Source of the DNA: Acaryochloris thomasi RCC1774
Lineage (GTDB): Bacteria > Cyanobacteriota > Cyanobacteriia > Thermosynechococcales > Thermosynechococcaceae
Length of the DNA: 32,000 nt
Assembly: GCF_003231495.1 (NCBI RefSeq)
Contig: NZ_PQWO01000002.1
Location: forward strand, 210,001-242,000
Direction of reading: 5' to 3'
Shown: one piece after another, positions 1 through 32,000 of the stretch
Layout of the letters: the number at the start of each line of letters is the position of its first letter
Position numbering within the stretch: position 1 is the stretch's first letter
The notes under the pieces: model-generated
The model's database searches: none
Told to the model about the DNA's origin: nothing
The model's input: only the letters and a program-made list of their open reading frames with translations
Program-made: the position numbers and the translations under genes

Positions 1-170
1 TGCAGAGGTCTGGCCGGTTAAGGGGGTGGTGTCGGAATTGAAGGTTGAACGTGCGCCCGATATTGAACCCTGAATGGCCGACATTGAGAGGATGGCGTAG
101 AAGTGCATCCTTGACTTTTGCAGGTGCGTTCGCTCATTCCATATTTAAATATTTATCCCCGACAATCAAT

Positions 171-1703
171 ATGTTGAGACCTCAAGTGAGTCACCCTCTA
201 TTCCGCTACCGTTACTGGGCTATCGCATTTTTGACGCTGCTGCTTTGTTGTCTCGGCACGCTAGATGCTGACCGGCTGGCCGCCATTGCTCAAGAGCCGG
301 GATTCGCTCAGCGTTTGCGATCGCTTGAGATCGCTCAACAGACCTATCAGGTTAACTTAAATACGGTTTGGGTCTTGCTGACGGGTGCGCTCGTTTTCTT
401 CATGAACGCGGGATTTGCAATTTTAGAATCTGGACTTTGCCGGAGTAAGAATTCAATTAGTTTGCTGGCCAAGAACCTCATCATATTTTGCTTTTCCACC
501 GTTGCTTTTTGGGCGATTGGCTTTGGCATTATGTTCGGAGACGGCAACGACTGGATTGGGTTGACCGGCTCTTTTTTGCAAAGCCCTGCAGAGAACAGCC
601 CGACGGTCGGCCTCAACTATCGCGGAGCCTTCGATTCCCTTAGCGATGCTCAACTGCCTCTGAGCGCCAAGTTCTTCTTTCAGCTTACCTTTGCTGGCGT
701 TGCAGCCACAATCGTTTCGGGTATTGTGGCGGAGCGGGTCAAGTTTTCGGCCTTTCTCATTTTTGCCTCGTTTCTGGTCAGCTTCTCTTACCCGATCACG
801 GGCCACTGGGTCTGGGGGAACGGCTGGCTCGCCAAGCTAGGATTTTGGGACTTTGCGGGTTCCACGGTTGTTCATGCTGTCGGGGGCTGTGCCGGCTTTG
901 TCGGCACACTGATGTTAGGTCCCCGAGTCGGAAAATACAAAGAGATTTCGCAGGCGGAATTTGATGTCTTGCCCCCTCGGATTAAGATGTTGCCCTGGTT
1001 TCGAGAAGCTGATGAGTCCCTCAAGCAAATTTTGCCAGTACCGGCACAAAACTTAGGGTTTGCCACCTTAGGATGCTTCATTCTCTGGCTGGGTTGGTTT
1101 GGCTTCAATGCGGGTTCAACCCTAGAGGCCAACGGGGGGGCAGTCGCCCATATTGTTGTCAATACAATGATGGCTGGAGCTGCAGGCGGTCTAGGCGCCA
1201 TGCTGACCAGCGCACTTTACCTCTCAAAGCCCAGTCTAGCTTTTATGATTAACGGCATCTTGGGAGGGTGCGTGAGCATTACTGCGGGTTGTGCCTATGT
1301 CGCAATTGAGTTCGCAGCCATTATTGGATTTTGTGGTGGCATTATCACGATCCTAACGATGGTTTGGCTTGACAGGCTCTGTGTTGACGATCCGGTTGGG
1401 GGTATACCGGTTCACCTGTGTGGCGGAGTTTGGGGCACTTTGGCGGTGGGACTTTTTAGTGAGGGGCCTTTGGCCTATCCTGAATACGGTATTACGGAAG
1501 GGCCAGGGCTGGGATTATTACTGGGGGGTGGATTTGCGTCCTTCGGTGCTCAGTGTCTGGGTGTTGTGGCCATCTGCGGATTTACTCTGTTATCTAGCTG
1601 GATTGCCTGGAGCCTAGTGGCTAAGCTGCTCAATAATACGCTCCGGGTCTCAATGACTCAGGAACTGAAGGGGCTAGATGATGCCTTTGATGATCCGCTC
1701 TAG
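171..1703 (+). CDS. amt: Ammonium transporter, Amt/MEP family
   Basis: The translation carries Amt hallmarks: AGFAILESGLCRSKN, FAGSTVVHAVGG, ILWLGWFGFNAGS, DDPVGGIPVHLCGGVWGTL. It is polytopic. The ORF-track start at 45 is TTG. The first in-frame ATG at 171 gives MLRPQVSHP followed by a hydrophobic signal-like segment, so 171 is preferred. The stop is fixed at 1701-1703. Confidence 0.9.
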   Translation: MLRPQVSHPLFRYRYWAIAFLTLLLCCLGTLDADRLAAIAQEPGFAQRLRSLEIAQQTYQVNLNTVWVLLTGALVFFMNAGFAILESGLCRSKNSISLLAKNLIIFCFSTVAFWAIGFGIMFGDGNDWIGLTGSFLQSPAENSPTVGLNYRGAFDSLSDAQLPLSAKFFFQLTFAGVAATIVSGIVAERVKFSAFLIFASFLVSFSYPITGHWVWGNGWLAKLGFWDFAGSTVVHAVGGCAGFVGTLMLGPRVGKYKEISQAEFDVLPPRIKMLPWFREADESLKQILPVPAQNLGFATLGCFILWLGWFGFNAGSTLEANGGAVAHIVVNTMMAGAAGGLGAMLTSALYLSKPSLAFMINGILGGCVSITAGCAYVAIEFAAIIGFCGGIITILTMVWLDRLCVDDPVGGIPVHLCGGVWGTLAVGLFSEGPLAYPEYGITEGPGLGLLLGGGFASFGAQCLGVVAICGFTLLSSWIAWSLVAKLLNNTLRVSMTQELKGLDDAFDDPL

Positions 1704-2122
1704 AGTGTTTGGCCGGCGCTAGATTCGGTCGATAGAGTAATGTTGAGCCGCTCAGCATGGCCCCAAAATGCCTCGAGGTCATAATAGTCTCGCTGCTCTG
1801 GCATCAGAATGTGGGCAATGACATCGCCGTAGTCCAGCACAATCCAGGTGGCCTCTGACTGGCCTTCTTTGCGTAGGGGTTGGCGCTGACACTGCTCTTC
1901 TGCTGCATGCCCCATGGCGGTTGCGATCGCACGGACCTGTGTCCGCGAGAAGCCAGTCACAATCACAAAGTAATCGGCTAAAAAGGAGACTTCATCCACC
2001 TTCAGAATTTGAATATCTCCGCCTTTGCGATCGTCAGCCGCTTGGGCAATCACCACGGCGAGCAACTGACTGACGTCGGCTGAGGCCTGAATTGACGAAA
2101 CTGAAGGTTGATTCGGTGACAA
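1700..2122 (-). CDS. rsfS: Ribosomal silencing factor RsfS (iojap-like)
   Basis: 140 aa. DYFVIVTGFSRTQVRAIA and WIVLDYGDVIAHILMPEQRDYYDLEAFW are typical RsfS blocks. The TTG start (2120-2122) has AAGGAG 6 nt upstream (2129-2134 on the minus strand). It lies directly downstream of yqeK, a conserved gene pairing. Confidence 0.88.
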   Translation of the reverse strand: MSPNQPSVSSIQASADVSQLLAVVIAQAADDRKGGDIQILKVDEVSFLADYFVIVTGFSRTQVRAIATAMGHAAEEQCQRQPLRKEGQSEATWIVLDYGDVIAHILMPEQRDYYDLEAFWGHAERLNITLSTESSAGQTL

Positions 2123-2205
2123 ATTATGCTCCTTGGCTTTCTTCTTACACTGTAGTCCAGAGTTTAAAATCTGACTGTCAAGATTGGTGACCCGCTAGCC
2201 ATTGG

Positions 2206-2778
2206 CTATTCTGTGGTTTGCTGTAGCGCCCAATTGCGCGTCAGCACCATCTGGGGATGGACAAGCTGTTTGTTCTTGAGTAGTCGTCGCAGTTTGCGAT
2301 CGCAAAGTAATGCTACAGCCCGATGTAAATTGTTCTGGCTCACCTCTCGAATCTCTTTGAGCTTGGGATGGTCGCCTCGTCCTGGCTCAGTGCCGTCGGC
2401 TAGAAAGATCACGCAGCTTAACGGACTCATGTCCGGCGAGCCGAGGGTGTGATTTGCGATCGCATCAAGCACCTCAAGATCTTGAACCCGAAACTGTTCG
2501 CGGGCCACAATTGCTCCCACTGGACCGTGCAGCAAATGGGGATTTTCTTCAACGATCGGATCAAGGCTGAGGGCCTCTGCTCGAGCCATTCTTAGCAGTC
2601 GTGCTGCCTTGAAATATTTTGCTAAATCATGAAGCAGCCCCGCTTGTCCCGCCTTCATTGGATCAAGATCATGCCTTTGTGCCAAGCTCACGGCTGTTTC
2701 CTCGACGCGTAAAATATGATTAACGCGAGGCTTGGGTACGTGATCAGCCAGCCAATTCAGTACAACTGTTCGATTCAT
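2206..2778 (-). CDS. yqeK: HD-domain protein YqeK (bis(5'-nucleosyl)-tetraphosphatase family)
   Basis: 190 aa. It has the HD-domain signature (RVNHILRVEETAVSLA, AGLLHDLAKY, FLADGTEPGR). The ATG start is at 2776-2778. It is adjacent to rsfS. Confidence 0.8.
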   Translation of the reverse strand: MNRTVVLNWLADHVPKPRVNHILRVEETAVSLAQRHDLDPMKAGQAGLLHDLAKYFKAARLLRMARAEALSLDPIVEENPHLLHGPVGAIVAREQFRVQDLEVLDAIANHTLGSPDMSPLSCVIFLADGTEPGRGDHPKLKEIREVSQNNLHRAVALLCDRKLRRLLKNKQLVHPQMVLTRNWALQQTTE

Positions 2779-2964
2779 GTCATCCTCTTCGTTATCGCCC
2801 GCTCACTTCCTCGCGGCCCATTTCATTAAACGTTGAATACGGGTGTTGGGAGAGACTTAAAATGCTGCTGAGTCTCATCCCTTTTGATAAAGCTGCCCCA
2901 CTGCCCGTATAAATACTTAGAGATCTGCTACACCAATCTTAGATTTATTAAGAAATTAAGTATT

Positions 2965-2982
2965 TTTACGCATATGCGTAAA
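2965..2982. promoter_or_regulatory. Perfect 18-bp palindrome TTTACGCATATGCGTAAA in a divergent promoter region
   Basis: Read directly: TTTACGCAT is the exact reverse complement of ATGCGTAAA. It lies in the 353-bp AT-rich gap between yqeK (minus) and the PatA-type regulator gene (plus). It is a candidate dimeric-regulator operator. The function is inferred only. Confidence 0.4.
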
Positions 2983-3131
2983 GACTCTAGCTGTCCATCC
3001 TAAGAACATAAGAATAATAGAGAAGGCTCTCTTTCATCATTGTTAATGCTGGGGGACATCCACCCAGAGGTTAGGTTCTCTGACCTCAGAGCATTTTTCT
3101 CTCTATGACGTATTCTCTGAGTCTATAGTCA

Positions 3132-4247
3132 ATGCCTGCTCAACAAAATACACCTTTGGTTTCCCCCGCGAAGGCTTTGCAAAAAGTCATTGCCGAACAG
3201 CGATCGGGTCGCCTGCAGATTCAAGACATTAATGATCCCTCCATCGGCTGGCGCGTTTATTTCGGCGCTGGACAAATTCATTTTGCCGAAAGCACGATGG
3301 GCTGTGGCGATCGTCTGCGGTATATTCTGCGTAAGCACTCACTGGGCTTAGAAGGGCTCCCCACCCCTGCCGACGCGACTTCTGATTATCCGCTTCTATG
3401 TCAGTACTGGCAGGCCCATAATCTGCCCCTCAACAATTTTCGTAAGCTCCTAGCGATCTGTACCCAAGAAGCCCTGATTCAATTCTTGGCGATTGCCCAG
3501 AGCCACATTGCCTTTGAAGCCACTATTGGTCTTGATCCACTGCTGCTGTCGGTGCCGTTTCGGCAATTGATTTTGCCGGTCCGTGATCATATTGGCCAGT
3601 GGGCGCAGATCCGAGCTGATCTCACCTCCCCTTTTCAACGCATTTTTATCCACGACCGTGAGCAGTTTCTTAAATTCGTGTGGCAAGAAGCCGAAAAATG
3701 GCAGCAGCTTCAGGGCATTAGTCACGACCCTGCAGAAGCAACTTGCCTCTATGACCTTGCCCACCAGCTCGGTATCGATGTTCTCGAGCTAGCTGCCGGT
3801 CTCCAGCCCCTCTGTCGCAGCGGCGTACTGGGTGTTCAGCCCTATCAGGTGATTACACAAGAAGCGCAGCCCGTGATTGCCTGCGTTGACGACAGCGCCA
3901 CGATCCAGCAGTTTGTCAAACTCTCCCTAGAGTCGTCTGGGTATGAAGTGCTATCGCTGCAGGACCCCACTGAGGCCATTCCTCACCTAGTTGAGCGTCA
4001 GCCGCTCGTGATTTTAATGGACATTGAGATGCCTAAAATTGACGGCTATGAGCTTTGTCGCATGGTTCGTCAAGTGGATGAACTCAAAGAGGTGCCCGTG
4101 GTCATGCTCACGGGACGCGACGGCATTATTGACCGCGTACGCGCTCGAATGTCCGGCTGCACAGCTTACTTAACCAAGCCTTTCAATCCCCAGGATTTGC
4201 TGGCGCAGGTGCAAAAACTGGCGACTGAGCCTGTGGTTAGCGTCTAG
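3132..4247 (+). CDS. PatA-type response regulator (PATAN/DUF4388-like N-terminal region + C-terminal receiver domain)
   Basis: 371 aa. The C-terminal REC domain shows VIACVDDSATIQ, ILMDIEMPKIDGYEL (phospho-acceptor Asp), VVMLTGRDG and AYLTKPF. The N-terminal ~240 aa (SGRLQIQD...WRVYFGAGQIHFAES) resembles the PATAN region of PatA/PixG/PilG-type regulators. Confidence 0.8.
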   Translation: MPAQQNTPLVSPAKALQKVIAEQRSGRLQIQDINDPSIGWRVYFGAGQIHFAESTMGCGDRLRYILRKHSLGLEGLPTPADATSDYPLLCQYWQAHNLPLNNFRKLLAICTQEALIQFLAIAQSHIAFEATIGLDPLLLSVPFRQLILPVRDHIGQWAQIRADLTSPFQRIFIHDREQFLKFVWQEAEKWQQLQGISHDPAEATCLYDLAHQLGIDVLELAAGLQPLCRSGVLGVQPYQVITQEAQPVIACVDDSATIQQFVKLSLESSGYEVLSLQDPTEAIPHLVERQPLVILMDIEMPKIDGYELCRMVRQVDELKEVPVVMLTGRDGIIDRVRARMSGCTAYLTKPFNPQDLLAQVQKLATEPVVSV

Positions 4248-4288
4248 TTTCTCTGTTTGTTCAGAGACTCGATGGGTGGTCTTCAGAT

Positions 4289-5803
4289 TTAGGGGCGCGC
4301 TGGTGCAATGTCGCGCATTGTTCCCTCATCATTGGGCTCATCGGCTTGATCACTCAGCAGTGCGGTGCCAGAAACTCGGCTGGGGCTGAAGTCCTCCGCC
4401 GAAGATAACTGCGGATACTGCTTCCCGGTATACCGCAGCATTTGGTATTTCGAATTACCCGATGCATCCACATCAGTAAAGACGAGATCGCTCCAGCCCC
4501 AGGTTTTGCTATCGTTCACAATCACTGGGGGAGCTACCAGTGATTGCTTTGTCAGCAATCTGTAGCTTGAGGGCTGGGTCTCAAAAATCAGGAGTGGGCA
4601 GCGCTGCCCCTCGCAGAAAGAAGAGTTCTCCAGATAGGCAAATATCTCGTCTTTGCCGTCGCTGTTGAGGTCGGCACGATTATAGACATACCGAAAGGTT
4701 TGAGAGGTTTGCTCTTGTTCAGAAAACTGGGCTAGAATCGCTTGCTCCAGCGCTTGATCAGGGGTCGTCTCGGGCGCAATGTTTTTAACGACGCCTGTTG
4801 CTGCGGCTGCTGTCGGATCTGTGTTGCGCCGGACTCGGCGCTCTGTTGGGCCAAAGTAAAGCTGTCCCTGACTCACGAGCTGCCCGTTCAATAGGGGACC
4901 ATTATCAGAGAGTTGGCAAGCGGCGCTGCCTGATGCCCGCGTTTGACAGACCATCTGTAGCTGGTAAGAAGTTGGTTCTACGCGACCGTAGTTGTAGGTT
5001 GCTAGCAGATACTTGTATCCACTTTTACCTACGTACAGCCTGGACTGGTCGTCGATGGCCCATTGATAGCCATCTAGATTTAGGCTGCGGCCACTGGCCT
5101 GTGTTAACTGCAATATGCCGATTTGTGCGCCTTGGGCGAGTGTTGCTTTGCGATCCGTTGTGGTGTCAGGTTCGCGTACGTTGATGTCAAAGGCGATTCT
5201 GTTTTCAGTGTTGGTGTCGGCATCAAAGCTGAGGGTCCAGCCTGCCGTCGGCTGAGCTGCAAAGCGCGGTTCTGCTTTGGCTGCTGGGGCGAGGGCTGGA
5301 GATGCCGAAGGGGCTAGGACTGATTCCTGTACGAGGGTTTGACCGTTTTGGGTAATCCGTAACTCTTGGTCGTTAATACTGTAGATTCCTGCCTCAGTAA
5401 TGGCGCTGTAGCCGCGACCGTTTCGATAGGCCGGTAGGGTGATGTCATTGATGACCTGGTTCGTGCCGGGTTTGGGAATGCCGTGATAGTAAGGGTCGCC
5501 CTCTGCCGTGCGACAAATGGCAACTGCATGATTTTGGGTTTCATACCAAGCCACCTGAATGGTGGGCTCACCAATCGTAGCTTCTGCTTTGTCAGGGCAG
5601 TTTGCCTCTCCCTTCGCATCCGTTCTCTGTTGGGCAACAATCGGGTTCGCTGCTGGCCTCTGAGCTTTTAAGTCCTGCCGGGGGAGGGCTGTGTCTGGGC
5701 CGCTGGGCGGTGTCTCTGTGGCGATGGCCCCTCCGGCAGATAAAAGCAGTAACGATAGGGTTACCTGTGTGTTGCGCCGCCATTTTGAAGAGAGTCTTGC
5801 CAT
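4289..5803 (-). CDS. Secreted hypothetical protein with a C-terminal FG-GAP/calcium-loop-like motif
   Basis: 504 aa. The N-terminal basic plus hydrophobic segment (MARLSSKWRRNTQVTLSLLLLSAGGAIA) looks like a signal peptide. Pro/Ala-rich linkers are present. DLNSDGKDEIF near the C-terminus resembles a DxNxDGxxD calcium-binding loop. I recognise no family with confidence. Confidence 0.6.
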   Translation of the reverse strand: MARLSSKWRRNTQVTLSLLLLSAGGAIATETPPSGPDTALPRQDLKAQRPAANPIVAQQRTDAKGEANCPDKAEATIGEPTIQVAWYETQNHAVAICRTAEGDPYYHGIPKPGTNQVINDITLPAYRNGRGYSAITEAGIYSINDQELRITQNGQTLVQESVLAPSASPALAPAAKAEPRFAAQPTAGWTLSFDADTNTENRIAFDINVREPDTTTDRKATLAQGAQIGILQLTQASGRSLNLDGYQWAIDDQSRLYVGKSGYKYLLATYNYGRVEPTSYQLQMVCQTRASGSAACQLSDNGPLLNGQLVSQGQLYFGPTERRVRRNTDPTAAAATGVVKNIAPETTPDQALEQAILAQFSEQEQTSQTFRYVYNRADLNSDGKDEIFAYLENSSFCEGQRCPLLIFETQPSSYRLLTKQSLVAPPVIVNDSKTWGWSDLVFTDVDASGNSKYQMLRYTGKQYPQLSSAEDFSPSRVSGTALLSDQADEPNDEGTMRDIAPARP

Positions 5804-6100
5804 ATCGTCACCTTGAACCTGATGTACGGGTTGCTCCTGCTGAGCCGATGCCTCAGTGTACTGCCCTAAGTTAAAGCACGTGCACCTTAGAATATAGCGG
5901 TACGCGTATTGATTAGGACATCAACACGGTTGAAAGTCATGTCCGCTGAAGAAAGGCTGTCCTAACTCAGCCGAGTACTGCTATACGAAGCAAATTCGAT
6001 TCAGGCAACCTGACGCAGGCCGGTGAAATAAGTGCCGCAGCGCCGCGCTAGAAAAGTACCTGAATTCGTTAGGCTAGAGAGGGTCTAAATCTAGGTCAAC

Positions 6101-7183
6101 ATGAGACGACGTGAGCTGCTTCAGGGCTTGAGTACCCTTGCCCTGAGCCAAATGGTTTTAGGGTGCCAGTCCGGTAGTCCCAATGCTTTGCAGGTTTATT
6201 TGCTCAGAAATGCACTGCCCCCTCAGCTTTTGCGGCAGGCGCGTCGTGCGATGTCTGATTCGCCCAACCTCAAGGTCAAGGCAGATTTATCCGATCTTTT
6301 TCAGCAGCTAGAGTCTTGGCAACAGCAGGCCGCTTCTGCGTCCCCGCCCCGCCTCGTAAGTCTCGGGGACTATTGGTTGGCTCCCGCCATTCAACAAAAG
6401 TTGATTCAGCCGCTTGATCTAGAGCGAAGCCCTCGCTGGTCTACTCTGCCTTCGCGCTGGCAGGATTTAGTCCGACGCGATCGCAACGGCTCCTTGACTG
6501 ATACTGGTGATCTTTGGGGGGCACCCTACCGTTGGGGCATGACGCTGCTAGCCTACCGTCGTGACAAATTTAAGTTTCTGGGCTGGACACCGACGGACTG
6601 GTCAGATCTATGGCGTCCCGAACTCAAGAACCGATTTAGTCTTCCTGATCAGGCTCGAGAAGTGATTGGTTTGACTCTCAAGACCCTACAGCAGTCCTAT
6701 AACGCTGAAAATCCTGCTGATCTAGAGGCGCTGCTGCCCAAGCTTAAAAGCCTAGATCAGCAGGTAAAGTTCTATGACTCTACTCATTACCTAGAGCCAC
6801 TCATTATGGGCGATGCCTGGGCTGCTGTCGGTTGGTCTGCGGATATTTTGCCGATTTTGAAGCGAGAGCCTGAAATTCGCGTCGTTGCCCCAGCCTCGGG
6901 CACGGCGCTGTGGGCCGATCTGTGGGTGCAGTCCAGTCAAAGTGATTCCGGCGCTATTAATGATTGGGTTGATTTCTGGTGGAAACCAGAGGTTGCTGAG
7001 GCCCTCTCTCAATTTACCGCTGCTCTCTCGCCGCTGCTCCAGGATTTTTCGCTGCCGAAAAGCCAGTTAGCGCCTTTGCTGGTCGATAACGCCATCTTTG
7101 AAAACAGTGAGTTTCTGACGCCACTGTCTGAAGAAACGCGGCGACAGTTTCAAAATCTTTGGCAGCAGATGCGATTACCGTAA
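6101..7183 (+). CDS. Extracellular solute-binding lipoprotein, PotD/PotF-like (polyamine-type ABC substrate-binding protein)
   Basis: 360 aa. The N-terminus MRRRELLQGLSTLALSQMVLGC combines a twin-arginine-like motif with a lipobox Cys. The body (DLWGAPYRWGMTLLAYRRDKF, GDAWAAVGWSADI, GTALWADLW) resembles the spermidine/putrescine-binding family. Confidence 0.7.
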   Translation: MRRRELLQGLSTLALSQMVLGCQSGSPNALQVYLLRNALPPQLLRQARRAMSDSPNLKVKADLSDLFQQLESWQQQAASASPPRLVSLGDYWLAPAIQQKLIQPLDLERSPRWSTLPSRWQDLVRRDRNGSLTDTGDLWGAPYRWGMTLLAYRRDKFKFLGWTPTDWSDLWRPELKNRFSLPDQAREVIGLTLKTLQQSYNAENPADLEALLPKLKSLDQQVKFYDSTHYLEPLIMGDAWAAVGWSADILPILKREPEIRVVAPASGTALWADLWVQSSQSDSGAINDWVDFWWKPEVAEALSQFTAALSPLLQDFSLPKSQLAPLLVDNAIFENSEFLTPLSEETRRQFQNLWQQMRLP

Positions 7184-7209
7184 TTGGGCCGTAGGCCATC
7201 GCAACCTAC

Positions 7210-7776
7210 TTAGAACCCGCTCTGTGTCGCGATGGGACTCAGCCAAAGCTGACAGTCAGATCGGCTGGGGGAACTCGTGAGGGGATATTCAGGAATGGCC
7301 TGACTCTGGAAGTCTAGAGCGCCCTCGACAAAGGTGGGCGGTGTCTTTGCAAGATCGCAGACATAGGCTGCGAGGGTGGTGCCTTGGCGGTTGAGAACGA
7401 CAAGCTGGTGACCGTACTGATTGGCAAAGGTGCCGAAGTGATTGATGACGGCGTATCGTTCGGAGTAGGTATACCGCGACCAGATATCGGAGCGAATGAT
7501 CAAATTGACCTGTTTTTGTCCGGCCGTGTTAGGGGGATAAACCAGCCAGTTGACGACGAGCTTCTGGCCATACTGTCGATCGGTCCACCAAAGGCTAGGG
7601 ACTGTTAAGCCCTGCTGGGAAGGGGTCAAGGCCGTTGCGATAGGCTGCGTCGGACGATCTTGAACAAGCTGCTGAATTTCAGGGGGAGCGGTGCGGAGGA
7701 AAGGTTGCGATCGCAACCCCAACGGCACCCCAAACGACATCACTAGCGTCAGCAGTCCTAACTGAAATTTGCGCAT
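7210..7776 (-). CDS. Secreted hypothetical protein
   Basis: 188 aa with a signal-like N-terminus (MRKFQLGLLTLVMSFGVPLG). It is a long ORF with no competing frame. I recognise no family. Confidence 0.55.
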   Translation of the reverse strand: MRKFQLGLLTLVMSFGVPLGLRSQPFLRTAPPEIQQLVQDRPTQPIATALTPSQQGLTVPSLWWTDRQYGQKLVVNWLVYPPNTAGQKQVNLIIRSDIWSRYTYSERYAVINHFGTFANQYGHQLVVLNRQGTTLAAYVCDLAKTPPTFVEGALDFQSQAIPEYPLTSSPSRSDCQLWLSPIATQSGF

Positions 7777-7930
7777 TGCAGCCTACCCGCCCCATTAACA
7801 ATTTAGTAGTTCTAGTATCAATCGCGCTGATCAAGTACCGTTACATTATTAAACATCGATAGTGAATTGTTGGGTTGTGTTCCCCATGATCTTGGGACGT
7901 TCAGTGTGTGGCAAAGGAGTTGTTTGAGAG

Positions 7931-8323
7931 ATGAATGCGGCGGAGCGAGCCACCAGTCCTGAGACAGCGGCAAAAATTGCTGCGATTGTTAACCTTTTTA
8001 AGCAGCAATTTCCTAAGGTCAAGGCTAACCTAAAACCCTGGACGAGCGATCCCGACACGCAGGAATGGGTTGATCCTGATTCCATAGATATGGGCTTCAA
8101 CTTACCGGCGGGCCATACTTTGATTCAGCTTCGTCTTCAGGAGCATCGTTTACTGGGAATTGAGGCGGCCTGTTTTGGTCCCTTCGGCAGCGAACGCTGG
8201 AAATTTTCCACCATAGGCGACTGGACATTTTTAGGCACAACGCCGCCGCCACCAGGTTTTCAGGAGCAGCTTAAACAGGTGTGTAAAGAGATTTTTGCCC
8301 TCTTCAATCAAGAACAGACGTGA
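7931..8323 (+). CDS. Hypothetical protein
   Basis: 130 aa. AAAGGAG lies a few nt upstream of the ATG at 7931. It is a soluble-looking protein with no recognised family. Confidence 0.55.
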   Translation: MNAAERATSPETAAKIAAIVNLFKQQFPKVKANLKPWTSDPDTQEWVDPDSIDMGFNLPAGHTLIQLRLQEHRLLGIEAACFGPFGSERWKFSTIGDWTFLGTTPPPPGFQEQLKQVCKEIFALFNQEQT

Positions 8324-8422
8324 ACGGCCAGCCAGCCCAGGAGCCTACGCCAATTGAGCAACCCCTGCGCGATCATCCATCTGGTTTAGGATGCTAACGG
8401 TGCGCCAACCGATAAATTAAAC

Positions 8423-9394
8423 ATGATCGATCACAAGCCGCAGGATCATCAGCCTGCAGAGGCTCAAGCAAAATCTAGAATGCCAATGGGACGGCCTGCT
8501 GGGCAGCCTCGATGGTGGCAGCGCATCCCCATGCAGACGCTGACGCCCTATTTATTTCTGTTCCCAGCCCTATTTATTTTGACGCTAGTGGTCTTTTGGC
8601 CCGCTGCTCAAGCCTTCTACTTCAGCTTTACGCGCTACGAAGATTTGAATAAAGCGCCCGAGTGGATTGGCCTCGGTAACTTCCAAAAACTCTGGCAAGA
8701 TGAAATCTTCTGGAAGACCCTCGGAAACACAGTTATTTACCTCATCGGCGTTGTCCCCATTTTGGTGATTGTGCCCCTGGGACTGGCGATTCTCGTCAAC
8801 CAGAAACTTAAAGGCGTGACCTGGTTCCGCACCGCCTACTACACCCCCGTTGTGATCTCAATGGTGGTCGCCGGTATCGCCTGGAAGTGGCTCTACGCTG
8901 AAACCGGCCTCCTCAATCAAGCTATCAAGCTGCTGGGCTTTTCTGATACCGGCGTTCGCTGGCTCACGGATCCGAGTCTCGCCATCTTTTGCGTCATGTC
9001 CGTCACCGTCTGGAAGGGCTTGGGCTACTACATGGTGATTTACCTGGCTGGACTGCAGGCTATTCCGGCCGATCTCTACGAAGCTGCAGCCATTGATGGG
9101 TCTGACGGCATTCAAAAGCATTGGGATATTACAATTCCGCTGATGCGACCCTATCTCGCTTTGGTGGGCGTGATCTCAGCGATCTCGGCCACCAAGGTGT
9201 TTGAAGAAGTTTTTGTCATGACCCGAGGGAACCCCCTCAACAGCTCTAAAACGATTGTCTATTATCTTTACGAAAAAGCGTTCACCATCCCAGACTTGGA
9301 ATATAGTTATGGATGCGCCATTGGACTCGTTCTATTCCTGGGTATCTTTGGCCTTTCAATTCTCAATCTTAAGCTTGGACAGTTGCGGGGGTAG
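8423..9394 (+). CDS. ABC transporter permease, MalF/UgpA-like (carbohydrate uptake type)
   Basis: 323 aa with six predicted TM segments. The EAA-loop region is IPADLYEAAAIDGSDGIQKHWDITIPLMRP. The true start may be an internal Met (MPMGRP or MQTLTPY). Confidence 0.8.
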   Translation: MIDHKPQDHQPAEAQAKSRMPMGRPAGQPRWWQRIPMQTLTPYLFLFPALFILTLVVFWPAAQAFYFSFTRYEDLNKAPEWIGLGNFQKLWQDEIFWKTLGNTVIYLIGVVPILVIVPLGLAILVNQKLKGVTWFRTAYYTPVVISMVVAGIAWKWLYAETGLLNQAIKLLGFSDTGVRWLTDPSLAIFCVMSVTVWKGLGYYMVIYLAGLQAIPADLYEAAAIDGSDGIQKHWDITIPLMRPYLALVGVISAISATKVFEEVFVMTRGNPLNSSKTIVYYLYEKAFTIPDLEYSYGCAIGLVLFLGIFGLSILNLKLGQLRG

Positions 9395-9523
9395 CTTCAC
9401 AAACTCTGCATTGCTGGACGCAGGACACAAAACATAATAGAATCCAGCTCGACTACCTGTTGTTTTCACGCCAGTCGGTCGTTTTCTCGTAGACATCACT
9501 TAACTTTGCAAAGGTAGGATCTA

Positions 9524-10558
9524 GTGGGCCTGTTTAGTCGATTATCACGGGATATTGGTATTGATCTCGGGACAGCCAATACGCTTGCATACGTCTCTGG
9601 TAAGGGCATTGTCCTGCAAGAGCCATCAGTGGTAGCTGTTGATCAGATCACAAATCAAGCGCTGGCGGTGGGGGCTGATGCAAAGCAAATGCTGGGGCGA
9701 ACCCCTGGTAATGTGGTTGCCATTCGGCCGCTGCGCGATGGTGTCATCGCTGACTTCGAGAAGGCCGAGCTGATGCTGCAGCACTTTATTCGACGGGTGC
9801 ATGGGGGCAAAAATCTGGTGGCTCCCCGCGTCATTGTGGGCATTCCCAGTGGTGTGACGGGCGTAGAGCGTCGGGCTGTGATTGAGGCCGCAACCCAGGC
9901 TGGTGCACGGGAAGTCCATCTTCTAGACGAACCGGTAGCGGCTGCGATTGGGGCGGGTCTCCCGGTGGAAGAGCCGACCGGCAACATGATTATTGATATT
10001 GGCGGCGGCACCACCGAGGTGGCGGTGCTGAGTCTGCAGGGCAGCGTGATTAGTGAGTCTGTCCGGGTTGCGGGGGATGAACTCACAGAATCGATCACGC
10101 AGTATATGAAAAAGGTTCATAATCTGGTCATCGGAGAACGAACGGCAGAAGATATTAAAATCAGAATTGGCTCTGCTTATCCCAGCAACAGCAATGATGA
10201 TGCCTCTATTGATGTGCGCGGCCTTCACCTGCTGTCGGGTCTTCCCCGTACTGTCTTAGTGAAGGGACCCGAAATTCGGGAAAGCATGACCGAGCCGCTC
10301 TCTGCCATTGTGGAATCTGTGAAACGCACGCTGGAGCGAATGCCGCCGGAGCTGGCTGCAGATATTGTCGATCGCGGCATTATGCTGGCGGGCGGGGGGG
10401 CCTTGCTCAAGGGCATGGATACGCTTGTGAGCCATGAAACCGGCATTGTTGTTCATGTCGCGGAAGATCCTCTGAGCTGCGTGGTTTTAGGAACCGGTAG
10501 AGTGCTGGAGAATTTTGATCAACTATCCCGCGTTTTCAATAATGGCAGCCGTTTTTAG
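9524..10558 (+). CDS. mreB: Rod shape-determining actin homolog MreB
   Basis: 344 aa. Motifs are MGLFSRLSRDIGIDLGTANT, DEPVAAAIGAG, IIDIGGGTTEVAV and GIMLAGGGALL. The GTG start at 9524 follows AGGTAGGA. It is followed by mreC and mreD. Confidence 0.95.
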   Translation: MGLFSRLSRDIGIDLGTANTLAYVSGKGIVLQEPSVVAVDQITNQALAVGADAKQMLGRTPGNVVAIRPLRDGVIADFEKAELMLQHFIRRVHGGKNLVAPRVIVGIPSGVTGVERRAVIEAATQAGAREVHLLDEPVAAAIGAGLPVEEPTGNMIIDIGGGTTEVAVLSLQGSVISESVRVAGDELTESITQYMKKVHNLVIGERTAEDIKIRIGSAYPSNSNDDASIDVRGLHLLSGLPRTVLVKGPEIRESMTEPLSAIVESVKRTLERMPPELAADIVDRGIMLAGGGALLKGMDTLVSHETGIVVHVAEDPLSCVVLGTGRVLENFDQLSRVFNNGSRF

Positions 10559-10634
10559 GCATGGTGGGGTCTAGCCTCTCTCGTAACATCAGTTATAAGA
10601 GGAACAGAGTTTAGCAGACGTTCATCGGGTACCC

Positions 10635-11405
10635 ATGTCTTTTTTATCTCGCTGGTGGGGGCAGTATCGCGGCATTCTATTTCTGGGTGTGGTGAGCATC
10701 AGTACTGCCTGGGTGGTGCGCCAAACGCAGGGAGAGCTGCTCTCTGAACTCTATCGGGTGATCACGCTGCCGTTTCAGGGGAATCCTGCCCAGCAGCAGC
10801 AGCTCATTGCGGCTAAAACCTGGGAGCAGCAGCAAATGATTGCTGATCTGAAAGCCCAAAACCAAAATCTGAAAAAGCTGCTGGATCAGCCTGCGGTGAA
10901 GCAAGATGTTGCGATCGCAACCCCTGTCATTGGTCGTGGAGCCGATCACTGGTGGCAGCAGATCATGGTGGGTCAGGGTTCCAGAGCAGGCATTGCAGAA
11001 GGGGCCGTCGTTCAGGCCCCCGGCGGCTTAGTCGGTCGGGTCACCAAAGTGACAGAAAACACCAGCCGCGTCTTGCTCATTACCGATCCCAGCAGCCGCT
11101 TGGGTGCCACCATCAGCCGCAGTAGGGATATGGGAATCTTGAGGGGGCAATCTAACAAATTCGCCATTATTGAATTTTTTGAGAAAGACCCCGACGTGCG
11201 CGTAGGTGACTCCGTGGTGACCTCATCCCTCAGTCGCCTCTTTCCGGCGGGCGTTGCCATTGGCACAGTACAATCCCTTAAGCTAGAGCAGGTCTCCAAG
11301 CCCCAAGCAATCGTTGAACTCTCCGTTCCCATTGCTAACCTCGAATGGGTAAGCGTCTCCTTTGATGGTCAGAACTCGACAAAAAAAAGCGCCCTTAACC
11401 CTTAA
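10635..11405 (+). CDS. mreC: Rod shape-determining protein MreC
   Basis: 256 aa. It has an N-terminal TM segment, a coiled-coil (QQLIAAKTWEQQQMIADLKAQNQNLKKLL) and a beta-rich C-terminus (GGLVGRVTKV, RLFPAGVAIGTV). It sits between mreB and mreD. Confidence 0.88.
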   Translation: MSFLSRWWGQYRGILFLGVVSISTAWVVRQTQGELLSELYRVITLPFQGNPAQQQQLIAAKTWEQQQMIADLKAQNQNLKKLLDQPAVKQDVAIATPVIGRGADHWWQQIMVGQGSRAGIAEGAVVQAPGGLVGRVTKVTENTSRVLLITDPSSRLGATISRSRDMGILRGQSNKFAIIEFFEKDPDVRVGDSVVTSSLSRLFPAGVAIGTVQSLKLEQVSKPQAIVELSVPIANLEWVSVSFDGQNSTKKSALNP

Positions 11406-11916
11406 TCTCCTCAATGGGCTGGTGACGGTTGCTTCCGTGACGCTCTGTGCTTTAGCCCTACCGCTGCAGTTACCCGGTATGGACCTTGCGGGCGTTGGTC
11501 CACACTGGCTCCTTGCCTGGGTGGTGACTTGGAGCATTAAGCGAGATATGCTCCAGGGGCTCTTCGGTGGCATTGCTGCCGGTTTCTTACAGGATAGTCT
11601 CACTGCATCTCAGCCCACTCACGTGATTGGCTTGGCGCTTGTGGGTTTGATAATCGGGCGGATCAATAAAAAACGCCTGATCGCAGAAGAATTTGTCTCA
11701 GTGGCCCTGATTGTCTTTGGGATGGCGGCTTTTGTTGAAGTTATCCTAGCCCTGCAGTGGAGCTGGGTTAGCGATCGCCCTCTGCTCGCAATTTGGGAGC
11801 GTCTGCCCCAGACCGCTTTGAGTTCTGCTATCCTCAGCAGCCTATGGACCCCCGTTGTTTACTACCCCCTAAATCTTTGGTGGGATCGCGTTCAAGCGTT
11901 GAGTAAATCTGACTGA
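11362..11916 (+). CDS. mreD: Rod shape-determining protein MreD
   Basis: 184-aa polytopic membrane ORF directly after mreC, overlapping it by 44 nt if the ATG at 11362 is used. The assignment rests mainly on operon position and topology. The start is uncertain. Confidence 0.7.
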   Translation: MMVRTRQKKAPLTLNLLNGLVTVASVTLCALALPLQLPGMDLAGVGPHWLLAWVVTWSIKRDMLQGLFGGIAAGFLQDSLTASQPTHVIGLALVGLIIGRINKKRLIAEEFVSVALIVFGMAAFVEVILALQWSWVSDRPLLAIWERLPQTALSSAILSSLWTPVVYYPLNLWWDRVQALSKSD

Positions 11917-12007
11917 ACAGCGTTTATAAAAATCCCGGCGTCGGGGGCTGAAATCGACTACAGTTAAGGGTAGTTAAGCGCAGTTTTGACGCGAGCATGA
12001 GGTCTCT

Positions 12008-13903
12008 ATGCATCTGAGCGAGGTTGTTCACCCTAACCAGCTTCACGGGTTGTCCGTTCATCAGTTAGAACAGATTGCTCGCCAGATTCGTGATAAACAT
12101 CTGGATACTGTTGCTGCAAGTGGGGGGCATTTGGCACCCGGCTTGGGCGTTGTTGAACTCACCCTAGCGCTGTATCAAACCCTCGATCTCGATCAAGATA
12201 AAGTGATTTGGGACGTGGGGCATCAGGCCTATCCACACAAGCTGATCACGGGGCGCTACGATCGTTTTCATACGCTCAGGCAAAAAGACGGTATTGCAGG
12301 CTATCTGAACCGTAAAGAAAGCCGGTTTGACCACTTTGGTGCGGGTCATGCCTCTACCAGCATCTCTGCGGCTTTAGGGATGGCCATGGCTCGGGACCGC
12401 CGAGGCGAAAAATTTAAGTCTGTCGCCGTCATTGGTGATGGTGCTCTCACTGGGGGTATGGCTCTAGAAGCGATTAACCATGCGGGTCATTTGCCCCACA
12501 CAAATGTAATGGTGGTGCTCAATGACAACGATATGTCTATCTCACCCAATGTTGGGGCGCTCTCACGCTACCTCAATAAGATTCGTCTGAGTCCCCCACT
12601 CCAGTTTCTTTCTGACAATCTTGAAGAACAGCTCAGACAGCTCCCCTTCAACGAAAACATTACGCCTGAACTGATGCGGCTCAAGGGTGGCATGAAGCGT
12701 CTGGCTGTTTCCAAGGTAGGGGCCGTTTTTGAAGAGCTGGGCTTTACCTATATGGGGCCGGTGGATGGCCACAATATTGAAGAGTTAATCGCGACCTTTC
12801 AAGAAGGCCACCAGCATCAGGGTCCGGTATTGGTCCACGTTGCTACGATCAAAGGCAAAGGCTACGAAATTGCTGAGCAGGATCAGGTGGGCTACCACGC
12901 TCAAACGCCTTTCAACATTGAGACGGGTAAAGCGATTCCTTCAAGTAAGCCCAAGCCACCCAAGTATTCAAAGGTTTTTGCCGAAACTCTAATCACCATC
13001 GCTGAGAACGATCCCTACGTGATTGGCGTAACGGCGGCGATGGCAACCGGTACCGGTCTTGATAAGCTACAGGCAAAACTGCCGAAGCAGTATGTCGACG
13101 TCGGTATTGCTGAGCAGCATGCGGTGACGCTGGCGGCGGGGATGGCCTGTGAGGGTATGAAGCCAGTGGTGGCTATTTATTCCACCTTTCTGCAGCGTGC
13201 CTATGACCAGATTATTCACGACATCTGTATTCAAAAGTTGCCGGTTTTCTTTTGCTTGGATCGGGCAGGTATTGTTGGGGCTGACGGACCGACTCATCAG
13301 GGCATGTATGACATTGCCTATCTGCGTTGTCTGCCGAATATGGTGATGATGGCTCCTAAAGACGAAGCTGAACTACAGCGGATGTTAGTCACCGGAATTA
13401 ACTATACAGACGGTCCGATTGCGATGCGCTATCCGCGTGGCACTGGTTATGGTGTTGGCACCCTGGAAGATGGGTGGGAATCATTGCCGATTGGTAAGGC
13501 AGAGACGCTGCGCCAAGGGGATGATTTGCTTATTTTGGCTTATGGGTCGATGGTGTATCCCGCTGTGCAAACGGCTGATGTTCTCAGTGAACATGGTATC
13601 CGGGCGACCGTGGTCAATGCTCGCTTTGCCAAGCCGCTAGATACCGAGCTGATTTTGCCGTTGGCCCGTGAGATTGGGCAGGTGGTGACTCTGGAAGAGG
13701 GCTGTGTTACGGGCGGTTTTGGTACTGCAGTGGTTGAGGCCCTAATGGATGCCCAACTGATGGTACCTGTGACTCGCATCGGTGTACCTGATGAGCTTGT
13801 GGAGCATGCAACGGCAGATGAGTCTAAGGCGGCTGTGGGGCTGACCATCCCTCAGATCGTAGATCGTATCCTACAGGCTGCTAAGAAACCCGCTTTGGCC
13901 TAG
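12008..13903 (+). CDS. dxs: 1-deoxy-D-xylulose-5-phosphate synthase
   Basis: 631 aa. Motifs are [32 protein letters not shown], the TPP-binding [36 protein letters not shown] and [13 protein letters not shown]. Confidence 0.96.
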
Positions 13904-13952
13904 AGTGATGCTCTATTTCTTCTTTAACGTTCATTCATTGTTCTCTTGATCT

Positions 13953-15020
13953 ATGGCTCCCAAGTTGAATAGTCCGGTGTATCCCGTTGTCTGGTGTGAT
14001 GACCACGTGCAGCTTATCGATCAAACGAGACTACCGGGTGAACATACGGTGGTTGAGATTCGTCGCTCAGGCGATATGGCAACGGCGATTCAAACGATGA
14101 TTGTGCGGGGCGCTCCTGCGATTGGGGTGGCTGCTGCTTTTGGTATGTACCTTGGGAGTCGCGAGATTTCGACTTCGGACCGAGAAGCTTTTCTGCAGCA
14201 GCTTGAAGGCATTGGTAAGACCTTGGGGGCAACACGACCCACGGCGGTGAATTTATTCTGGGCCGTTTCTCGCATGCTGAAGGTGGCGCAGGGGAATCCC
14301 GGCAGCGTTGGTGACATTCAGGCGCAGCTCTTACAAACGGCAGTTGCGATCGCATCTGAAGATGTTCAGACTTGCAAAGCCATCGGTGAACACGGACTCT
14401 CAATCTTGCCGCAATCCCCTGAAAAACTGTGTTTGCTGACCCACTGCAACGCAGGCGCTTTAGCCACCGCAGGATACGGCACTGCCCTGGGCGTGGTGCG
14501 CTCAGCCTGGACTGCGGGGCGTCTAGCTCAGGTCTATGCAGACGAAACCCGCCCTAGACTTCAGGGTGCCAAGCTGACCGCCTGGGAATGTGTCCAAGAG
14601 GGTATTCCCGTAACCGTGATTGCCGATGGTATGGCGGCCCACTGTATGCAGCAGGGCATGATTGACCTCGTCGTCGTTGGAGCTGACCGCATTGCCGCCA
14701 ACGGTGACGCCGCTAACAAAATCGGCACCTACAGCGTTGCCCTCTGTGCCCAAGCTCATAAAATTCCCTTTTACGTTGCTGCGCCACTGTCCACAATTGA
14801 CTTTGACCTCACGGACGGCAGCAAAATACCCATCGAAGAGCGCCATCCTTCAGAGCTTTACCAGTTGGGCGACCTCAATATCTGTCCTCCTGGCGTTGAG
14901 TTCTATAACCCTGCCTTTGACGTGACGCCTGCAGCCTTGATTGCAGGCATTATCACCGAACACGGCGTCTTCAAGCCAGAGGACGTTCAGAGCCAACTTC
15001 AGCATCTCGCTCACGCATAG
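13953..15020 (+). CDS. mtnA: S-methyl-5-thioribose-1-phosphate isomerase
   Basis: 355 aa of the eIF-2B alpha/beta/delta-like family. Motifs are [54 protein letters not shown] and [20 protein letters not shown]. Confidence 0.92.
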
Positions 15021-15035
15021 GCGTTCCTGATATGT

Positions 15036-15941
15036 CTATTTGAGAGCAAACCTTTGGACTGCAAATAGACTGCCGACTAAGCCCACTAGGCTGCCGAACC
15101 CAATCAGAATTAAAGGCAGCAAGATGAGCTGGCCGCTATTGAGGCGGACACCGTCGCTCACCACCTGTAAGAAATTGGGTTGCTCGGTCAATAGATGCTG
15201 CATAAACCGCCGAGTCGCACTCAAAAATCCCCAGGAAACGATCGCCCCGATCACACCAAAGGTAATGCCCTGCAGAATAAAGGGCAGATAAATCCAGAGT
15301 CGAGTTGCCCCCACCAGCTGCATGACCTCAATCTCCTGATGTCGCGAGATTACAATGAGTCGAATTGTCGTTGTGATCACGGCAATGGCCGTTAGCGTCA
15401 AAAGGCCAATCACCAATACACTCAGACGGCTGAAGCCCTGATTAATCTGAATGAGATTCTGCAGCGCTTCGTCGAGATACGTCACCTCATCAACACCGGG
15501 AACCTTAGCGAGCTTCTGCGCCACGGGAGGCACCAGGGCTGCAGAGCGAACGCTCACCTTCAGCTCATCCACTAACGGATTTTGCCCCAAATCTTCGGTG
15601 GCTCCATCAATGTCTGTTTGCCCTAGATCCTGAAGTAGCTCCTGCCACGCCTGATCTTTGGGTACCACCTCCACCGCCGTTATCTCTGGATACTGTTCGA
15701 TTGTGGGGCGTAACACCTGTCCAGAAACGCCTGACTCTAAATACAAAGAGATCTCCAGACGTGACCCCATTTGGTTCAGCAGGCCGCTGACCTGCCAAGA
15801 GGTTTGTAGACTGACCCCAAACAGAAATAGCAAAACCGTCACTGTACTGATGGCAGCCCAGTTCATCCATCCACCGCGGCGCAGGCCCCGTAAAGTTTCT
15901 TGCCCTAAGTAGCCCAGCTTTGTGAGCCAAAGTTTAAACAT
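15036..15941 (-). CDS. ftsX: Cell division ABC transporter permease FtsX
   Basis: 301 aa with the topology TM - periplasmic domain - three C-terminal TMs. It lies directly downstream of ftsE on the same strand (21-nt gap). Confidence 0.88.
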   Translation of the reverse strand: MFKLWLTKLGYLGQETLRGLRRGGWMNWAAISTVTVLLFLFGVSLQTSWQVSGLLNQMGSRLEISLYLESGVSGQVLRPTIEQYPEITAVEVVPKDQAWQELLQDLGQTDIDGATEDLGQNPLVDELKVSVRSAALVPPVAQKLAKVPGVDEVTYLDEALQNLIQINQGFSRLSVLVIGLLTLTAIAVITTTIRLIVISRHQEIEVMQLVGATRLWIYLPFILQGITFGVIGAIVSWGFLSATRRFMQHLLTEQPNFLQVVSDGVRLNSGQLILLPLILIGFGSLVGLVGSLFAVQRFALK

Positions 15942-15962
15942 GGTGAAATCTTACACTTGTTC

Positions 15963-16730
15963 TTAGGCTGTTTTATCAGCATTCACCATATGCAGCCGCC
16001 CATTGTAGATGCGGGCAACAGGTGCCTGAGCTACTTGAATCAAGTGCATGTCGTGGGTCGTAATCACAACGGTAATCCCCAGGTTGTTCAGCTTCTTCAA
16101 AATACTGAGAACCTGTAGCGCATTTTCCTGATCGAGATTGCCCGTAGGCTCATCCGCCAGTAGTAATTTTGGGGATCCCACAATCGCGCGGGCAATACTG
16201 GCGCGCTGCTGCTCACCCCCCGACAGTTGGCTAGGGAAGCAGTCGGCTCGCTTCTGCAGCCCCACTAGCTTGAGGGTCGGACGCAGGCGACGCTCAATTT
16301 CATCGCGGGGGATGCCTTGGGACTTAAGGACAAAGGCAATATTTTCTGTAATCGTCCAGCGTGGAATCAGCTTATAGTCTTGAAACACGACGCCTAGCTG
16401 CCGCCTCAGATGCGATAGCCGATTGCCTCTTAGAACGCCAACATTAGTTCCAGCGACTAAGACTTCACCATGATCGGGGCGCTCAGCGCCGTAGACTAGC
16501 TTCATCAAAGTTGTTTTCCCAGCCCCAGACGGGCCAGTGACGAACAAAAAGCTGCCTTGCTTGAGGCGCAAATTGACATCAACAAGACCAAACTTTGTTT
16601 GAGGATAAACCTTTGTGACTCCTTTGAGATGAACAGTATAGTCCAGTGGAGTTGCCTGAGAGCGAGGGTGTAGAGGCTGCTCTAAGGGTTGAGGGAAGAG
16701 GTCAGATCCAGGTAGCAGTGCTCGGGTCAT
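15963..16730 (-). CDS. ftsE: Cell division ATP-binding protein FtsE
   Basis: 255 aa. Walker A is GPSGAGKTT, the ABC signature is LSGGEQQR, and Walker B is [12 protein letters not shown]. There is a ~35-aa N-terminal extension before the conserved core, with no alternative ATG. Confidence 0.9.
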
Positions 16731-16736
16731 AATTCC

Positions 16737-17471
16737 TTATCTTAGCTTGACCAATAAAGAACGCCAGGCGAATCGAGGTAGGGCCAGCATCCTGCGCCAT
16801 CGCCACGGCTCTTGATAGAGACGGTATACCCACTCCAAATTATTGTTGCATAACCAGGCGGGAGCCCGTTGACTGCGCTCAGCCCAGATGTCAAAACTGC
16901 CGCCAATGCCCATCCATACCGCGTTGGGGCAGAGATGACGGTGTTGGGCAATCCAGTATTCTTGGCGAGGGACGCCGAGGCCGACAAAAATAAGCTGGGG
17001 CTGCAGCTCCTGCAGTTTGTGTAAAAATGGCTCTGTGTCTTCAGGCGTTAAAAAACCATTCTGCGTGCCTAAAATTTGCAGGTTGGGTAATTTCTGCTGC
17101 CATTTTTCAGCGGCTTCGCTGGCAACACTAGGTTCGCCCCCGAAGAAAAAGACGGACCACGAAGATTGGGCGGCTTCTTCTAGCATTTGAGCGGCTAACT
17201 CAATGCCTGGGCAGCGCTGGATTTGTTCACCGAATAGCTTGAGATAGAGGACGACCCCCGCGCCATCGGGAATCACGAACTCGGCAGCTCGAATAACATC
17301 TGCAAGCTGTGGCGTTTCTTGGGCCAGCATCGTCATTTCTGCATTGAGGGTGACCACGTGGGTGCTTTGGCCCTCCGCGATCCGGTTTGCCAGCCATGGC
17401 TGATACTCGGGTAAACAATCCACAGGAAAACCTAGGACCGGAAACTTTTTGGGTGGGTCAATGGTAAGCAT
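16737..17471 (-). CDS. WecB/TagA/CpsF-family glycosyltransferase
   Basis: Family blocks are VVTLNAEM, FVIPDGAGVV, IFVGLGVPRQEYWI and GIGGSFD. The ORF-track start at 17492 is TTG. The ATG at 17469-17471 (MLTIDPPKKF) is preferred. It lies 6 nt upstream of ftsE on the same strand. Confidence 0.85.
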   Translation of the reverse strand: MLTIDPPKKFPVLGFPVDCLPEYQPWLANRIAEGQSTHVVTLNAEMTMLAQETPQLADVIRAAEFVIPDGAGVVLYLKLFGEQIQRCPGIELAAQMLEEAAQSSWSVFFFGGEPSVASEAAEKWQQKLPNLQILGTQNGFLTPEDTEPFLHKLQELQPQLIFVGLGVPRQEYWIAQHRHLCPNAVWMGIGGSFDIWAERSQRAPAWLCNNNLEWVYRLYQEPWRWRRMLALPRFAWRSLLVKLR

Positions 17472-17760
17472 ATAAACGCTTTTACAATACAAACCTGCGG
17501 TTGAATTGTGCTGTCAGCGATCGTTAGACCGTAACAGTAGGTTACCCCAGCAAATGATTGCTTCTGTCAGGAACCCTCAACCAGATGTTTAATCGTTCAT
17601 CTTAATCTAGATAGTCTGTGAAAGAAAGTTGTCGATTACAAAAAGTTTTATCTCATTCTGTGCTCTAAACCACAAAAAGCCCCCTTCTATTGATTAGAAT
17701 TAGTTATGGGTAATCGTGGAGTGAGATTAAAGTTTAGTGGGTGAATCAACATTGAAGCTT

Positions 17761-17910
17761 ATGACCGTTTTTTGTCATGCAGTTGCCGTTACGTTGCTGT
17801 TGACTGGGTGGTTATGGTTCTCAGATTTTCTCTCTATTAAAGGCCCTCAACCTGCCTCAAATAGCAAGACTGAGCAGGTAAATCCCCTGCGTATTGGGAT
17901 TGCATTTTAA
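17761..17910 (+). CDS. Possible small single-TM membrane protein (49 aa; 57 aa from GTG 17737)
   Basis: This ORF is my own reading and falls below the ORF-track cutoff: MTVFCHAVAVTLLLTGWLWFSDFLSIKGPQPASNSKTEQVNPLRIGIAF. It has one clear hydrophobic helix. Its TAA (17908-17910) interlocks with the rhodanese stop (17907-17909). I see no homology support. Confidence 0.3.
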   Translation: MTVFCHAVAVTLLLTGWLWFSDFLSIKGPQPASNSKTEQVNPLRIGIAF

Positions 17911-18743
17911 GTTTCAAGCTGGACTGTCATTGTCGAATCGAGCGGATAGGAGCACCAGTCACTCCAGCTCCCGGCGTAAAGTTTACCCTTAATGCCTGTT
18001 GCTTCAAGGGCCATGAGGTTGACGCAGGCGGTGACGCCTGAGCCGCAGTAAACAATGACTTCTGAAGTGTCGAGCGTTCCCCAGTGGTGGCGCAGTTCTG
18101 ACGGAGCTTTTAGGTATCCGCGTTCATTTGTGACGGCTTTCCAGGGATAGTTGATGGCCCCAGGGATGTGGCCTGCAATCGGATCAATGGGTTCTCGCTC
18201 TCCACGGTAGCGATCGCTATCCCGTGAGTCTACTAGCGTTTTATCCCGTCTGTGGGCGACGGCTTGGATCTCTGTGACCATGTGGGATTGAATTATGGGT
18301 TTCAAGTTTCCTGCTCGAGGCGGAGGAATCTCGTCGGTGACCGGATAGCCTGCTGCTTGATAGGCTGAGAAGCCACCGTCTAAGACGGCTGACCGTGGAT
18401 GTCCTAAATAGCGTAGGAGCCACCATAGGCGAGCGGCGAAGGCGAACCGGCTGTCATCGTAGCTGACGACTAACGTTTCGGCGGTGACGCCCATATTGGA
18501 GAGCTTGGTGGCGAGCTGTTGTGGATCGGGCAGCGGATGTCGCCCTCCGTGGGTCTGGACGGGAGCAGCAAGATCTCGATTGAGATCTAAGTAATAGGCC
18601 CCTGGGATATGGTTATGCTCATATTGCTGCCGTCCCAGGTCTGGTTCCTGCAGCGAAAATCGGCAGTCAATGACGACGATTGATTGACGATACTCGGCAA
18701 GCCACTGGGGGGATACTGTTACTGTCTCTATTGCTGAACTCAT
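17907..18743 (-). CDS. sseA: Tandem-rhodanese sulfurtransferase (3-mercaptopyruvate/thiosulfate sulfurtransferase, SseA-like)
   Basis: 278 aa with two rhodanese domains. The active-site loop CGSGVTAC is the mercaptopyruvate-sulfurtransferase type (CG[ST]GVTA). HIPGA motifs occur in both halves. Confidence 0.85.
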   Translation of the reverse strand: MSSAIETVTVSPQWLAEYRQSIVVIDCRFSLQEPDLGRQQYEHNHIPGAYYLDLNRDLAAPVQTHGGRHPLPDPQQLATKLSNMGVTAETLVVSYDDSRFAFAARLWWLLRYLGHPRSAVLDGGFSAYQAAGYPVTDEIPPPRAGNLKPIIQSHMVTEIQAVAHRRDKTLVDSRDSDRYRGEREPIDPIAGHIPGAINYPWKAVTNERGYLKAPSELRHHWGTLDTSEVIVYCGSGVTACVNLMALEATGIKGKLYAGSWSDWCSYPLDSTMTVQLET

Positions 18744-19620
18744 GTCCGATATTCAGGCGCAACATCTTATCCCCAGGCTAACGGCTGATGGGTCCTATAC
18801 GTTTTTCTCGAGTGAGTTTGGCGAATGCTTCCATAGCCATCATGGGGCTGAGCAGGAGGCTAGGGGAAAGTTTGTGATCCCGACGGGTATCCCGGAACGG
18901 GCGCAGCAAGGCCAGCTGACGATCTTGGATATTTGTTATGGCTTGGGCTATAACAGTGCGGCGGCGCTGGAGTGCATCTGGCAGGTTAATCCCAACTGTC
19001 GGGTGACGCTAGTAGCCTTGGAGAGCGATGGGGTGGTGGGTAAGGTTGCTGCTGCAAATAACTATCTTCAGCATTGGTCCCCAAAAATTCAGAACGATCT
19101 ATTACAGCTTTGCACCGATCATCAGACTAACTCTTCTACTCTTGACGCACAGCTCCTCATTGGAGATGCCCGCCAAACCATTCAATCCTTGGCACAAGGG
19201 GACTTTATGGCAGATGCAATCTTCCTTGATCCCTTTTCTCCGCCTCACTGCCCGCAGTTGTGGACCGTGGAATTTTTGACCCAGGTCCGTCATTGTCTGC
19301 ATTCCAACGGAAGACTCGCAACCTATTCATGCTCGGCAGCTGTGAGGACAGGACTGATTACTGCAGGTTTTCAAATTGGCTCTAGTTCCCCTGTGGGTCG
19401 CCGCACACCCGGAACGATCGCTGCTCTCGCTGCTGATTCCAATTTGCCTTCCCTTGCCGCTCAAGAATTAGAGCATCTGCAAACCCGTGCTGCCGTTTCT
19501 TATCGAGATCCCATGCTGCAAGATGGTACGGATACTATTCGTGAGCGCCGACGCCAGATGCAGCAGTGCTCTGAGTTAGAGCCGACGCGTCAATGGAAAA
19601 ATCGATGGCTGTCGGTGTGA
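18742..19620 (+). CDS. MnmC-like SAM-dependent methyltransferase (DUF752; tRNA mnm5s2U34 methyltransferase family)
   Basis: 292 aa. Matching blocks are TADGSYTFFSSEFGECFHSHHGAEQEA and DAIFLDPFSPPHCPQLWTVEFL, the stand-alone methyltransferase domain of MnmC (DAxFxDxFxPxxxPxLW). No FAD-oxidase domain is present. Confidence 0.75.
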   Translation: MSDIQAQHLIPRLTADGSYTFFSSEFGECFHSHHGAEQEARGKFVIPTGIPERAQQGQLTILDICYGLGYNSAAALECIWQVNPNCRVTLVALESDGVVGKVAAANNYLQHWSPKIQNDLLQLCTDHQTNSSTLDAQLLIGDARQTIQSLAQGDFMADAIFLDPFSPPHCPQLWTVEFLTQVRHCLHSNGRLATYSCSAAVRTGLITAGFQIGSSSPVGRRTPGTIAALAADSNLPSLAAQELEHLQTRAAVSYRDPMLQDGTDTIRERRRQMQQCSELEPTRQWKNRWLSV

Positions 19621-20017
19621 TTGGGAGTTGAAGCTGGCGAATAAAATTCGCGCTCACAAGAACGAGGTCTGCCTCCGCAAGCTATACGAATCAAGGCTTC
19701 TGATAATCTGTGCAGGCGGATTTTGTCTTTGTAGCTGCGGTGCCCACCGCCAAGTGAGAAAGTTTTGTCAGTCAACTCATCAAATATTAGAAAATCCTAT
19801 GTTGGCAGAGACGTCCTTAAGAAACATGACGCTTTTAGTGAACTAATGATAATTCTCATCAATGCAATGACGGATTTGTCTTCGTCAGTGCCCATACTGG
19901 AAGTTGTTTTGGGGTCTGTTAGTCATCCGGCTTATGGATGATGCACTGTCACTGTATAAGCTGCGATGTTCTAGCTATTTTTGAAATTGCTAATAATCGT
20001 TGTGGATGAGGTTTTCA

Positions 20018-20281
20018 ATGACTAATACTAATGCTGAAGCCAACAGCAAAAAAATGGTAGCGGGTATCTGCGGCATTCTTCTCGGAGCGCTTGGTGTTCA
20101 TAAGTTTGTGCTGGGCTACACCAAAGAAGGACTGATTATGCTGCTTGTCTCAGTTCTGACCTGTGGTTTTGCCTCTCCTGTTATGGGAGTTATTGGCTTA
20201 GTTGAAGGGATTATGTACCTTACGAAGTCGGACGAAGAATTTTATACAACGTATATGGCAGCTGAAAAGGGCTGGTTCTAG
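20018..20281 (+). CDS. TM2 domain-containing membrane protein
   Basis: KKMVAGICGILLGALGVHKFVLGYTKEGLIMLLVSVLTCG is a typical TM2 two-helix motif. The ORF-track start at 20000 is TTG. The ATG at 20018 has GAGG 6 nt upstream and is preferred. Confidence 0.75.
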   Translation: MTNTNAEANSKKMVAGICGILLGALGVHKFVLGYTKEGLIMLLVSVLTCGFASPVMGVIGLVEGIMYLTKSDEEFYTTYMAAEKGWF

Positions 20282-20302
20282 TATTGCGGTGGGTGGGGCC
20301 TT

Positions 20303-20737
20303 GTGGTGTCTGTATTGAAACATTCTTTGTCTAGACAAGGTTGTCGTAGACGTTGGGGATTTTTAGGACTCTTCTCAACACCGTTGTTAGGAGCTGTTAC
20401 CTATGGCCAGGGATATAAGCTGTCATTTTTAGCCTGTCCTATCCGGCATTTCACAGGGGTTCCCTGCCCGACCTGCGGGATGACGCGATCATTTACGGCA
20501 GTTGCCCAAGGTCACTGGGGGCCAGCCATCAATTTCCATTTGTTTGGCCCTGCCTTATTTGTTGTCTTGAGCGGGACTGTTCTGCACCTCGCTGTCGAGC
20601 TAGCAACTCGACAAAGATATTCCACGGTTTATACCCAATTAATCAACCGCAGAAGTTTTCAGATTGTGAGTCTCTGCATATATTTAGGGTATTACTGGGT
20701 GCGTTTGGTCTGGCTTGGCTATCCTGATGAATTTTGA
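20303..20737 (+). CDS. DUF2752 domain-containing membrane protein
   Basis: 144 aa. CPIRHFTGVPCPTCGMTRSF is the signature Cys-rich motif of DUF2752, followed by TM helices. It has a GTG start 21 nt after the TM2 gene stop. Confidence 0.75.
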   Translation: MVSVLKHSLSRQGCRRRWGFLGLFSTPLLGAVTYGQGYKLSFLACPIRHFTGVPCPTCGMTRSFTAVAQGHWGPAINFHLFGPALFVVLSGTVLHLAVELATRQRYSTVYTQLINRRSFQIVSLCIYLGYYWVRLVWLGYPDEF

Positions 20738-21002
20738 ACAGAATAGCCCTGTGCCTTCCGCTCTGTCTTACGCAAATCTTGAAATCAATCTTGATCATTT
20801 GAATAGCCTGATGATATCCCCTCAAACTCGGAAACGGTCTCTATTACTCGGAATTACCTTGCTCTCTCTTGGTAGCTTTAGCACGGTTTATAGCTTAGAT
20901 ATCAATCTCCTGTTCAAGCTCTATGGACTCCTCTTCACTTGCCAAATTGGCTTTCTGCTATTTTTCTTGAGTCGCATGCGGTTTAGCAATCGCCGATGCT
21001 GA
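20715..21002 (+). CDS. Hypothetical small membrane protein
   Basis: 95-aa ORF overlapping the DUF2752 gene end by 23 nt (alternative ATG at 20727). It has two hydrophobic segments (LLLGITLLSLGSF, LLFTCQIGFLLFFL). No family is recognised. Support is position in a same-strand gene run. Confidence 0.35.
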   Translation: MAILMNFEQNSPVPSALSYANLEINLDHLNSLMISPQTRKRSLLLGITLLSLGSFSTVYSLDINLLFKLYGLLFTCQIGFLLFFLSRMRFSNRRC

Positions 21003-21033
21003 CGCACACTTTTCTTTAGGTATCGGGGTAAAT

Positions 21034-21831
21034 ATGAATAATCCGAATCAAAATGATCTTAATGCTGTAATGCAGAGAGGCTATACCGTTGATATTGGCG
21101 GCTTTATCACCCGGGGCTGGGAAATTCTGCAAGAAGACATGGGAAACTTTATTGGCTTCACTTTGCTGATGGCGGGCCTTTTAGTCGCTGTCGGTATTGT
21201 TGTTCTCGTCATGTTTATTACAATCATTGGCATCCCGTTTGCCATTCTGCTGGCGCTGCTAGCCGGTCCACTTGTGATTGCTCCCCTCTCCGCAGGTTTT
21301 TTCGTCTTTGCATTCAAAAAGATAAAGCGACAACCAACTGAGTTCTCGGACTTCTTTAAAGGATTTCAGAATAACAACTTTCTGCCAATTTTTCTGTCTT
21401 CACTTGTGATCAGTCTGATTACTGCTGTTTGTAGTGCGCCAGGACAGATTGTGAACTACATTGCAGTATTTAGTTCTATTGGTTCTGAAAGCTATGAGCC
21501 GAGTGTTGTCTTGCAAGCTATATCTGGGCTCTTAAGCCTTGTTGGTTCTATCGCGGGTGCTTGTATCACCGCTTTCTACTGTTTTAGTGTTCCATTTATT
21601 GTGGCGCGCAAAATGCCTTTCTGGACCGCGATGGAAGCTAGCCGAAAATTAGTCATGCGGCAATGGTTTGGTATATTCCTGCTCCTGATTGTGCTGACTC
21701 TGATCAATATTGCAGGTCTAATACCCTGTGGCTTGGGCTTAATACTCACCGTCCCATTGACGTCGTGTGTGATTGCCGCAGCCTATGAAAGCATCGTAGG
21801 CTTACCTACCTCTGATCTCTCGCAGACATAA
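21034..21831 (+). CDS. Polytopic membrane protein (DUF975/YciC-like topology)
   Basis: 265 aa. A short cytoplasmic N-terminus is followed by about 5-6 TM helices. The ATG is preceded by GGGG. The family assignment is tentative. Confidence 0.55.
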   Translation: MNNPNQNDLNAVMQRGYTVDIGGFITRGWEILQEDMGNFIGFTLLMAGLLVAVGIVVLVMFITIIGIPFAILLALLAGPLVIAPLSAGFFVFAFKKIKRQPTEFSDFFKGFQNNNFLPIFLSSLVISLITAVCSAPGQIVNYIAVFSSIGSESYEPSVVLQAISGLLSLVGSIAGACITAFYCFSVPFIVARKMPFWTAMEASRKLVMRQWFGIFLLLIVLTLINIAGLIPCGLGLILTVPLTSCVIAAAYESIVGLPTSDLSQT

Positions 21832-21865
21832 ACCGGTATTAAGTTGACTGAGTATCTTTAACAAC

Positions 21866-21910
21866 AAAAGCTGCTGATGAGGCCTAAAATTCTCTTGGTC
21901 AGCAGCTTTT
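21866..21910. terminator. Bidirectional stem-loop terminator (12-bp perfect stem)
   Basis: AAAAGCTGCTGA (21866-21877) is the exact reverse complement of TCAGCAGCTTTT (21899-21910). The loop is 21 nt. It is followed by ATTTTTCTG on the plus strand and flanked by an A-run on the other side. It sits between the convergent 21034-21831 and DoxX genes. Confidence 0.6.
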
Positions 21911-21971
21911 ATTTTTCTGTCTTGTGTGAATGCCGAGACTGTTACTACGGAGACTGCCTCAGTCTTCAGGA

Positions 21972-22463
21972 TCAGGAATTAGACTTCTCTAGTTGCTTCG
22001 CAATGAGGCTATCAATAGAAAATAAACCACCGCCGTTGAATACGCAGAACAAGTACATCCCTGCGTAGAGTGCTGCTGTTTCAAAGGACGCGATCACGAA
22101 CCCGTCTTCGCAAATGTGGAAGTAAACTGCCATCACCATTGTGAAGAGCAAGCCGATAGCCGCAGGGCGGGTCAGTAAGCCCAGAATCAGCAGGACTGCC
22201 CCGATGATTTCGGTGTAGGCGGCGCAGTAAGTCAAGAAGGTCGGGAACGGTAGCCCCATTGTTTGTGACACAACGTAGGATGCAAACCCCTGCACGTCTA
22301 ATAGCTTACCGACGCCGTTGTGGATCATCATGCCTCCTGCGATCACTCGTAGGGCAGTCCACGCCAGTTGAAATAAGAGATTGGAATCTTGGTTGGAGCT
22401 GAAGAGCAGTGAGAGTAGGCTCGGTGACTCTTCGACTGCTGTTACAGATGCTGTTTTTGCCAT
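21972..22463 (-). CDS. DoxX family membrane protein
   Basis: 163 aa with four TM helices. RVIAGGMMIHNGVGKL and IIGAVLLILGLLTRPAAIGLLFTM resemble the DoxX family. Confidence 0.7.
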   Translation of the reverse strand: MAKTASVTAVEESPSLLSLLFSSNQDSNLLFQLAWTALRVIAGGMMIHNGVGKLLDVQGFASYVVSQTMGLPFPTFLTYCAAYTEIIGAVLLILGLLTRPAAIGLLFTMVMAVYFHICEDGFVIASFETAALYAGMYLFCVFNGGGLFSIDSLIAKQLEKSNS

Positions 22464-22493
22464 AGTTTTAAGTCCGTTGGTGTGATGGGGGCT

Positions 22494-22958
22494 TTAACTC
22501 TGGTTCATAATCTTTTGGACAATCTCCATGCCTGTGAAAGCTTCCCAGCCAAAGAGACCGAGAATGATTGCGCTCACGGCCAGGTGGAAGTTGCGGGCCA
22601 TGAGGCTGCCCCTTTGCATAAACGGAGATAGGCTAGCTGCGATCGCAACTAACCCTGTCATTCCCAGACCCGCGATCAAATGTGGTCCGACAAATAGCTT
22701 GCCGTTATTAACGTAGGTCACCCCAATGCCGCCAATGGATCCCAAAACCATCAGGGACAGCAAAATGGCGCCGACTTGATGATGCTTGATATGGAATCGG
22801 CCCTTGATTAACTGCTTGCGCTCCTCTCCCGCCACGGCTCTGATCTTTCGAACTTTGAGACCCAAATACATGGCATAGATGCAGAGCGCGAACACCGTCC
22901 ACATCAGCACCGGATGGAAATAGGTAAATAGGGCCTTGAGAAGAGCAGAGAGGCTCAT
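22494..22958 (-). CDS. DUF4079-like membrane protein
   Basis: 154 aa with four TM helices carrying conserved His residues (YFHPVLMW, IKHHQVGAILL, GPHLIAG, NFHLAVS). This pattern is seen in the cyanobacterial/plant DUF4079 family. The family call is from memory. Confidence 0.5.
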   Translation of the reverse strand: MSLSALLKALFTYFHPVLMWTVFALCIYAMYLGLKVRKIRAVAGEERKQLIKGRFHIKHHQVGAILLSLMVLGSIGGIGVTYVNNGKLFVGPHLIAGLGMTGLVAIAASLSPFMQRGSLMARNFHLAVSAIILGLFGWEAFTGMEIVQKIMNQS

Positions 22959-23050
22959 AGAGATGATAAAGATCCAGAGTTGCTTAACTAATCTTTATAA
23001 AAACTAGCATATCCTTAATAAAGACCAATTGATTGATTGAGATTGCTGAT

Positions 23051-23764
23051 ATGCAACACAACGCTCATGATGCAGCGACAGAGGGCGCTGTGTCGCGCGA
23101 TTTAGAAGCACTGATCTTTGATATGGACGGGGTTCTCTGTGACACGATGCCGTTCCATTTAGCTGCTTGGCTGCAGTACAGCTCCACCGTTCCTGAGCTA
23201 GCTGGGGCCAGTCAAGAGCGGCTAGAGCAGATGGGAGGTAAGCGCAATCAAGAGCTTTTGCCTGAGCTGCTTGGTCGCCCTGTTCCTAAAGCGGATGTTC
23301 GGCGCTGGGGAGCTGAGAAAGAGGCTGTTTATCGAGATATGATTCGAGGCCGCATTGAGTGGTTACCTGGCCTCGTCGAGTTTTTAACTCAGGCCCAGGC
23401 TAAGGGACTGCGGCTGGGTCTAGGAACCTCTGCTTGCCGAGAAAATGTAGAGCTATTGCTTGCCCATGAAAACCTGGGTGATTTCTTTGAGGTGCGGGTC
23501 ATTGATGCTGATGTTGAGCGGGGTAAGCCGGACCCGCAATGTTACTCGCTAGTGGCTGAACGGCTTGGGATCGCGCCAGAAAAGTGCCTGGTGTTTGAAG
23601 ATGCAACGGCGGGCGTGCAGGCGGCTCGCAATGCGGGGATGGCCTGTTGGGGAGTGCTGACCACCTGTTCTGCGGTCGCGCTCCATGATGCTGGAGCTGA
23701 ATACTGCATCAAAAACTTTCAAGATTCTTGTTTGCCCGTTATCATGCCTCAAGCATCGGTTTAA
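23051..23764 (+). CDS. HAD-superfamily hydrolase (beta-phosphoglucomutase-like subfamily IA)
   Basis: Motif I is LIFDMDGVLCDT, motif II is LGLGTSA, and motifs III/IV are KPDP...VFEDATAGVQAARNAGM. The ORF-track start at 23033 is TTG. The ATG at 23051 is preferred. Confidence 0.82.
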   Translation: MQHNAHDAATEGAVSRDLEALIFDMDGVLCDTMPFHLAAWLQYSSTVPELAGASQERLEQMGGKRNQELLPELLGRPVPKADVRRWGAEKEAVYRDMIRGRIEWLPGLVEFLTQAQAKGLRLGLGTSACRENVELLLAHENLGDFFEVRVIDADVERGKPDPQCYSLVAERLGIAPEKCLVFEDATAGVQAARNAGMACWGVLTTCSAVALHDAGAEYCIKNFQDSCLPVIMPQASV

Positions 23765-23784
23765 GGTCAGGGCAAGAAAAAATA

Positions 23785-23827
23785 GGAGGCGCTCGGCTGA
23801 TACCTCGATAATCAGCCGAGCGCCTCC
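23785..23827. terminator. Strong bidirectional intrinsic terminator (17-bp perfect GC-rich stem)
   Basis: GGAGGCGCTCGGCTGAT (23785-23801) is the exact reverse complement of ATCAGCCGAGCGCCTCC (23811-23827). The loop is 9 nt. On the minus strand the stem is followed by ATTTTTTCTT, a canonical rho-independent terminator for the halogenase transcript. It also lies 21 nt past the HAD stop. Confidence 0.85.
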
Positions 23828-23869
23828 ATCGTTTGGCGATGGGATGGAACCCTTGTATTTACCAGTAGC

Positions 23870-25459
23870 CTACGCAGCGGCTCTGAATGAGTGATTTTGG
23901 TGTAGGCTCTGTAGTGCTTGATGGGTGCTGGGTAGCTGCTGAGCCAGAGCGTTGGTTCTCAGACGAATATCGGCAAAGATCTGCTCAGCTTTCTCAACAG
24001 CTTGCGGGTTGTGCTCTAAAATCGGTGGACTTTGGTCTGGATAGACGCCCATTCCGGCTAGAACGCAGTAGTAGTTAGAGTTAGACCAAAAATTCTCGAA
24101 TTCAAAATCGAAGGCGCTATAGTAGTCGGCGGAATTGGAGACCACGGCACCCACGGGTAAACCAGCCTTGTAAAGATCAAGTTTTTCTTGAATCGAGTCA
24201 GACTTTTTCAGGTCATAGCGATTAGTCTGCCAAAAGACAGTATCTTCGCGTCCCGTGGTGAAGTAGTGCATCTGTACGAAGTCGCGGCAGTCGTCAAACA
24301 TCCAGGTGACTTTGCGGTTGAACTGTTTTTGGAGCTGTGGCTCCAGTGCTTGAGATGGCCAATGCTTCACGAGCTGGTAAAGGGTGGCATAGATAAAGTA
24401 AATTCCGGTGGACTCCAGGGGTTCTAAGAAGCTTGATGCTAAGCCAATGCCGACGCAGTTCTTGACCCAGGCGCGCTCAGTACGGCCCACGCGGAACTTA
24501 AGATGCTTGAGGGGCTGTCGTTCATCTAAGTTCCAAAGTTGCTGAAACTCTTGGGTGGCTTCGTCTTGGGAGCAGCTCTGGCTGGAATATACGTATCCGG
24601 TGCCGAAGCGTCCCTGCATTGGGGTTTTCCAGGTCCAGCCGTGCTTCATGGCGATGGCTGAGGTATAAGGTTCGATGCCGTGCTGATCGTCGTCATGGGG
24701 AACGGGTGTGGCGACGGCGGAATCACACAGGAGGGCGTCGTTCATTTCTATAAATGGCTCGCTGAGTGCCTTACCCAGCAGTAGGGAACGGAAGCCAGAG
24801 CAGTCAATGAAGAGATCGGCAGTTAGCTGTTGGCCGGTTTTGGTTAGTACCGACTGGATATTGCCAGTTTCGGGGGATAGAGCAACCTCAACGACGTCAT
24901 CGACGATCCGGTTGACGCCTCTTTCTGTTGACCATTTTGTGAGATATTCGGCGACCAGATGAGCGTCAAAGTGCCAGGCGTAGTACATGGCAGGGTTGCG
25001 ATCGCAAAACACCGGACTCAGCTTCTGATCCAGTAGCGCTGCCTCAGAATAGCAAGCATACTGCATGGCCCCTGCCGTCTCACCTGCGAGGTGCTTCCGC
25101 AGCCAATATTGCTGGAGTGGAATGCCCTCACAGGTCGGCATCCCGCCAAAAATATGATAGAAGGATTTATCAGGCCGTCCAGGCGATGGGGTTTGGCTCC
25201 AGTTAACAAACTTGACCCCAACCTTGTAAGAACCATTGACCTGCTGCATCCACTCTTCTTCAGGAATACCTAGAAAGTTAAAGAAGACCTGCTGCAGGCT
25301 GGGCAAGGTGGCCTCGCCGACGCCAATTTTCTTGACGACATCTGACTCAATGAGAGAAATCTCTACATCGTTGCCCAGCGCCTTGGTCAGATAAGAAGCT
25401 GTCATCCAGCCCGCAGTGCCGCCGCCGACAATCAAGATTTTTTGGATGGGTTGGTTCAT
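23870..25459 (-). CDS. Flavin-dependent tryptophan halogenase (PrnA/RebH class)
   Basis: 529 aa, collinear with RebH/PrnA as I recall those sequences. Matches are the FAD site ILIVGGGTAGWMTASYL, GVGEATLP, NGSYKVGVKFVNW (Lys at residue 79 by direct count), YAWHFDAHLVAEYL, DCSGFRSLL, SAIAMKHGWTWKTPMQGRFGTGYVYSS, FLEPLESTGIYF (catalytic Glu) and WSNSNYYCVLAGMG. Confidence 0.92.
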   Translation of the reverse strand: MNQPIQKILIVGGGTAGWMTASYLTKALGNDVEISLIESDVVKKIGVGEATLPSLQQVFFNFLGIPEEEWMQQVNGSYKVGVKFVNWSQTPSPGRPDKSFYHIFGGMPTCEGIPLQQYWLRKHLAGETAGAMQYACYSEAALLDQKLSPVFCDRNPAMYYAWHFDAHLVAEYLTKWSTERGVNRIVDDVVEVALSPETGNIQSVLTKTGQQLTADLFIDCSGFRSLLLGKALSEPFIEMNDALLCDSAVATPVPHDDDQHGIEPYTSAIAMKHGWTWKTPMQGRFGTGYVYSSQSCSQDEATQEFQQLWNLDERQPLKHLKFRVGRTERAWVKNCVGIGLASSFLEPLESTGIYFIYATLYQLVKHWPSQALEPQLQKQFNRKVTWMFDDCRDFVQMHYFTTGREDTVFWQTNRYDLKKSDSIQEKLDLYKAGLPVGAVVSNSADYYSAFDFEFENFWSNSNYYCVLAGMGVYPDQSPPILEHNPQAVEKAEQIFADIRLRTNALAQQLPSTHQALQSLHQNHSFRAAA

Positions 25460-25605
25460 GATAATTCTCGCTTCGTTGTAAAAATATTGGCATCACAATC
25501 TCTCTGCACTCTGCAAGCAGGCTGCCCCGGCTTTTTACCTTCGCTGCTTGATCGTGCCGCTAGGATTGTCTATTCAGGAGTTCTGTACGCAATACTTGAG
25601 TCGTT

Positions 25606-26538
25606 CTAATTCATTCGTGCTAGTGCTGGTGACTCTACGAGTCGATGATGCGGCTCTGGAGACACAACGCTAGACATCAGATATTCAATTGTTTGCTGCT
25701 TGACCCACCCGTGGCCGGACAGTATTTCTCCGAGGCGCTGATGTCGGCTCTGCTGTTCTAAAAGGGCTAGATCCAACTGCTCTAAAGTAATGAGACCGGC
25801 CTCTAGGAGATGGGTGCCCAGGCGAATGGGCTGCTGGACCGGGATGGAGACAGGGTGTTTTTTCGCGTAGGCCAGCATTTCGTCGGTAAATGCAGTAAAG
25901 ACTTCAAAGATGCGATCGACGATCGCGAGCTTCTCAGCCCGATCTTCATTGGTTAACTCAAGCTCTTCGATGATGGGGACAACATCGTCTGAACTGTAGG
26001 TGTGGGCTGAATCAACCTCAAGGTGACCACTGCCAAAGTATCGATACCTCTGATGCGTTTTTGCTTCCAGGGACTGAATGATTTTTGCTGAAGCCGTTAG
26101 CAACACATTTCCGGTTGACTCCACCACTTCAATCACAACTAGCTTCTGGGCGGGAGAACATTGGTGGGTGTAGTGGTACAGCTCCTGGGTTACGCGCTGG
26201 GCGCAGACTGTTTCTTCATTCCAGAGGATTGCTAAGGCTTCTCGAAAGCTGAGATCTGGATTAAGACCTAATTTTTCTAAGTCCTCTAAAAACCAAACCC
26301 AGTGGTAATCGTCTTCATAGGTGTGCTGATTTATAATCGCCTGCAGCGGATCATCGCTGCTTTCATCTCGTAATACGTTCTTGTTGAGTTCTCCAAAACT
26401 CATCACGAAAGGGGCTGCACAGGGTGCAAACGCGAATCGCTGCCTGGGAGAAATACTGTCGTCTCTGAGATAGTCAAAAAATGGAAGCTGAGAAAAGTCT
26501 TTTTTCCTCTGCTCAATATATTGAAGGATAGGCTTCAT
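25606..26538 (-). CDS. Candidate heme-oxygenase-like diiron oxidase (HDO / iron-containing redox enzyme family) fused to a C-terminal MshEN-like c-di-GMP-binding motif pair
   Basis: 310 aa. GAGGA lies 9 nt upstream of the ATG. Residues 1-225 are helical with candidate metal ligands H72/E75/H79, E137/E140 and H172-x3-D176-x2-H179. Residues 239-262 (RLGTHLLEAGLITLEQLDLALLEQ) and 268-291 (RLGEILSGHGWVKQQTIEYLMSSV) are separated by 5 residues. The enzyme family is inferred from motifs, not from an alignment. Confidence 0.55.
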   Translation of the reverse strand: MKPILQYIEQRKKDFSQLPFFDYLRDDSISPRQRFAFAPCAAPFVMSFGELNKNVLRDESSDDPLQAIINQHTYEDDYHWVWFLEDLEKLGLNPDLSFREALAILWNEETVCAQRVTQELYHYTHQCSPAQKLVVIEVVESTGNVLLTASAKIIQSLEAKTHQRYRYFGSGHLEVDSAHTYSSDDVVPIIEELELTNEDRAEKLAIVDRIFEVFTAFTDEMLAYAKKHPVSIPVQQPIRLGTHLLEAGLITLEQLDLALLEQQSRHQRLGEILSGHGWVKQQTIEYLMSSVVSPEPHHRLVESPALARMN

Positions 26539-27352
26539 CTATATAATTCCTCGTGTGAATGCCTCCGAGCCTTGATTTAAAAGCTCAGTAAAAACTAGTG
26601 ATCTAACTAAGGTGAAATATATGAGGATTCTCAATCTAAAAAAATCAACCTAAGGATATATATTTGGATGATCTTATCTAGATTTTGAAGAAGAATATGA
26701 TTCCTGATCCTCATATTATTTCTGGTATTTCTTGAGCAGTAACTCAAGAAATACCGATGCAGAAATAAAGAGTTAGCGCATTGCAGAAACGACTGTGCGC
26801 TGACAAGATATAAATCTCTAAAGGGCTATAAGTAGCTCATGATACCAATCCGTTGGTCATGAGCTAGTCTGCTTCAATAGCTGCCCTGTAAGGTTCCCCA
26901 AAAAACTAATGCCTTCACCGTCATTCCCATGCAAAGTAGGGAAGCCGGCTGGCATTCAATTCTAAACTTGTGATGTTCAAACTATCTTTAGATGGTTCTT
27001 TCTTGATAGATATTCAATAAATATATCCATCAAGCCATGAAAATGATAGTCAGCATTGCTTGGAAATAGAATATCTGAGTTCATTTTCTTTAGCAATGAT
27101 TGAATGAGTGAAACTTTTGATCACTAAGCGATCCCCCCGGCATCTCAACTTTTCACATGATACATTATATTTTTTTTTAATCAAGTATTTAATATTGCTA
27201 TGCAAAAAAATATGATTTTCTAAATTAATTTATTTGTTTTCTGTTGGTTTTTAGGTTCAATTTAAAACTTATTTTGTTTGATTTAAGACGTGATTCGTAT
27301 GCCTTGGTTGATTTATGCTGGGCTCGGTTGATTTGTTTTTGTTCTGTCTAAC
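26539..27352. promoter_or_regulatory. 814-bp strongly AT-rich non-coding region upstream of the HDO-halogenase operon (and downstream of rsmB)
   Basis: No ORF longer than 35 codons on either strand by my reading. G+C by direct count is 9/60 (27181-27240), 16/60 (27241-27300), 15/60 (26641-26700) and 18/60 (26581-26640). It contains perfect inverted repeats and phased short direct repeats. Confidence 0.6.
26724..26755. promoter_or_regulatory. Perfect 13-bp inverted repeat GGTATTTCTTGAG-N6-CTCAAGAAATACC
   Basis: Read directly: arms are 26724-26736 and 26743-26755, with spacer CAGTAA. There is no flanking T-run on either strand, so it is not a canonical terminator. It starts 186 bp upstream of the HDO start codon and extends to 214 bp. 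Confidence 0.45.
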
Positions 27353-28690
27353 TTACGCAATATTTTGTTTGACTTTGGCAATAAAGAATCCGTCCATTGC
27401 TCGTTGGTGAGGCCAGATTTTCATCCATCCTGATGACTCTTGCCAGGTGGTGTGAGCCGCTGCAATGTCGGGTGGCTCAATGCTCCAGCCGGGATGGTTG
27501 TTGAGGAAGGCCTCAATGACGCATTCATTCTCGTCAGGGTGTAGGGTGCAGGTGGCGTAGACGATTGTGCCGCCAGGTTTTACCTGTTGAGCACTGGCCG
27601 CCAGTAGTTCGCTCTGTAATTGATTGAGTTGCTTCACTGTTTGGGGTGTTTGCTGCCAGCGGGCGTCTGCGTGTCGATGCAAGGTGCCGAGGCCAGAGCA
27701 GGGGGCATCAATTAATAGGGAGTCTGCCGGTGGGATCTGTTCAGGAAGGCTGCGACTGTCTCCGGTCCACTGCTGGACGTTATGGATGTCGAGGCGGGTC
27801 AGGTTCTGCTGCAGTTTGCGGAGACGAGAAGAGGTGCGATCGCAAGCCCAAATGTCTCCTTGTCCCTGCATCAGCTCAGCCATGTGGGTGGTTTTTCCGC
27901 CCGGAGCAGCACAGATATCGACCACCACCGAATTGGGCTGCGGATCTAGAACATGGCTCACAAGCTGAGCGCTGGCATCCTGTACGGTCCACCAACCCTC
28001 TTTAAACCCTGGGATCTGGGGAATGGGTCCGGCGTTGTCTTGAATACGGAGCGCTTGGGGAAGGTGAGCGATCTGCTCCACTTCAATCCCCACCGCTTCA
28101 AGCTGCTCCTGGACCGCTGCGCGCGTCGTTTTTAGCGTATTAACCCGAATGTCGAGAGCTGGGGGCTGATTGAGATAAATGCACAGCAGCTCCGTTTCCG
28201 CCGCACCAAGCTGAGAGAGCCACACCTCAATAATCCAGTCAGGATAGCTGTGCTGTACTCCGAGGTGCTGCACGGGATCGGTCGGTAAAGTGAGTGGATC
28301 GTCCGTTTGTCTGGCGTACCGACGTAGCAGACCGTTGACGAAGCCCGAGAGTCCTGACAGTCGATTTTGCTTAGCGAGTTCTACTGTTGTGTTGACCGCC
28401 GCCGAGACTGGGATTTGTTCTAGGTATCGAAGCTGGTAGAGTCCCAGATGCAGCAGGGTGCGTAAATCAGGGGGCTGTTGGTGGGCAGGCTTTTTTGCAA
28501 ACTGATCGATCAGAGCATCTAAGGTTCGCTGGCGACGGGTGCAGCCATACAGAAGCTCAGTGGCGAGCCGCCGCTCAACATCAGAGGTGGGATGCTGGAG
28601 TACTCTGTTGAGGGCAACATCGGCGTAGGTCCCCTCATGAACGGCTTTCAAAGCCCAAAAGGCAAGTTGTCGAGAAGAATGCTGACTCAA
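27353..28690 (-). CDS. rsmB: 16S rRNA (cytosine967-C5)-methyltransferase RsmB/Sun
   Basis: 445 aa. It has a NusB-like N-terminal domain. The SAM site is VVDICAAPGGKTTHMAE, and the catalytic Cys motifs are DAPCSGLGTLHRHADARW and IVYATCTLHPDENE. The ORF-track start at 28688-28690 is TTG, with no upstream in-frame ATG. Confidence 0.92.
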   Translation of the reverse strand: MSQHSSRQLAFWALKAVHEGTYADVALNRVLQHPTSDVERRLATELLYGCTRRQRTLDALIDQFAKKPAHQQPPDLRTLLHLGLYQLRYLEQIPVSAAVNTTVELAKQNRLSGLSGFVNGLLRRYARQTDDPLTLPTDPVQHLGVQHSYPDWIIEVWLSQLGAAETELLCIYLNQPPALDIRVNTLKTTRAAVQEQLEAVGIEVEQIAHLPQALRIQDNAGPIPQIPGFKEGWWTVQDASAQLVSHVLDPQPNSVVVDICAAPGGKTTHMAELMQGQGDIWACDRTSSRLRKLQQNLTRLDIHNVQQWTGDSRSLPEQIPPADSLLIDAPCSGLGTLHRHADARWQQTPQTVKQLNQLQSELLAASAQQVKPGGTIVYATCTLHPDENECVIEAFLNNHPGWSIEPPDIAAAHTTWQESSGWMKIWPHQRAMDGFFIAKVKQNIA

Positions 28691-28954
28691 AATTTAAAGA
28701 CCCGTACAGTTGCGTAGGGGCTTGATCATAGCTTTATTGCCGAAGGAGTCAAACTATCATGGCTGTCTAAAGGCGGTGTACTGTCCTCCGGGACTCTGGA
28801 CAATGGTCTGTGTGTTGCGAACATATTCTGGTAGGTGTTCCCTGCGGTACCTGATGCTGCCAGACTATGACTGTTTTAGAAAGAACCATAGTGACTGTGC
28901 CAGAGTCGTGAGCCTGCTGCCGTGCTTTGATTTGAGCGTAAGTCTGATCTAGGT

Positions 28955-30532
28955 TTAGTTCCAGTTGCCGACAACGGTGTACCCAGACCAGAAGTAGGGA
29001 TGGGTGAAGTTGCGATCGCCCCGTTGAGCCAGCGCTGGCGGCAAGGCCATCTGTACCTGATCTGAGAGCTGCAGCATTTCATTCGTGATCTGTACTTTCC
29101 CCTGCAGCATGGCAAGCTGCGCCTGCCGCATTGCCTCTGTTCTTGTCGGGGCACTGCGGAGATGTTCATAGAATTTTGACATCACGCCCAAGGTCCCTTC
29201 ATCGCTGATCATCCACAGACTGGCTACGGTGGATTTGACGCCAGCATTGAGGGCCGAACCTGCGAACCCTAGTTCAGCTTCTTCGCTACCAACGGCAGTT
29301 TGGCAAGCGCTGAGCACTAGCAGATCCACCGATGGATTGGACTGCCAGCGAAGCGATTGCGATAGGCCCCGCAGTTGGTTCAGATTGAGCTTGCCGTTCC
29401 AGAACTGAATGAAGGAATTTTGCGGTGCGCCCGACTTGAACTGGGCGTGGGTTGCGAGGTGAATGATGCCGTACCGATTTTGTTGATGGAACGTCTGTAG
29501 ATTCGAGAGCGTAGAGTCTTGATTAAGGGTGGCATGACTTTTGCCTTGCCAAAAGTGGTTCGCAAGCGCAGCCAGCTCCACCGGAACGGCCGGTAAAGGG
29601 GATAGACCCTGAGTGCTTTCAGAAACGCCCATTGCTAAAACGGTCTGCTTCCGTAGATCGCCGTAGCTCGATTCTGTGAGCTGAAAGCTAGGGATTAAAG
29701 CTACCTGATGCTTTTCAATTAGAAACTGTTGGCCGTCGTGGAGAGCGGCAATGGGAAGCGATCGCAACTTGTCATCCATAGAAAACAAGAGCGTCTCAAT
29801 TCCGTGGGCTTGGAGCTGTGGCACAAGGGGCTGCACAATCCACTGGTACAGCTTCTGTGATGATTTGAGATAGCTGGCGGTGTTGACCTTACTGGGATCG
29901 CTAACCTCGCGCCGGAACTTCTTGGCTTCCTTGAGCAAATCCCTTCGATCCACTTTACCGAGTACCTCTCGCACCACGGTTGGCGACGCTTGAGCTAGCT
30001 GTCCAGGGTGGCTAGAGGCAATCTGGAACGGCTGCTGGGCCACCGGACTATCGCTAGGGGGAATGAACAAAAGCTGTAGCTCATCTTCTAATGCCACCAC
30101 ATACAGCAGCCCTGAGCGTTGCCCTGTGAGCCGAGAGAGCTGACCGAGACGCTGAGAAATCTGTGCGGCATCGACTGGAGTCCCTGGGGCTGGCATTTCT
30201 AAATACTGGCTGAACTTCTGTGCCTGCCAAGCTTCAACTAGCTGCACAGCCTCTGCCGGTCTGACGTCCTTAAGCTGGTCTTCCAAAATATCCCGAGGTG
30301 ACTGGGGCCTGGGGGCCGTCGGGCGGTTGCGAAAGATTTGGAATAGATCTGGTAGGCCAATGCCGCCGCGATTGGGGCGATCGTTCTGATTGTCTGGAAA
30401 GGTTCTCTCGTTCTGGCTAATCAAGTCACGGGTTTGCTTTCCCGCCGCAGGGTTAATGCGCTGGGCTTGGGCCGCTGCAGGGAGCAGCATGAGTCCTAGG
30501 CAAAGACCGACGGATCGAGCGTAACGCTTCAT
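28955..30532 (-). CDS. Secreted CHAT-domain (caspase-like) protein
   Basis: The C-terminal CHAT domain has the His in IIHLATHAQF and the Cys in LLVLSACQTAVGS. The second Met (30530-32, GAGG 6 nt upstream) gives MKRYARSVGLCLGLMLLPAAAQAQ, a typical Sec signal peptide. The ORF-track start at 30568 adds 12 aa. Confidence 0.8.
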   Translation of the reverse strand: MKRYARSVGLCLGLMLLPAAAQAQRINPAAGKQTRDLISQNERTFPDNQNDRPNRGGIGLPDLFQIFRNRPTAPRPQSPRDILEDQLKDVRPAEAVQLVEAWQAQKFSQYLEMPAPGTPVDAAQISQRLGQLSRLTGQRSGLLYVVALEDELQLLFIPPSDSPVAQQPFQIASSHPGQLAQASPTVVREVLGKVDRRDLLKEAKKFRREVSDPSKVNTASYLKSSQKLYQWIVQPLVPQLQAHGIETLLFSMDDKLRSLPIAALHDGQQFLIEKHQVALIPSFQLTESSYGDLRKQTVLAMGVSESTQGLSPLPAVPVELAALANHFWQGKSHATLNQDSTLSNLQTFHQQNRYGIIHLATHAQFKSGAPQNSFIQFWNGKLNLNQLRGLSQSLRWQSNPSVDLLVLSACQTAVGSEEAELGFAGSALNAGVKSTVASLWMISDEGTLGVMSKFYEHLRSAPTRTEAMRQAQLAMLQGKVQITNEMLQLSDQVQMALPPALAQRGDRNFTHPYFWSGYTVVGNWN

Positions 30533-30732
30533 GGAAAACCTCGCCACAGAAAAGAACTGCAAAAGCATCTGCTTTGCTTTCTAGTCTAGGTCGGCAAGAC
30601 CGGATCGTCGATGATGTCGATCGCCTGAAGTCGTGACGGTATTTGCTCTTGGGAGTGATGTGGGTCACCCGGTCGTTGACTGCTTTTTTCCGTTAGGATG
30701 AACCTCTGCGATAGCTGTGGGAGAAAAAGCAA

Positions 30733-31125
30733 ATGTCAGATTCGCAACCTTGGGTGGATGATGGTAAGTCTCGTCCCCCAGTCTGGGTGGGTCATATTGC
30801 TCTAGGAACTCGCAATTTTGACGCCTCAGAATCATTCATGCGTCAAATCGGGATGCGGTCCATTGTGAAGCGTGAGAATATTGCTGTTCTAGAAATGCGT
30901 GGCGGAACGCATCTGGTCCTCAGAGCAAATCCAGAGGCAGTGCCCAACATAGCTCCCTTCGATCTAATGGTGGAAGATTTAGAGGCAGCTCACCAAGCGT
31001 TAACCCAAATGGGGCTGCAGCCCTCACCTATCCAACCGGGCAAAATTCACCAGTCGTTTACGGTGCGAGAACCCTCCGGCCATCAGATTAAATTTAATTC
31101 CAGCCATGTGGTGGGTCTGGTCTAG
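30733..31125 (+). CDS. VOC-family protein (glyoxalase/bleomycin-resistance/dioxygenase fold)
   Basis: 130 aa. VGHIALGTRNFDASESFMRQIGM ... EMRGGTHLVL ... FTVREPSGHQIKF is consistent with paired beta-alpha-beta-beta-beta modules of the VOC fold. The family-level call is moderate. Confidence 0.6.
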   Translation: MSDSQPWVDDGKSRPPVWVGHIALGTRNFDASESFMRQIGMRSIVKRENIAVLEMRGGTHLVLRANPEAVPNIAPFDLMVEDLEAAHQALTQMGLQPSPIQPGKIHQSFTVREPSGHQIKFNSSHVVGLV

Positions 31126-31156
31126 GACGATAATGTGGACCTGCACACTGAACCCA

Positions 31157-31840
31157 TTAGATTAAGCTCAGCTCCTGTAAGAGGTCTAAGTCATTGTCCG
31201 CTGACAGTTCTGAGAAATCGGGTAGCTCTTTAATGGCGACGATCTCTTCATCGAAGGTGTCCTGCAGTAGCTCAAGACAGCTATTGCGATAGACGCCAGG
31301 GGGAATATTGATCAGTAGCTTAATGGCTTTACTGAGCTTCGGCGCAGCGCCTTGCAGACGCTGCTCTAGATCTTTGACTTTATTTTCTTGGCCTTGCTGC
31401 AGTTCTTGAACTTGCTGCTGTAAAGATGCAGCACGCTCATGGGCCTTCTGGTATCGACGTTCGTGACTCTGATGTTTCTGCAGTCTGGCCTCAACGGTTT
31501 CTAGCAGCTCTTGGCGAGAAAAGGGCTTTGTCAGATAGTCATCTGCCCCTAGATTCATTCCCACTCGGATATCGCTCTTGTCTGCTCTGGCAGTTAAAAA
31601 GATAAACGGGATGGATTCAGTGATGGAATCTTCACGTAGGGCCTTTAATACATCACGGCCATCGAGGGCGGGCATCATCATGTCGCAGATGATTAGGTCT
31701 GGCAAGTGCTCCTGTGCCCACAGAATGCCAACGAAACCATTCTCTGCCGTAATCACCTGATACTCTTCTTCATGAAGTAGCTCTGCGATATTGGCGCGCA
31801 CTGCAACTTCGTCTTCAATAACAAGAATCTTGATCATCAT
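31157..31840 (-). CDS. Response regulator (receiver domain + Gln/Glu-rich coiled-coil C-terminal region)
   Basis: 227 aa. REC motifs are KILVIEDE, DLIICDMMMPALDG, IPFIFLTAR and DDYLTKPF. No recognisable DNA-binding output domain is present. The start lies 7 nt after the stop of the upstream kinase gene. Confidence 0.85.
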   Translation of the reverse strand: MMIKILVIEDEVAVRANIAELLHEEEYQVITAENGFVGILWAQEHLPDLIICDMMMPALDGRDVLKALREDSITESIPFIFLTARADKSDIRVGMNLGADDYLTKPFSRQELLETVEARLQKHQSHERRYQKAHERAASLQQQVQELQQGQENKVKDLEQRLQGAAPKLSKAIKLLINIPPGVYRNSCLELLQDTFDEEIVAIKELPDFSELSADNDLDLLQELSLI

Positions 31841-31846
31841 CTTTCC

Positions 31847-32000
31847 CTAATTGACTGGAATTTCTACTGTAAAAGTTGTGCCTTCGCCTTCTTGACTTTC
31901 AAAACCGATCTTGCCGCAGTGAAGATCAATTGACTTACTCACAATTGCAAGTCCTAAGCCTGTCCCTGATATTGTGCCCACATTGCTAGCTCTATTGAAC
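31847..32000 (-). CDS. Sensor histidine kinase, C-terminal fragment (truncated by window edge)
   Basis: My own minus-strand translation reads ...FNRASNVGTISGTGLGLAIVSKSIDLHCGKIGFESQEGEGTTFTVEIPVN*. That is the G2 box and C-terminal end of an HATPase_c domain. The stop TAG is at 31847-31849. Confidence 0.8.
   Translation of the reverse strand, partial: FNRASNVGTISGTGLGLAIVSKSIDLHCGKIGFESQEGEGTTFTVEIPVN

Follow-up and report, generated by a model that had tools for sequence, protein, structure and literature searches.

A tryptophan halogenase and an AetD/SktA-family diiron oxidase with a predicted c-di-GMP receptor module form a putative operon in Acaryochloris thomasi RCC1774

Introduction

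The closest described system is the skt cluster of Nostoc punctiforme NIES-2108, which encodes the skatole synthase SktA, the tryptophan 5-brominase SktB and the FMO SktC (Adak et al., JACS 2025, PMC11869266). With that 2025 report the pairing of an AetD homolog with a canonical-type tryptophan halogenase was already in print, and SktB, despite looking canonical, was active without a reductase (PMC11869266). AetD itself coordinates its metals through D76, H79, E140, H172, E176 and H179 (PMC10654658), and its S214 contacts the 7-Br of the substrate. The AetD versus the SktA outcome is not yet predictable from sequence, and its determinants are not established (2026 review). As for regulation by c-di-GMP, the E. 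coli glycosyltransferase-MshEN protein NfrB is activated for catalysis when its C-terminal MshEN binds the second messenger (PMC8669469).

Here we analyze a stretch of 32,000 nucleotides from Acaryochloris thomasi RCC1774 (contig NZ_PQWO01000002.1, positions 210,001 to 242,000; hereafter the window). A first-pass annotation of this DNA had described a free-standing two-gene cassette of a halogenase and a heme-oxygenase-like diiron oxidase (HDO) as a third, different combination of such enzymes, a claim that the skt cluster overturns. The annotation had located both ORFs, and all of the motifs quoted for them, correctly.

Results

The flavin-dependent tryptophan halogenase gene (23870..25459, minus strand) encodes 529 aa and matches PF04820 with E=1e-158. 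All of the hallmark motifs named in the first-pass annotation were located in the product: GGGTAGW (residues 12-18), K79 in NGSYKVGVKF, GWTWKTP (the WxWxIP motif, with T replacing I), FLEPLESTGIYF and WSNSNYYCVLAGMG. Identity to PrnA is 59.3% over the full length, and the catalytic K79 and the E346 equivalent are kept, as are all of the residues with which PrnA binds free tryptophan (H101, F103, Y443, Y444, E450, F454, W455 and N459); the latter are likewise conserved in the halogenases of the related loci L001, L081, L082 and L083. Judged by these matches, the protein is a PrnA/RebH-class tryptophan halogenase, as first annotated, within a cyanobacterial clade sister to PrnA. PDB bit scores were 739 for PrnA, 645 for RebH, 621 for Thal and 342 for PyrH, a ranking that puts the 7-halogenases PrnA and RebH above the 6-halogenases (about 621-627). 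At the five positions that switch Thal to RebH the enzyme carries L52, V82, T, S and N, three of which are of the 7-type, with V82 of the 6-type (as in Thal) and L52 of neither type. The regioselectivity is likely C7 on sequence grounds. The further label of a two-component-type enzyme is not inferable, since SktB looks canonical yet needs no reductase.

The oxidase gene (25606..26538, minus strand) encodes 310 aa, a 100% match to NCBI protein C1752_00787 of Acaryochloris thomasi RCC1774. Its HDO catalytic domain (residues 1-228; 25855..26538, minus strand) was delimited from a gapless AetD alignment and a conservation table; phmmer aligned the protein to AetD across residues 1-229 with E=3e-51, and it is 47.0% identical to SktA and 36.7% identical to AetD. 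In a tree of oxidase homologues, AetD forms a long outlier branch and the window oxidase sits in a clade separate from SktA (Acaryochloridaceae/Thermosynechococcaceae). The AF2 model (pLDDT 87) shows the seven helices of a heme-oxygenase-like fold and superposes on AetD. Foldseek matched it to 21 AetD chains with TM 0.87-0.92 and rmsd 1.5-2.0 A over 228 columns, and to HDOs other than AetD with E of about 1e-2 to 1e-3 only. Sequence and model together identify the 310-aa protein as an AetD/SktA-family heme-oxygenase-like diiron oxidase and a true AetD homolog, which upholds its first-pass reading as a diiron HDO bearing a regulatory tail.

Ligands and pocket residues of AetD were taken from PMC10654658 and PMC13108848. 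Homology to the AetD crystal structures predicts D76, H79, E140, H172, D176 and H179 as the ligand set of the window oxidase, so that every AetD ligand position is kept, with D176 in place of E176. Among 50 homologs no substitution of H79, E140, H172 or H179 was seen; D76 reaches at least 90% conservation, and all 82 tabulated sequences have D or E at position 176. The first-pass annotation had proposed H72, E75, H79, E137, E140, H172, D176 and H179, all of which are present; H79, E140, H172, D176 and H179 stand as ligands, whereas H72, E75 and E137, though conserved, do not serve as ligands in AetD, and D76 had been missed. The pocket is lined by F44, V139, T142, L146, Y167 and F214, among which F44 (indole stack) and Y167 (carboxylate contact) are conserved. 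At the diagnostic positions 139/142/214, AetD has M/A/S, SktA has T/T/F and the window oxidase has V/T/F; none of the AetD-specific M139, A142 and S214 is present, the SktA-type T142 and F214 are, and V139 is the residue of neither enzyme.

The first-pass annotation had noted the regulatory tail and left it unidentified. The tail is indeed there, and its residues 239-291 (25666..25824, minus strand) correspond in sequence and model to a complete MshEN module of the c-di-GMP-binding type, which would bind c-di-GMP. The region scores 50.4 bits against NCBIfam NF053729 (cutoff 38), and profile matches to PDB entries include PilF (E=9e-20) and c-di-GMP-bound MshE (5HTL, E=9e-11). It is laid out as motif 1 (R239-Q262), a 5-residue spacer (Q263-Q267) and motif 2 (R268-V291); every position of motif 1 fits the 24-residue MshEN motif and the spacer length is exact, while motif 2 is off consensus at two positions (S at 7 and V at 24). 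Both structure models give the tail four helices. The top 13 Foldseek matches are MshEN/GSPII-type N-terminal domains of MshE or PilF, 11 of the 13 c-di-GMP-bound, and the match to 5HTL_A has TM 0.80 and rmsd 1.0 A over 55 columns, with E-values of only ~0.1, the domain being small. The MshE binding residues R9, L10, G11, L25, Q32, G40, L54 and L58 correspond to R239, L240, G241, L255, Q262, G270, I284 and M288. The tail is conserved in at least 70 relatives (70 of the 120 nearest clusters), with two copies in 28 of those 70, and the module also occurs on the adjacent O-methyltransferase in L004 and on an HDO-FMO fusion. In the window oxidase it directly follows the last catalytic helix, which contributes the pocket residues F211 and F214, and it could therefore couple catalysis to c-di-GMP.

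A different reading, which concerns the tail alone and has no bearing on the product question, is that of a degenerate MshEN-like helical module for oligomerisation, enzyme assembly or partner docking, with no c-di-GMP catalytic switch. The two departures in motif 2 would suit it, as would the replacement of R by P at motif position 1 in many family members, although the relaxed motif of Wang et al. permits P there. Docking would also fit the occurrence of the module on both the HDO and the O-methyltransferase of L004, and no domain contact is predicted because the linker (residues 229-238) has low confidence in the AF2 model. Nevertheless, the residues whose mutation weakens MshE binding are all kept or conservatively replaced, the score exceeds the curated NCBIfam cutoff, c-di-GMP-bound MshE and PilF head the structural matches, and the conservation across at least 70 clusters is strong. 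We regard a tail of this non-switching kind as somewhat unlikely.

The two genes are separated by a 146-bp spacer (25460..25605, minus strand), which is of similar length in relatives (136-150 bp) and poorly conserved in sequence; because of this gap there is no translational coupling. The spacer had been suspected of hiding an internal promoter, and a consensus scan of its minus strand found no promoter-like or terminator-like site. The pair lies between the housekeeping genes first reported, a HAD hydrolase gene (23033-23764, plus strand) that converges on the halogenase gene and the RsmB gene (27353-28690, minus strand). An intrinsic terminator (23774..23827, minus strand), recognized from an inverted repeat and the minus-strand sequence, lies just past the halogenase stop, between the convergent halogenase and HAD genes, and consists of a perfect 17-bp stem (23785-23827) with a 9-nt loop followed by the T-run TATTTTTTCTT on the minus strand. 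At the other end, 814 bp of non-coding AT-rich DNA (26539..27352, minus strand) precede the oxidase gene, a length largely kept among relatives (680-811 bp), and GC content is 36% at 26501-27500 versus about 52% elsewhere. The pair thus has its own AT-rich control region and its own strong terminator, as the first-pass annotation had it.

Within this upstream region we found a Shine-Dalgarno sequence, GAGGA (26548-26552, minus strand), before the oxidase gene and, by consensus scan and in an alignment block, a promoter-like TTGATT-N16-TATCAT (27157..27184, minus strand), which is kept in four sister loci and lies some 620 nt before the start codon of the oxidase gene. Between them, the sister-locus alignment contains a hairpin (AATGCC...GGCATT) followed by T6 and the conserved block TTTTTTGGGGA..TACAG (26886..26956, minus strand). 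RNAalifold reported compensatory change in 7 of its 11 pairs (from 4 sequences only) and an Rfam search of the region gave no match; the hairpin is a candidate attenuator or sRNA terminator. An operator-like palindrome, CTTGAG-TTACTG-CTCAAG (26731..26748, minus strand), is partly conserved in L001/L082 and L081.

Pfam scans of the other window ORFs of at least 120 aa, three of which had no Pfam match at all, detected no NRPS/PKS, flavin reductase, transposase or integrase, in agreement with the first-pass annotation. Among the window ORFs scanned there were likewise no GGDEF or EAL genes and no aet-pathway P450 or tryptophanase; the window contains no FMO of SktC or any other type, and its ORFs offer no second candidate consumer of halo-tryptophan.

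The order oxidase then tryptophan halogenase on a single strand recurs in 26 of 80 related genome loci (L040 among them), with halogenases of two clades: PrnA-like in L001, L003, L005 and L081-L083, and SktB-like (PyrH clade) in Nostocales. Since the order recurs at this frequency with two halogenase clades, the adjacency is not chance. The site beside rsmB is itself conserved in relatives whose oxidases are 60-85% identical, so the cassette is not free-standing; at this site the oxidase is constant, and the accessory genes, namely the halogenase and a cytokinin-dehydrogenase-like flavoenzyme, vary. Accessory genes of the sister loci encode, among others, an O-methyltransferase and the cytokinin-dehydrogenase-like FAD oxidase, which matches plant CKX with E=6e-40. 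Natural fusions join a Trp-prenyltransferase with an HDO and an HDO with an FMO, the latter inside the tailed clade (P0122). Half of the tailed oxidases (L002, L004, L006, L007, L015 and L084) have no nearby halogenase; the family can thus do without halogenation, and plain tryptophan may be the main substrate of the oxidase.

Discussion

The explanation we favor, and consider rather probable as a whole, is that the two genes form one operon (long leader, oxidase, 146-bp spacer, halogenase, strong terminator) for tryptophan halogenation and SktA-type oxidation under c-di-GMP control. By homology, the halogenase would chlorinate or brominate free L-tryptophan, most likely at C7, consuming reduced flavin, O2 and halide. 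The amino-acid end of the (halo)tryptophan would then bind Fe1 and trigger O2 activation, as in AetD, after which the oxidase would remove or rearrange the alanyl side chain. As a member of its family, the oxidase would be expected to bind two Fe(II) and to form a peroxo-diferric intermediate triggered by substrate. Because the oxidase resembles SktA more closely than AetD and carries T142 and F214, cleavage between C-alpha and C-beta to halo-skatole, cyanide and CO2 appears to be the most likely outcome, with a probability approaching one half. The most likely products would accordingly be 7-halo-skatole and cyanide, and the oxidase would be controlled by c-di-GMP at the protein level, with the C-terminal 53-residue MshEN binding the messenger and coupling catalysis to its level, as in NfrB. 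A functional link between the two genes, and a halogenated tryptophan derivative with a remodelled side chain as the product, had both been proposed in the first-pass annotation and are supported.

We would like to note several observations that run against this explanation. V139 matches neither AetD nor SktA, motif 2 of the tail is imperfect, GGDEF, EAL and flavin-reductase genes were not found in the window, and half of the tailed oxidases are without a nearby halogenase. F214 is said to suit a substrate without a C7 halogen, which is at odds with a 7-halogenase-like partner; the regiochemistry may differ (V82 is Thal-type and L52 neither) or the pocket may adapt.

Should the oxidase instead be an AetD-like nitrile synthase, it would turn 7-halo-tryptophan into 7-halo-indole-3-carbonitrile through an oxidative rearrangement in which the nitrogen migrates. 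The shared fold and ligand set would allow this. AetD, the sole family member whose structure has been solved, accepts Trp, 5-Br-Trp and 5,7-diBr-Trp, and its native substrate is halogenated at C7, which would also hold for what a PrnA-like 7-halogenase makes. The lower identity to AetD than to SktA, the position of AetD as a singleton outlier both in our tree and in the published network (PMC11869266), the lack of M139, A142 and the 7-Br contact S214, and the failure to find an aet-pathway P450 or tryptophanase in the window all point the other way, and we consider nitrile formation unlikely. A third, undescribed transformation of (halo)tryptophan (for example to an aldehyde, hydroxylated or N-oxygenated product), with the flavoenzymes and methyltransferases of the sister loci processing the product, is less likely still. 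The clade is distinct from AetD and SktA, V139, L146 and D176 differ from both, the accessory genes encode a CKX-like FAD oxidase and an O-methyltransferase where skt has the FMO SktC, and HDOs are noted for carrying out different reactions on nearly the same substrate; against this stand the SktA identity and ligand set with T142 and F214, and the fusion P0122, which ties the tailed clade to SktA/SktC-type logic. That the genes are neighbors without joint function, the oxidase acting on plain tryptophan and the halogenase in a separate pathway, is highly improbable. For six tailed oxidases no halogenase is in reach, Trp without a halogen is a substrate of SktA as well as of AetD, and the 146-bp gap precludes translational coupling; but the genes share one strand, with no terminator found between them and a single strong one behind the pair, their adjacency is repeated with halogenases of two unrelated clades, SktB feeding SktA is experimentally validated (PMC11869266), and no alternative halo-Trp consumer candidate was found in the window.

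Comparison with known systems

In the skt cluster, as in the favored operon, an AetD-family oxidase gene immediately precedes a Trp halogenase gene on the same strand. SktA is 47% identical to the window oxidase and shares its ligand set, T142 and F214; SktA has T139 and E176 where the window oxidase has V139 and D176, and it is a 237-aa protein without the MshEN module that the window oxidase carries at its C-terminus. SktB is 44% identical to the window halogenase and belongs to the PyrH clade (best PDB matches: the 5-halogenases 8FOV and PyrH), whereas the window enzyme belongs to the PrnA clade, and skt includes the FMO SktC, a type the window lacks. What is new here is the building of a predicted c-di-GMP receptor module into an AetD/SktA-family oxidase, a halogenase partner from a clade other than SktB's, and a conserved rsmB-adjacent site with a constant oxidase and a variable halogenase and flavoenzyme.

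AetD of the aetokthonotoxin pathway (PMC11611611, PMC10654658) has its fold (TM ~0.9, rmsd 1.5-2.0 A), six metal-ligand positions, F44 stacking and Y167 carboxylate contact in common with the window oxidase, and the AetF/AetD and window pairs would follow a common logic of Trp halogenation and then side-chain remodelling. At 37% identity, the window oxidase differs in lacking M139, A142 and S214; AetD has no tail and is a phylogenetic outlier, and AetF is a single-component halogenase unrelated to the window halogenase. BesD/BesC is alike in general logic, with a halogenase feeding an HDO that cleaves an amino-acid skeleton, but BesD is a halogenase of the Fe/2OG type, the pair acts on lysine, and BesC is a distant structural match to the window oxidase (~14% sequence identity), an analogy and not family membership.

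PrnA, the tryptophan 7-halogenase of pyrrolnitrin biosynthesis (PDB 2APG/2AQJ), resembles the window halogenase in its FAD motif, K79, E346 and Trp-binding residues; it has I52 and I82 where the window halogenase has L52 and V82, and is partnered by PrnB, PrnC and PrnD rather than by an HDO. The MshEN receptors of V. cholerae MshE and T. thermophilus PilF (PMC5013675) comprise 53 residues with two 24-residue motifs, a 5-residue spacer and a four-helix fold, as does the window tail, and NfrB (PMC8669469) and the window oxidase are alike in placing MshEN C-terminal to an enzyme domain. In contrast to known MshEN domains, the window tail consists of the 53-residue core without the MshEN_C part, and some relatives of the window oxidase carry tandem modules. 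Unlike in MshE, PilF and NfrB, the window MshEN is carried by a soluble diiron oxidase of small-molecule metabolism.

Genomic context of the gene pair

The first-pass annotation, which was made from the sequence alone, described a pair of genes on one strand, and this description was borne out: on the minus strand, a 529 aa halogenase ORF lies at 23870-25459 and a 310 aa oxidase ORF at 25606-26538, with 146 bp between them. All of the halogenase motifs and all of the His/Glu/Asp positions that it quoted for the 310 aa ORF were found, and the flanking genes encode a HAD hydrolase and RsmB, as it had noted. Elsewhere in the window, Pfam scans likewise detected no NRPS/PKS, flavin reductase, or mobile-element genes, and no GGDEF or EAL genes either. 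The remaining genes were assigned by Pfam to ordinary housekeeping functions (Amt, MreBCD, Dxs, FtsEX, rhodanese, DoxX, a CHAT protein, and response regulators). A PatA-type response regulator with DUF4388/PATAN and receiver domains is encoded at 3132-4247 on the plus strand. The 310 aa protein is 100% identical to the hypothetical protein C1752_00787 of Acaryochloris thomasi RCC1774.

The oxidase belongs to the AetD/SktA family

Searching the 310 aa ORF against Pfam retrieved no match even at E-values up to 1, PF14518 included; its family is without a Pfam model, and the protein was identified through PDB sequence search and NCBIfam. AetD was the PDB match (E=3e-51), aligning without gaps over residues 1-229. 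An AlphaFold model of the oxidase (50 homologs; mean pLDDT 87) superimposed on every AetD crystal structure with TM 0.87-0.92 and rmsd 1.5-2.0 Å, and the PolF, BesC, CADD, UndA, and TenA proteins were remote matches only. A TenA/thiaminase identity, which the annotation had named as the case against its own assignment, was rejected, with matches (E about 1e-2, TM 0.4-0.6) far behind AetD.

In crystals of AetD, Fe1 is held by H79, H172, and E176 and Fe2 by D76, E140, E176, and H179; F44 and I146 clamp the indole, Y167 contacts the carboxylate, and S214 contacts the 7-Br (PMC10654658, PMC11611611). At these positions, the window oxidase has D76, H79, E140, H172, D176, H179, F44, L146, Y167, and F214, and its metal ligands vary little or not at all among 50 homologs. 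As the AetD-type metal ligands are kept, the annotation was right to call this ORF a heme-oxygenase-like diiron oxidase (HDO), but of the eight residues that it named, H72, E75, and E137 are not AetD ligands, and it overlooked D76.

AetD homologs have been mined, mostly in cyanobacteria, and SktA of Nostoc punctiforme NIES-2108 has been characterised (Adak et al., JACS 2025, PMC11869266). SktA converts 5-bromotryptophan, and also plain tryptophan, to (5-bromo)skatole, cyanide, and bicarbonate, and its gene neighbours encode SktB, a canonical-looking and self-sufficient tryptophan 5-brominase, and SktC, an FMO (PMC11869266). We recovered the skt locus (L040). Our alignment gave 39.3% identity between AetD and SktA, in line with the published 39%; for the window oxidase, the values were 47.0% with SktA and 36.7% with AetD. 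Neighbour-joining of 82 domains placed AetD on a long outlying branch and the window oxidase in a separate Acaryochloridaceae/Thermosynechococcaceae clade inside the SktA-containing bulk of the family. The active sites of AetD and SktA differ at M139/A142/S214 versus T139/T142/F214 (2026 review, PMC13108848), and the window oxidase reads V139/T142/F214. As far as is known at present, the window oxidase more probably performs SktA-type chemistry than forms a nitrile, but what determines the outcome is not understood. F214 is said to suit a substrate lacking a C7 halogen, which is in tension with a partner that looks like a 7-halogenase. No consistent pattern was found between pocket residue 146 and the presence of a halogenase.

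A two-domain rhodanese of the thiosulfate:cyanide sulfurtransferase type is encoded at 17907-18743 on the minus strand, ~5 kb from the putative cyanide-releasing enzyme. It was rejected as a linked cyanide-detoxification gene, being missing in 80 of 80 related loci, and its presence here is probably a coincidence.

The halogenase groups with PrnA

The 529 aa protein matched PF04820 with E=1e-158. Against solved structures, its bit score was highest for PrnA (739), followed by RebH (645), the 6-halogenases Thal and BorH (~621-627), and PyrH (342); it is 59.3% identical to PrnA, 54.4% to RebH, and 44.0% to SktB. K79 and E346 are kept, as are all of the PrnA tryptophan-binding residues (H101, F103, Y443, Y444, E450, F454, W455, and N459). 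The Thal quintuple mutant V52I/V82I/S360T/G469S/S470N shifts selectivity from C6 to C7 (PMC7644825). At the five switch positions the window halogenase has L, V, T, S, and N, which makes C7 the best guess for its regiochemistry, with C6 as the alternative.

Halogenases of the sister loci form a cyanobacterial clade that is sister to PrnA. Two of these (L003:2735-4351 and L005:10861-12468) have A and S at RebH positions 469 and 470; since S470 is the residue of the 6-halogenase Thal, regiochemistry may differ within the clade. In both loci, the halogenase gene is followed by a gene for a Na+/H+-exchanger-family membrane protein.

A C-terminal MshEN module in the oxidase

Residues 239-291 of the oxidase matched NCBIfam NF053729 (MshE-related c-di-GMP-binding domain) at 50.4 bits, with a cutoff of 38. 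The first motif of this tail, RLGTHLLEAGLITLEQLDLALLEQ, agrees with the MshEN motif at every position and the second, RLGEILSGHGWVKQQTIEYLMSSV, at all but two, with QSRHQ as the five-residue spacer. A profile of 22 tails retrieved Thermus thermophilus PilF (E=9e-20) and, over the whole module, c-di-GMP-bound Vibrio cholerae MshE (5HTL; E=9e-11). The MshE residues whose mutation weakens binding (R9, L10, G11, L25, Q32, G40, L54, and L58) correspond in order to R239, L240, G241, L255, Q262, G270, I284, and M288 of the window oxidase. In predicted models the tail folds as four helices, and the 13 structures that it matches best are without exception MshEN/GSPII-type modules from MshE or PilF, 11 of which have c-di-GMP bound; it superimposes on 5HTL with TM 0.80 and rmsd 1.0 Å. 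The E-values of these structural matches are weak because the domain is small.

Of the 120 90%-identity clusters nearest to the oxidase, 70 have the tail, 28 of them with two modules, against only 6 of 150 family-wide 50%-identity representatives; the tail is therefore the mark of a single, well-populated subclade. Several 400 aa doubly tailed oxidases are also assigned DUF4388 in the precomputed Pfam list, which may reflect a likeness of DUF4388 to MshEN-like helices.

In Altericista sp. CCNU0014 (L004), an O-methyltransferase gene (L004:11351-12601) lies directly downstream of a doubly tailed oxidase gene, and residues 17-76 of its product form an N-terminal copy of the MshEN-type module, scoring 79 bits with the tail HMM and 36.7 bits with NF053729, just below the cutoff of 38. 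The 891 aa protein P0122 consists of an HDO, an FMO-type monooxygenase, and two C-terminal MshEN modules. These two cases tie the module to the pathway, beyond the window oxidase alone; its carriers are the HDO (once or twice), the HDO-FMO fusion, and the O-methyltransferase.

From the sequences we infer both c-di-GMP binding by the tail and the product of the oxidase. We tentatively propose, as a reading that falls somewhat short of an even chance, that c-di-GMP gates the diiron oxidase protein directly, such that at high levels (sessile or biofilm life) tryptophan or halotryptophan would be converted to volatile halogenated skatole and free cyanide, with the 53-residue MshEN unit acting as a portable switch that this lineage has added to several enzymes of the pathway.

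Loci of relatives and fusion proteins

In 26 of 80 genome loci, the next gene after the oxidase on the same strand encodes a tryptophan halogenase. This halogenase is PrnA-like in L001, L003, and L005 (67-90% identical to the window enzyme) and SktB-like in 23 Nostocales loci (~41% identical); the nearest solved relatives of SktB are 5-halogenases. The oxidase is therefore paired with halogenases of two different clades.

On the contigs of the closest relatives, the layout of response regulator, CHAT, RsmB, a 680-811 bp gap, and oxidase is kept. What follows the oxidase varies: in L081 and L082 it is the halogenase alone, with HAD, DUF4079, DoxX, and DUF975 genes next as in the window; in L083 it is a cytokinin-dehydrogenase-like FAD oxidase plus a halogenase; and in L084 and L002 it is the FAD oxidase alone. 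A conserved layout with variable followers indicates that the locus is inherited vertically, the oxidase being constant and the accessory genes optional, and we have dropped the reading of the cassette as a horizontally transferred island: its GC content (0.51-0.52) is like that of its surroundings, and the locus is syntenic across relatives.

The FAD oxidase (L083:7068-8453, L084:7066-8463, L002:10974-12440, L006:11354-12730, and L007:8107-9480) matches plant CKX structures with E=6e-40 and accompanies tailed oxidases repeatedly, whether or not a halogenase is also present. It might oxidise the indole product of the HDO. Just downstream of the cluster, several sister loci encode a giant signalling protein of about 2040-2460 aa (L003:5837-7687 onward, L004:12872-18997, L005:13910-20044, and L083:10947 onward) with Ser/Thr kinase, AAA/STAND, GAF, histidine kinase, and receiver domains.

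Two proteins of about 605 aa (P0168 and P0174) are tryptophan dimethylallyltransferases fused to an HDO, which reinforces a logic in which the indole ring is decorated and the side chain is then remodelled. The oxidase is the constant core, and its indole-decorating partners (halogenases of two clades, fused prenyltransferases) are interchangeable, which makes the family a good starting point for finding new indole metabolites. Another protein, P0082, is an HDO-flavoprotein fusion, and nine family-wide representatives of about 500-545 aa each have two query-matching stretches. Two of the nine, P0189 and P0223, were scanned and gave no Pfam match; they may be tandem HDO domains. A Microcoleus sp. 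locus (L028) has two paralogous tail-less HDO genes, at 10001-10684 and 13649-14332, 3.6 kb apart.

Regulatory DNA

Upstream of the oxidase gene is an 814 bp gap of about 36% GC, and its length is kept (680-814 bp) in five loci (the window and L081-L084). All five share a promoter-like TTGATT-N16-TATCAT (window 27184-27157, minus strand) and, ~250 nt downstream of it, a hairpin, a T-run, and the block TTTTTTGGGGA..TACAG (26956-26886, minus strand). The hairpin shows compensatory changes in 7 of 11 pairs, from four sequences only, and the 261 nt leader folds slightly better than shuffled sequence (z = -1.8). This leader could be of the attenuator type or a small RNA. A riboswitch or other known RNA in the spacer or the 814 bp leader was rejected, as Rfam searches of both gave no match at gathering thresholds and nothing beyond noise at E-values up to 5. 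No conserved small ORF or leader peptide was found in the upstream gap; the only tblastn matches, which fall on both strands, are explained by conserved DNA at the promoter-like block. A perfect palindrome, CTTGAG-TTACTG-CTCAAG (26731-26748, minus strand), lies ~200 nt upstream of the oxidase start codon, is partly kept in L001 and L082, and could be a transcription factor operator.

The 146 bp intergenic spacer is kept in length and poorly conserved in sequence among relatives. A consensus scan of its coding strand found no promoter, leaving unsupported the internal promoter that had been suggested for it. Right after the halogenase stop codon there is a perfect 17 bp stem, then a T-run.

Comparison with known systems

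The closest mechanistic precedent for the tailed oxidase is Escherichia coli NfrB, in which the MshEN domain at the C-terminus of a glycosyltransferase must bind c-di-GMP for the enzyme to be active (PMC8669469). A full-text literature search retrieved no papers linking HDO or diiron enzymes with c-di-GMP. If the proposed gating is true, this would be, per the searched literature, the first second-messenger receptor domain in an HDO or in any small-molecule biosynthetic oxidase. Known MshEN carriers are pilus and secretion ATPases and NfrB; here they are a soluble diiron oxidase, an O-methyltransferase, and an HDO-FMO fusion. Direct second-messenger control, known from machines for polysaccharides and pili, would thereby reach small-molecule chemistry as well, possibly of a toxic kind (cyanide, halo-indoles).

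For HDO enzymology, these oxidases form a third clade with many members, lying between AetD, which makes a nitrile, and SktA, which makes skatole and cyanide, and the hybrid active site (V139/T142/F214, D176) together with a probable 7-halogenase partner offers a natural test of the residues that decide the product. The interpretation given in the annotation is supported in part: it had presented the cassette as a "third, different combination" of halogenase and HDO, but the cassette is instead a variant of the published skt-type system (PMC11869266). Unlike SktA and AetD, which are without a tail, the window oxidase carries the MshEN module, and three things are new relative to the skt-type system: this c-di-GMP receptor module within the oxidase, a partner from the PrnA clade, and a conserved locus of modular make-up.
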